64,000 bases of DNA from a virus. A program made the position numbers and the translations under genes. The notes below the pieces were generated by a model. It saw nothing but the letters and a program-made list of their open reading frames with translations. It was not told the DNA's origin and ran no database searches. The stretch lies in IMG/VR virus record IMGVR_UViG_3300022602_000075, positions 1-64,000 of that record; one strand, given 5' to 3'. Positions 1-64,000 of this stretch are shown here, piece by piece; positions within the stretch are counted from its first letter, which is position 1; each line of letters opens with the position of its first letter.

Positions 1-2210
1 AAATTAGTAGCCGCGTTTACTAGTGCGTATGAGAATCCATCTAATTGAGTTTGAGATGCTTTTGTTAAATCGTCTTTATCTTTCTTTTCTTTCTCTATTG
101 CTTCTTGTTCATTCTTGTGTTTTTCTTCGATTTTTTTCTTATCACTGCCCATTAGAGTGCCCCAGTTCTTATATAAACCATAAGCACCACCCAATGCACC
201 ACCGATTGCCGCGCCTACAGGACCAAACATTAATCCCATACCTGCACCGGTGAGCGCAGAACTGCCTATGTCGGCAGTGGCTCCCAATTTTTCATGTCCT
301 GATTCGGTTAATTTGTCTGCTGCGTAATCTAATGCTATACCACCTAATAAACCACCTATGCCACCTTTGGCTTTACCTAAGAACTTCATTCCCTTAGAAA
401 GCATGCCGGCACCGCGTGCCGCCATACCTGCTCCACCGGCAGCCGCTGTGCCAGCGGCCGCAGTACCTGCTGCTCCCGCCGCTGCGGCGCCTTCCGCTGC
501 TACTGCGCCCGCAGTACCTGCTGCTCCCGCCGCTGCGGCGCCTTCCGCTGCTACTGCGCCTTCTGTTGCTACAGTAGCTGCACCGCCACCGGCGCCTTTC
601 TTTAGAGTTTCGAGAACGCTTCCTCCCCAGCCTGATATTTTACCACTATACTTAAATAACGCAATAGTTAATGCACCAAGCGCAAAGGTATTCAATGCTA
701 ATGCAGCCGCATAGGGGTTTACGATATTTGAAAGTTTGGTCGTTATAACACCAAAATTTCTACTTGCATCTCTCATGAATTTCACAAAACCCAGAGTAGA
801 ATCATCTTTGGGTTTGGTTGCTTCATCTGCCTCAGCCGCACGCTGACCTGCAGTTTTTCCTTCTGCTGCATTAGCCATTTGTCTGCGAACTTCTTCAGAC
901 TCTACGGTCATACCCTGGCTTTGTGCAAATTGAGCAGCGTTGCCACTGAATTTTACTGTGCTCCCGAATATCTGATTCCTTATGTCACCGGCTTTTAATT
1001 GGTCTTCTTGATACTTGGCTATGGCTTTAGAAACGTCTGCCTCTCCTTTTTCATTTCGCATGGACAGATACTGCTCAAAATCTCGTTGCATGTTGGGATT
1101 GCTTGCTAAATTAGCGGCACCAAGTTTGCTGTGCAATGTTCCAGTTGAAATCAATTCCATCGCACCTACATATTGCATAGAATTTTTATCGCCGCCCCCT
1201 TGTCTAAGGGCTTCTGCAAGCAATGCCTTTTCCATGTCTAGTCGTGCTTTAATCTCATCTGCTTTTTTAGTTGCGTCTGGAGTATTAAGCTTTCTAAGTC
1301 TTGCTTCTTCTTTTGACAACTCATTTTGATGTTGCTGTATTTGAACTGTTCTAGATGCTTCTTCTTGTTGCTTTTTCTGTTGTTCAACACTTTGACCTGT
1401 AAGAGTTGACAACTTAGTTAAATTATCTAAATAATTTCCAGTAGCGTCTGCTAAGGTTTTTTGGTTTTTAGTAAAAGTACTAAGAGACTGACCAGTTGAT
1501 ACCAAATAACCTACAGTGTCTGCTTGCGCTTGAGTATATTCTTCCTGACTATACCCTAACGATCTATACTTATCCATTTGTTCTTTGATTACTTTACCGC
1601 CTTCAGAGTACATGTCGGTAAGTTTACCAAATTTATCAAGTGCGCCTTTTGTAGTCCCTCCCAATGCTATCATATTACCGTTCAATGACTTGAACGCATT
1701 GCCAAACTTTGACATGTTTTCAGAAGTATAACCAGCATTAGTTGCTAGAGTTACTAACTCTTTATATGTCTGTGACGCTCCTATGCCCGCTTTGGCAAGG
1801 TCGTCATAAGTCTCCATAATTTTATCAGCTTGTTTGGTTAGTGAGCCGGCAAGAGCGGTTAGAGCACCGGTTACCATTACTAATCCCTGCCCAAACCCCG
1901 GTATCAGTTTAACTACGCTAGCGAGACCATCATGCATTGAGTCAACGCCGCTTTGGTATTTGGCAAGCCCTGATGTTTGTGCGTTTAATGCCTGACCAAA
2001 ACTTGAAAGCCCTTTAGTTACTCCACTTTTTAAGTTGTCTATTGCACTATTAAGAGAGTCTATGCGACGTTCTAAATCACGCTGCTTTTTCTCAGCTATG
2101 GCTTGAGCTTCAGAGTAAGCGGATGTAACGCCCGTACTTTTTCTTATCGCATCGTTAAATTTGGTAAACGCTTCAAGTAACTCGGGTGTTATAGGATTTT
2201 CTTCTGCCAT
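1..2210 (-). CDS. Tape-measure-like / baseplate hub protein (partial, runs off window start)
   Basis: ATG at 2210 (MAEENPITPELLEAF...). Helical A/K/Q-rich sequence with Gly/Ala-rich segments. It runs off the window edge, so it is absent from the ORF track (frame spot-checked, not read codon by codon). Divergent from the gp26-like gene, with TAAATA motifs in between. Confidence 0.65.
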   Translation of the reverse strand, partial: MAEENPITPELLEAFTKFNDAIRKSTGVTSAYSEAQAIAEKKQRDLERRIDSLNSAIDNLKSGVTKGLSSFGQALNAQTSGLAKYQSGVDSMHDGLASVVKLIPGFGQGLVMVTGALTALAGSLTKQADKIMETYDDLAKAGIGASQTYKELVTLATNAGYTSENMSKFGNAFKSLNGNMIALGGTTKGALDKFGKLTDMYSEGGKVIKEQMDKYRSLGYSQEEYTQAQADTVGYLVSTGQSLSTFTKNQKTLADATGNYLDNLTKLSTLTGQSVEQQKKQQEEASRTVQIQQHQNELSKEEARLRKLNTPDATKKADEIKARLDMEKALLAEALRQGGGDKNSMQYVGAMELISTGTLHSKLGAANLASNPNMQRDFEQYLSMRNEKGEADVSKAIAKYQEDQLKAGDIRNQIFGSTVKFSGNAAQFAQSQGMTVESEEVRRQMANAAEGKTAGQRAAEADEATKPKDDSTLGFVKFMRDASRNFGVITTKLSNIVNPYAAALALNTFALGALTIALFKYSGKISGWGGSVLETLKKGAGGGAATVATEGAVAAEGAAAAGAAGTAGAVAAEGAAAAGAAGTAAAGTAAAGGAGMAARGAGMLSKGMKFLGKAKGGIGGLLGGIALDYAADKLTESGHEKLGATADIGSSALTGAGMGLMFGPVGAAIGGALGGAYGLYKNWGTLMGSDKKKIEEKHKNEQEAIEKEKKDKDDLTKASQTQLDGFSYALVNAATN
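458..560. repeat. Two tandem 51-bp direct repeats in the tape-measure-like gene
   Basis: ccgcagtacctgctgctcccgccgctgcggcgccttccgctgctactgcgc starts at 458 and at 509; encodes GAVAAEGAAAAGAAGTA on the minus strand. Confidence 0.9.
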
Positions 2211-2221
2211 TTTTTATCCAA

Positions 2222-2240
2222 TAAATATAATAAGTATTTA
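2222..2240. promoter_or_regulatory. Back-to-back T4-like late promoter motifs (TAAATA)
   Basis: TAAATA on + at 2222 and on - at 2235-2240, between divergent structural genes. The same motif precedes most structural genes in the window. Confidence 0.6.
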
Positions 2241-2281
2241 GTTACCAAATATATACTCATTTTTTACACAAGGATAATTCT

Positions 2282-3103
2282 ATGAGCGACAACCCTCTTA
2301 AGCAGTATTTTAGAAGACCAGCTATTTATTTAAAACTACCCAGTGCTGGACAAGGGTATGAGCCCGGAGTATTAGAACTGCCTCACAATGGAGAATTGCC
2401 AATTTACCCAATGACTGCAATAGATGAAATCACTGCTAGAACCCCAGACGCACTTTACAACGGTACCGCTGTTGTAGAAATCATGAAAAGTTGCCTTCCA
2501 AATGTTAAAGATCCTTGGGAAGTGTTTAGTTCAGATTTAGATGCGATTATGATAGGAATCAAAGTTGCTTCTAATGGAAATGACATAGAAATGGAAAGCG
2601 AATGTCCTAAGTGCAAAGAAACTGGTAAGTACGGTGTTAACTTGGCTGCTATGCTAGCCCAACTAAAATCTGGGGATTACACTAAAGAACTGAATATACA
2701 TGACTTGTATTTCAAGTTTAGACCGCTAAAGTTCAAAGAAATGAATGATATCAACTTAAAGCAATTTGAAATACAAAAAACACTATTCCCTACAGATACA
2801 GACACTGAAGAGCAGCGCAACAAGAAAAATAAAGATGCACTTAAAGTAGTAACTGATTTAACTATTGATGTGCTATCAAAGGCTATTGAGTACATCAAGA
2901 CACCAATTGGCATAGTATCAGAAAAGCCATTCATCTTAGAATTCTTAAGAAATTGCGACCGTCTTACTTACAACAAAGTAAGAGATTACACAACTGAACT
3001 TAAAGATCAAACTGAAATGCCACCACTAGATATCGTATGTGTTAATTGCAGTCATCCCTATAAGTCTAAATTTACCCTAAACGTCACTGATTTTTTCGAA
3101 TAA
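2282..3103 (+). CDS. Baseplate hub / tail assembly protein (T4 gp26-like)
   Basis: NPLKQYFRRP start, PMTAIDEI, two CxxC pairs, C-terminal DFF; adjacent to the tape-measure-like gene. Confidence 0.65.
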   Translation: MSDNPLKQYFRRPAIYLKLPSAGQGYEPGVLELPHNGELPIYPMTAIDEITARTPDALYNGTAVVEIMKSCLPNVKDPWEVFSSDLDAIMIGIKVASNGNDIEMESECPKCKETGKYGVNLAAMLAQLKSGDYTKELNIHDLYFKFRPLKFKEMNDINLKQFEIQKTLFPTDTDTEEQRNKKNKDALKVVTDLTIDVLSKAIEYIKTPIGIVSEKPFILEFLRNCDRLTYNKVRDYTTELKDQTEMPPLDIVCVNCSHPYKSKFTLNVTDFFE

Positions 3104-3114
3104 GGCTTCTTAAT

Positions 3115-3327
3115 ATGGCACCCGCAGCCATTAAGAAGCTGTTGGACGGGTATGAAAAAGAATGCGAAGATATAAAAAAGGGAGCCATAACTATGGCATG
3201 GTATATGCGTGGCGGTGTTTCCTACCAAGATATCCTCAACATGTCTTCTTCCGAACGGGAAGAAATCAATAAACTTATTGAGTCCAACTTAGAAACAACT
3301 AAGAAAACACAATTGCCGTTCTTCTAG
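3115..3327 (+). CDS. Baseplate hub assembly catalyst (gp51-like); possibly also the C-terminal part of a frameshift fusion
   Basis: WYMRGGVSYQDILNMS motif; directly follows the gp26-like gene in the -1 frame. Confidence 0.6.
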   Translation: MAPAAIKKLLDGYEKECEDIKKGAITMAWYMRGGVSYQDILNMSSSEREEINKLIESNLETTKKTQLPFF

Positions 3328-3444
3328 TGCGCCAAAGAAAGACGAACTACGTTCGTCTAAGACCTCACTTCGTTCGGTCTTGTTTTTCTTTTAAAGTTAT
3401 TCAACTCTATTTTACAATTTTTTATTCTTCTTTTATTATTGACT

Positions 3445-3830
3445 GGAATGATATCTTGCACATGCAGCTCAGAGCCCATGGTAGTGCTATTCAGAACTAC
3501 CCATGGACGAAAGTTACATGCAGTCGTCGCTCCGATGTTTATCCCCCGTATAACTAGCCCGTTCGTACTGCTATACGCCACCGGTTGCTCTGTAAGGTTT
3601 AATGGGGTCGTAGTGAAGTGATTGGCTTCAGGCCAATGTTAAGCAACGCACATTCTATAACATCAAAACATAGTAGTTATAGACTTGTTCAGGGTTCGCT
3701 TTTTGTCGATTGCCCTGTCGGTGTGCCGATGTCTTGCTTTGTACAAGACATCCTACTCCAGATCCGCAGGCTACTGGCTTCCCAGGCTTGCTCAAGGAGA
3801 GTCAGGGTACCCTGACCAGACGAGTTTTGT
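3445..3830 (-). ncRNA. Candidate large structured non-coding RNA (family not recognised)
   Basis: GC-richer intergenic stretch with at least six inverted repeats; G.U wobbles in the 3460-3520 stem favour the minus strand; no credible ORF. Confidence 0.5.
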
Positions 3831-3871
3831 AGCTGTAGGTATAATACCGGTTGAGCTTTATTAGGGCAAAG

Positions 3872-4459
3872 TTAGAGCTGTTGACTTGGTGTCTGTTGAG
3901 CTGTAGTAACGGTTAAATAAGGTGAGCTGTTTAAATTTGTGTTAGTGTTAGTTGCGCCGCAATATGCAGCAAAAATATCTCGGTTGTGTTTGAAAAAGTT
4001 ATCGAATTCTAAGATAACCCAATCCTTATGATTAGAACTGGTGTAGTATAGAAAATGATCTGTGACCCAAGTGTATTTACTTTGAAGCGCAACAAAACGG
4101 CCTTTGCGGTTAAATTTCATAAAAAGTACGCTAAGATCGTCTGGTTCTGCCACATCCATCATCTGTGCTAACCAGCTGTCAAGAATTTTACATCCCCCGG
4201 CTAGTACTTGATGAAATGGAAAGTCAGCATAACTTTTACATTCTGCATTTAATTTAGAGAAACTTTGTCCTGGAACAATGTCTCCCTTGAAACTTCTGAT
4301 CTGTCCTTCGTGTAAAACTTGAGTTCTTGTTTGATTCTTGCCACCGATATAAGCACCCGAGCCCGGAGCCCTAATAAAAGACTCTCCGTATAACTCAGAT
4401 AAGAAACTAGCGACTTCTCGCTCAAAACCTGAACCTTTCGCTTTCTGTGGGCTAGCCAT
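3872..4459 (-). CDS. Holliday junction resolvase (Hjc-like PD-(D/E)xK)
   Basis: KAKGSGFEREVA...GDI...ECK motifs; in the recombination gene cluster. Confidence 0.75.
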   Translation of the reverse strand: MASPQKAKGSGFEREVASFLSELYGESFIRAPGSGAYIGGKNQTRTQVLHEGQIRSFKGDIVPGQSFSKLNAECKSYADFPFHQVLAGGCKILDSWLAQMMDVAEPDDLSVLFMKFNRKGRFVALQSKYTWVTDHFLYYTSSNHKDWVILEFDNFFKHNRDIFAAYCGATNTNTNLNSSPYLTVTTAQQTPSQQL

Positions 4460-4461
4460 TA

Positions 4462-5100
4462 TTATATTTCTTTCTTGTTTTTACAGTTGTCACCGTGCCA
4501 ACGATGAAACATGTTAATACTTATACTCTTACCGCAGTGCCCACATATTTTTTTGATTTGTGAGGTGTGTCTGCCTTCGGCTAACATTTTTTCATTTATA
4601 CTGCCACCTAAGAAGTGATGCTTACCTTCAGCTACTAATTGTTTAGCTAATTTTCGTTGAATCTCTCCGCCGACAAAGGGATTTGTCCCTTCTTCTACTC
4701 TTTTTAGATTTCTTGCTCTGGTAATCTCTCCGCTATTCAAGAAATGATGAGTCCCGTTTTTTACGCGGTCTGAGCTAATACTTGAGCCGTCAGGTCTTTT
4801 TAATAGATGGTGAGATCCGTTATTAACCCGTAACTCAGCGGATTTAGAAGCGATATAGGATAATTCTTCGGCTGACAACTTCAATCTTCTTGCTAGTAAA
4901 TTACACGCTCCCCAATCACCCTGAGAAAAATGTATATCGTAGTGTTCTTTAATGGTAACCAATTTCAGATTTGATATGTCATTGTTTTCATGATTACCAT
5001 CAATGTGATGAATGTCCATAGGCTTACCGTCAGCATCCCGAGGAATAGCACCGAAGTGTTGTTTATAAATATTGCGGTGGTTATTATGTGGACTTAGCAT
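4462..5100 (-). CDS. Free-standing HNH homing endonuclease
   Basis: DIHHIDGNHENNDISNL...EHYDIH motif; repeated GxH(H/P)F DNA-binding-like motifs; C-terminal CxxC...HGDNC. Confidence 0.85.
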   Translation of the reverse strand: MLSPHNNHRNIYKQHFGAIPRDADGKPMDIHHIDGNHENNDISNLKLVTIKEHYDIHFSQGDWGACNLLARRLKLSAEELSYIASKSAELRVNNGSHHLLKRPDGSSISSDRVKNGTHHFLNSGEITRARNLKRVEEGTNPFVGGEIQRKLAKQLVAEGKHHFLGGSINEKMLAEGRHTSQIKKICGHCGKSISINMFHRWHGDNCKNKKEI

Positions 5101-5138
5101 GATATTAGTTATGATAATTTTTCATCACTGAAAAATTT

Positions 5139-6905
5139 TTATGCTGGTTCCCCAGATGAACTGTAGGTAGTAAAGCCGCCCTCTTTAACTACTTTCAATA
5201 TGTTATCAACACGACTAGATAGTTCCTCTCTATGTGAAACCAACCAAATAGATTTATTGCGGCGGCGAGTCATATCTTTAAGAATGGACATTGCATTTTC
5301 AACGCCGATGGTGTCTAATCCAGAATCAATTAATTCGTCAATAAATATAGTATTGATTGGGAAATATAAATTTTCCCACACATCTCTAAAAGCAAACGAA
5401 AGAGAAAGTATGAGCCTATTCATTTCTCCGCGGCTAAGGTTATAGAAATCAAGTTCTCTACCTAATTCTGTGATCTCAACATTTAAATCATTTTGAAATA
5501 CTACTTGATGTGGCAATCCAATACGATCTAGATAATGAGTTAGTCTAGCGTTTAGATAACTTAGGTTCTGATCAATAATCTTTTTACGAACAAACGAATC
5601 TTTGTTAGTTAGAAGATTTAGAATGAGTGTTTGGTGTTCTAATACTTTAGTTAAGTCATTGATAGTATCAAAACTAATTGGTTGCAATGCTTGATTTTCC
5701 ATTTCTGTGATTTGTTCAGCATATGGATCAGTTTCATTACTCTTATTTTCAATTTGGTTCAAGATATTAGTGATTTGGCTAGAATGCTTAACTGCTTCTG
5801 CCTCAGTATCATAGTGAGTCTTTGGAGCACGACCTAACTTACCCAACGCACTTAGTGCATTAGTATGCTCAGTTAGTCGCTCATTAGTAGTAGACTCTAG
5901 CGCAACCGCATCTTTAAGTGCTTTCTTTTTATCACTTAACACGGTCTTGTGCTTATCATCGTGAAATTCTTGTCCACACGCATAACAAGTATGATTTTTT
6001 AAATCATCTATTTCTTTCTTTAACTTGTCGATTGTTTTGCGTTCTTTGGACAAATCGGTCTCACAACGAGCAATCAATTTCTTTAGATCATCGATTTGCT
6101 TGGATTTTTCATTGTAAGTAACCAAATCTTTATGTGATTGCAATTCTTTATCAATGTCGATCTTAGTTAGGTCATCATATTCTAATGCTAACTTGTTTAA
6201 GTCTTCGTCATGTTTGTTTTGCCAAAGACGTTGGCGACGCTTGGTACTTTCAATTTGTTCTTTTACACGCTTGTTGGCTTCTTCAATAGCCTTGATGTTA
6301 AACTCTTCTTGTTGAATAGCATCTTTAGACTGTTTCACTTTTTCCTTAAGTACTTCTGCTTTTTCAGAAAGCAGAGTGATACCAAGCAACTGTTCAATTA
6401 CATTGCGCTGATCGTTGGCTTTCATAGCCAAAAATGGTTCACTATAAGTATTAAGAGCAACAGTATGCTTGAACATATCTGGAGTCATACCAATTGCTTT
6501 TTCAATATGCTCTTGTGTTTCTTTGTTTTCACCCTGAGCATCATCGGTTGATTCTTGTAAGTTGCTATTGACATAGAACTTCAAAATGTTTGGTCTACGA
6601 CCACGCTCAATCTTGTATTCAACACCGTTAGCACTAAACTCTAGTGTAACAAGCATACCCTTACCGTTAGTACGATTGATTAGATTATCTTTTCTAATAC
6701 TATTAATTGGTGTGCCAAATAACGCATAACTCAACCCTTGAATAAGAGTTGTCTTACCTGTACCATTTCTAGCACCGTCACCGCCCAAGTCTAAGTTTTC
6801 ACCTAGAATTAGTGTAAGTTCTTTGCTGTCAAAGTTTACCGCTTGCATTACTTGTCCAATAGACAAGAAATTACGTAAAGTTATATTTCTAAGTACGATG
6901 CTCAT
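5139..6905 (-). CDS. Recombination endonuclease ATPase subunit (gp46 / SbcC / Rad50-like)
   Basis: Walker A NGTGKTT, coiled coil with CxxC zinc hook (CYACG), signature LSRGE, Walker B IFIDE, VSH switch. Confidence 0.95.
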   Translation of the reverse strand: MSIVLRNITLRNFLSIGQVMQAVNFDSKELTLILGENLDLGGDGARNGTGKTTLIQGLSYALFGTPINSIRKDNLINRTNGKGMLVTLEFSANGVEYKIERGRRPNILKFYVNSNLQESTDDAQGENKETQEHIEKAIGMTPDMFKHTVALNTYSEPFLAMKANDQRNVIEQLLGITLLSEKAEVLKEKVKQSKDAIQQEEFNIKAIEEANKRVKEQIESTKRRQRLWQNKHDEDLNKLALEYDDLTKIDIDKELQSHKDLVTYNEKSKQIDDLKKLIARCETDLSKERKTIDKLKKEIDDLKNHTCYACGQEFHDDKHKTVLSDKKKALKDAVALESTTNERLTEHTNALSALGKLGRAPKTHYDTEAEAVKHSSQITNILNQIENKSNETDPYAEQITEMENQALQPISFDTINDLTKVLEHQTLILNLLTNKDSFVRKKIIDQNLSYLNARLTHYLDRIGLPHQVVFQNDLNVEITELGRELDFYNLSRGEMNRLILSLSFAFRDVWENLYFPINTIFIDELIDSGLDTIGVENAMSILKDMTRRRNKSIWLVSHREELSSRVDNILKVVKEGGFTTYSSSGEPA

Positions 6906-7918
6906 AAGTTCTGATAAATTTCCATAAGCAGCTTAACATCAAATTCTTTACTTTCAATGTTGCTAATTTGATCTAGTATTATCTTATCTACGCTTTCAAA
7001 TTTCAACTCACCTGGGGCTAAATCTTGTGCGTGTTGGTCTGATTTAATTGGGATCAATGACATTTCTCTTAATTGATGTTCGGGAATAAATTTCTCTCGC
7101 AAGAAATTTGCTTCTTCGTATGTGATTTCATAATCTAAGTGTACTCTGACACTAGAGCGGGGCAGCAAGAGTCCATCGGGATTTTCTAGTACATCACTTA
7201 ACTTGCAGACCCTAAACACTGGCTGATTAGGCCAAGGATGGAACTCAGGTTCGCTACCCCACTCTAGTATCATCATACCTCTTTGATCGTCACCGGCATC
7301 TGCATAATTGTGCGGAAAACAATTACCTATATACCAGACATTTTGCTTGCTCTGTCTTTTATGAAAATGACCAGAGAATACTTGATCAAAACCTTTTAGT
7401 TGATCAGTATTGATTTCTCCGTGATCGGGCATTTCCACCATAGCATTCATATAAAAATGCGGCAGTTCAAAATGCCCAAACAAATACTTGCCTTCTAGTT
7501 TCTTTAATTTCTTAAAGTCTTCACCAACTAGCCACGGAGCAATAGTTACATCACCGTGATTAAAAAAGTCATTTACAATAGTGATGTTGGGCAAATGCTT
7601 AGCCCACTCTACGCTATGAATGTCTCGCTTGTCACGATAGTAAAGATCGTGATTGCCCGGAATAAAATAAACTTGATCGAAATTATCGCTTAGTTTTTCT
7701 AAGGCTCGCAAACTATACTGAAGTGTTTGTATATTAATACTTGCACGATGGTGATTCCAATCGCCCAAGAAAAAACAAGTTTCACAATTTTCACTCTTGG
7801 CTTTGGAAATAAACCAATCAACAAAATCAGCACAATCGTTATTGTGCTGAATTGAATTACTCTTGAGTCCAAAGTGAATATCAGTTAGGACTGCTGCTTT
7901 CTTAAATAAATTTGACAT
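6902..7918 (-). CDS. Recombination endonuclease nuclease subunit (gp47 / SbcD / Mre11-like)
   Basis: Metallophosphoesterase motifs DIH, GD, GNHD, GHFH; adjacent to the gp46-like gene. Confidence 0.95.
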   Translation of the reverse strand: MSNLFKKAAVLTDIHFGLKSNSIQHNNDCADFVDWFISKAKSENCETCFFLGDWNHHRASINIQTLQYSLRALEKLSDNFDQVYFIPGNHDLYYRDKRDIHSVEWAKHLPNITIVNDFFNHGDVTIAPWLVGEDFKKLKKLEGKYLFGHFELPHFYMNAMVEMPDHGEINTDQLKGFDQVFSGHFHKRQSKQNVWYIGNCFPHNYADAGDDQRGMMILEWGSEPEFHPWPNQPVFRVCKLSDVLENPDGLLLPRSSVRVHLDYEITYEEANFLREKFIPEHQLREMSLIPIKSDQHAQDLAPGELKFESVDKIILDQISNIESKEFDVKLLMEIYQNL

Positions 7919-7978
7919 CAGTAAAGTATACTGCCTTTAGTTAACTATAATCAAGTGTTAAGGTTACATCTATACGCA

Positions 7979-9583
7979 TTAAGATTTCCACACATATACA
8001 TTATTGCCACAGTCCCATATTCTATCATAACCGCTATTTGCCATGTTTTGCCGCTCTGATAATTCTTGATCGTATTTAAGCAATCGTTTTTTTAATTTAT
8101 GTTTTTGAAAATGCTGGCGACTATAGATTTTCACATAGTCAAGCGTATAACGATATCCGGGCTTAGTTGTTCCTGTGTGCGTAAATCCTAATTTGGTGTA
8201 TACATTTCCAGTAGCGTAAGAGCGGTCGGCATAGGACAATACACTATTTGGATTTTGTGTTGAGATAAAATATTTAAATAATTTGCTGGCCCCTCCCACT
8301 ACAGTATGCCCCAAAATAGTTGAAAACCTTAGCAATTCCCACTGCGCTTTATTTCCAAATCTGCACCTTCCAAAACTCATCGCACTCATTAATTTTGAAT
8401 TTGAATCAAAAAGTCCGATATTTACTGTATTTCCTCCGCAATTGCCTTGCAAATGAGTAGCGTCAAAAAAGTCATTTGCTGTTTTTCTTTCTATAACCTT
8501 AACAGTAGTATCTCTCGCAAAGACTCGCGCTGCTATCCCCATCTTCACACTCAGCAAGGATTCAATTATTGGACGTTTATCATTCCAATCATGCTCCCAG
8601 ATGTGCAACAATTGTATAGATTGGTTACTACAGTCAATAGTTTTTTGTACATGATACTCCTTCCCACGACCCCGTGACTCGCTATGCCAATACGTACCGT
8701 TACACTCTATTGCCAAGTTTAATTTAGGTAAATATATGTCTAATTGACGGTTAGTAAGGACCGACCAATCTGATTGTATGATATCTTCTGAAGAGTAAGT
8801 AGATTTGACATAATCTACGACTGATTGTTCAAAGTAATTTGTCTTGAACGTTGGTAAAACTAACCCTAATTCGTTAACTTTACTATATATTGGGTAACGT
8901 GATATCCCATACCTAGAGGCTAGCTCAGACACCGGCGCTGTCATTATTTCTGTTTTAAAAATTTCATCGTCGGTCATAAACAACAATGCTTCGGGAGAAT
9001 AATGATTTTTTATCCAAGTTTCTGCTTGTTTGGTTCTGATAGTTTTTACCTTAGCAGGGTTATCAACGCCGTACTTATCCACGAATGCCTGCTTCATCCT
9101 TGCTTTCCCCGTTGCTGACTGAGTAGGATATGCAGCACCAAAAGTAATGTTATTGGCATCAGTTACTCTATTGGTAAATTCTTCCGTTTTGCTGTAATGA
9201 TCTACTCCATACCTTTTACGAGAAGTATTTTTAATTTTATCACTCCAATCGGCTTCTTGTGAATGCCACTCAGGCAATCCCTTGCTAACTCTATCTAGTT
9301 TTTTTGTCGCAACGGTGTATTTTGCTGTACACTTTTTGCTGCAATACTGACGATACCTTCGCAAGTCGTCATGCCAAGAAAGACTATTCCCACATTCACA
9401 TGTGGGAATATCACAGCAGTTTTTTTCTGCATGGAATAATATTTGTCTAGGCTTAACTGATTTGATTTTATCACTGACTGTGCAATAGATATCGCTAAAA
9501 TTAGAATTTAACAAATCATTATATAGCAATCTCTTTTGCAACTTAAATGCGATTATCTCATCTGTGATTGTATTGCCCGACAT
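7979..9583 (-). CDS. Putative homing endonuclease (Vsr/DUF559-like domain) fused to a C-terminal GNAT-like domain
   Basis: Zn-binding N-terminus, KYGVDNP-type repeats, LDIYLP...IECNGTYWH nuclease motif, then WELLRF...GGASKL...SYADR...Y..LGF. Confidence 0.7.
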   Translation of the reverse strand: MSGNTITDEIIAFKLQKRLLYNDLLNSNFSDIYCTVSDKIKSVKPRQILFHAEKNCCDIPTCECGNSLSWHDDLRRYRQYCSKKCTAKYTVATKKLDRVSKGLPEWHSQEADWSDKIKNTSRKRYGVDHYSKTEEFTNRVTDANNITFGAAYPTQSATGKARMKQAFVDKYGVDNPAKVKTIRTKQAETWIKNHYSPEALLFMTDDEIFKTEIMTAPVSELASRYGISRYPIYSKVNELGLVLPTFKTNYFEQSVVDYVKSTYSSEDIIQSDWSVLTNRQLDIYLPKLNLAIECNGTYWHSESRGRGKEYHVQKTIDCSNQSIQLLHIWEHDWNDKRPIIESLLSVKMGIAARVFARDTTVKVIERKTANDFFDATHLQGNCGGNTVNIGLFDSNSKLMSAMSFGRCRFGNKAQWELLRFSTILGHTVVGGASKLFKYFISTQNPNSVLSYADRSYATGNVYTKLGFTHTGTTKPGYRYTLDYVKIYSRQHFQKHKLKKRLLKYDQELSERQNMANSGYDRIWDCGNNVYVWKS

Positions 9584-9597
9584 TATATTCTCTCTGT

Positions 9598-10488
9598 TTA
9601 TTCATCAGAGGAAATCTTCATATCGCGCATTTGCCTAGTGAAACTTGGAGTTAAGTTATTCATTTCAAGAATGTCATCGCGTATATTTTGATTTCTCTTT
9701 TCTGTATTTAGCACACGACAGAAAGAATTGGTGATAGCCGCTGTGTAATAAGCAAATGGATTAGAAGACCTGGCTTCATTGAATCTTAACCCAACATAAG
9801 TTAATTGCAGAATGGCTGAGTTACGCATTTCATCGTTGTAAGTGTAACCTCTCCAGTTAAATTTCATTGCGTACTTTTCGCAAAGCATGATATACATACG
9901 GGCTAACTTATCGGTGATCTGTCCGTGATCTTTAGAGAACTCTCCAGTCTTTACGCCGCCCCGCCAATGAGATTTACCTACGCAGTATGGATCGCCGTTT
10001 TCGTCAATTTTAAAATGCTGAAATGGTGGGAAGTTTACTTTGACATGAACCATGTCATCTACTGCATCTTTAGTGCTTGGATCTTCCAAATCATCAAATA
10101 GATTTTCTTCACTATCTTCAAATTCAAAAATATCTTTGGCTGTTTTCTTTTTGACTACTTTTCTGGGCTGCTTAGCAGCAACAGGTACATGATCCCAAGT
10201 CATTACTCGGAAAATCAAATCAGTAGTAGGGATATCTTTGTGGGTTAGTTTTTCGTCTTTACCTACAGAAAGCCTAGTAGCCCTAAGTTCTTTGGCTTCT
10301 TTGATCTTACTAGCCTTGCACATTGCTTTTAGTGCAGAGTCTAGATTGTCGCTAGAAGTATCTATGATTAGGTCATAGACGTTGTATTCTTGTTTGGTAA
10401 AGCAGCAATATGAAGTTTTGCTGGCGTGAATTTCTTTTAAAATGTCTTTATTGTTTAGATAATTGACAGGTTTCTTTGCTATAGACAT
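9598..10488 (-). CDS. Late transcription sigma factor (T4 gp55-like)
   Basis: NYLNNKDILKEI start, FNWRGYTYNDEM, SNPFAYYT motif. Start chosen at ATG 10488 behind the AAGGA RBS. Same gp55-gp47-gp46 order as T4. Confidence 0.85.
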   Translation of the reverse strand: MSIAKKPVNYLNNKDILKEIHASKTSYCCFTKQEYNVYDLIIDTSSDNLDSALKAMCKASKIKEAKELRATRLSVGKDEKLTHKDIPTTDLIFRVMTWDHVPVAAKQPRKVVKKKTAKDIFEFEDSEENLFDDLEDPSTKDAVDDMVHVKVNFPPFQHFKIDENGDPYCVGKSHWRGGVKTGEFSKDHGQITDKLARMYIMLCEKYAMKFNWRGYTYNDEMRNSAILQLTYVGLRFNEARSSNPFAYYTAAITNSFCRVLNTEKRNQNIRDDILEMNNLTPSFTRQMRDMKISSDE

Positions 10489-10514
10489 AATTTCCTTGTT
10501 ATTGTGATAAAACA

Positions 10515-10556
10515 ATATTACACGACATGTTGGATAATGTCAATAAGTTATTGATT
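10515..10556 (-). promoter_or_regulatory. Sigma70-type promoter for the late sigma gene with an adjacent IHF-like box
   Basis: Minus strand TTGACA-N17-TAATAT, immediately preceded by AATCAATAACTTA (fits WATCAANNNNTTR). Confidence 0.65.
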
Positions 10557-10627
10557 AAATTGGGGGTTTTTTGAACGATAAATATACGAAGACAGTCTAT
10601 TTATGTCTGGAAAAAGAGAACTAACAT

Positions 10628-11998
10628 ATGGCAACAGGGTCGGCTACAAAAACTACTAATAGCGGTTGGACAGTAACAACAGTTTATGATACAGCCACAT
10701 CACAAGGGGTAATGACTTTTACTGGGCCAAATGGAGAAGTCGTTACTTATACTTCCGGTGCTGGTCAGGGCACCATCGAAAGTGCCTTTCAGGCTGCAGG
10801 AATACCGATACCTAATGGACTTGCCCTTACAGGATTGTCTACGCTTACGGCTGCTAGATTTTATGCAAACCAGGCAGCACAAGCCGGGGCATCCGAATCA
10901 GCGGCTACCCCGGTTTCGCCTGTTGCAGACACTACAGCAAATGCAGCACAGACAACCGCGGTAACTGATTCAGGCGCAAACGCCACTCCAACCCAAGGAA
11001 CGACACCAGAAACTCCGCCGGCTGACACGCTACAAGAAGTGCAGGTAACGGCACAACCTGTTCCAACTCAAGGAACAGAACCTCTTCCCGTACCGTCTGG
11101 TGATTTAGGAGAAATTGTTGTAACAGCACCCCGAGATACAGGTGAAGACACTGATAGTTCTTCCGATTCAGAAAGTGACGGAATTAGCGGAGATGAACTT
11201 AGCGCCCAAGAACAGGCTGCACTACAAGAGGCTACTAATTTTGCATTAGGTAGAGATTGGAGAGTAAGATTAGCATTGGCTCCGGGATCTAATTATCTTT
11301 ACAACGCTAACCCTCCAGGAATATTGGGCCCCTTAAAAGCCACACAAGGTGTTATATTTCCGTACACTCCAGATATTCAGGTTGCGTATACAAGCAACTA
11401 CGAATCGCTTGCCCTTACGCACAGTAACTACAAGATATTTCAATACCAAAGCAGCGGAGTAGATCAGGTAACAATCTCATGTCCATTTACTGCTCAAGAT
11501 ACTAGCGAAGCACTTTATCTTTTAGCAGTAATACATTTTTTCAGAACTGCAACAAAGATGTTTTATGGTCAAGATCAAGATCCTGTTTCAGGTCTACCCC
11601 CTCCTTTGTGCTATCTGTACGGTTTAGGAGCATTTCAATTTGACAATCACCCGCTAGTAATTAGCAACTTTACTTATTCTCTACCCAACGAAGTAGACTA
11701 TATAAGAGTAAGTACAAACACTGTTCAACCTGGTGTAGGAACTACTGGTAGTAATTTTCCTACTAGTTTACCTGAACTAATACAACAAACTCGTTTAGGA
11801 AGTATAGCACCGGGGGGCACGGTACAACCTGTTGATTTTGGGATACCTAGTACCGGAACTGTTCCTGCTACTTATGTACCAACTATGATGACCATGTCAA
11901 TTACTTGCTACCCAATCGTAAGCAGAAATGACATTAGTAATAACTTTAGCGTTAAGAAATATGCAACCGGTGAACTGACAACTAGAGGATTTTGGTAA
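10628..11998 (+). CDS. Baseplate tail-tube initiator/cap-like protein (gp48/gp54-like) with low-complexity N-terminal region
   Basis: GVIFPYTP, HFFRTATKMFYG and PPP.C.L.G.G...F...P.VI..F motifs; first gene of the baseplate operon. Confidence 0.6.
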   Translation: MATGSATKTTNSGWTVTTVYDTATSQGVMTFTGPNGEVVTYTSGAGQGTIESAFQAAGIPIPNGLALTGLSTLTAARFYANQAAQAGASESAATPVSPVADTTANAAQTTAVTDSGANATPTQGTTPETPPADTLQEVQVTAQPVPTQGTEPLPVPSGDLGEIVVTAPRDTGEDTDSSSDSESDGISGDELSAQEQAALQEATNFALGRDWRVRLALAPGSNYLYNANPPGILGPLKATQGVIFPYTPDIQVAYTSNYESLALTHSNYKIFQYQSSGVDQVTISCPFTAQDTSEALYLLAVIHFFRTATKMFYGQDQDPVSGLPPPLCYLYGLGAFQFDNHPLVISNFTYSLPNEVDYIRVSTNTVQPGVGTTGSNFPTSLPELIQQTRLGSIAPGGTVQPVDFGIPSTGTVPATYVPTMMTMSITCYPIVSRNDISNNFSVKKYATGELTTRGFW

Positions 11999-12312
11999 TG
12001 TCGAATCAAGCAATATATCCTGCTTCAAGCAGTTATTACAGCACTGATATTTTTAACAACAAGTTTTTGGATATCATGCAGTATCGTCCAATACCTAGTT
12101 TAAATTCGGACATTTATTATATTATACCCCCTGTATATCAGTATAGACCTGATTTACTAGCATATGACTTATATCAAGATCCTCGTTTGTGGTGGGTCTT
12201 TGCACAACGAAATCCAAACAGACTAGGGCCTGATCCTTATTTTAATTTCGTAGCCGGGCTAGGAATATACGTGCCACAATTGGCAACTTTAAAACAGACT
12301 TTAGGTATCTAA
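11998..12312 (+). CDS. Baseplate wedge protein (gp53-like, LysM-like)
   Basis: YRPDLLAYDLY..PRLWWVF motif; ATG overlaps the upstream stop (TAATG). Confidence 0.8.
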   Translation: MSNQAIYPASSSYYSTDIFNNKFLDIMQYRPIPSLNSDIYYIIPPVYQYRPDLLAYDLYQDPRLWWVFAQRNPNRLGPDPYFNFVAGLGIYVPQLATLKQTLGI

Positions 12313-12315
12313 TTC

Positions 12316-15300
12316 GTGACTACTGTTACTAATCCAATGACGACCACCATTGATTTAGGTGAAGGTAAGACAGCCTATGTTACTACCGAACTTGATCCCA
12401 ATACTGGTTCATACACAACTACTGTAAATATCCCTGCATTTGGAGTTAGTTATCAAGGAACTCCCCAAAGTGTAATGAACCAACTGTCAAACTTGAATAA
12501 TCAATTAGTTGAGAATAATGAAATCGAACCCAGCGGTGATGTAAACATTAACCTATCAACGGTAGTTCCTCAAGCAATAACAAGTCAACAATTTAATATT
12601 GGAAAATTAGTCAACGCTCCCAATACTGACGCTGCTACCCCTGTACCCGCTCCTGATATTCCAACTACAACGGGAAATTATAGTACTTCAACTACTACGA
12701 CTACAACGACTACCGCGCATACAGGTGGCGGCTCTGTTATAACTTCAGTCAATCCTGACGGCACTATAACAAAAACTGTAGTGCCTGGTCAAAACAGCAC
12801 AGTTACAACAACTACAACAGAGAGTGCTAATCCCGATTCATCTCCGCAACCTCTGCCAGCAGTAAACACGCCCGCACAGCAAGTAGCACCCGGATTGCAA
12901 ACAACTCAAGAAAACACACCACAAATAACGGGCAGTGCTGATGAAGATCGTAATGCACAAAACGCTGCTGCTTCTAATCAACAATCGGGAGTGGTAGTTA
13001 ATAATTCAGGGAATAATCCTTCAACAAGCCCGGCTAGTGCAACATCTGCTAGTAGTCCCGGGGCTACTACACAATCAACTTCATCCAGTGGTGCAGTTGG
13101 TGGATTAAATGCACCGGGTGCTAGAGTAGAAAACCCATTATCTAGTTTGGCTAGTTATAATTATATAATCAGTTTATATACTATGTCTCCTGCAGCCCAC
13201 GATGCTTGGGTACAATCGGGCAAAAAAGACCCCGCTGCATTGGGCGGAGCACAAATGGGACAAGTAGCAAATGGTGTGTACCTAATATGTCAAAGCGGTG
13301 GAATTAACAACACTACTACGCAGCGCGCACCGGGATTTGAACTAGATTACTATATTGATAATTTAAAATGCACTAGTCTTATCAATGCCAAAGCATCGGG
13401 CGGTGATTACTTCAATATAGAATTCTCTTTTACTATCACAGAACCATATGGATTTTCTTTTATAACAAATCTAAGAAAAGCACAGTCTATATTATATAAT
13501 TCACCGCAAACTACCGCATCAGGATCATCAAGCACAAATGCTGCTGGGCCACCTGCAAATCCTCTTAAAGGAATGTATATTTTAGGCATTAAATTTTTAG
13601 GATGGAATTTAGATGGTAGCCAGGCTACGGGACAAGAGCAATTTACAGGTGGAACGCTAGATGAAAATGGCACACAAAATGGGTTGTTTCAACAGTATTA
13701 CGATATTCAAATAACCGGTTGCACATTTAAACTAGACGGCAGACCTGTAGTTTATAATATTACCGCAGTTCCCCTGAACACAGGTGCAGGATTAGGAACA
13801 AAGAGGGCTACGATAGATACACCAATCAGTATTGAAGGTGGTACTGTAGATAGCGCATTTAACGGACCAACTGGCATAATAACTCAAATGAACAATAACG
13901 AAGCTAACCTGGTAAAAACTGGTAAAGCGCAATATGCAAACACATATGAATTAACTTATTTAGGGCCAGACGTAGATTTGATAAAAAATGCAACCATAGT
14001 ATCAGCCGCTGACGTAGACAAATACAAATGGGCTAACGCAGATGTGAAAAAGCCCAGTGATTCAAATGACGCTACCGCACAAAAGTCCCCACCTAACAAT
14101 ACTACTAGAACAGTATCGATTGGTGCCGGCACCAATATATCTGCCGCCATAGGTAGTATTATAAAACAAAGTTCTTATTTGACTAGTGCATTAAATGCTG
14201 TTTATACAACTAGTCTTGAGCCTACCAGTCAAGGTAGTCCTGAAGCACAGACTAACGATAAACCTAAAAAAATTGCTTGGTACAACTTATCTGTAGAAAC
14301 TACACAGGCTAAATGGGATATTACTAGAGGAGACTGGGTATATCATATAAGTTATGTTATAACGACATATGATACTCCTTCTATTCAAACACCTTATGCT
14401 AGTGATGCTGGAGAATATCTAGGCCCGTACAAGAGATATGACTATTGGTTTACTGGACAAAATAAAGAAGTTATGGGATTGAGTTTTAACTATGATACTT
14501 CTTACTTTTTAGGTACTCAAGACGCTTCTACGACACCTAACAATTCGGCTTCACAAAACAACAACGCACCTTACGCACCTAATAAACCGGCTGGTGGAAG
14601 CAATCAGGCTAGACTTGGATTAGGTATGATAGCACAGAATTCATATACAACATATTTGTACGATCCCCAAGCATATCAGAGCGTACAAATGAAAATAATG
14701 GGAGATCCAGATTATCTAGTAACTTTGTCTCCACCCCCGCCAAATGCGGCAGAAGTTTATAATAAATTCTACGGTCCCGGAAAAACAATAAATCCAAAAA
14801 GCAGTCAGTGTTTCATAGAAGTTAACTTCTTAGAAGCAACAGACTACGATAATAACACTGGTGTGTTAAATCTAAACGATCAAATATTCTTTGGATTAGG
14901 CTCTCCTAGTTCAGGAGTTACCCCTAAAGGAATCATATTCATGGTAATACAAGTTGACAACGATTTTGTAGGCGGTAAGTTCACACAAACAATTACAATG
15001 AATGGCACGCCTTGGCCTAACATATCAAATCAGCCTAATCCTAATATACCTAGACCAGGCACTGCTCCTAGTAATTCCGGGAACACTAGCAGTTCTGGCA
15101 CAAGCACTGGATCAGGCCCTACACCCGGTAACAATAACGCAACTGCACAATATACCGGATTACGAGGATCGGCGTATACTCCCGACGAAGCAGCGAATGC
15201 TGCGGCTTGGGCAGCAGCAACTAAAGCAGAATATTTGGCAAGTTTAAAAGCAGGCTCTGGTAACGGAAGCACCACACCTACACCAAAGACTACCCCAACC

Positions 15301-15411
15301 GGGCCTCAAGGTCAACAAGTGGCAGACGGAGACGCAAATCCAAATCCAGGTGGAACAACTACTGCATCAGGACAGCCTGCAGTCCCGCAATATATAAATT
15401 CAAGAGCATAA
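12316..15411 (+). CDS. Baseplate hub-like protein (gp27/VgrG-type position)
   Basis: 1031 aa between gp53-like and gp5-like genes; FTITEPYG, IMGDPDY and F.GGKFTQ motifs; Thr/Ser/Pro-rich termini. Confidence 0.55.
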   Translation: MTTVTNPMTTTIDLGEGKTAYVTTELDPNTGSYTTTVNIPAFGVSYQGTPQSVMNQLSNLNNQLVENNEIEPSGDVNINLSTVVPQAITSQQFNIGKLVNAPNTDAATPVPAPDIPTTTGNYSTSTTTTTTTTAHTGGGSVITSVNPDGTITKTVVPGQNSTVTTTTTESANPDSSPQPLPAVNTPAQQVAPGLQTTQENTPQITGSADEDRNAQNAAASNQQSGVVVNNSGNNPSTSPASATSASSPGATTQSTSSSGAVGGLNAPGARVENPLSSLASYNYIISLYTMSPAAHDAWVQSGKKDPAALGGAQMGQVANGVYLICQSGGINNTTTQRAPGFELDYYIDNLKCTSLINAKASGGDYFNIEFSFTITEPYGFSFITNLRKAQSILYNSPQTTASGSSSTNAAGPPANPLKGMYILGIKFLGWNLDGSQATGQEQFTGGTLDENGTQNGLFQQYYDIQITGCTFKLDGRPVVYNITAVPLNTGAGLGTKRATIDTPISIEGGTVDSAFNGPTGIITQMNNNEANLVKTGKAQYANTYELTYLGPDVDLIKNATIVSAADVDKYKWANADVKKPSDSNDATAQKSPPNNTTRTVSIGAGTNISAAIGSIIKQSSYLTSALNAVYTTSLEPTSQGSPEAQTNDKPKKIAWYNLSVETTQAKWDITRGDWVYHISYVITTYDTPSIQTPYASDAGEYLGPYKRYDYWFTGQNKEVMGLSFNYDTSYFLGTQDASTTPNNSASQNNNAPYAPNKPAGGSNQARLGLGMIAQNSYTTYLYDPQAYQSVQMKIMGDPDYLVTLSPPPPNAAEVYNKFYGPGKTINPKSSQCFIEVNFLEATDYDNNTGVLNLNDQIFFGLGSPSSGVTPKGIIFMVIQVDNDFVGGKFTQTITMNGTPWPNISNQPNPNIPRPGTAPSNSGNTSSSGTSTGSGPTPGNNNATAQYTGLRGSAYTPDEAANAAAWAAATKAEYLASLKAGSGNGSTTPTPKTTPTGPQGQQVADGDANPNPGGTTTASGQPAVPQYINSRA

Positions 15412-15412
15412 T

Positions 15413-16924
15413 ATGTTAGACAATACCTCCAATCCCAGAAGCATACCTAAAGCATACAAGATAGACTCAGGAGGTGCTGCAACAGTACCTGTACCTGTAT
15501 TTGCAGTAGTAAAAGATAACATTGATCCAACTCGTTCAGGAAGAATTCGTGTTTACATTTCTGGTATCACAGTAAAGCCACCTGAAGATCCTAGCAGTTG
15601 GACTACTGTATCTTTTTTAAGTCCTTATTTTGGTAGTGTACAAGGTGACTCTAATAACACAGGTTACGGCACGTTTAAAGGCAACCCAAGTTCTTATGGC
15701 ATGTGGATGGCTCCGCCTGATATAGGTTCTACAGTACTGTGCATTTTTGCTAATGGTGATCTTAACTATGGATTTTATGTAGGAGCAGTCCCTAACGCTG
15801 ACGCCTTACAAATGATTCCTGCAATTGGAGCAGTTGATAATGTAGTTCCTAATCAAGGTGAAGCGCAAAGTTATGGTGGAGCAACTAGACTGCCTGTAAC
15901 TAATATAAATTCTAACAACACAAACTTAGCAGATAGTCCAGATTTTTTAAGCGCACCTAAACCAGTTCATAGTTATTCAGCAGCAGTTATGTTTCAACAG
16001 GGCGTGCTTAGAGATCCAGTTAGAGGTCCTATATCATCTAGTGCGAATAGAGAAACTCCTAGTAGAGTAGGTTGGGGAGTTAGCACTCCAGGAAGACCTA
16101 TATACCAAGGTGGTTATGATGATACTTCTGTTGCTGCAAATTTAGATGCTAGTAAAGGTGAAAAACTACAAGTAGTTTCTCGCCGAGGTGGCCATACAAT
16201 CGTAATGGATGATGGTGACTTGATTGGTAGAGATCAACTTATCAGAATAAGAACTGCTTTAGGTCATCAAATTACAATGAGTGATGACGGACAGACTTTA
16301 TTGATACTTCACTCAAATGGTCAATCATATATTGAATTAGGTAAAGAAGGCACAGTCGATATCTACTCTACTAATTCATTTAATGTAAGAACACAAGGTG
16401 ATCTTAATTTACACGCAGACAATAATATTAATATTCATGCTATGAAAACGCTTAATATACAAGCAAAGGCTATGAATCTTAATTCTGAAACTACATATAA
16501 TCAGCGAGTGGGTTCTGATTACGCAGTAAGCGCGGCAGGCAAATTTACTGTATTAGCAGGTGGAGCATTAAGTATAGGAGCAGGTGGCGATGGATCATTT
16601 GCTGCTGGCGGGATAGCATATATCAACGGCAGCAAAGTAAATTTAAACACTGGACAAACAGGAACTCAACCTCAAGCAGTCAAGCCTATACCTATAGTAG
16701 CACAGACAGACACGCTACACGATGCAACAAAGGGTTTCATAGCAGCACCTGCAAAATTACTGACTATCGTTTCACGCGCTCCTGCTCATATGCCTTGGGC
16801 TAATGCAGGTCAGGGTGTAAATGTAAAGGTTAAATTAAGCGCATCAAGTCAGTTGCCCTCTGCTCCCTCTACAGCATTAAATAATGTTAATAATACTGCC
16901 TCTTCAAATGGTACTGGAGTATAA
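15413..16924 (+). CDS. Baseplate central spike (gp5/VgrG OB-fold plus beta-helix)
   Basis: VKDNIDPTRSGRIRV, PPDIGSTVL, GHTIVMDD and a repetitive beta-strand C-terminus. Confidence 0.8.
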   Translation: MLDNTSNPRSIPKAYKIDSGGAATVPVPVFAVVKDNIDPTRSGRIRVYISGITVKPPEDPSSWTTVSFLSPYFGSVQGDSNNTGYGTFKGNPSSYGMWMAPPDIGSTVLCIFANGDLNYGFYVGAVPNADALQMIPAIGAVDNVVPNQGEAQSYGGATRLPVTNINSNNTNLADSPDFLSAPKPVHSYSAAVMFQQGVLRDPVRGPISSSANRETPSRVGWGVSTPGRPIYQGGYDDTSVAANLDASKGEKLQVVSRRGGHTIVMDDGDLIGRDQLIRIRTALGHQITMSDDGQTLLILHSNGQSYIELGKEGTVDIYSTNSFNVRTQGDLNLHADNNINIHAMKTLNIQAKAMNLNSETTYNQRVGSDYAVSAAGKFTVLAGGALSIGAGGDGSFAAGGIAYINGSKVNLNTGQTGTQPQAVKPIPIVAQTDTLHDATKGFIAAPAKLLTIVSRAPAHMPWANAGQGVNVKVKLSASSQLPSAPSTALNNVNNTASSNGTGV

Positions 16925-19357
16925 ATGGCTGACGACTCATCAACTGAAACTAACACCGCAGAAACAGGTGCAGTAATACCTGCAGTAGACCTTACATCAC
17001 TGCCGGTTACTGCTCCCGTTATAGCGTCTCAACCAGATACGCCACCGGTTAGTGATTCAATTGATAAGACTGCAACAAGCGCACTATTGGGAACAATGCA
17101 ACAAACGGTCGCAACTGACCCTAATCTTGCGCTAGCAGCATCAACTGGTTCTACAGTAGTGAATGACGAGAATGGAGTACCCCAACTAGTCATAGGACAA
17201 TATGGACAAACCCCTGATCAACTTGAAGCAGCGGGAATACTCAAGCCCGGATCAGCGCAATTAGTTAACTCAGCAATTGCCAGCGGGATAGATGTAGACA
17301 CAGCCATGCCTCCAAATCTATTTACCGGGGAACAAGGTATTACTAGTTTAGATTCTTACATCAATAATCCTACAGCCCAAGCATCGGTGTCAGTAACATC
17401 GCTACAACAATCACAAACACAACTAACAGATGCCGGCTTAATTACTGGACAAGAAGATTCTTCACAAATATCAGGAGTAGTATTGTCGGGAGCAACCGTA
17501 GGAGTTCCTGAAACGCTCGACGCTATTAACTATGTTAATTCTCAAACTCCAAACATAGAGCCTGACCCAAGTGTACTTACACAAATATCACCCGGGGGTT
17601 ACGGTGTTAATTCATCGTCTCCTTTGTCATCAGTGGGAGGATCAATCAACAGTTTTGCTTCTAAAGGAGTATCCAGTATCTCAGCGCGATTGAGTGGATC
17701 TACTGGGTCATTTGCAGGGAGCATATCAGGATCATTTAATTCGTTATCGGGCGGATCTATATCTGCATCATTTGGATCTATCTCTGGGGTATCGGGTAGA
17801 ATAATGGGGACCATCAGTAAAGGTAACTTTGCGGCTGGTGCAGGCTCACTGTCAGTTGGATCATTAAGCGGGTTAAGTTTATCACTTAGCGCACTATCAA
17901 ATGTACCAAGTTTATCTAGTTTGACTGTATCAGTTAGGGGAGCATCCGCATCGGCATTTTATGCAATAGCAGCAAGTTTTAGACCTCTACAACCAGGTGT
18001 ACCTCAAAATCTAACAGTATTAGCAAAACAGGCCGCAGCAAGAACAGCGGGCGCAGCAAGCATAGGTGGATCACTATCGCTATCTAATGGATTGAAGAGT
18101 TTAACTGGTTCTATATCGGGATCATTGTCAGGTAGTATAGGGGGCGTATCAGGATCTATTTCTTTGTCAGGTGGATTAAGCAGTATAGGTGGCTCTATTT
18201 CTGGTGCAGTAAGTGGTATAAGTGGCTCTATTTCTGGCGCAGTAGGTGGAATATCGGGAAGCATTGGAGGATTAGCAACTAGTTCCTCACTAGCAGCAGT
18301 AGGTGCAGCAACTTCAGCGATAAGTGGTACTCTTGCAATACAAGGTATTATAGGTGGCAACTCATCTAAATCATCTAGGTCTGCACCAGGTTCACTATCT
18401 GGTACTGGAATAAGTGGATTTATACAGGCATCAACAGTGCAAAGTGTTAATAACTTAAGACCTACTGTAGGAGGATATGCTAGTACTAGTTCTTTAGTAA
18501 ACAGTGCTGGTTCAGGTTCTACAGGTCTATACCAAGCAGCATTATCAGTAAGTTCGGGAGCATTGCATGTTTCGGCAGCAGCAATGGCTAGCGGTGTTAA
18601 TAATTTACCCGGGGGCGCGGGCAGTATTTCCTCTGTAGTTAACAACTCTTCTAAGTCATTAATGTCAGTTCCTGGACTAAGTTCTATTTCAAATTTGGCT
18701 AAAAAAGCCTCTGCAAGTTTGCTCAATAATATAATACCAAGTAATCCATTTTCTACTTCAAATTTGGGAAGTAGTCTTTCAGGTGGCTTAGGAGGGGTAG
18801 AATCTATAACAAGCGGCAGTGCCTTAGTTGATGCTGCAAATTTAGGAACTCCTGACTTAAATGCTGATCTACCAGATTTACCTGATATAGACGCAGCATC
18901 CGGAGATTTATCAAGTCTAGCAACTACTGGACTGTCTGCAGGAGACGCCGCTCAACTAGAAGCCTCTGTGTCTGCACTTGGTACAGGTGGGCCATCGCCG
19001 GTTAAAATGCCTACAGTCGCTATGAATACCGTCGATAGATCGGATCTTGTTGCAGGAATAAACGATCAACTAGGTGATCCTGGAATTCCTGCTCCAAATT
19101 TCTTAGACGATGTATCACCTGTTGCAATTGACGAACTAGACCAAGTACAGCAGCAAGAAGCCAATGCAACACAAGCAGTAGATCAAATTGATGCGTACAA
19201 TATTCAAGTACAAGCAGCATATCAGTCTTATTATTTGGCTCTACAAAACTACCCACAGGGTGATCCCAGAATCGAACAAGCGCATCAAGCGTATCTATCA
19301 CTGCAAAATTCTCCAGAACTAGCCCAGTTGTACAAACAGGCTAATATAAATGTTTAA
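16925..19357 (+). CDS. Virion protein with a long Gly/Ser-rich region
   Basis: 810-aa ORF between the spike and gp25-like genes; acidic termini and central SISG-type repeats. Confidence 0.6.
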   Translation: MADDSSTETNTAETGAVIPAVDLTSLPVTAPVIASQPDTPPVSDSIDKTATSALLGTMQQTVATDPNLALAASTGSTVVNDENGVPQLVIGQYGQTPDQLEAAGILKPGSAQLVNSAIASGIDVDTAMPPNLFTGEQGITSLDSYINNPTAQASVSVTSLQQSQTQLTDAGLITGQEDSSQISGVVLSGATVGVPETLDAINYVNSQTPNIEPDPSVLTQISPGGYGVNSSSPLSSVGGSINSFASKGVSSISARLSGSTGSFAGSISGSFNSLSGGSISASFGSISGVSGRIMGTISKGNFAAGAGSLSVGSLSGLSLSLSALSNVPSLSSLTVSVRGASASAFYAIAASFRPLQPGVPQNLTVLAKQAAARTAGAASIGGSLSLSNGLKSLTGSISGSLSGSIGGVSGSISLSGGLSSIGGSISGAVSGISGSISGAVGGISGSIGGLATSSSLAAVGAATSAISGTLAIQGIIGGNSSKSSRSAPGSLSGTGISGFIQASTVQSVNNLRPTVGGYASTSSLVNSAGSGSTGLYQAALSVSSGALHVSAAAMASGVNNLPGGAGSISSVVNNSSKSLMSVPGLSSISNLAKKASASLLNNIIPSNPFSTSNLGSSLSGGLGGVESITSGSALVDAANLGTPDLNADLPDLPDIDAASGDLSSLATTGLSAGDAAQLEASVSALGTGGPSPVKMPTVAMNTVDRSDLVAGINDQLGDPGIPAPNFLDDVSPVAIDELDQVQQQEANATQAVDQIDAYNIQVQAAYQSYYLALQNYPQGDPRIEQAHQAYLSLQNSPELAQLYKQANINV

Positions 19358-19368
19358 TAAATAATACT

Positions 19369-19818
19369 ATGCCTACATACATTGGATTTTCAACGATACA
19401 AGCCAACCAACCCAGAAGCACTAATGCTAACTCTGGCAACAATGGTGGCCCGGGTAATCTAGTAAAGCCAATTTCTTACGGTAATAAGTTTAAAATAGTA
19501 GATGAACAATTGGTTTTGCGAGATTTCTTAAACGCTCTTAACATACCGTTAGGTCAAAAAGTAGGACAACCTCAGTATGGGACAACGATTTGGTCGTTTG
19601 TGTTTGAACCAAACACATCAGATACGCAATATCAATTAGAAAATGAAATCAGAAGAATAGCAGGGTTAGATCCTAGAATTCAGTTGGGCTATGTGAAAGC
19701 ATTTCCTAAACTAAACGGAATACTTTTAGAAGTACAAATGGCTGTAAATCCATTCAACAACCCATCAGTAATAAGCATTTTCTTTAACCCGGCTAATAAC
19801 TCAGCAGTATTGCAGTAA
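19369..19818 (+). CDS. Baseplate wedge subunit (gp25-like)
   Basis: G.K...P.YGT.IWSFVFEP...DPRI motif. Confidence 0.9.
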   Translation: MPTYIGFSTIQANQPRSTNANSGNNGGPGNLVKPISYGNKFKIVDEQLVLRDFLNALNIPLGQKVGQPQYGTTIWSFVFEPNTSDTQYQLENEIRRIAGLDPRIQLGYVKAFPKLNGILLEVQMAVNPFNNPSVISIFFNPANNSAVLQ

Positions 19819-19870
19819 CCTTTAAAAGTCGTAGTTTTTGTACTGATAAATAATAAAAACGGTATAAATT

Positions 19871-22800
19871 ATGGCTGTAACAAGTAATAGACAATCTAAT
19901 CTTTTTGGTATTAACTATTGGCAACAAGTGTACCAAACCTACGCCGGTGCTGACTTCACCAGCTATAACTACGAAACTCTAAGAAAGAGTTTTATTGACT
20001 ACCTAAAGATTTACTATCCTGAAACTTTCAATGACTATATTGAGAGTTCGGAATTTATTGCGTTACTTGATGTTATGGCATTCATGGGTCAAGGTTTAGC
20101 GTTTAGAAACGATTTGAATGCCCGTGAAAACTTCATAGACACAGCAGAGCGTAGAGACTCAGTTATCAAACTAGCCAACCTAGTAAGTTACACTGCTAAA
20201 CGCAATCTAGCGGGTCAAGGGTTCTTGAAAGTAGTTAGCATACAAACTACACAAAACATTACAGATATTAATGGCATCAACTTAAGCAATATTCCTATTT
20301 TATGGAACGATCCTGCAAACCCAAGTTGGCAAGAACAGTTCAATACAATCATCAATGCTTGCTTGATTAATACGCAGTTTGTAGGTAGACCCGGAAACTC
20401 ACAAGATATATTGGGCGTAACAACTAGTGAGTACGCTATCAGCATTCCTCCTAATAGTCTACCTATAGTACCATTCAACGCTACTATAAATGGCAACACA
20501 ACTAACTTTGAGTTAACTAGCATGACCAGCGTAGGTGAAAATTATTTGTATGAAATTCCACCTGCCCCATCTGGTAAATTCAATATCTTATACAGAAACG
20601 ATCAATTGGGATACGGTAGCCCAAATACAGGCTGGTTCTTTTATTTCAAGCAAGGGTCACTACAAAATTTCCCATTTACTTTAGCGCAGCAAATTGCTAA
20701 TCAGGTTATTAATATTGGGAATATTCAGGGTGTAAACAACACAGATACTTGGTTATACCAAATAAGCACAAATAATGCTTCTCCCGCACTTTGGACTCAA
20801 GTAGAAAATGTTTATGCAAACGCTTACTTGCAAGCAGTAGCAGAAGGCTCACAGCGAGCCATATTCTCTGTAAGTTCTGGTTTTAACGACACCGTAAGTT
20901 ATGTATTTGGAGATGGAGTATTTTCAGAAATTCCTGTAGGTAATTTTACAGCATATGTTCGTGCTGGAAACGCACTGTCATACACAATTTATCCTAGCGA
21001 CATGCAAGGTTTAACAGTAGCATTCAGTTATGTTACCCGAGTAGGAACACTAGAAACTCTTACATTTAGTTTAGAACTGCAAGAAACTGTTTCAAACGCA
21101 CAGGCCAGAGAAACAATTGGTGATATCAAGCAACGCGCCCCTGCAGGTTACTACACACAAAACAGAATGGTAAACGGACAAGACTATAATAACTTCCCAT
21201 ACTCGTACTATAGTTCTATTATCAAGTCTCAGGCTATCAATCGTAGTTCTATTGGCATTTCTAAGAACATAGACTTGTTAGATTCGACTGGTAAATACTC
21301 AAGCACTAATTCATTTGGTGATGACGGAGCACTATATCAAGATGCCACTCCGGGATTTTTAACCCTAACTATCAATTCTAATAGTGATATTATTGTATTC
21401 TTGACTTCTACATTATCTTCGGCTCTAGCAGACAACAGAGCAAATCAATACTACGTACAATATTACACCAGATATTCAATCAACTCTACTACTGCGCCTA
21501 GTACAATTCTTTGGCAGACCAGTTCAGTTGACACAAGCAGCGAATCTGGTTATTTCTACTATGTAAGCGGCGATCAAAATATTCCAGTGCAATTAGGAGT
21601 ATACGCTACAAATAATTTACAGTATGTAACACAGGGTGCGCTTTGCTATTTCACTGCTCCAACTGGTTACTATTTTGATTCATCAAACAGGTTAGTAGCA
21701 GGAGTACCTAAACCAACCGATGTTACAGGATTTTGGACTACTGTACTCAATGTAATAGGTGATGGTTCTAATAACGGAGTAGGTAGTTTTTCAAATGGAA
21801 CAGGTCCTGTAGTCTTAAATGGTTATGTACCTAGCACTGCGATCTTGACTACTGTGATTCCAGTATTCAGTAATTCGCTACCAACGGACATCATACAACA
21901 AGCAACTATCAAATTGCAATTACAATTGAGTTTTAGTTTAGTATTCAATAACTCTATTGCAATTAACCAAGATCGTTGGTCAATTAGTTATTACGGTGAT
22001 CCTAAAGCATTTGTAAATTTTGCAGCAACAGGAACTACGGGTGCAAACATTTATACAGTCACATATAATCAATTAACTTATTACTTTGGTAGTGTAGCAG
22101 ATACAAGATTTGCTCCACCTAGCAACACACTTGTTTATGATCCGTTCTCAGGAAAAACTTTGCAAGACTTTATCAATATACTACCAGTCAATACTCTTCC
22201 TAACTCATCGTATCCTTTGAGTGTTCCTGTGAAGATTAATATCGTAGGACAAACTACAGAACCTGACGGTTACACAGACGATTTCCAAGTTGAAGTTTCT
22301 GCCACTGACGTAAATGATGCTCAACTTATATTGAATCCTGACTTCTTTAATTTTGTAACAGGTTACCAACAAGGTGGACAGAATTTTGGCATCTATGTTT
22401 TCTTTGAAAAGATTGTAGACGCATTCAATTTAACAAGACACCAAATTGTCCCATCTTCTAGCGTAATCTATCAATATCCTACATCTACTCAAATAGAGTT
22501 AGTAAAATACGACTATCCAGTAGGACAGTTATTCTTTGCATACAATGAAGTCAACTCTTCTGGTGGGGTAGGTAATTTTTACACTACCGCGCAGAATCCA
22601 TTAGTTACTACGCCAGATTACTCACTAGTGTTGCAAACCAAATACTCAGTAGAAACGGGTAGACAGGGATTAAGTTTTCAATACAGACACAATTCTAATA
22701 ACACTACAAGAATTGATCCAACTACAACAAATATCATTGATTTGTATATCGTAACACAAAGTTACTACACACAATATCAAAACTATATTCAAGACACAAC

Positions 22801-23287
22801 TGGTACAATACCTGAACCAGAAATGCCGACTATCGATGAATTAAATCAGTCTTATGGTCAGTTACAAGATTATAAGATGGTCAGCGATAGTCTTATACCT
22901 AATAGCGTAGTATTCAAGCCACTGTTTGGTCCTAAAGCAGATCCAGCACTTCAAGCCACTATTAAAATCGTTCCTGTTGCAGGAGTAAGCGCAAGTAATA
23001 GTGAGATTATAAGTGCAGTACTTACAGCAATGAACGAATATTTTAACATAAATAATTGGAACTTCGGTGATACTTTCTATTTCTCTGAACTAGCAGCATA
23101 TCTACATACTAATGTTGGTCAATATGTAAGTTCTGCGGTACTAGTTGCTAATGATCCAAATCAACCGTTTGGATCATTATATGAAATTCAATGTGCTCCG
23201 TATGAGATATTCGTTAATGCGGCTACAGCGAATAACATTGTTGTGATACCTGCATTGACACCGGCAGAACTACAAATAGCGTTATAG
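19871..23287 (+). CDS. Baseplate wedge subunit (gp6-like)
   Basis: DFTSYNYETLR, FRNDLNARENFIDTAERRDSV, FGDGVF, QNRMVN..DY motifs. Confidence 0.9.
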   Translation: MAVTSNRQSNLFGINYWQQVYQTYAGADFTSYNYETLRKSFIDYLKIYYPETFNDYIESSEFIALLDVMAFMGQGLAFRNDLNARENFIDTAERRDSVIKLANLVSYTAKRNLAGQGFLKVVSIQTTQNITDINGINLSNIPILWNDPANPSWQEQFNTIINACLINTQFVGRPGNSQDILGVTTSEYAISIPPNSLPIVPFNATINGNTTNFELTSMTSVGENYLYEIPPAPSGKFNILYRNDQLGYGSPNTGWFFYFKQGSLQNFPFTLAQQIANQVINIGNIQGVNNTDTWLYQISTNNASPALWTQVENVYANAYLQAVAEGSQRAIFSVSSGFNDTVSYVFGDGVFSEIPVGNFTAYVRAGNALSYTIYPSDMQGLTVAFSYVTRVGTLETLTFSLELQETVSNAQARETIGDIKQRAPAGYYTQNRMVNGQDYNNFPYSYYSSIIKSQAINRSSIGISKNIDLLDSTGKYSSTNSFGDDGALYQDATPGFLTLTINSNSDIIVFLTSTLSSALADNRANQYYVQYYTRYSINSTTAPSTILWQTSSVDTSSESGYFYYVSGDQNIPVQLGVYATNNLQYVTQGALCYFTAPTGYYFDSSNRLVAGVPKPTDVTGFWTTVLNVIGDGSNNGVGSFSNGTGPVVLNGYVPSTAILTTVIPVFSNSLPTDIIQQATIKLQLQLSFSLVFNNSIAINQDRWSISYYGDPKAFVNFAATGTTGANIYTVTYNQLTYYFGSVADTRFAPPSNTLVYDPFSGKTLQDFINILPVNTLPNSSYPLSVPVKINIVGQTTEPDGYTDDFQVEVSATDVNDAQLILNPDFFNFVTGYQQGGQNFGIYVFFEKIVDAFNLTRHQIVPSSSVIYQYPTSTQIELVKYDYPVGQLFFAYNEVNSSGGVGNFYTTAQNPLVTTPDYSLVLQTKYSVETGRQGLSFQYRHNSNNTTRIDPTTTNIIDLYIVTQSYYTQYQNYIQDTTGTIPEPEMPTIDELNQSYGQLQDYKMVSDSLIPNSVVFKPLFGPKADPALQATIKIVPVAGVSASNSEIISAVLTAMNEYFNINNWNFGDTFYFSELAAYLHTNVGQYVSSAVLVANDPNQPFGSLYEIQCAPYEIFVNAATANNIVVIPALTPAELQIAL

Positions 23288-23298
23288 GTTTAAAATAA

Positions 23299-26200
23299 AT
23301 GGCCAAAGTAATTAGAACATTAGATTTCTTACCTGAGATATTTCAGACACCCTCAAACCAACAGTTCTTGAGTGCAACTCTTGACCAACTAGTAAATCCA
23401 CCTGATTTACAAAAATTACAAGGTTTCGTAGGTAACAGATTTGGTTACGGTGTTAACGCCAATGACTATTATGTTACTGAACCAGATGCTACTAGAACAA
23501 ACTATCAATTAGATCCGGGCGTTGTATTCACTAAGCCAGGCACTTCAACTGCCACAGACTTTATTAGTTATCCTGGAATCTTGAATGCTATCAATGCAGC
23601 AGGTGGCTTAGCCAATAACAATAGCAGATTGTTTAATTCACAATTCTATTCTTGGGATTCATTTACTAATTTAGATCCTCTAATCAATTTTAATCAGTAC
23701 TATTGGTTGCCTGAAGGGCCACCGGCAGTTACAGTAGCAGCAGCAACAGTATTCTCAGCTGAAGATTATGTAGTAACTGCTGAGGCTAATGGATATAATA
23801 TTTCAGTTCTAGGTTCGGATACGGGCAGTATTAATCCTACTATTACACTGTTGCGCGGCGGCGTATACAACTTTTATGTAAATCAATCTACTCAATTTTG
23901 GATTCAAGGTCTTCCTGGCGTACAGGGAATTGATCCAACAAATCCAAATCAAAGCGTTCGTCAAATATATGGCGTAGGCAACAATGGTGCGGAAACAGGC
24001 ATAGTAACATTTACAGTTCCGCCAGCAAACGCACAACAACAATATATTCTTCCTGGAAACAACTTAGTAAGTCTAGTAAGTAATATCCCTTACGAGAATT
24101 TGAACGGACAACTAGTATCAACTATTAAAAACATAGACGGTGTAACATCATTGAATGGCATGACCGTGATGTTCTATGATACTGGTACTCCAGTAAACAC
24201 CAACTTCTATAAAATTGCTTATGTGGGAGATCCTAATAATCCTACTATTAGTTTATCTGTAGTTAGTGCTATACCAGTCAATCAAAACATCAATGTAGTA
24301 TATGGAAACACATATGGTGGATTGACTTTCTATTTGGATAATTCTAACAACATAGAACAACTACCGTATATTTCAGCCCCGCTAGACACACTCTATTACC
24401 AAGACGGCAGTGATCCTACAAGAGTAGGAATGATAAGACTTATTGAGAGTAATGTTACTAATCAATTAGATATAAACACTCAAGTATTAGGCCAAAAGAA
24501 CTTCACATCAACAAATGGTGTAGTATTTACAAATGGCTTAAAAGTACAGTTTAATGGAGACGTAGTACCTTCAAGTTACTTAACTGGGCAATATTATGTA
24601 CAGGGTGTGGGTACGGCTATTGAATTACTTCCTGTAAGCGATTTCATAGTATCAGAGCCATTTACAGGTGACGTTCTTACACCTTGGGATTCTACTAATT
24701 GGGATATAGGCAATTTTTCTGACACACTGTACATACCTACATACCCTGATTATATCACAATTGCTAGAAATTCTATCAACCGAAACCCATGGTCGCGCAG
24801 TAATCGTTGGTTTCATATTGACGTAATCAATGCTACTGCACAGTATAATAATGATCCATCTATTGCTACTACATTTGCTAGACAAGATAACAAGGCGGCT
24901 AGACCGATCATCGAGTTTTATCCAAATCTAGAACTATTCAACTATGGTTCAGTTGGTGTAAGTGCAGTTGATTTTATTGATTTTAGAACAACTGACTGCT
25001 TAAATCTTGTCGCCGGTCAACCTGTTTATTATCCAGACGTTGATGTGTACACTGCATATAACGCAAATGTCTTTAATCCCCCTGTACCTACTGTAGGATT
25101 CACAACACCTTCACCAATGGGTAGCATCAATGTTGCAAATATGCGAGCAGTAGCAATCAGCCCAACTGGTGTATATGTTGCAGTTGGTTATGGAACTGCT
25201 AATTCTGCTCTTTACTCTGTATCGACAGATGGTATCAATTGGACTACGCCAGCATCAATGAATGGAGTTGTTGTTCCTGCCGCCAGTATGAATTCAGTAA
25301 CAGTTAATTCTGCTGGGCTTTTTGTCGCTGTGGGAGGGGCAGGTTATCCTTACTACGCTACATCAACAGATGGCATTAATTGGACTACTCCTGCGCTGAT
25401 GAACGGTAGTTCTGTTTATACTCAAATGCGCTCGGTTACTGTTAATTCGTCTGGTTTATTTGTTGCGGTTGGCAGTGACGGAAGTACTTATCCGTTGTAT
25501 GCTACATCCACAGATGGTACTAATTGGACTACTCCTGCTATAATGAACGGCAGCACTAGTTTCGCTGCAATGCAAGCAGTTACTGTAAACTCTTCAGGAT
25601 TATTTGTTGCTGTCGGTTATGATGGCAACCAATACCCAGTTTACGCTACATCAGTAGATGGTAGCACTTGGACTACACCTACACCGATGAATGGTACTAC
25701 TAATCCGGTTCGGATGCTAGCGGTCACTGTTAATTCATCTGGGTTATTTGTTGCTATTGGAACTGATATTAATACCGGTTATCCAGTTTATTCTACTTCA
25801 ACAACTGGTAGTAATTGGATTACTCCTGTAGCAATGACTGGTTCTGCTAGCGGCATAAGAATGACTGCTGTTTCAACGAACTATTACGGTTTATTTGTCG
25901 CTGTTGGGTACGACCAAAACACAGTTGATGGCGTAGCGTACAGACCAGTTTACTCAACTTCGTTAGATGGAAGTACGTGGACTGCACCTGCTTTCATGAA
26001 TAATAGTATCGATCCTGCTAATATTTATGGAGTTGCTGTAGACACAATCGGTGGATTTGTTGCTGTGGGAGACTCGGGTGTTAGCGGAGTAGTATCTAAG
26101 TCGGTAATTCAATTGCCTTCTACTTCTACTACTGTAACTGTACCAGTGGCTTCAGTTACTGGCACCCTAGAAGTAGGCATGTATATAAACGATTCTCAGA

Positions 26201-29200
26201 ATATATTGCCACCAAATACACAAATTACTAGTATTACTAATCACTCAGGGGTACTATACATTGAAGTATCTTGGCCAAATCCTACAGTACTGTCAGGAAT
26301 AATCGGGGTATCACTTGTAGCCGATCCTAGCAGTAATACTAATTACGCTTTATTCCCTGGCGCTAGAGTTATATTTGCAGCCGATCCTGCTCAAAAAGCA
26401 AAAATATTTGTTGTAAACTTCTCTACAGTTACACAAGGATCACCTCCTGTTATTACATTAGCAGAAGCACCAGATGGTCAAATAGTAGCAGGTAATGTAG
26501 CAGCAGTAATCAGAGGATATAATAATCAAGGTTATAGTTTCTGGTACAACGGTACTGCTTGGGTACAGGCACAACAAAAGATTACCAACAATCAAGCACC
26601 ATTATTTGATGTGTTTGACTCAAATGGTATAAGTTTTGGAAATCCTGCATATTATGTTGGTACTTCATTCAAAGGATCACGTTTATTCTCTTACGCTATA
26701 GGTACTGGGCTTGCTGATAAGGTATTAGGATTCCCGCTAAGTTATAGTTCAGTAAACAATATTGGCGACATTAGTTTTGACGTATCATTCAATTCAGATA
26801 CTTTTACATATGTCAACAGTTCTTCTCCTGTTACTGAAAACGTAAACACTGGATTTGTTTATAACACAAATAGTTTAACTGACCACACTAGATTACTGGG
26901 TTGGCAAACAGCAGTAGGACCTAGCGTACAGTATCAGGTATTTGAATTTAACTATGTAAGAAATTATGTAGTACCTAACAACGCATTCTTGTTAGATGTT
27001 GCACCAGTTGCTTCTGATGTAGAGCCTTGGCCAGTCTTAGAAGTTTACGTAAACAATGTATTGCAACCATCTACTAACTACACTGTAACCACAACTAGTG
27101 ATTCTACTACTGTAGTAATCAATATTCCAAATCAGATAACAAACACACTTGTTCAGATTTTAGTGTTAAGTGATCAAGTAAGCAAATATGCGTTCTATCA
27201 GATTCCGATCAATCTAAGCAACAACCCATTCAACACAGATATTACTGTAACTAATGTAGGTGATATTAGACGACAATACGCAAGCATATTTAATAACTGC
27301 CCAAACACAACAGGACACGTATTTGGCTCTAACAATTATAGAGACTTGGGTAATTTAGTACCATACGGTAATGTTATTATACAGAATAGCGCATCTCTAG
27401 CATTACCTGCTACATTCTTGCGTAATCTAGATTTCAATATTTTTGATGCGCTAGCATACAATAGCAAAAAGTATGTTGAATACAAGAACCTAATCGTATA
27501 CACAGTAAATAGTTACCCATTCGACCAGCGTTATGATCCAGCATATGTATTGAACACTGCTATTGATCTTATCACTGCGGCTAAAGACAGTTCTCAATCA
27601 TTCTTCTGGAGTGATATGATTCCTGCCAAAGCCCCGTACGCATCAAATGCTTATACTTTCAAAAGCAACTTAGACAGAACAGTTTATCCTTTAACACAAA
27701 CTTATAATTTCAAAACAGCAAATTATAATGGTGTTTTAGTATACTTGTCTAGAACTATTAGCGGATTAACTATAACTAAGCAGCTAGTAATTAATCAAGA
27801 TTATACAGTAAGTGCTACTGCACCTTCGCTAGAAATTACTATTCAATTGCTAGCAGGTGACGTTGTAACTATCAACGAATACAATCAAACTTATGGAAGT
27901 TATGTACCAAACACTCCAACTAAGTTAGGATTGTATCCTGCTTTCATACCTGAAGTAGTTTTAGATACTGGTTATCAGCAACCAACTTACTTCATCAAGG
28001 GTCACGACGGTTCTTACAACAAACTGTACGGCGATTATATTCCTGAAACAGATACGCTTGTTGACTTTAGAGACCAAGCACTGCTTGAGTTTGAAAAGAG
28101 AGTGTATAACAATCTTAAGTTAAGCAACACTATTCCAATTCAAGCATATGAAGTTACACCGGGCTTCTTTAGAACAACTGACTATTCATACGATGAATGG
28201 TTAGAAATTTACACACCTGGATTCTTGAATTGGGTAGGACAAAACAAACTAGACTACAAGCAACAGTACTATAATTCTTACAACCAGTATACTTGGAACT
28301 ATAAGAAGACTACTAACAAAGTAGACAATAGCGTTATCGACATTGGTTACTGGAGAGGCGTGTATAGTTATTTCTACGACACAACTACTCCCAACACTAC
28401 ACCGTGGGAAATGTTAGGTTATAAGAACGAACCAAGTTGGTGGACTGACAGATATGGTCCAGCACCATACACCAGCAATAACTTAGTTCTTTGGGGAGAT
28501 TTAGCAGCAGGCTTAGACTGGAATAACGGAAATCCTGTTGTAATACCTAAAGCAGTTCGTAATGGATTGTTAAAAGTGTTGCCTGTAGACAGTCAGGGTA
28601 ATTTAATATCACCATTCCAAAGTGTAGTGGCTAATTACTATACTCCATCATTTGAAGCAAACTGGGTAGTTGGTGACGACGGCCCAGTAGAATTCAGTTA
28701 CAGACGCAGTAGCAGTTGGCCTTTCGACTTAATGCGTATTCTAGCACTCACTAAACCAGCAGAATTCTTTAATTTAGGCGCTTGGGTAGACAACTACAAA
28801 TACAGCGAAGAGTTCAACCAGTACTTAGTTGGTGGCAGAAGTCACTTAGTACCTAACGAAATTCCAGTATATGGTTCGGGCACACCTGTAACAAGTTATA
28901 TTAACTGGGTAGTTGACTACAGAAAGCAGTACGGTGTTGACGCTACTACAACAATCACTACGTTGATAAACAACTTAGATGTAAGATTAGTATACCGTTT
29001 AGCAGGATTCAGCGATCAAAACTTGTTGAATTTCTATATTCAAAGCACTAATCCAAATAGCAATAACTCTTCATTGCTAATACCAAATGAAAGTTATCAA
29101 GTGTTATTATACAGCAACCCACCATACAGCGTGTTGCAGTACTCAAGCGTAATCGTTCAAATCACTAATCAAGGTCAGTATGCCGTATTTGGTAATTCAC

Positions 29201-32200
29201 AGAATTCGGCGTATTTTTCAACTCTAGTACCTAAAAACGATGGGCAGACTAGTACTACAAAAGTAGATTCACTTTCAGTAACAGTACCTAGAAACTTTAC
29301 ATCGACCGAAGAAATGGTGCCATATGGTACTATATTCCAAACTCCGCAAGCAGTTGCAATATTCTTAGCCAGTTATGGTGCTTACTTAGAAGCGAATGGT
29401 GCAACATACGAATATCAACTTGGTGCCCTACCAATTAATTGGAATCAAATGATTTCAGAATTCTTGTACTGGGTACAAATTGGTTGGCAGCCGGGCGCAA
29501 TCACTACACTAAATCCTGCTGCTTATGAACTTACAATCAATAGAGAAAATCAGATCGTACAGCCACTAAGCGTACAAGGTGCAAACTTTGTATTAAATCA
29601 AAACTTGTATCCAATCAAGAATGCTGACTTATCAATTATCAGAAATGGTACACAGTTTAGCGTTACTCCTCTAAATCAGGGTGACACTATTAGTTATGGA
29701 CAATTCAACTTGAGTAATTTTGAAAACGCTTGCGTATTCAACAATACTACAATGTTTGGCGACACTATTTGCGATTTAGTAACTGGCTTAAGACAAAACA
29801 GATTATACTTGAGAGGGGCTAAAACTGCAAGTTGGAATGGTACATACACTGCGTCGGGCTTCATTATCAATCAAAATAATGTGGTACAATGGGATCCGGC
29901 AGCCAAGTACACTAAAGGACAAATTGTAAAATACAAAAATCAATACTGGGTCGCTCAAGATATTATACAACCAAGCGAAACATTCCAACAAAAGTATTGG
30001 TTGCTATCAAACTACAACATGATACAAACAGGTTTGTTGCCTAACTCTAGCACTAACTCGCTAGACAGTACATATTACTACAGCAATGAACAGTCTGCAC
30101 TCAATACAGACACTAACTTATTGTGTTACTCATTGATTGGATACAGACAGCGCGATTATGCTGCTATTGCTGATCTAACAGATGTAACACAAGTCAATGT
30201 TTATCAGAATTTGATCAAGACTAAGGGAAGCACTAATGCGGTTAGCGCATTTAAGGGCGCAACTTTACCTCACGGCGGCATAGATTATAACGTATACGAA
30301 AACTGGGCTATTTTGTCTAGCAATTTTGGCGGCGTGTTAAACAATAACTTTGTTCAGTTTAAACTTAACGCAGCAGAATTAAGTGGTAACCCCTTCATTG
30401 TGGGTTTAACTGACGGAGTATCTACTACTGGAGTAGAACAAGAAGTACCTCTTTACTCTTTATACAACTACAATTACAGTTCACCTCCAACCAGCCCTAA
30501 TGTATTACCTACTATAAGCCAATATGTTCCATCTACATTATTCCCTGATGCTGGATATGTGAACTTCAACGACGTTAAAATGTCGTCTTACTTCTATTCT
30601 CAATTGCCTACTGCCGTAAATCAACAAGGAGTAATTATACCTCTTACAAGTTTCTACGTAGGTGATTATGTTTGGTTAGCCAATTACTTAAATCAATGGA
30701 ATGTGTATACTCCAATTTCACTTGGTCAAGTTGTTGCTGTAACAAACAATTTAAATAATACTTGCACTGTAACATTCTCACAGATGCACAATTTAAAACA
30801 ATATGATTTGATCGCCATAACAAACTTTAATAGTGCAGTAAACGGATACTATACGGTTAATAATGTTGTTGACAATTATCAGATTACTATATTGTTGTCG
30901 TTAACTTCAAGTTCTCGTCAATTAATTGGTCAAGGCGTAGGTATGTATCTGTCCCCGCAGCGTGTAACTACACCTTCGCAAATCACAAATCTTCCTTTAG
31001 ATTCTTCTGAGTTTGTTAAGAACACAGTTTGGGTAGATACTAATAATGACGGTGGATGGGCAGTTTACCAAAAGAACATCAACTATCAGTTAGAAGAAGA
31101 AATCACTCAACCGCTCAATGATAGTTTGTCGTTTGGTAGTTCTGTAGTTTACAACAGTAACTTAGGTGGCTACTTAATTGGTGACCCTAATTTAGGAAAC
31201 GTATACAGATATGATCTTAACCAGGGCACGGGCGGATATGACTTATTCCAAACATTAACTCATGCTGCATCGTTTGGTTCTTCTATGGTAAACGAAGGAT
31301 CAATTTATGTAATATCACAACCTACAGGTACTCCAACTGTTTATATCTATACTATCAACAATTCGGTACTATCAGATCAACTAATTTCATACCAGGCAGG
31401 AATCACTGCGCCTAGCGGCGTAACTAATTGGGGTAGCGCATTAGCATTATCCGGTGATACTAATTGGTTGTATATCTCAGACACCGGTCATAATAAAGTT
31501 TATGTTTACAATAAGCAAAATATATTGTTAACTGCTGGCAGTTTTGTGACAGGTGAAACGTACACTATCAACAGCATTGGTACTACAGACTTTACTGCTG
31601 TAGGTGCAATCGAAAATAAAGTAGGAATTACATTTATCGCAACAGGTGCTGGATCAGGTACAGGCACAGCAACTCAATCTACATATAAATCTTCAGCAAT
31701 CATCGATGCTACTGGATTCTTGACCACTGGTGATAACTTTGGATACTCAATCGCAACTGATTACTACGGTGATACTGTTGTGATCGGTGCACCAGATGTT
31801 GACTACAGCACTGATTATCAAAACTGGGGTTCTGCGTATGTATATGAAAGAAGTGTGCAGAATTTCATAGCACCATACACATATCCTCTTAACTCAAATC
31901 CTGCACCATCTTTCCAATTAGCATGGTCTCCGTCAGCAGTACAAGTAAGCGTTAATAGTGTTGCAGTTCAAGCAAGCGAATACTCTATTTCAGGATCTAC
32001 TTTAACATACACCGGTTCTTTGACCGCGGGAGATATCATCAATGTAAGCGGAAATGTATTCACTAAAGTACAAACACTTACTACACAAAACAATCCTCAA
32101 GTAGGAGTGCAGTTTGGTCTATCAGTAGATACAACTGCTCATGCAGGTGAGATTATTGTCGGTGCCCCATTCGAATTAACACAGCAATTAGTAGAAGGTG

Positions 32201-35200
32201 CAGTATACAGATTTACTAACGGTGGTGCAGAGTACGGTCAAGTATATGGCACATCACCAGTAGCAACTACTGCTACTCGCACAATACTGATTAATGGCTT
32301 TGCTGCAACTATACCTTCTGGTGCTAATGCAGCAGTAGCAGCAAACACTATTAATCAAACTAATATTATCAACATTACTGCTAGTGCAACTAGCGACAAT
32401 AAACTAGTTATTAGTTTAACCAATCCTGCTTTAGCACAGGCTAATGAAAAATTACTAGTGACGGCACTAAACAGTTCAGCATTGACTGAATTAGGAGTTA
32501 ATACATACACTCAAACACAAGTTGTGCTATGCCCACATACAGAAGGGCCAACACAATTTGGTACTGTAGTCAAGTTCAATGAGTCGGGATCATTTGTAGC
32601 CAGTGCACCAGTTGGCACTAGATATGAAGATACGACATTTGATGTTGTAGATTATCCTGATCAGGATACAATCTTTGACAACAATACTACACAATTTATT
32701 GAGTCGTTCCCAAATGCTGGCGCAGTTTACATGTTTGATTATTTGGGTAACTACAACGAAACTCTACAAAATCCTGGATCATTTGTATATGCTCAAAGTG
32801 TAAATGCACCAAATCTAACATACGGTCCTCAGCCGCGTTACGGCACTGCTATTGACTTTGTTAGCAATCGAGTTGTAGTTGGCACACCAAATATGTACAA
32901 TTATGACATTAGTGCAACTACACTAACAGCCGGAGTAACATATACTATTGTATTCGTAGGAACAACAGACTTTACTGCAATTGGTGCTGTTTCGAACACG
33001 GTTGGTGTTACATTCGTTGCTACAGGGCCGGCTTCTGGTTCAGGATTTGCTACTGACGGTGATTTAGTAAGTTATGGTCAAGTAATTTCTTACACTAATT
33101 CTGTTGGTCAACAAGACTGGGAAGTTTACAGACAAACTGCACCAATTGTTGATACTGCAAGAATTGGGTACATGCAGATTTTCAGCGCACAAACTAATAA
33201 CACATTAGTAAACTTAGACTACTTTGATCCATTGCAGGACAAGTTATTAGGTGCAGTAGCAGAAAACATTGATGTTATTTCAAACAATGATCCTGCAAGT
33301 TACAATAATGGAAATGTAACTCAACGTGCATTAGTTTGGGGTAAAGAACATTTAGGCAATATTTGGTTTAATACTTCTAATGTTAGATTCGTAAACTATC
33401 ACCAAGATGATGTAGTATATAACAGTAAGTATTGGGGTGCGGTATTCCCTGGTAGTGATGTTGCAGTATATACTTGGGTAGCAAGCAATAACCCACCTGC
33501 AAACTATCAGGGCCCGGGCACACCATATAACACTAACCTATACACGATAGAAACTATATTAAATGCCTCACAATCAGCAGTACCTGTTTATTACTTCTGG
33601 GTAAGAAACACTAGTATTATCTTTAGTGAACAAGGAAAGACTCTATCTGACACCGTGCTGCAATCATATATCAGCAGTCCTCAAAACTCAGGTATAAGTT
33701 ACATTTCTCCAATACTACCTAATGTATTCTCAGTGTATAATTCACAGCAGTACTTGAACGGTAATGATAGTGTGCTGAATGTGGGTTATGCTACTGGTGT
33801 GACTAACGATCAATATCACACTGAATACTCACTCATTAGAGAAAATTATCCTGATGACTTCTTGCCAGGTTTACCAACTCTAGCAAATCCTACCCCAACA
33901 TTACTATATCAAAAATTATTGTATAGTTTGTCAGGCGTAGACGGAATAGGTCAAGTAGTACCAGATCCGTTCTTGCCAGTAGCAGTGCAATCTGGTGTTG
34001 CAGCACGACCAAGACAAAGTTTCTTCTTAGACAGATTCATAGCACTTCAAAATTACATTGAATTTGCAAACAATGTAATGAGCAAGTATCCTATCACTGA
34101 AATCAGAGAAAATGCTACTTACTTGTATGCTAAAGGTCCGTTCTACGACACATCTAATTATTGGGAGTTTATAAACTGGTGGGCACCTGGCTATGATAAT
34201 TCTATCAGATCATCTACAGTAGTACCTTTCTACGCAGATTTGTCAACTTTAAGCGTTGCACCAGGTACTATTGTAAAAGTACAATCTAACGGTGCAGGTA
34301 AATCAGAGTGGTATATCTTAGTAGCTGGAAACGTTTGGAATCGCATAGGGTTACAAAACGGCACAATTCAATTCAAGTCTAGCCTTTGGAATTACAAGGA
34401 TGCAGGATTTGGTTGGGGTAATAACTTCTTTGATACTGCGTCATTCGACACGTATCCTAGTGAAGAAACTTATTGGATAGCAAGAGCATTAACTGAACAG
34501 ATTTATACTAACGAATTGTTGGCTTACAGAAATAATAGTTTGATCTTATTGTTCCAGTATATTCAAAGCGAATCTGTATCTTCGCAAAACTATCTTACTT
34601 GGTTGAACAAGACTTCATTAGTAGATGTTTCACACAACATCAGACAATTGCTTCCTTATGAAAACTATCAGTCTGACAATCAAGATTTCTTAGCTGGATA
34701 CTTAGGAGAAGCATTACCTTACCACGTATTCATTAAAGAGTTTACATATGTATACACTGGTTCTAACACATGGGCCGGTAATGTAATCGACTTTGATTTA
34801 CCAGCACAATATAACACTACAATTGATCAGTTTGTATCACCTCAATTGGTATACAGTAATCCTGATAATGTTTATACATACTCACCAACGAGTCTAATTT
34901 GGCAGCAACCTGAGTACTATCAGTGGTTTACTAATTATGGAATTAGTCTGACAGGTGAAACCAACTACTTGATCGGTGAAATAACTGCTTATTTGGGATT
35001 AGGATCTTCGGTTATTGCAGTAACAAATGCTTCAGGATTCCCATTAAATGGTGTAATCATGATTGGTGAAGAAAAGATTGCATACTCTACTGTAAACCGT
35101 GCAAATAATACTTTAACCAACTTAGTAAGAGGTTACGGTGGTACTACTGTTAGCGTTCACTTCCCTGGCGAAAACATTTATATTGACTTGCCAGCAGTTC

Positions 35201-38200
35201 TAGTATTGAACGGTGGCAGAGGGTACACTAATCCACCTAAAGTAACTGCTTATATTGATACTTCAATTTATCCAGCACCTTCAGTACCTGCTCAATTAGA
35301 AGCAGTTATGAGTTTAGACTCGGTAGTTTCAGTAAATGTTATCGATCCAGGTAATGGATATGCAGTACTCCCACAAATCATTATAGATTACGCTGAGCAA
35401 ATTGTATTTGCAAGCACAAATGTAAATGTACTGTTTAGTACTATTCAGATTCCTACACCTCTCTTACAAACTGGAGACTTAGTAAAATACGAAATGTCTC
35501 CAAACGGACAGGCTATTGGTGGAGTTGAAAACAACCAATGGTACTACATAAACGTACTACAAAGCGCGCCTGCTGTTGTTGTAGCACTTTACACAACTTA
35601 CTTAGATGCAGTAAGTGATACGAACAGAGTATTCTTCTATAATCAAGGCTCGGGAACTGGTCATACTCTGAATTTAGGCGCAAAAGCATCTGCTGTTTCT
35701 ACAGCCGCGCCAATCAGAGAAAACAATATAACATTGAAGTTTGACAGAACTAGTTATAATTCTCAAGTATCAGAATGGACTCCTAATGCATTTTATGGTG
35801 CGTTCTTTACTGGGGATGCATTAAGTCAGTTACAAACTTCAAGTTCTACGCTGCCATTAAGTAGCACTCAGCCTGATATCAATTCTATATTAACTAGCGC
35901 ACAAGGCTGTGTATTTGAAATCGTAGACACTGGGAACATTCAGCAAGTTGAATGGTCTTCTTTTGTACGCACTGTGTCTGAAACTATAGCCTCAACAAAT
36001 GCAATTAGATTAATTCTAAGCAGCAGTACGCTAGAAAATGCTTCAGGTTCTACAGTTGGCATGGTTGAAGGAATGCCGGTACAGTTTAACGGTTTTGTTG
36101 GTTCAAGCGGTATTGTACCAAACACTGTGTACTATGTGAAAGAAGTATTAAGTCTTACAGACTTTACTATTTCAGCAACTTCAGGCGGCAGCACGCTTTC
36201 ATTGAGCAATCAAGTAATAACTGGTGCTGGATTAAATTGCTTAGTTGCACAAGTAACTAATACTGCAACACTGACTATGAACTATCCTGGCATAAGAACT
36301 GCTACTTCGGTCACTGCTAACAGTATTGCAAAACGTGGTTACATAACTGTACCGTTGAATTCAATTGGTACAGGTGGCACAAAGGGTATGTATTCTGGAT
36401 TACCTGTATTCTTTGTAGGGAATGTATTTGGCGGAGTAGTAGCAAATCAAGCATACTATGTCACTACGGTACTAGATAAGCAAAATTTCACAATTTCCAC
36501 TAGCGCAGACCCATACACGGTACAAGTAGAAGCAACTAATAGCAGTACCAATTATGTAACTTTGAATAGTACAACTGGACTTTCAGTTAATGATCCTATT
36601 GTTATTAACGAAATGGTTGTTGAAGGGCAAGCAGCAACTAGTTTTGGTAACATCGTTCCTTCTACAATTTACTATGTAAGTCAAATAATCGATGGTTTTA
36701 ACATAACGATTTCTACTGATTATAATGGTAGTACATTTGTGCTGTCTACAGTTTCATCCACTACTACAGTTACTGCTGGTTCTTTTGTAACAGGAGTTAC
36801 TTATACTATTCTAGATTTAGGAACTACTGATTTTACTTTGATTGGTGCAGCATCTAATACTATTGGAGTAGTATTTGTCGCAACAGGAGCAGGAACTGGT
36901 ACAGGTACTGCAACTTGCCGTTCTTTTGCAACTCTAGTAAGTCAAGCAAATACTGCACTTCTGACTACTTCTATTGGTGACATGACAATCAACTTGTCGC
37001 TACCAGTAAGTCCCGGACAAGTTAATGGTCAGTTGTTTACATTATACAAAACATCACAAGAATATTACCCAATTACATATACAGTTTCTAACGAATTAAC
37101 TGGCTCAATTGTTGCAACTATTGCAGGGGTTAATTATGCTGCTATATCTGCTACATATGGCACAGCAAATTTCTATGTAAACATGCCATTAAGAGTAAGT
37201 CACAATATTGGTAACTTGGTAACAGCAACTACTTACTATGTGACTAGCATTGGTGCAATAACAGTAGAAGTAACAGCAACTGCATCTTCTACAAATAGAC
37301 TTACTTGCAACGATACTTCTGTACTCTACGCTAACATGCCAATCGTCTTTAGTGGTACAGGGTTAGGTGGAATCACAATTAGTCAAACATATTATGTAAA
37401 AACAATAATAGATTCAACACACTTTACTATAAGCACTACACCGAGCGGTACTGTATTAACTCTTACCAGTGACACTGGTTCTATGACAGGCACTGGAGAT
37501 GCGTATATAACACTATCGACTTCGTTGGGAGGTGGCAACGTTTCGTTATCAAGTGACTATGGCCCAGTTACATATACACAGACACCTGTCACTCTGCCTG
37601 ATATAGCAGTTAATTACTTAGTAGGTGGCTACTCTGTAACTATCGTAGCCGGGGGGCAAGGAATGGCTACAACTAATGTACTAACAGTAAGCGGTACTGA
37701 AGTAGGTGGCGTATCCCCTGCCAATGACGTTACTATTGAAGTGAATGGAGTAGATAGTCAAGGATCTATAGTAAGTTTAACAGTCACGGGAACAGTACCT
37801 GCTGATTCACAAAGCAAGTATTACTTAAAAGTAACAGGAACAAATACATTTGAAGTGTATGCTGATCCGTTAATGGCAGTACCTGTAACAGGAATTGGAT
37901 TCCCATACACGGGAGTAAAATCAACTACTGCAACTACAGTTACTGCTTCCAATGACAGAGTTACTGTAGCAGATTCTACAATATTTGCAGTAAATGATTC
38001 AGTAGTATTCACTGGAGAAGTTTTCACTACAGATATTGTATTGGGTCAGACTTATTATATTAAGGCAAAACCAACATCAACTACTGTAACTATTTCTACT
38101 CTGCCTGGGGGTACTACATTAGATATAACTGCAAATGCATCTGGTTCTATGACTATGGCTGCTTTGGGTTCGTTTGCGTTCTTGTATGAACCATTCTATT

Positions 38201-41200
38201 TTAACCCAAGCATTGTTAAGTTCAGCAATCAACTGTATCGCTGCATAGTTAGCAATAATGATTCAGAATTTGTTTATGGCAAGTGGGAACTATTAGATTC
38301 GGGTGATCGTAGAATCAACGCACTAGACAGAATTGTTGGATACTATAAGCCTACAGTCAATATGCCTAGTTTCACGTACCATGAGACTTCACCGCTTCAG
38401 CCAGGAGTTTCAAGTGTTGACTTCTCACAATTATTGACTGGTACTACTTACCCTAACAGCACATACTTAGGTAATCCGTTCCAACCATCGCAACAGTTAC
38501 CGCTGAATGTAAAACTGCAAGATCAACCATTTATTGCAACTCTGCCAGCAGTATATGATGTACAAGGCTCAGCATTTACTTCAGGATTCGGCCCAGAAGA
38601 ACTAGTACCTGGTATTGTATCTGACAATCTATCTATGATAGTTAATACGCTACCGGGTAGTAATTGGGATCCTGCTCAATATGCACATGACGGTTATAAT
38701 GTAGTATCTCTACAATTTACACCTGCTTATTCAACCCAAACTGTTTACAGTTTTGATAGAGCAGTTCAAGTGCCCGCACAAGTAGCAGTATTTGTGATTA
38801 ATGGTTCTACTCAATTGTCTACTAGCATCTATAATAGCATAGATTATACTGTTGATTGGGTAAACAGTACTGTAATATTGAATAGTCCTCTAGCAGCATC
38901 TAATACTCTAAGAATAGATGTGTACGAAGTAGGCAATGGATACCAATTAGTCAAGTCAAGTACTAAGCGTGACCCTATTATACTAGATCCAGTTACTGGA
39001 TTCAATGGAATTCCATTAGATTGCAACTATGCCGGTAATATCAATAACGGCAACGGAATAGTAAGACCGGGTACGGCACCTATACAAACCAATGCTACTG
39101 CTACTATAAGCGCAACAAATTCTATTGTAGTAGACAATGTATCAAGTTTCATATTAAACAGTCCAATTACATTCCAAGGTAGCACTTTTGGAAACATTGT
39201 AGCAGGTACTACTTATTATGTAAAAACAATCAGCACTGTAACAGACAGTATTACGGTGTCTACAACATATGATATTTCAACCGGTATAGCAGGATCTACA
39301 TTCCACTTAAGTGACGCGGTGGGTAGTATGGTCTGCATCATCGAAACTGGCAACGGAGTATTCTGGAGTCCTCCAGTCGTATATCACAATGGTAATAAAC
39401 TAGTTTTGGGAACTATAAATTTTGCGATTTCAACTTCAGCAAGCACAGGATACATAACATGTAACTCTACTTCTGGATTAATAGCAAACACACCTATTAA
39501 GTTTAGCAATACAATGTTTGGTGGCGTAACTCCACAAACAACTTATTACATTTCTCATATTTTGGATTCTTATAAATTTAGTATATCTGCTACTCCTGGT
39601 GGAGCACCATTAACATTGACCGATGCAGTTGGTGGAGCATCGTTTATTACAAACGACTATGCTGCTGCGCTTTCGGCAGACGGTTTTACAGCCAAATTAG
39701 TGTTTGCTTCACTTTATGATCCTTCAGTAGATTATATTACCTATACACTGTTTGGAGAAACAGTTCCTCAATATAGCTATACTATACCTGAAACTCAAGT
39801 CTTTTCAAATATCACAGGATCTTCATTTACTTTAACTAATTATGTAGTTGAAGATAATCCTACTAACGCTATAGTAGAAGTAAATGGCGTAAGACAAACG
39901 GCTGCACAGTACACTATCAGCAGTTTATCAAACACCATAACATTCAATACTCCTCCACCGATCGGAAGTACAGTTGCAGTAACATCATATAACTTGACTG
40001 ATAATCAATACTTTAATACTCAATATGGTATTAGTGGTTCTTCTCTGTCTGCATCTACTACAGTTATAGTATCTGCTACAACAAACACAGTATCAACTTA
40101 TGACCAAAACGGCACAGTTGGATATGACACTCAATTGTACGCAGAAAATCTAAACACGCTAACACTAGATACTGGATATAACACTTCAGTGTTCACAATA
40201 GGTCAAGTGATTGTGTTCTCTGCTCCAACTATCGGCGGTATAGTAGCCGGTAAAAACTATTACATAGCACAAATAATAGATTCTTCTACGTTTACTATTT
40301 CGGAACTATTAGGTGGCGCACCAATTGCGGTAACTACTGCTACGGGAACAATGACTGGAAATCTAAACGGCATCACAGTAGCCGCGATTACTAATATCAG
40401 TAATGTCATATCAGATCCTCTTGCTACTACAACAGTAACTGGAACATCTTCTATAACTAACTTGATTACTTGTGCTTCAACTACTAACTTTGCTTTAAAT
40501 CAAACTGTGCAGTTTGAGGCTAGTGTTATTTCCGCTACATCAATTGTTATAGGGGCAACATATAGAATTGAATCATTAGGTACAACTGATTTTACAACTA
40601 TAGGTGCTGCTACAAATGCGGTTGGGGTAATCTTTATTGCTACAGGAGTGGGTACTGGTACAGGCACTGCACTATTGGCTACATTTGGCAACATAGATTT
40701 GTTGGGCCAAGTGTACTTTGTAAAAACTAAAGACAGTTCTACAACATTCTCTATTTCGGATCAAGCAGGTAACACAATTACATTAGGTACTGATTCCGGT
40801 TCGATAAAAGCAATAGTCGGTGGACAACCTACTATTAGAATAACAACTGGCGTACTTAATACTTTTGAAGACAATACTCTTGTTAGAATTGATGGAACAT
40901 TGGGTTCTACACAATTAAATAACCAGACGTTCTACGCTAAAGTAATTACAACTACTCAGTTTGACATTTACTCACAACCATACAGTCCTGCGTTTGGGGC
41001 TATTAACTCTCCAGTTACTAATGTATCTACTTGGCTTGGCGGTGGATATGCATGGAGAGATGGGCTATTCACTATAATTGATACCAAAGCAACTGCGACC
41101 GCACCGAATGGACTAATCACTGTTAATTCGACTACAGAGTTAATATTGGGTACCCCAGTATACTTCACTGTTTCGGGAACAGCACTTGGTTCAACCATTA

Positions 41201-42147
41201 TGGGAGGATTAATCGCAGGCAGAGAGTACTTTGTAAATCAAATTGTTCCTGGAACTGGTTTCTATGTCACCGAAACTAGAGGTGGCAACAATCTAGCACT
41301 TACTTCTGATACAGGTGGTGTCAACGTAACACAATGGCAACAAACTAATGTTGACCGTCTATGGGTAACAGTAAATGGGTATCGAGTTCCTTCTTCATCA
41401 CTGCGTTTGAATCCAGGAAATGATCTAAGCATACTAGCAAGTATTAATCCAGGTGACGAAGTAATTATTACTAGTATGGTGCCTTCGGCTACCCCAAATC
41501 AAATGACTTACTACATGAATGTAAATCAACTTGGGGTACCGGTAGTTTACAATGCTAACATGTCTAAAACTTGGTTAGTACGTGGATTAGAAAGTTTAGA
41601 TACAGTAATTTACGTCAACGATGTATCACAAATTACAGAAACTATTGTCCAAAACAATATTGCACCTGCACCAGTTGGAGGAGTAATCAGTATAGGATTG
41701 AATGTAGACAAGAGAACACTAACTAGCGTAACAGTTTACAACAACACAACTGGTCAAACTGTTCCAAGTAGCGCATATAGCGTTCAAATAGTTGACGCAT
41801 CTCCTACTCTGCTAATAACAGGGGGAGTCACTACAGGAAACTACTTGACGATAACTTCAATTCAGGGTAACTTAATCTATATTAACGGAGAACAAATTGT
41901 ATTTGGAGTAGTAGATTTTGCCACTAACACACTTACCCAATTGCAACGTGGAGCAAATGGCACTGCTACACAGACATTAATCGCTCCGTATACTCCTGTA
42001 CTAGGATTGCTGCCCGGCGATCGATTATCTGATACTTACTATAATCAAACTTGGAATCCAATCCCAGGAATCTACAATCTTACTGAGGGCGACCCGCTAC
42101 AGATAGCAGATACTGCCCCTGCTACTTTCTTAAATACGGGGAAATAA
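23299..42147 (+). CDS. Giant baseplate / tail-associated structural protein (6282 aa, gp7-like position)
   Basis: Uninterrupted 18.8-kb ORF after the gp6-like gene; LPEIFQT..N..FL.ATLDQL start; several families of internal repeats. Confidence 0.8.
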   Translation: MAKVIRTLDFLPEIFQTPSNQQFLSATLDQLVNPPDLQKLQGFVGNRFGYGVNANDYYVTEPDATRTNYQLDPGVVFTKPGTSTATDFISYPGILNAINAAGGLANNNSRLFNSQFYSWDSFTNLDPLINFNQYYWLPEGPPAVTVAAATVFSAEDYVVTAEANGYNISVLGSDTGSINPTITLLRGGVYNFYVNQSTQFWIQGLPGVQGIDPTNPNQSVRQIYGVGNNGAETGIVTFTVPPANAQQQYILPGNNLVSLVSNIPYENLNGQLVSTIKNIDGVTSLNGMTVMFYDTGTPVNTNFYKIAYVGDPNNPTISLSVVSAIPVNQNINVVYGNTYGGLTFYLDNSNNIEQLPYISAPLDTLYYQDGSDPTRVGMIRLIESNVTNQLDINTQVLGQKNFTSTNGVVFTNGLKVQFNGDVVPSSYLTGQYYVQGVGTAIELLPVSDFIVSEPFTGDVLTPWDSTNWDIGNFSDTLYIPTYPDYITIARNSINRNPWSRSNRWFHIDVINATAQYNNDPSIATTFARQDNKAARPIIEFYPNLELFNYGSVGVSAVDFIDFRTTDCLNLVAGQPVYYPDVDVYTAYNANVFNPPVPTVGFTTPSPMGSINVANMRAVAISPTGVYVAVGYGTANSALYSVSTDGINWTTPASMNGVVVPAASMNSVTVNSAGLFVAVGGAGYPYYATSTDGINWTTPALMNGSSVYTQMRSVTVNSSGLFVAVGSDGSTYPLYATSTDGTNWTTPAIMNGSTSFAAMQAVTVNSSGLFVAVGYDGNQYPVYATSVDGSTWTTPTPMNGTTNPVRMLAVTVNSSGLFVAIGTDINTGYPVYSTSTTGSNWITPVAMTGSASGIRMTAVSTNYYGLFVAVGYDQNTVDGVAYRPVYSTSLDGSTWTAPAFMNNSIDPANIYGVAVDTIGGFVAVGDSGVSGVVSKSVIQLPSTSTTVTVPVASVTGTLEVGMYINDSQNILPPNTQITSITNHSGVLYIEVSWPNPTVLSGIIGVSLVADPSSNTNYALFPGARVIFAADPAQKAKIFVVNFSTVTQGSPPVITLAEAPDGQIVAGNVAAVIRGYNNQGYSFWYNGTAWVQAQQKITNNQAPLFDVFDSNGISFGNPAYYVGTSFKGSRLFSYAIGTGLADKVLGFPLSYSSVNNIGDISFDVSFNSDTFTYVNSSSPVTENVNTGFVYNTNSLTDHTRLLGWQTAVGPSVQYQVFEFNYVRNYVVPNNAFLLDVAPVASDVEPWPVLEVYVNNVLQPSTNYTVTTTSDSTTVVINIPNQITNTLVQILVLSDQVSKYAFYQIPINLSNNPFNTDITVTNVGDIRRQYASIFNNCPNTTGHVFGSNNYRDLGNLVPYGNVIIQNSASLALPATFLRNLDFNIFDALAYNSKKYVEYKNLIVYTVNSYPFDQRYDPAYVLNTAIDLITAAKDSSQSFFWSDMIPAKAPYASNAYTFKSNLDRTVYPLTQTYNFKTANYNGVLVYLSRTISGLTITKQLVINQDYTVSATAPSLEITIQLLAGDVVTINEYNQTYGSYVPNTPTKLGLYPAFIPEVVLDTGYQQPTYFIKGHDGSYNKLYGDYIPETDTLVDFRDQALLEFEKRVYNNLKLSNTIPIQAYEVTPGFFRTTDYSYDEWLEIYTPGFLNWVGQNKLDYKQQYYNSYNQYTWNYKKTTNKVDNSVIDIGYWRGVYSYFYDTTTPNTTPWEMLGYKNEPSWWTDRYGPAPYTSNNLVLWGDLAAGLDWNNGNPVVIPKAVRNGLLKVLPVDSQGNLISPFQSVVANYYTPSFEANWVVGDDGPVEFSYRRSSSWPFDLMRILALTKPAEFFNLGAWVDNYKYSEEFNQYLVGGRSHLVPNEIPVYGSGTPVTSYINWVVDYRKQYGVDATTTITTLINNLDVRLVYRLAGFSDQNLLNFYIQSTNPNSNNSSLLIPNESYQVLLYSNPPYSVLQYSSVIVQITNQGQYAVFGNSQNSAYFSTLVPKNDGQTSTTKVDSLSVTVPRNFTSTEEMVPYGTIFQTPQAVAIFLASYGAYLEANGATYEYQLGALPINWNQMISEFLYWVQIGWQPGAITTLNPAAYELTINRENQIVQPLSVQGANFVLNQNLYPIKNADLSIIRNGTQFSVTPLNQGDTISYGQFNLSNFENACVFNNTTMFGDTICDLVTGLRQNRLYLRGAKTASWNGTYTASGFIINQNNVVQWDPAAKYTKGQIVKYKNQYWVAQDIIQPSETFQQKYWLLSNYNMIQTGLLPNSSTNSLDSTYYYSNEQSALNTDTNLLCYSLIGYRQRDYAAIADLTDVTQVNVYQNLIKTKGSTNAVSAFKGATLPHGGIDYNVYENWAILSSNFGGVLNNNFVQFKLNAAELSGNPFIVGLTDGVSTTGVEQEVPLYSLYNYNYSSPPTSPNVLPTISQYVPSTLFPDAGYVNFNDVKMSSYFYSQLPTAVNQQGVIIPLTSFYVGDYVWLANYLNQWNVYTPISLGQVVAVTNNLNNTCTVTFSQMHNLKQYDLIAITNFNSAVNGYYTVNNVVDNYQITILLSLTSSSRQLIGQGVGMYLSPQRVTTPSQITNLPLDSSEFVKNTVWVDTNNDGGWAVYQKNINYQLEEEITQPLNDSLSFGSSVVYNSNLGGYLIGDPNLGNVYRYDLNQGTGGYDLFQTLTHAASFGSSMVNEGSIYVISQPTGTPTVYIYTINNSVLSDQLISYQAGITAPSGVTNWGSALALSGDTNWLYISDTGHNKVYVYNKQNILLTAGSFVTGETYTINSIGTTDFTAVGAIENKVGITFIATGAGSGTGTATQSTYKSSAIIDATGFLTTGDNFGYSIATDYYGDTVVIGAPDVDYSTDYQNWGSAYVYERSVQNFIAPYTYPLNSNPAPSFQLAWSPSAVQVSVNSVAVQASEYSISGSTLTYTGSLTAGDIINVSGNVFTKVQTLTTQNNPQVGVQFGLSVDTTAHAGEIIVGAPFELTQQLVEGAVYRFTNGGAEYGQVYGTSPVATTATRTILINGFAATIPSGANAAVAANTINQTNIINITASATSDNKLVISLTNPALAQANEKLLVTALNSSALTELGVNTYTQTQVVLCPHTEGPTQFGTVVKFNESGSFVASAPVGTRYEDTTFDVVDYPDQDTIFDNNTTQFIESFPNAGAVYMFDYLGNYNETLQNPGSFVYAQSVNAPNLTYGPQPRYGTAIDFVSNRVVVGTPNMYNYDISATTLTAGVTYTIVFVGTTDFTAIGAVSNTVGVTFVATGPASGSGFATDGDLVSYGQVISYTNSVGQQDWEVYRQTAPIVDTARIGYMQIFSAQTNNTLVNLDYFDPLQDKLLGAVAENIDVISNNDPASYNNGNVTQRALVWGKEHLGNIWFNTSNVRFVNYHQDDVVYNSKYWGAVFPGSDVAVYTWVASNNPPANYQGPGTPYNTNLYTIETILNASQSAVPVYYFWVRNTSIIFSEQGKTLSDTVLQSYISSPQNSGISYISPILPNVFSVYNSQQYLNGNDSVLNVGYATGVTNDQYHTEYSLIRENYPDDFLPGLPTLANPTPTLLYQKLLYSLSGVDGIGQVVPDPFLPVAVQSGVAARPRQSFFLDRFIALQNYIEFANNVMSKYPITEIRENATYLYAKGPFYDTSNYWEFINWWAPGYDNSIRSSTVVPFYADLSTLSVAPGTIVKVQSNGAGKSEWYILVAGNVWNRIGLQNGTIQFKSSLWNYKDAGFGWGNNFFDTASFDTYPSEETYWIARALTEQIYTNELLAYRNNSLILLFQYIQSESVSSQNYLTWLNKTSLVDVSHNIRQLLPYENYQSDNQDFLAGYLGEALPYHVFIKEFTYVYTGSNTWAGNVIDFDLPAQYNTTIDQFVSPQLVYSNPDNVYTYSPTSLIWQQPEYYQWFTNYGISLTGETNYLIGEITAYLGLGSSVIAVTNASGFPLNGVIMIGEEKIAYSTVNRANNTLTNLVRGYGGTTVSVHFPGENIYIDLPAVLVLNGGRGYTNPPKVTAYIDTSIYPAPSVPAQLEAVMSLDSVVSVNVIDPGNGYAVLPQIIIDYAEQIVFASTNVNVLFSTIQIPTPLLQTGDLVKYEMSPNGQAIGGVENNQWYYINVLQSAPAVVVALYTTYLDAVSDTNRVFFYNQGSGTGHTLNLGAKASAVSTAAPIRENNITLKFDRTSYNSQVSEWTPNAFYGAFFTGDALSQLQTSSSTLPLSSTQPDINSILTSAQGCVFEIVDTGNIQQVEWSSFVRTVSETIASTNAIRLILSSSTLENASGSTVGMVEGMPVQFNGFVGSSGIVPNTVYYVKEVLSLTDFTISATSGGSTLSLSNQVITGAGLNCLVAQVTNTATLTMNYPGIRTATSVTANSIAKRGYITVPLNSIGTGGTKGMYSGLPVFFVGNVFGGVVANQAYYVTTVLDKQNFTISTSADPYTVQVEATNSSTNYVTLNSTTGLSVNDPIVINEMVVEGQAATSFGNIVPSTIYYVSQIIDGFNITISTDYNGSTFVLSTVSSTTTVTAGSFVTGVTYTILDLGTTDFTLIGAASNTIGVVFVATGAGTGTGTATCRSFATLVSQANTALLTTSIGDMTINLSLPVSPGQVNGQLFTLYKTSQEYYPITYTVSNELTGSIVATIAGVNYAAISATYGTANFYVNMPLRVSHNIGNLVTATTYYVTSIGAITVEVTATASSTNRLTCNDTSVLYANMPIVFSGTGLGGITISQTYYVKTIIDSTHFTISTTPSGTVLTLTSDTGSMTGTGDAYITLSTSLGGGNVSLSSDYGPVTYTQTPVTLPDIAVNYLVGGYSVTIVAGGQGMATTNVLTVSGTEVGGVSPANDVTIEVNGVDSQGSIVSLTVTGTVPADSQSKYYLKVTGTNTFEVYADPLMAVPVTGIGFPYTGVKSTTATTVTASNDRVTVADSTIFAVNDSVVFTGEVFTTDIVLGQTYYIKAKPTSTTVTISTLPGGTTLDITANASGSMTMAALGSFAFLYEPFYFNPSIVKFSNQLYRCIVSNNDSEFVYGKWELLDSGDRRINALDRIVGYYKPTVNMPSFTYHETSPLQPGVSSVDFSQLLTGTTYPNSTYLGNPFQPSQQLPLNVKLQDQPFIATLPAVYDVQGSAFTSGFGPEELVPGIVSDNLSMIVNTLPGSNWDPAQYAHDGYNVVSLQFTPAYSTQTVYSFDRAVQVPAQVAVFVINGSTQLSTSIYNSIDYTVDWVNSTVILNSPLAASNTLRIDVYEVGNGYQLVKSSTKRDPIILDPVTGFNGIPLDCNYAGNINNGNGIVRPGTAPIQTNATATISATNSIVVDNVSSFILNSPITFQGSTFGNIVAGTTYYVKTISTVTDSITVSTTYDISTGIAGSTFHLSDAVGSMVCIIETGNGVFWSPPVVYHNGNKLVLGTINFAISTSASTGYITCNSTSGLIANTPIKFSNTMFGGVTPQTTYYISHILDSYKFSISATPGGAPLTLTDAVGGASFITNDYAAALSADGFTAKLVFASLYDPSVDYITYTLFGETVPQYSYTIPETQVFSNITGSSFTLTNYVVEDNPTNAIVEVNGVRQTAAQYTISSLSNTITFNTPPPIGSTVAVTSYNLTDNQYFNTQYGISGSSLSASTTVIVSATTNTVSTYDQNGTVGYDTQLYAENLNTLTLDTGYNTSVFTIGQVIVFSAPTIGGIVAGKNYYIAQIIDSSTFTISELLGGAPIAVTTATGTMTGNLNGITVAAITNISNVISDPLATTTVTGTSSITNLITCASTTNFALNQTVQFEASVISATSIVIGATYRIESLGTTDFTTIGAATNAVGVIFIATGVGTGTGTALLATFGNIDLLGQVYFVKTKDSSTTFSISDQAGNTITLGTDSGSIKAIVGGQPTIRITTGVLNTFEDNTLVRIDGTLGSTQLNNQTFYAKVITTTQFDIYSQPYSPAFGAINSPVTNVSTWLGGGYAWRDGLFTIIDTKATATAPNGLITVNSTTELILGTPVYFTVSGTALGSTIMGGLIAGREYFVNQIVPGTGFYVTETRGGNNLALTSDTGGVNVTQWQQTNVDRLWVTVNGYRVPSSSLRLNPGNDLSILASINPGDEVIITSMVPSATPNQMTYYMNVNQLGVPVVYNANMSKTWLVRGLESLDTVIYVNDVSQITETIVQNNIAPAPVGGVISIGLNVDKRTLTSVTVYNNTTGQTVPSSAYSVQIVDASPTLLITGGVTTGNYLTITSIQGNLIYINGEQIVFGVVDFATNTLTQLQRGANGTATQTLIAPYTPVLGLLPGDRLSDTYYNQTWNPIPGIYNLTEGDPLQIADTAPATFLNTGK
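25090..26100 (+). repeat. About 6-7 tandem ~50-aa beta-propeller-like repeats in the giant protein
   Basis: Repeated STDG.NWTTPA.MNG....M..VTVNSSGLFVAVG unit with Asp-box-like SxDGxxW; boundaries approximate. Confidence 0.8.
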
Positions 42148-42165
42148 GTAATGATAAATAATTCT

Positions 42166-42318
42166 ATGAACTCGGATAATTCAAAACCTATGAACTTACA
42201 GGCAACCACACCCCAAAGAAAGCCCAATGAATTGGGAACATTGCAATTTTCGTCGCATGTTAAGATCACTGATCCTAACACAAGAGAAGTTTTGGTAGAT
42301 AAGAGGGGTGACAACTAA
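42166..42318 (+). CDS. Small 50-aa protein missed by the ORF track
   Basis: TAAATA-N5-ATG; MNSDNSKPMNLQATTPQRKPNELGTLQFSSHVKITDPNTREVLVDKRGDN; stop lies 1 nt before the next ATG. Confidence 0.7.
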   Translation: MNSDNSKPMNLQATTPQRKPNELGTLQFSSHVKITDPNTREVLVDKRGDN

Positions 42319-42319
42319 A

Positions 42320-42946
42320 ATGTCTATTATTAACTTAGCCTATAAAGTAGAAGGTTTTCTAAAGATTTATGACCCAAATAATGGGGAAATCTTTGTAGAC
42401 AAAAAGAATGCTATCAACTATGAAAACATGTCCATAGCCATTGCTAATACTCTTAGTGCCCGCGGTTATGGAGAAATTTACGAAATGGCGTTTGGTAATG
42501 GTGCTGCTTCAGTAGACAATACTGGTGTTATTACTTATTTGCCGCCAAACGTTACGGGTCAGAACGCGGCCCTGTATAACCAAACTTATTCAAAGATCGT
42601 AGATGATAACAGTGTTTTCAACTTAGATCCTACTAGAAACAAAATGACAGTGTATCACACTGCGGGTACAGTATATACTGACATTTTGGTGCAATGTTTG
42701 CTTGATTACGGCGAACCTGCAGGACAAAATGCATTCGACAACAGCACACAAACAGATTCTTCATACGTGTTCGATGAATTAGGATTACTGTCCAATAATG
42801 GTACAGATTCTAACGGAAATGTTTTTACAAGTTTGTTAACTCATGTTGTTTTTCACCCTGTACAGAAGTCTCTGAACAGACAGATACAGATTGACTACAC
42901 AGTTAGAATACAATCGTTGACCAACTTGATTACAACCAGTTCTTAA
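42320..42946 (+). CDS. Baseplate/tail structural protein
   Basis: MAFGNG, LDYGEP, FDELGL and THVVFHPVQKSLNR motifs; between the giant protein and the fibre. Confidence 0.65.
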   Translation: MSIINLAYKVEGFLKIYDPNNGEIFVDKKNAINYENMSIAIANTLSARGYGEIYEMAFGNGAASVDNTGVITYLPPNVTGQNAALYNQTYSKIVDDNSVFNLDPTRNKMTVYHTAGTVYTDILVQCLLDYGEPAGQNAFDNSTQTDSSYVFDELGLLSNNGTDSNGNVFTSLLTHVVFHPVQKSLNRQIQIDYTVRIQSLTNLITTSS

Positions 42947-42977
42947 CAGATAAATAAAAAGCGGAGCCACTGCAACT

Positions 42978-45137
42978 ATGTCATATACAATACTTTTAAC
43001 TAATGGTACAGTACTTACAACTATTCCAGACGGTACTATTAATACTACCAGCACATCGCTAGGATTACCCGGCAGAAACTATGCAGGGTATGGTCAGCCA
43101 ATCGACGAAAACTTTGTGTGGCTCACTGAAAACTTTGCAAACACTGCTCCACCGGCTAATCCGCTAGCGGGACAGTTATGGTATAACACTAATAATCAAA
43201 CGCTGTATGTTTGCCCTATTCAAGGAACTACTAGTGCATCAAGTTGGCTAGCACTAACATCAACTTCAAGCGGTGGCACCACAACATTTGGAAATGTAAC
43301 TGTAAACGGAAACATTCAAGCAAACAATGCAACTGTTACTAATTCTATCTCAGCAAATGCTATTACTGTAAATTTTGCTACGGTATCTTCAAATTTAGTT
43401 GCAGGTAACGCGAACATTACAACTGCTAATGTAGGTACATTATACACTAATGCAATTAGTTCAGGTTCTCAATCAACTGCAGGTACTCTGACTGGCGTTT
43501 GGACTGCTAATGGTTCAGGAACAGTTACTTATACTGGACCGCACACTGCTTCAGGTACTTCTTTATATGTCACTGGCGGAAATTTAGTAATCGATCCAGG
43601 TTCAAGCAGTGCAGGCATTAGATCAGATAATTATTACTATGCAAATGGTACTCCAATTCCAATTGGTGGCATATACGGAAATACTCAAGTAGCATCATTC
43701 TTGTCTACGGGTTTTGGTAGTAATACAATCACTACTTCGGGAACTATAACCGCAGGAACTCTCAGCGCAACAGGTACTGTTGTTGCTACAAATATTGGAA
43801 ACATTGCTGCAATAAACTTAACTGGCAGCAGTAGCAATGTGCTGTATGGTAACGGTGTCTTTGCTCCAGCGGCCGGCGGATCAACTTATGGAGACAGCAA
43901 CGTTGTTACTTTACTTGCTGCATTTGGTAGCAACACTATCGTAACTACGGGTAATATTACTGGCGGTAACTTTATAGGAAATGGTAAGGCACTTACAGGT
44001 ATTACAAGTGCAGGCACTGCCGGCGCAGTGAGCATGACTCCTCAAAGCACAGGTACTTACTATCTGCCATTTATTTCAGGTACAACATCAGGAAATTATG
44101 CACTGAACGGGAACGCTAATTTCTCGGCTAACTTAGCAAATGGATATATCACTGCTACTGGATTTGTAGGTAACGGCGCAGCACTAACTGGAGTTGCAGC
44201 CTCGTTCCCTATCACAAACGGCACTTCGAATATTGCAGCACCCGTAGTCAATGGCAACATTAATATAACGGCAGCAGGTAATACGACATTAGTAATTACG
44301 GGCACCGGGGCAAACATTTCCGGTACTTTAAATGCTACAGGCAATGCTAATGTGGGTAATATCGGCGCTGTCATAGGCGTATTCACTAATGTAAAGGGTG
44401 AAGGTGGTAATCTTAGCAACATTCAGGGTAGCAATGTCATTGGCACAGTGGCTACCGCAATTAGTGCTGGTACAGTAACTACTGCTGCTCAACCAGGCAT
44501 TACTTCAGTTGGTACACTAACTTCACTCACCGTATCGGGTGCAATAACAACAAACGGAAACGCAGTAGGTTATTTGGGTATTCCTCAATCAGGTGGAGCA
44601 GGAAAGACTACTTCATACACAACTGTATTGAGTGACTCGGGCACACAGATTTACTACACTGGCGGAAATGCAGCAACAGCGACAACTTGCTCATCCTCAT
44701 CAACTACTTTGACAGTAGGAGGAACTCCACTGACCGGAACGTTTGCTCCAGGAATGCCTATCTTAATTGCATCAGGTACTGGAACATTAGCAACGGGAAC
44801 AACTTATATTGTCAGCCAACTAAGCGGAACTACTGGTGGAGCAGGTACATACCAGTTAAGCCAAGCGCCTACTGTAGCACTAGCATCGGCAACCATCTAC
44901 GGCGGTCCAGTACTGACTATTGCTGCTAACTCTTCAGTTGCATATCCAGTTGGTACAGTACTAACATTCATCAATGATGGTTCTGTTGCTAACTTGCAAG
45001 CAGGGATAACATGTGCTGATAATCTTGTATGGCAGGCTAGTGGCGCCACCGGTACTAGATTCTTGAACCGTTATGGTATTGCTGTAGCAACTAAAGTTAC
45101 GGGAACTAGATGGTTCATTACTGGAGCATTAACTTAA
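42978..45137 (+). CDS. Tail fibre-like protein
   Basis: G.NYAGYG...ENF..L.ENFA....P..P..GQLW N-terminus, G/N/T-rich shaft, TSVGTLTSLTVSG motif, C-terminal YPVGT...WFITGAL domain. Confidence 0.8.
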   Translation: MSYTILLTNGTVLTTIPDGTINTTSTSLGLPGRNYAGYGQPIDENFVWLTENFANTAPPANPLAGQLWYNTNNQTLYVCPIQGTTSASSWLALTSTSSGGTTTFGNVTVNGNIQANNATVTNSISANAITVNFATVSSNLVAGNANITTANVGTLYTNAISSGSQSTAGTLTGVWTANGSGTVTYTGPHTASGTSLYVTGGNLVIDPGSSSAGIRSDNYYYANGTPIPIGGIYGNTQVASFLSTGFGSNTITTSGTITAGTLSATGTVVATNIGNIAAINLTGSSSNVLYGNGVFAPAAGGSTYGDSNVVTLLAAFGSNTIVTTGNITGGNFIGNGKALTGITSAGTAGAVSMTPQSTGTYYLPFISGTTSGNYALNGNANFSANLANGYITATGFVGNGAALTGVAASFPITNGTSNIAAPVVNGNINITAAGNTTLVITGTGANISGTLNATGNANVGNIGAVIGVFTNVKGEGGNLSNIQGSNVIGTVATAISAGTVTTAAQPGITSVGTLTSLTVSGAITTNGNAVGYLGIPQSGGAGKTTSYTTVLSDSGTQIYYTGGNAATATTCSSSSTTLTVGGTPLTGTFAPGMPILIASGTGTLATGTTYIVSQLSGTTGGAGTYQLSQAPTVALASATIYGGPVLTIAANSSVAYPVGTVLTFINDGSVANLQAGITCADNLVWQASGATGTRFLNRYGIAVATKVTGTRWFITGALT

Positions 45138-45601
45138 TGAGTGGAATACTTTCTGGAGAACTTGCTAGTCTTTCTTACAACCAAACATTTACTATTCAAT
45201 GTGGGTCAGGCACTAATACTGGGCCAAAAACTTTCACTTTCTCTATGTTCGGATGGTGCCCATTTACTTCAACTCCCGGACCTGGCGGAGTTGTACTACC
45301 AGACGCACCAATTGGTAAATTGTTAACTGGTAACCCCGGAACTGGTACGTCCCCTATTGCTGGAATATGGGAATCGCAAAGCGATTCCAGTTTACAAGTT
45401 GACTTGAATATAGCATTCTGGGGTGTATACACCACATCAACTATAAATACGATATCAATTAACGGCACGGTAATATCAGGATCTGGTGGAGGTTTTACAG
45501 GATTGCCTAATAATACTTTTGGTATTACCCGTTGGGTATTAACCGAGTCTACAACCGTTCATCTTAATCTAGCCGGCCCAGTGACTATCATAATAACTTA
45601 G
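45137..45601 (+). CDS. Fibre-associated / putative adhesin protein
   Basis: Coupled to the fibre gene (TAATG); Gly/Thr-rich beta composition. Confidence 0.5.
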   Translation: MSGILSGELASLSYNQTFTIQCGSGTNTGPKTFTFSMFGWCPFTSTPGPGGVVLPDAPIGKLLTGNPGTGTSPIAGIWESQSDSSLQVDLNIAFWGVYTTSTINTISINGTVISGSGGGFTGLPNNTFGITRWVLTESTTVHLNLAGPVTIIIT

Positions 45602-45602
45602 T

Positions 45603-46082
45603 ATGTCAAAATCTATTAAATGCTGGGAATATCCTGGCATATTGGTAATCAAAATCGATTCATCTCCGTGTAATCATAAATTTAATATGCGAGCTGGCGA
45701 TATAAGCTTGGGCGCATTTTATTACGGTAAAATAACTATTGTTGATGCTGCTAGACCGGATATCATAGGACACACATTTACTGATTGGTATGATTTTACA
45801 AAGCCAGAAAATCATAGATTCAATGAGTGGGGTCAATGGATGGTTTGCAGAGTAGAAGACGATGCAGGTTGGAGATGCTTTCACTCAGAGTGCGGTACTT
45901 ACAAGGGCATTGAATTGCTAGTTGTTTCTGAAGATACGATACTTACTGATAAACCTGCTGTAATACTTGATGGCAATTTTTACGATAGTAATAAAGTATA
46001 TGAAGCAATGGACTATGTTGAGCATTCTAACCAACTATCGGGTACAGGGAGGTTAGTTATTTTTCATGAACAACCTGTTTGA
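45603..46082 (+). CDS. Hypothetical protein
   Basis: 159-aa ORF tightly packed in the operon. Confidence 0.6.
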   Translation: MSKSIKCWEYPGILVIKIDSSPCNHKFNMRAGDISLGAFYYGKITIVDAARPDIIGHTFTDWYDFTKPENHRFNEWGQWMVCRVEDDAGWRCFHSECGTYKGIELLVVSEDTILTDKPAVILDGNFYDSNKVYEAMDYVEHSNQLSGTGRLVIFHEQPV

Positions 46083-46731
46083 TAAAGTATATTGTGTTAG
46101 TTTACCTGAAAGTCAAGATAGATGGAATAAGTTTATTGTAGAATATAAAAATGCCACAGGCTCAAATGATGTAACAAAAATGTGGGCTATACCTCCCGCC
46201 CCAGAAATAATCAAAGATAATGCCGACTTAGTTCTTTTTAATTATCCAGCTAGAACAATGATAGGTTGCACACTATCACATATCAAAGTGCTTTCAGATG
46301 CACTGTTTCATGGATATGAAAGCATACTTGTCTTAGAAGACGATGCTTTTTTATTGCCTGAATCTGTTGAAACAGTTGCAGCAGCACTTAAAGAGATACC
46401 AAACGATTGGGGGATTTTGTATTTAGGTGGCCACCCAACTGGGCCATTAATAAAAGTTACTGAACGCATAGCAAAACCCACGTCTCTATTTTGGAGTTCT
46501 TGGGGATACGCTATTCGTAGAGATGCTATGCACAAAGTTATTCACAAGTGTTTAGACATGATTTCACACACATCCTACGACGGTATTTTAGGTAAGCAAG
46601 CTGAAGCTATACAACGATATGTGATGTGTCCTCCAGTTTTGTCCGTACACGCTGGACATAGTACCATTACAAACAGTGAGAGCGATTTAGCAGAACTTGC
46701 TAAACCCGATTGGGTTAAGTTCTCGCCATGA
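46066..46731 (+). CDS. Glycosyltransferase family 25-like
   Basis: YCVSL...DR, GCTLSH, ILVLEDDA, W.ILYLG motifs. Confidence 0.8.
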   Translation: MNNLFDKVYCVSLPESQDRWNKFIVEYKNATGSNDVTKMWAIPPAPEIIKDNADLVLFNYPARTMIGCTLSHIKVLSDALFHGYESILVLEDDAFLLPESVETVAAALKEIPNDWGILYLGGHPTGPLIKVTERIAKPTSLFWSSWGYAIRRDAMHKVIHKCLDMISHTSYDGILGKQAEAIQRYVMCPPVLSVHAGHSTITNSESDLAELAKPDWVKFSP

Positions 46732-47333
46732 ATATTGTAGTATGCTCAGATGGTAGATGCGGTAGTCTGTGGTTAACGTTTGCAATCGCACATAAATTAA
46801 AACGTTCTTTTGGATGGCTGGATGAAGGACTGTGCGAGAATACAGTTCACATGACTCATGTTTTTGAACTTATTGAAAGTTTTGATGGTTTGGTAATACA
46901 CTCTACTAGAAGAAATGCTCTAGATCATTTTATCGCTACAGTTTTTTATGATCGGGTAATGTGCAAAGATGAAGAATGGGTAAACTTTTCTAATTCGATA
47001 GGAATATGGAGTCATATCCATGACGATGAAAAGCGAAAGCCAATTCTAACTAAAAAATTCAAAGAAATGGTAGAACGAACTCGCATAAGAGTGTATAGAA
47101 AAGAGTTTGAAGATTTCATGCAAGCTAGAAATAAGAATAAACAATTTATAAACGCTTACGGTGGACTAAAGCATACTATTTACTATGAAGACTTGTTTGA
47201 TGGGATTACGATTCCTGAATTAAGTATAGGGACAATTAGTTTTGAGCAAAAGGGTATATTTACCAAACTGCCGTATGATAAAACAGATATAGTGACTAAC
47301 TACAAAGAGATAGAAGAATGGTTCATAAATTAA
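46728..47333 (+). CDS. Sulfotransferase-like protein (Stf0-type)
   Basis: GRCGSLWL 5'-PSB-like loop, RRN.LDHF.A, YYED motifs. Confidence 0.6.
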   Translation: MNIVVCSDGRCGSLWLTFAIAHKLKRSFGWLDEGLCENTVHMTHVFELIESFDGLVIHSTRRNALDHFIATVFYDRVMCKDEEWVNFSNSIGIWSHIHDDEKRKPILTKKFKEMVERTRIRVYRKEFEDFMQARNKNKQFINAYGGLKHTIYYEDLFDGITIPELSIGTISFEQKGIFTKLPYDKTDIVTNYKEIEEWFIN

Positions 47334-47397
47334 CATTATCCGTTTTAGTTGAACCAGACTGTAATAAATGATATAAGAGTATCTTATAAATATTGTT

Positions 47398-47556
47398 ATG
47401 AAACAGAAAAAGATACTCCGTGAAATTTACGCAGCTTGTCTTACGCATAATACCACTCGCCTTTATGAATTGCAATTAGAAGAGTTTAAAAAAATCTTCA
47501 AACGCAAACAAGAAGGCAAGTCGGTCTCCAAACCCAAGTATACAGTGGTACGATAG
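47398..47556 (+). CDS. Small basic 52-aa protein missed by the ORF track
   Basis: TAAATA-N5-ATG; MKQKKILREIYAACLTHNTTRLYELQLEEFKKIFKRKQEGKSVSKPKYTVVR. Confidence 0.6.
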   Translation: MKQKKILREIYAACLTHNTTRLYELQLEEFKKIFKRKQEGKSVSKPKYTVVR

Positions 47557-47575
47557 ATAAGTAATTTTAATGGTA

Positions 47576-48126
47576 GTAAACTCTTAAGTAAAGGCGTCTT
47601 GGACCTACCGTATAGCATAAATACTTTATGCTGCACAAACACCACATAATACCTAGACATGCAGGAGGAACAGATGATCCTTCTAATCTAGTTGAACTTA
47701 CTGTGGCAGAACATGCCGAAGCTCATAGGTTATTATTTGAACAATACGGTAGATGGCAAGATCGTGTAGCATGGTTAAGTTTATCTGGGATTATAAAAGA
47801 CGAAGAAAGAATTAACGAATTAATAAGAAGTTGGCGTGGTAGGAAACATACTGAAGAAAGTAAATCAAAAATTTCTGTCTTTCAAAAAGGAAGAAAACAT
47901 AGTGAAGAATCTAAACTAAAAATTAGCAAAAGTTTGAAAGGAAAACCATCTAAGTCTAAAGGTAAAACCAGATCAGAGGAATTTAAACAAAATGTTTCTA
48001 ATCAAAAGTTAGGAAATGATTATGGTAAATTCTTTAAAGGAAAATCGTGGCACAAAGATCCCGTTACTGGTAAAAGAGTATGGGATTAAAAACAGCGTAA
48101 ACATTTAAGTAAAGGTGTCTTGGACC
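47576..48126 (+). mobile_element. HNH cassette flanked by 30-bp imperfect direct repeats (tmRNA promoter and 5' end)
   Basis: GTAAACTCTTAAGTAAAGGCGTCTTGGACC (47576-47605) vs GTAAACATTTAAGTAAAGGTGTCTTGGACC (48097-48126), 27/30 identical. Confidence 0.7.
47628..48089 (+). CDS. HNH homing endonuclease with NUMOD3-like repeats
   Basis: HHIIPRHAGGTDDPSNLVEL...EH..AH; GRKHTEESKSKIS and GRKHSEESKLKIS repeats. Confidence 0.9.
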   Translation: MLHKHHIIPRHAGGTDDPSNLVELTVAEHAEAHRLLFEQYGRWQDRVAWLSLSGIIKDEERINELIRSWRGRKHTEESKSKISVFQKGRKHSEESKLKISKSLKGKPSKSKGKTRSEEFKQNVSNQKLGNDYGKFFKGKSWHKDPVTGKRVWD

Positions 48127-48345
48127 GGGGTTCGATTCCCCGATGCTCCACCAACTATGGGGCATATCGGTTTCGACAAGGTAAGTAATAGTCAAAATGC
48201 GCTCGACAGGCGAATGTCGTTAATATAGCAAAACATATAAATGCTAACGATAGCGTTTACGCTTTAGCGGCCTAAAAAACTTGCTAAGCCGGGGTTGGTA
48301 ACCTTGTCAAATAATAACCAGAAAAGGCTCGCAAGAGCCTTTTCT
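48112..48345 (+). ncRNA. ssrA: Circularly permuted (two-piece) tmRNA; tag (A)ANDSVYALAA
   Basis: T-arm CGGGG-TTCGATT-CCCCG and ATGCTCC-ACCA (ends 48153) precede the 5' acceptor strand GGGGCAT (48159), which pairs with it including G3.U70. GGTTTCGAC follows. Tag frame GCT AAC GAT AGC GTT TAC GCT TTA GCG GCC TAA at 48243-48275. Outer ends are estimates. Confidence 0.92.
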
Positions 48346-48348
48346 TTT
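48320..48348 (+). terminator. Intrinsic terminator after the tmRNA
   Basis: AGAAAAGGCTC-GCAA-GAGCCTTTTCT followed by TTT. Confidence 0.85.
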
Positions 48349-48360
48349 ATAAATATTGGT

Positions 48361-48801
48361 ATGATTCCCTTATATGTCTCTTACGTAGCTAAACTTCAAG
48401 GTGTGTCAGTCAACCTTAATAAAATGACGTTTGACTACGAAGTTATCAAAGACCGAATTCAAGACAACAAATTTTACTTAATGAAAGACAATCAGTATGC
48501 TAAAGAAGCTGATTTGTTGGAATACACAGTCAATATTATAGAATATATCAGAAAGTCGGTTTTGTTCAACATCATAACTTACGAAGTGCTGCGACCTAAT
48601 ACTGCACTACCGTGGTCACTAACATCTGACAAGTACAGTCATCACATTCCACTTGTGACTAACGGGGGTTGCTGGACTGTATACGAGAATAATACGTTTC
48701 ATCTGCCCGCCGACGGGACAATCTATACTGTAAACAAAGGCAAAGGACACAGCTTTATCAACGCGGGGCTAGAACCCAGAGTGCATTTGACGTTAGAATA
48801 A
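48361..48801 (+). CDS. Asp/Asn beta-hydroxylase-like (2OG-Fe(II)/cupin fold) protein, possibly degenerate
   Basis: HIPLVTN...HLPADG.IY.VN...HSFINAG..PRVHL; the first HxD motif is not evident. Start reassigned to ATG 48361 after TAAATA. Confidence 0.6.
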   Translation: MIPLYVSYVAKLQGVSVNLNKMTFDYEVIKDRIQDNKFYLMKDNQYAKEADLLEYTVNIIEYIRKSVLFNIITYEVLRPNTALPWSLTSDKYSHHIPLVTNGGCWTVYENNTFHLPADGTIYTVNKGKGHSFINAGLEPRVHLTLE

Positions 48802-48808
48802 ATAGTAG

Positions 48809-51685
48809 ATGAATCTCAAAGAACTCCATTCCTTCAAAATGTCAGATGCGGTCAAGTTTCACGACCAGCTAAATCCATCTCTTTTTCACGGGCAGCACTT
48901 AAACCCTGTAATTAGAAAAAAACTGTTAGCAATAGCAGAAGACTTTTTGAACAATTTAGGAGTCAGTCCATTTAAAGTCAAAGATGTTACCATGTCAGGG
49001 TCTAATGCTGCATATTCTTACACCCCGCATAGTGATATCGACTTGCACGTTATCGTAGACATGGATCAATTTAACAATGATGAGGTTTATCAAGAACTAT
49101 TCAATGCTAAAAAGACAGTCTATAATGATAAGCACGACATAACAATAAAAGACATTCCAGTAGAATTGTATGTTCAGCCGGCAAGTGATCCGCATGTGTC
49201 ATTGGGCGAATACAGTATAATGAATGATCACTGGATAAAATTCCCACTAAAGCGCAGGGCAAACTTTGATCAAAACAATACTAGAGCCAAGTATCAACAA
49301 CTAAAAAGTTTTTGTGAACTTGCACTAAAAGAACGAGACCTTAAAAGAGTCAGCAAGGTACTAAAAAAGATAAAGCAATATCGTAAAGCAGGTTTGGCTA
49401 ACTTTGGTGAATTCGGGCCTGAAAACTTAGCATACAAGATGGTAAAGAATCAAGGATACTTGCAAAAGTTATATGACTTGCGAGACAAGTTGCATAGTGC
49501 AAAACTAAGTTTTGAAAACATGTATCAGAATCCTGAAACTATCAAAGAAACAATAGGCCCGCATGAAAAAAAAGAATTAAAATTAATGTTACATGGGGAT
49601 AAGCCTGCTGCTATCATAGATTATACCGATTTAAATGAAAAAGTATGGCAGAACGCCATACAGAAAAATAATTGGACAGTAGAAACTATAGACATGAGCA
49701 AAATACCTCCACGAAAAGGTAGTATTTGGGCTAGCACTGCTCCAATGATTATAGTTAGTAAAGACCCTAATGTGGCTAAAAGTATAAAACGACTGATGCT
49801 TGCTACTTTAGGAAGTCCCGATGAGGCTCCGGCATCATATCATGTTCAATTAGGCAGATTGCTAGGTTACAGTGAAGCAGATATCCAACACTTTTTAAAA
49901 CACGTTGGATATAAAACTGATATTTCAGAAGAGACTGCTCCTAAAGAAAAAGTGTTCTATCATGTTACGACTACAGATAATGTTCCTCGAATAAAGAAGA
50001 AAGGTATTTTACCATTACAGCCTAGTAACTGGGTGCAAGCAGGCACAGGGGAACGTTACGGCGGTGGTGAAATATTTGCGTTTGACAATCTTCCCGACGC
50101 TCAAAGTTGGGCGGGTAAAATGGATTGGGAATTACACAAGAAACTGGGCACCGGCAAAATATCAATCGTTAAGTTCACTGATGATAACGATTGGGAAAAA
50201 GATACTGCGCCAATGGTTGCTTATAAAGGCAATGCGTTAAAGAGACATGGCAGAGTTAAGCCAGAGAATATAATAGATGCAGTACCTTTGACTTCTGATG
50301 CACTTAGAAAATTAACCTCATCTAATACTATAACAGAAGAACGAACTACCTTACAAAAAATGTACGGTAATAAGTTGCCTGAACGTGATGAAATATTTTG
50401 GAATTATGTTTCTACTAGAGATTTAAAAAAGCCATTAGTCATCAAAACTATGCCTAAGCATAAAGTAAAGATACATTTGCTTGGTCAATACCGTGTTGAA
50501 CATATTGATGATTTAGTAGACCGTTTAGACGATGAACAGATGGATACCTTTACTCACTATGTTAGTGATCCTGATTTATCAGATGAAGTAATTGTAATCG
50601 ATGATAATAAAATCATCGATGGACAACATCGTGCGCTAGCAGCCGCAGTTAGAAATGTACCTATCAAGTATGTAGACTTATCAGACCCGTTAGATGATTC
50701 ATCAGAGCCGTTAGATGAAGTTACTATAGACAATGTTAAAGGATGGGGAGCAGTACCTCATAATCAAGATGTAGACTATTTTGGGTTGCGAGTTAAAATG
50801 CGACCAAGTATATTCTTGAAATTAGCAGCACCTACCCATACTGAACCTGATGAAGAAATGACAAATCATATAAAGTCTGGTGGTGCGATTGGTGCACCTT
50901 TTCTTTATGTTCTGATGCCCGAAGACTGGGAGAAAGGTGATTATAGCATGGCGGCTAGAATTGGTGGTCATGAAGGCAGACACCGCATGAAAACTATCTT
51001 AAAGCATGAAGGTGACGATCCTGTAGAAGTTCACTTGTTCCCTATGAGCGGTTACAGAAGCAGACACTTAACTTCTGAAATTATCGATAACTGGAACAAA
51101 GGTTTGTATGCTGAAAAGAGTCGTGTAGTAGTACCTGGACCACTGTTTAGTGTGTCTGGTAATACACAGAACGTGACAGAAGCCTCGGAAGATATTCCAA
51201 AAATTGTATATCATGTAACTCCCACTAAAAATATAAAATCGATCGCCAAAGAAGGTTTAAAACCCGGCATAGGAGACAGATCAAATAAAATAATGAGAGA
51301 AAAATCTGGAATCTATGTATTTCCTAGTAGGCTGGCAGCAGAAGATGCAGTGATGAATTGGTTAGGTGATGAATTCGAAGATGAACCACTCACGATGCTA
51401 AAGATAGATACCTCTGGATTGGAAGATCACATTTCCAAAGGTGCAGGATATGAATTGATAATTGACACTATTATTGAACCTAATAGGATAAAGAAAGTCA
51501 ACATATCACTTGAAGAAGCCTCAGGCTACATTCCCAGTTATGCCCAAAGAAACGACCCCAGATACAAAACCGCCTTGACATTGGATGTCCATCCTGATAC
51601 AATGCGTAAGAATGCTAAACGATTTGGAAACAAAATCAGTAGAGCAGGAATTCCCCCAACAGCGAGACCAGACGGGAAAGTATAA
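48809..51685 (+). CDS. Multidomain (polyvalent) protein: Pol-beta-type nucleotidyltransferase, two ART/Tpt1-like and two ParB-like domains
   Basis: GSNAAYSY...SDIDLH; YHVT...GI.P and YHVTP...EGLKP...GIYVF; IIDGQHR and HEGRHR motifs. Confidence 0.65.
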   Translation: MNLKELHSFKMSDAVKFHDQLNPSLFHGQHLNPVIRKKLLAIAEDFLNNLGVSPFKVKDVTMSGSNAAYSYTPHSDIDLHVIVDMDQFNNDEVYQELFNAKKTVYNDKHDITIKDIPVELYVQPASDPHVSLGEYSIMNDHWIKFPLKRRANFDQNNTRAKYQQLKSFCELALKERDLKRVSKVLKKIKQYRKAGLANFGEFGPENLAYKMVKNQGYLQKLYDLRDKLHSAKLSFENMYQNPETIKETIGPHEKKELKLMLHGDKPAAIIDYTDLNEKVWQNAIQKNNWTVETIDMSKIPPRKGSIWASTAPMIIVSKDPNVAKSIKRLMLATLGSPDEAPASYHVQLGRLLGYSEADIQHFLKHVGYKTDISEETAPKEKVFYHVTTTDNVPRIKKKGILPLQPSNWVQAGTGERYGGGEIFAFDNLPDAQSWAGKMDWELHKKLGTGKISIVKFTDDNDWEKDTAPMVAYKGNALKRHGRVKPENIIDAVPLTSDALRKLTSSNTITEERTTLQKMYGNKLPERDEIFWNYVSTRDLKKPLVIKTMPKHKVKIHLLGQYRVEHIDDLVDRLDDEQMDTFTHYVSDPDLSDEVIVIDDNKIIDGQHRALAAAVRNVPIKYVDLSDPLDDSSEPLDEVTIDNVKGWGAVPHNQDVDYFGLRVKMRPSIFLKLAAPTHTEPDEEMTNHIKSGGAIGAPFLYVLMPEDWEKGDYSMAARIGGHEGRHRMKTILKHEGDDPVEVHLFPMSGYRSRHLTSEIIDNWNKGLYAEKSRVVVPGPLFSVSGNTQNVTEASEDIPKIVYHVTPTKNIKSIAKEGLKPGIGDRSNKIMREKSGIYVFPSRLAAEDAVMNWLGDEFEDEPLTMLKIDTSGLEDHISKGAGYELIIDTIIEPNRIKKVNISLEEASGYIPSYAQRNDPRYKTALTLDVHPDTMRKNAKRFGNKISRAGIPPTARPDGKV

Positions 51686-51957
51686 TGGACGAGTTTGAGT
51701 TTGAGACTGCGATAGAAGCCCGAAAAGTTTTGGGCGCAATGGGCGACCGAATGTACAAATCTGAATGTACCCGTTTCAAACGGGATCTTTGGACGCTGTA
51801 TGAAAACATTTCCGGTATGATCAGTGAATTGGCTAGCCTCGAAGTCAAGGCCCGACAGACCAAAAATCCCCGAAAAATCCCAGACCAGCGCAAGAAAATC
51901 CAGGATGCGATGGTATATTTGGACAAACTTATTTTGATCCAAATTTTAATGCAATAG
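51685..51957 (+). CDS. Hypothetical helical protein
   Basis: 90-aa ORF coupled to the upstream stop (TAATG). Confidence 0.6.
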   Translation: MDEFEFETAIEARKVLGAMGDRMYKSECTRFKRDLWTLYENISGMISELASLEVKARQTKNPRKIPDQRKKIQDAMVYLDKLILIQILMQ

Positions 51958-52014
51958 AATCAATGACTTACAGAGCCAAAAAGTTCTTGCATTTCCCTGC
52001 GACTTCTGTATAAT
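51958..52014 (+). promoter_or_regulatory. Sigma70-type promoter with upstream IHF-like box
   Basis: AATCAATGACTTA (51958-51970), then TTGCAT-N16-TATAAT (51987-52014). Confidence 0.6.
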
Positions 52015-52066
52015 AGATTCATAAGTTGATGTTGTTGATTCACTCTTACTAAAGGTACATACTTAT

Positions 52067-61254: not shown

Positions 61255-64000
61255 ATGAGTAACAAGTCAGGGCAAGGGGCACTAATCAAAAGCCCCTACG
61301 AAAAAACACACTTTGAAACACCTCAACAACTAGATGAGTTTGTAAAGTGCTGCGACCCTGATACCGGTTATCTTTATTTCATGGACAATTTTTTCTTCAT
61401 ACAACATCCTACTAAGGGTGGTATGAACTATCATCCATGGGATTATCAAAAACGTTTAATACACACATATCACAATTACAGATATAGTATATCGCTCATG
61501 CCCAGACAGTCTGGTAAGTGTTTTGGAATAAATACTACAGTTAAAATAAAAAATATTCACACCGGTAAGGTTGAAGAAATAACTATAGGAAAATTTTATG
61601 AACGATTTAGTAACTTGTCTAATTTGCTCAACAGAGATGAAGGAATTGCACTCTCATCTATTCAGAAAACACAATATGACAGTGACCAAATACAAAGAAG
61701 TCTATCCGAATGCACCAACTCGGTGCCAGCAGTTACTGGAAGCACAATCAAAAAGGGTATCGGGTTCTGGAAATCCTGCATACCAACATGGAGGGAAACT
61801 TTCTCCGTTTTCTCCAAAATTTATTCACGGGGATATATCGGAGCGAACTCAAATCAAAGCCGAACAGTCCCGAAAAGAAAATCAATCACATACTACTACT
61901 CTTGCATATTGGATGAAAGTTACGAATCAAGACGAAGAACAAGCGATTCGTATGCTGACAGATCGGCAAACTACTTTTTCTTTGAAGAAATGCTTAGAAA
62001 AATACGGGAAAGCCAATGGGTTGTTAAGATGGCAAGAACGGCAGCAAAAGTGGTCAAAGAATTTCAAAAAACAAAACTATTCAAATGTCTCACAAAAACT
62101 ATTCCATTTAATAATGGAACATTATGCGTCAGATCAAGTATATTTTGCGACCTTGGAACGGTCGGATATGTTAGACTACCAAAACAAGGAATATCGGCTT
62201 TTATTGGATTCAGGCAAGACTGTTCTACCGGATTTCATCAATATAGCAACGAGAAAAATTATAGAATTCGACGGGATTTATTGGCATGGGCAACATATGG
62301 CGAACCCGCAACGGGAACTAGAAAGAGAACAGCAGATTATTCAAAGTGGATACCAGTTACTAAGAGTTGCCGAGGAAAGATACAAGAAAGATCCTCAACA
62401 AGTGCTTCAAGAATGTCTGAACTTTCTGAATCAGTAGAAAGAAAATTTATAGAGTCATACGAAATAACCGATTATGAAATAACCACTGACACAGGATGGA
62501 AACCAATAACACACCTCCATCGTACTATTCCGTACAATGTTTGGGAAATTAAAACTGTAACAGGATTAATTTTGCAATGCGCCGACACTCATATTTTGTT
62601 TGATGGCTCAATGAATCAAGTTTTTGCAAAAGACTTAACTATTGGTTCGCATATTCATACTGTTAACGGAATAGAAAAAATTAAACATATTAGAGAAACA
62701 AATAATATTGAAAATATGTTCGATTTAACTATTAGAGATGAAAATCACAGATTTTATTCAAATGGTATTTTAAGTCATAATTCTACAAGTGCTGCCGGAT
62801 ACTTGTTGTGGTACGCCATGTTCAACCCGGACTCTACAATTCTGATAGCAGCGCACAAGTACACTGGCGCTCAGGAAATCATGCAGCGTATTAGATATGC
62901 TTATGAAAACTGCCCTAACCACATTAAAGCAGGGGTGACAACTTATAACAAAGGCAGTTTAGACTTTGAAAACGGTAGTCGTATTGTTTCGGCAACAACT
63001 ACCGAAAACACAGGTCGTGGTATGTCTATTACGCTTCTTTACTTAGACGAGTTCGCATTCGTAAGACCTACTATTGCTGAACAATTCTGGACTTCTATTA
63101 CACCTACACTATCAACTGGTGGTAAAGCAATCATTACTTCTACACCAAATAGCGATGAAGATCAATTTGCTCTTATTTGGAAGGGTGCTAATAAAACAGA
63201 AGACGAATATGGTAACGTAACAGAAGTTGGCGTAAACGGCTTCAAAGCATACCGTTCACACTGGTCTGAACAGCCCGGCAGAGACGAAAAATGGGCTGAA
63301 GAAATTAGATCACAATTGGGACAAGATCGCTTCAACCGTGAAATGGAATGCGAATTTATCATCGCCGATGAAACACTGATCAATCCAAACACTCTAATTA
63401 TGCTAGAGGGAACAGAACCTTCTAATAGAATGGGTCAAGTTAGATGGTATAAAGAGCCAACCAAAGGAAATTTATATGTAGTAGGGCTAGACCCAAGTTT
63501 AGGTACAGGTGGAGATCCTGCTGCTATAGAGATTTTTGAAGCAAACACTACGACGCAAATTGGTGAATGGAAGCATAACAAGACTAACATTCCCAGTCAA
63601 GTTAAGTTGCTAGCAGAAATAAACAGATATATTGTAGAAAAGACTAACGAACCAAACAATCTATATTATTCACTAGAAAACAACTCTATAGGTGAAGCTG
63701 CGATAGTTTCTCTGAACGAGTACGGTGAAGCCAATATTCCCGGGATATTCATTAGCGAACCGGGCAAAAAGCGCAGGGGTTTTAACACCACACACAAGAA
63801 CAAATTAGCCGCATGCGCTAAGTTTAAAACTCTGCTAGAAAGCAAGAAGTTAAAAGTTTATAGTCGCAGTCTGATATCTGAATTAAAGACTTTTGTGGCT
63901 TCAGGTGGCAGTTATGCCGCTAAAGTAGGCGACACAGACGATCTTATTATGGCTACACTCCTAGTCGTTAGAATTTTACAGCAGTTGGGCGATTATCACG
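61255..64000 (+). CDS. terL: Terminase large subunit (T4 gp17-like) with intein; partial, runs off window end
   Basis: ATG 61255 after TAAATA. Walker A PRQSGK|STS (split by the intein), Walker B LLYLDEFAF, ITSTPN coupling motif, nuclease motifs VGLDP and DTDDL. Frame read codon by codon through 62820 without a stop. Confidence 0.95.
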   Translation, partial: MSNKSGQGALIKSPYEKTHFETPQQLDEFVKCCDPDTGYLYFMDNFFFIQHPTKGGMNYHPWDYQKRLIHTYHNYRYSISLMPRQSGKCFGINTTVKIKNIHTGKVEEITIGKFYERFSNLSNLLNRDEGIALSSIQKTQYDSDQIQRSLSECTNSVPAVTGSTIKKGIGFWKSCIPTWRETFSVFSKIYSRGYIGANSNQSRTVPKRKSITYYYSCILDESYESRRRTSDSYADRSANYFFFEEMLRKIRESQWVVKMARTAAKVVKEFQKTKLFKCLTKTIPFNNGTLCVRSSIFCDLGTVGYVRLPKQGISAFIGFRQDCSTGFHQYSNEKNYRIRRDLLAWATYGEPATGTRKRTADYSKWIPVTKSCRGKIQERSSTSASRMSELSESVERKFIESYEITDYEITTDTGWKPITHLHRTIPYNVWEIKTVTGLILQCADTHILFDGSMNQVFAKDLTIGSHIHTVNGIEKIKHIRETNNIENMFDLTIRDENHRFYSNGILSHNSTSAAGYLLWYAMFNPDSTILIAAHKYTGAQEIMQRIRYAYENCPNHIKAGVTTYNKGSLDFENGSRIVSATTTENTGRGMSITLLYLDEFAFVRPTIAEQFWTSITPTLSTGGKAIITSTPNSDEDQFALIWKGANKTEDEYGNVTEVGVNGFKAYRSHWSEQPGRDEKWAEEIRSQLGQDRFNREMECEFIIADETLINPNTLIMLEGTEPSNRMGQVRWYKEPTKGNLYVVGLDPSLGTGGDPAAIEIFEANTTTQIGEWKHNKTNIPSQVKLLAEINRYIVEKTNEPNNLYYSLENNSIGEAAIVSLNEYGEANIPGIFISEPGKKRRGFNTTHKNKLAACAKFKTLLESKKLKVYSRSLISELKTFVASGGSYAAKVGDTDDLIMATLLVVRILQQLGDYH
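61519..62781 (+). mobile_element. Intein (421 aa, contiguous) inserted at the terminase Walker A GK|S
   Basis: Block A CFGINTTV, block B LQCADTHIL, block F MFDLTI..ENHRFYSNG, block G ILSHN followed by Ser+1. Removing it restores PRQSGKSTSAAGYLLW. Confidence 0.93.
61598..62437 (+). CDS. Vsr/DUF559-type homing endonuclease nested in the +1 frame inside the intein
   Basis: N-terminal CxxC...H...H zinc finger, GSGNP.Y motif, C-terminal PDF...IIEFDGIYWH...GYQLLRV; AGGA RBS 7 nt upstream; TAAATA at 61529. Confidence 0.88.
   Translation: MNDLVTCLICSTEMKELHSHLFRKHNMTVTKYKEVYPNAPTRCQQLLEAQSKRVSGSGNPAYQHGGKLSPFSPKFIHGDISERTQIKAEQSRKENQSHTTTLAYWMKVTNQDEEQAIRMLTDRQTTFSLKKCLEKYGKANGLLRWQERQQKWSKNFKKQNYSNVSQKLFHLIMEHYASDQVYFATLERSDMLDYQNKEYRLLLDSGKTVLPDFINIATRKIIEFDGIYWHGQHMANPQRELEREQQIIQSGYQLLRVAEERYKKDPQQVLQECLNFLNQ

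Follow-up and report, generated by a model that had tools for sequence, protein, structure and literature searches.

How can an intein stay open to translation across the whole of a gene that is read in another frame, and what keeps it so? The question is raised by a locus near the 3' end of a 64,000-nucleotide stretch of viral DNA (the window; positions 1 to 64,000 of IMG/VR record IMGVR_UViG_3300022602_000075), in which an intein of the large terminase gene, terL, overlaps a homing endonuclease gene. We label this locus WIN; L-numbers denote related DNA loci and P-numbers related proteins. We consider it highly probable that WIN encodes a contiguous, probably cis-splicing intein with an overprinted, separately translated homing endonuclease of the Vsr-like/EDxHD type at the atypical split site.

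A nuclease gene inside a terminase intein

The host gene is the large terminase of an uncultured freshwater jumbo-type phage: its exteins match Pfam Terminase_6N/6C and the PHROG large-terminase families, and a jumbo-phage TerL matches at 51% identity. The reading frame begins at ATG 61255, on the plus strand like every feature described here, and reaches the end of the window as 915 amino acids with an open 3' end. It consists of an N-extein of 88 aa (61255-61518), whose last residues are the Walker A sequence RQSGK; an intein of 421 aa (61519-62781); and a C-extein (62782-63999) whose first residues, STSAAG, complete Walker A and which continues past the window end. The insertion point lies between the Lys and the Ser of the motif. 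The intein runs from the Cys of CFGINT (61519) to ILSHN (62781), with Cys1, a penultimate His and a terminal Asn (SHN), and is followed by Ser at +1. These limits and this length had been given in the initial annotation, which also described a frame open from ATG 61255 across the intein; all were found as stated, with no stop in 61519-62781 or in the entire extein-intein-extein frame (61255-63999), and seven other distinct loci are likewise uninterrupted. The marks of a split gene, a stop after IntN and a separate IntC start, are present in L005, L104 and others and absent from WIN.

The intein can be divided into three parts. The N-terminal piece, which holds block A (61519-61614; about 32 aa), is the counterpart of IntN in atypically split relatives, and the homologous IntN reading frames of L005 and L104 end soon after the point that matches 61614. 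The overprinted spacer (61615-62445; terL-frame residues 33-309) is stop-free. The C-terminal piece (62446-62781; about 112 aa) has the block B His in CADTH (62578-62592) and ends in HRFYSNGILSHN. Comparison with the 3' junctions of L104 and L005 identified an in-frame ATG (62413-62415) as the homologue of the codon with which IntC begins in fractured relatives, which points to this ATG as a latent split point.

The nuclease gene (61598-62437; 279 aa) lies in the +1 frame relative to terL and is complete, as originally annotated. An in-frame TAG (61586-61588) bounds it upstream, and its start region (61587-61600), a Shine-Dalgarno-like AGGAAA (61587-61592), a short spacing and ATG 61598, falls within the intein codons for IGKFY. 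At the same junction L006, L091, L092 and L096 have AGGAG plus ATG. Residues 2-42 form a Ros/MucR-type zinc finger (29.5 bits with Pfam ROS_MUCR, cut-off 25.4) and residues 211-277 a DUF559/Vsr-like (EDxHD-type) domain (Pfam DUF559, E 4e-7, above the cut-off). A profile of the nuclease alignment (A3) matched 3r3p (E 2.1e-4), 3hrl (0.0096) and 1vsr (0.022) in the PDB. The structure model has a mean pLDDT of 69, and its matches to Vsr and 3r3p are modest: Foldseek returned 3r3p at E 3.5e-3 (TM 0.68 on the target), and 1vsr also matched; for the zinc finger it gave 2jsp with a probability of 0.95 over 42 columns, but at E 0.65. Foldseek gave nothing for this model at E ≤0.001; the family assignment relies on Pfam and the PDB profile search. 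Together, sequence and predicted fold indicate a Vsr-like/EDxHD catalytic domain that resembles Vsr and I-Bth0305I.

Stop avoidance in the terminase frame

Over 61519-62781 the terL frame has no stop, the nuclease frame 16 (none within the nuclease gene) and the third frame 36. We carried out the synonymous shuffling that had been suggested for the overlap. Among 200,000 synonymous permutations of the nuclease gene none left the terL frame stop-free; the mean was 15.6 stops and the minimum 5, and the third frame, counted alongside, held 21. The analytic probability of a stop-free terL frame over the gene is 7e-10. In the same relative frame, the 34 other window reading frames of at least 120 aa, pooled whatever their product, contain 1806 stops over 18,875 codons and stay open for at most 97 codons in a row, compared with 280 open codons in the nuclease gene of WIN. 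This pooled control also serves as the check on the remark in the initial annotation that other endonuclease genes of the window have no comparable open frame.

The codons themselves carry the trace of this constraint. A T-ending nuclease codon before one that starts with AA, AG or GA would truncate TerL, and selection would for that reason have purged all such codons. At the 51 stop-risk sites of WIN the third base is C in 16, A in 18, G in 17 and T in none, whereas T ends 72 of the 144 other codons (Fisher p 5e-13); the earlier manual count of about 16 C-ending codons at these pairs is exact.

Does the same hold beyond WIN? A survey of open and stopped frames, likewise called for at the outset, divided the relatives sharply. 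Eight distinct loci are dual-coded (WIN, L006, L091, L092, L096, L116, L119 and L126), all without a stop; they belong to deep lineages, and the probability of no stop in each ranges from 3e-6 to 1e-11. Pooled, they have T-ending codons at 0/497 risk sites and at 493/1080 sites elsewhere. By contrast, 47 fractured relatives whose nuclease is homologous, mostly in the same +1 geometry, have 24-75 stops (median 46) in the matching frame and T at 2164/4598 risk sites (47%) versus 3510/6824 elsewhere. The range from 1 to 23 stops is empty. Among WIN, L006 and L091-96, the nuclease proteins are only 51-62% identical and 53-59% of third codon positions differ, so that the open state is not due to recent inheritance. 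These comparisons indicate that selection holds the terL frame open. With fractured relatives as a matched natural control, they also show, through the 0/497 risk sites, how synonymous codon choice in one gene can be dictated by the requirement of another for an open frame.

The counts leave aside L089, L090, L100 and L101 (the same contigs as L004, L006, L003 and L005), L097, L098, L109 and L113 (cut by contig ends), and L110 and L111 (IntN found in neither); in L097 and L098 every upstream codon available (130 and 55, respectively) is open. Relatives were classified automatically from tblastn matches and extrapolated ends, and a few assignments to a different frame may be boundary errors. 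Intein alignment worked better than nuclease-based scans of viral contigs, which gave three contigs each. At the protein level only, P0003, P0007 and P0009 are additional open full-length forms; the protein search covered 503-1602 aa, which biases its finds towards open frames, and eight of the 70 proteins found were examined.

Translation and splicing of the precursor

The class 1 residues Cys1, SHN and +1 Ser occupy columns that are invariant in all eight aligned sequences (alignment A4), and Pfam Intein_splicing weakly matched the last 36 residues (E 2.6e-4; 21.3 bits, below the cut-off of 35.8). In an AF2 model of the intein, residues 1-32 and 310-407 are confident (pLDDT 70-91 in the N-terminal and 69-86 in the C-terminal piece), the spacer has pLDDT 21-35 and the last 14 residues are poorly modelled. 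Because the mean over the whole intein is only 42.6, the model was used solely to contrast the two ends with the spacer. When these ends were compared with solved inteins by VIA-align, the top match was 2cw8 (Z 10.5, 134 residues aligned, rmsd 4.0), and 28 of the best 29 matches, all with Z ≥5, were inteins, hedgehog or BIL domains; the C-terminal piece matched chain 6dsl_B of the Cat intein, an atypically split one (Z 8.3). Modelled together, the two ends adopt a single Hint fold. Because the host gene is essential and the catalytic residues are conserved, we infer that the intein is active in protein splicing.

We propose that ribosomes starting at 61255 would translate straight across the intein. 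The first ~32 and last ~112 residues would form the Hint splicing domain, and the ~277 residues between them would be an unstructured spacer, a by-product of the other reading frame; the precursor would most likely splice in cis to yield mature TerL. Other ribosomes would start at the internal Shine-Dalgarno/ATG and make the nuclease; in co-infecting phages it probably cleaves alleles that lack the intein or the nuclease, with the element then being copied in. With TerL essential and a single start serving the whole gene, a stop in the overlap would truncate the protein.

Contiguity is not mechanistically required, since the atypically split relatives, Atu_ph07 gp110/gp109 and ten short split forms, evidently work in trans. 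WIN might itself behave as a split intein, with IntC and the C-extein made from ATG 62413 and trans-spliced to the N-terminal product, and with an open frame that is incidental or serves, for example, against polarity. The homology of this ATG to the IntC starts of L104 and L005 fits such a scheme, as does the existence of relatives with stops, which must trans-splice; an ATG or GTG homologous to an IntC start persists in frame, and some internal initiation is possible. However, in a terL frame that has no stop, every N-terminal product runs into IntC, and a contiguous precursor would be made anyway. Moreover, the homologous place in L006 is GTG, not ATG, with no clear Shine-Dalgarno sequence upstream, and the lack of T-ending codons at risk sites, set against the fractured relatives, shows selection on the open frame itself. 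We consider such split working unlikely.

Still less probable, in our judgment, is dual coding for two functional proteins, with the terL-frame spacer serving as a domain of the intein. The spacer would always be translated, and the intein is 421-422 aa long in most full forms, but the nuclease protein explains this constant length. Amino-acid identity between the spacers of WIN and L006 is 31% in the terL frame, not above the 35% of the non-coding third frame; a Pfam search found no domain in the terL-frame spacer; its pLDDT predicts it to be unstructured; and it is largely or wholly missing from six contiguous alleles. The initial annotation had seen a stretch without motifs between block A and block B, and these results agree. 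They indicate that the spacer is not conserved and that, over the overlap, the terL frame is selected for stop avoidance only, not for amino-acid sequence.

Could the nuclease gene instead be a decaying relic, so that the intein frame alone matters? Deletion alleles that retain a nuclease remnant of 41-50 aa do exist. However, the complete gene is intact in all eight dual-coded loci, its Shine-Dalgarno sequence and ATG are conserved, and 34 columns are invariant among 11 homologues with identities down to 26%. Differences between WIN and L006 rank by nuclease codon position as third, first, second (149, 91 and 61 of 280), and diverged terL genes carry the element with 100% identity. All this makes a relic very improbable and supports a genuine gene with its own start signals, under purifying selection.

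The same layout recurs in independent contigs, and contigs from three other DNA runs jointly cover 61400-62900 without an indel, none spanning the whole stretch alone; this excludes the misassembly against which the initial annotation had advised a check. An Rfam scan of 61000-63200 with E up to 1 gave two chance-level matches and no intron family, after which an RNA intron was dropped as a candidate. We give almost no weight to an origin of the pattern in chance, artefacts of composition, misassembly or an RNA intron, in favour of which nothing was found. Against them stand the shuffles and the analytic probability, the 21 third-frame stops, the independent assemblies and other-run contigs, the Rfam result and the DNA deletion described below.

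Allelic states, mobility and known systems

The contiguous short alleles L004, L003, L099, L140, L150 and L184 have a missing or shortened spacer, and they, like proteins P0006, P0008 and P0010, all keep the frame. In the L004- and L003-type deletion alleles an in-frame segment of 687 nt (61710-62396) is absent. The joint that skips it was found in DNA run X10 and RNA-library run X16; since it also occurs in DNA, both in a run and in assembled contigs, it is a DNA deletion rather than RNA splicing. The X16 evidence is one contig on 6 of 30 bins, of the deletion allele, and is not a sign of transcription; gaps in the cover of any run carry no weight as evidence.

WIN is allelic both to fractured terL genes and to the atypically split TerL inteins, a tie to the latter having been suspected from the start. 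These split inteins, among them AceL-TerL, GOS-TerL and the consensus Cat-TerL, share with WIN the Walker A site, a short N piece (about 25-40 aa) and a much longer C piece; they are two polypeptides, whereas the pieces of WIN are joined by the 277-aa translated spacer. If the precursor splices, the atypical split site of TerL naturally tolerates an unstructured insert of 277 residues, which would be of use in protein engineering. A single intein family includes every state (empty, mini-intein, contiguous overprinted, in-frame deletion remnants, fractured with nuclease and split without it), which makes the order of events testable.

Several observations indicate that the intein is mobile. The intein parts of WIN and L004 are identical at 576/576 nt, while their exteins are 77% and 84% identical. 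Matches to the N- and C-exteins adjoin at the intein site in 77 of 80 close terL loci, and an intein-free junction contig was found in run X8. Its scattered occurrence, and its identity between exteins that have diverged, are indirect evidence that the nuclease may cleave the empty allele site-specifically. A two-tier parasite is indicated, in which a nuclease cassette moves between intein backbones.

The initial annotation took the arrangement to be an undescribed third architecture. This does not hold: the class is not new, and its general layout was described in 2025-26, in two preprints that report contiguous inteins with the endonuclease in another frame or strand and both cite Gorbalenya 1998. 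What is new here is the type of nuclease, its strand and frame, where it sits, and the series of alleles that connects it with fractured and split TerL inteins. In the first preprint, on non-canonical actinobacteriophage inteins (Gosselin, Arsenault and Gogarten, bioRxiv 10.1101/2025.01.02.630785), the endonuclease is encoded out of frame or antisense, invasion by a free-standing nuclease is proposed, and VSR-like/EDxHD nucleases (3R3P match) are among the types. As in WIN, those inteins are contiguous and often in terL, the nuclease has a reading frame of its own apart from that of the intein, no recognisable structure is seen in the in-frame translation, and there is horizontal transfer. There, VSR-like nucleases are antisense and the same-strand case is endonuclease VII-like, in frame 3 'within the HEN region'; the Vsr-like gene of WIN, in contrast, is on the same strand at +1, has a Ros-type zinc finger and lies between blocks A and B at the atypical split site. 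Main-text passages of that preprint contain neither stop-avoidance statistics nor an allelic series to fractured forms, both of which WIN has.

The second preprint (Phillips, DeSimone and Gogarten, bioRxiv 10.64898/2026.09.14.751524) concerns an intein of cyanobacterial dnaX in which a LAGLIDADG endonuclease is encoded out of frame. Like WIN, it has overlapping reading frames, with the nuclease frame under purifying selection and the intein frame relaxed over the overlap, and full, mini and empty alleles coexist; unlike WIN, its host gene is cellular, and its nuclease is of the LAGLIDADG type and is inserted at the canonical position. In the literature we found no contiguous TerL intein whose atypical split site is overprinted with a Vsr-like nuclease on the same strand, a point on which the VSR-like cluster tables of the 2025 preprint might bear.

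Other known counterparts are the fractured genes of Dassa et al. 2009 (PMC2677866), which describes split-intein halves around a free-standing Vsr-like or GIY-YIG endonuclease, and a Lake Gatun terminase 'fractured at an unusual point'. These share with WIN the intein family, the site, the nuclease family and the overlap of the nuclease 3' end with the IntC start. Our fractured loci (L005, L104 and 45 others) have their stops in the IntN frame and two reading frames, whereas WIN has no stop and a single one. The gene-breaking model of that paper, as drawn in its Figure 5, includes no overprinted contiguous state, and a WIN-type locus is the contiguous counterpart that it was missing.

In which direction has this family evolved? 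Gene fracture may be reversible, with contiguous dual-coded inteins descending from fractured terL genes that were re-fused by purging the -1-frame stops of the nuclease, a possibility that we offer tentatively and think somewhat doubtful. In a quick, unrooted nuclease tree of 54 rows, which omits L005 (its nuclease is frameshifted), a weakly supported branch (SH-aLRT 67) sets the eight dual-coded genes apart, inside a well-supported clade that they share with 15 fractured genes. In an unrooted tree of 11 rows, the branch that unites the dual-coded genes has support of 93/96.

A nuclease gene overprinted on a terminase intein

The window covers the opening 64,000 bases of an IMG/VR record that has 72,019 bases and is an estimated 21% complete. 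Its large terminase gene (terL) runs on the plus strand from ATG 61255 to the window end, where it is still open at the 3' side (915 aa), and is closest to those of jumbo phages: the PA5oct group, at 51% identity, and also Atu_ph07 and Phosso. The gene contains a 421-aa intein (61519-62781, plus strand) that begins with cysteine (CFGINT), ends in ILSHN and sits after RQSGK; the STSAAG that follows it completes the Walker A motif. Of 80 close terL relatives, 77 have N- and C-extein matches that meet exactly at this site. The exceptions are the related loci L006, L007 and L079, and the gap in L079 is the product of a short N match. In an AlphaFold model, intein residues 1-32 (pLDDT 70-91) and 310-407 (69-86) jointly match solved inteins, with Z up to 10.5 in a structure alignment and 8.3 for the C piece of 6dsl, the atypically split consensus TerL intein.

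The intein contains, in its +1 frame, a nuclease ORF of 279 aa (61598-62437, plus strand), with an in-frame TAG upstream, AGGAAA six bases before its ATG, and a TAG stop. Pfam places a Ros/MucR zinc finger at residues 2-42 and a DUF559 domain at residues 211-277, both above its cut-offs. A profile of 11 homologues matches 3r3p, the catalytic domain of I-Bth0305I (E 2.1e-4), as well as a DUF559 structure and Vsr; the same three top a Foldseek search, weakly, with a nuclease model of moderate confidence (pLDDT 69).

As the initial annotation reported, the terL frame is free of stops across the nuclease gene (0, against 21 in the third frame). Synonymous shuffling, by which the annotation had proposed to gauge chance, gave a mean of 15.6 stops and a minimum of 5 in 200,000 permutations, and an analytic calculation puts the probability of no stop at 7e-10. 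A terL-frame stop requires a T-ending nuclease codon followed by one beginning AA, AG or GA. At the 51 risk sites, where a synonymous T would create such a stop, the gene uses C 16 times, in line with the earlier manual count, A 18 times, G 17 times and T never; at the remaining sites T is used in 72 of 144. The same relative frame of the window's 34 other long ORFs has one stop per 10 codons, and its longest open run is 97 codons. The open terL frame in the overlap is therefore more than chance.

Which of the two frames encodes the selected protein can be read from the comparison with L006, a dual-coded relative (a contiguous intein with a complete nuclease ORF overprinted). Across the overlap, nuclease codon positions 3, 1 and 2 differ at 149, 91 and 61 of 280 sites, whereas in the C-terminal intein part most change falls at the terL third position. 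The overlapped stretch of the intein frame, already described as lacking motifs, has 31% identity in translation, compared with 35% for the non-coding third frame, and intein residues 33-309 have a pLDDT of 21-35. Because of this codon-position pattern, the unconserved spacer of low model confidence, and the confident intein ends, we conclude that the nuclease is the selected protein. It is under purifying selection, the spacer has neither conservation nor a predicted fold, and the terL frame over the overlap is selected solely to remain open.

Open and fractured relatives

Our DNA-level survey took in 25 IMG/VR loci and the best 80 of 309 relatives in JGI metagenomes, and a pool of 100 loci gave 81 distinct intein spans, 10 of them cut by contig ends. 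Of these 81, 8 are dual-coded (the window, L006, L091, L092, L096, L116, L119 and L126), 47 are fractured, their N- and C-terminal intein pieces (IntN and IntC) separated by an intact nuclease gene, 6 are contiguous short forms, and 10 are short forms with stops or with halves in different frames. Contiguous mini-inteins were found at L140, L150 and L184; the inteins of L141, L148, L165, L167 and L183 are short, split and interrupted by 1-3 stops.

The comparison of open and stopped frames envisaged in the annotation divided the family: among the matches listed, the nuclease's -1 frame is open in all eight dual-coded loci, and each of the 47 fractured loci has 24-75 stops in it (median 46), a bimodal distribution with no locus between 0 and 24. 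In the same set, pooled T use in dual-coded loci is 0/497 at risk sites and 493/1080 elsewhere, against 2164/4598 and 3510/6824 in fractured loci. The dual-coded loci are not near-copies of one another; nuclease proteins of the window, L006 and the L091-96 group are 51-62% identical, their genes differ at 53-59% of third positions, and L116, L119 and L126 are further lineages. A protein search added open full-length forms, at the protein level only: P0003 (97% identical), P0007 and P0009 (42% and 35% over the intein).

L005 has the classical fractured layout, in which the IntN ORF stops, a Vsr-like nuclease gene (frameshifted in this locus) follows, and IntC has its own ATG. The window geometry recurs in L104 and the majority of the other fractured loci, where the nuclease starts in the +1 frame at an ATG 79 nt past Cys1 and stops at a TAG within codons of IntC's conserved VERKF. 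The window's in-frame ATG 62413 is homologous to the IntC start codon of these loci. Atu_ph07 encodes TerL in a pair of neighbouring genes, divided at the same site as the window's intein; its IntN has 40-odd residues, and a nuclease gene is absent.

Several layouts stand apart. In fractured L107/L108 (1343-2848) and L103/L112 the nuclease gene shares the frame of IntN (offset 0); in L107 a single stop (1439) separates them, a geometry unlike the +1 overlap. In L110 and L111 (2297-2983) a single ORF joins about 80 aa of N-terminal extension to an IntC-like piece, and neither IntN nor nuclease was found upstream of it. Relatives of this intein also occupy the P-loop of non-terminase ATPases (L132, L141, L165, L166, L190; P0015, P0018, P0045), in proteins with Pfam PF02463 (SMC/SbcC-type) whose exteins end NGTGK or ENGAGK; this suggests possible extein switching via the shared Walker A site.

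Mobility of intein and nuclease cassette

The intein parts of the window and L004 are identical at 576/576 nt, whereas identity falls to 77% and 84% in the exteins on either side; L004 has a clean in-frame 687-nt deletion of the nuclease gene. L003 is a mosaic, with splicing parts 99-100% identical to the L091/L092 type and a nuclease remnant 97% identical to the L004 type but only 56% to L092. Among other sequencing runs, viewed as Logan contigs, X10 contains both the full and the 687-nt-deleted form, an X8 contig runs from the N-extein directly into STSAAGYLLW (an intein-free allele), and an X3 contig joins the 5' part of a window-type nuclease to an L092-type IntN, with the junction at 61582, 16 nt ahead of the ATG. 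The element thus shows presence/absence polymorphism and recent transfer. Together, these observations point to mobility at two nested levels, that of the intein within terL and that of a nuclease cassette within the intein. This agrees with the proposal of Dassa et al. 2009 that the intein gene is itself the place where the endonuclease inserts (PMC2677866).

Two different intein backbones carry the cassette in complete or deleted form (L003 231-809 versus L004 and L092; the X3 contig), and its 5' boundary is about 16 nt ahead of the nuclease ATG, suggesting that it may move independently of the intein. A second terL intein site, at window 63348/63349 (REME/CEF), is empty in the window and L091. 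It holds a contiguous mini-intein in L003. The ORFs of L096, P0003 and P0007 break off about 30 residues inside an intein at this site, which looks fractured at the atypical point. A single terL gene can thus combine a contiguous intein at one site with a fractured one at the other.

Origin and precedents

A quick unrooted tree built from 54 nuclease proteins puts all 8 dual-coded genes on one side of a branch (SH-aLRT 67), inside a 23-row clade (support 99) with 15 fractured genes; a careful 11-row tree, also unrooted, gives the dual-coded branch support of 93/96. With a midpoint root, these trees favour a single change from fractured to contiguous. Several old losses of contiguity are a possible alternative, because a single mutation breaks the open frame. 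The terL precursor would splice in cis, the nuclease would be translated from its internal start, and it would cleave empty alleles. Although relatives work in trans, contiguity might plausibly be favoured by the single start codon, by 1:1 stoichiometry and by assembly within one molecule.

The arrangement had been annotated as an undescribed third architecture, but the class is already known from two preprints, both of which cite Gorbalenya 1998. A 2025 survey of actinobacteriophage inteins describes antisense LAGLIDADG and VSR-like nucleases, alongside an endonuclease VII-like gene that lies on the same strand in frame 3, "within the HEN region" (bioRxiv 10.1101/2025.01.02.630785). A 2026 dnaX study describes a +2-frame LAGLIDADG gene and uses the same kind of frame-specific selection analysis as ours (bioRxiv 10.64898/2026.09.14.751524). 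In the literature searched, supplements excluded, we did not find a contiguous TerL intein whose atypical split site carries a Vsr-like/Ros-finger nuclease on the same strand in the +1 frame. What appears new on that basis is this variant, an allele of the fractured terminase that Dassa et al. 2009 described, and the complete purging of stops set against a matched fractured control.

Elsewhere, the window contains a single 6282-aa ORF for a predicted giant phage protein (23299-42147, plus strand) and two near-complete overlaps of long opposite-strand ORFs of 289-431 aa, one at 52049-53128 (minus) and 52067-53167 (plus) and a second at 53219-54088 (minus) and 53240-54535 (plus).
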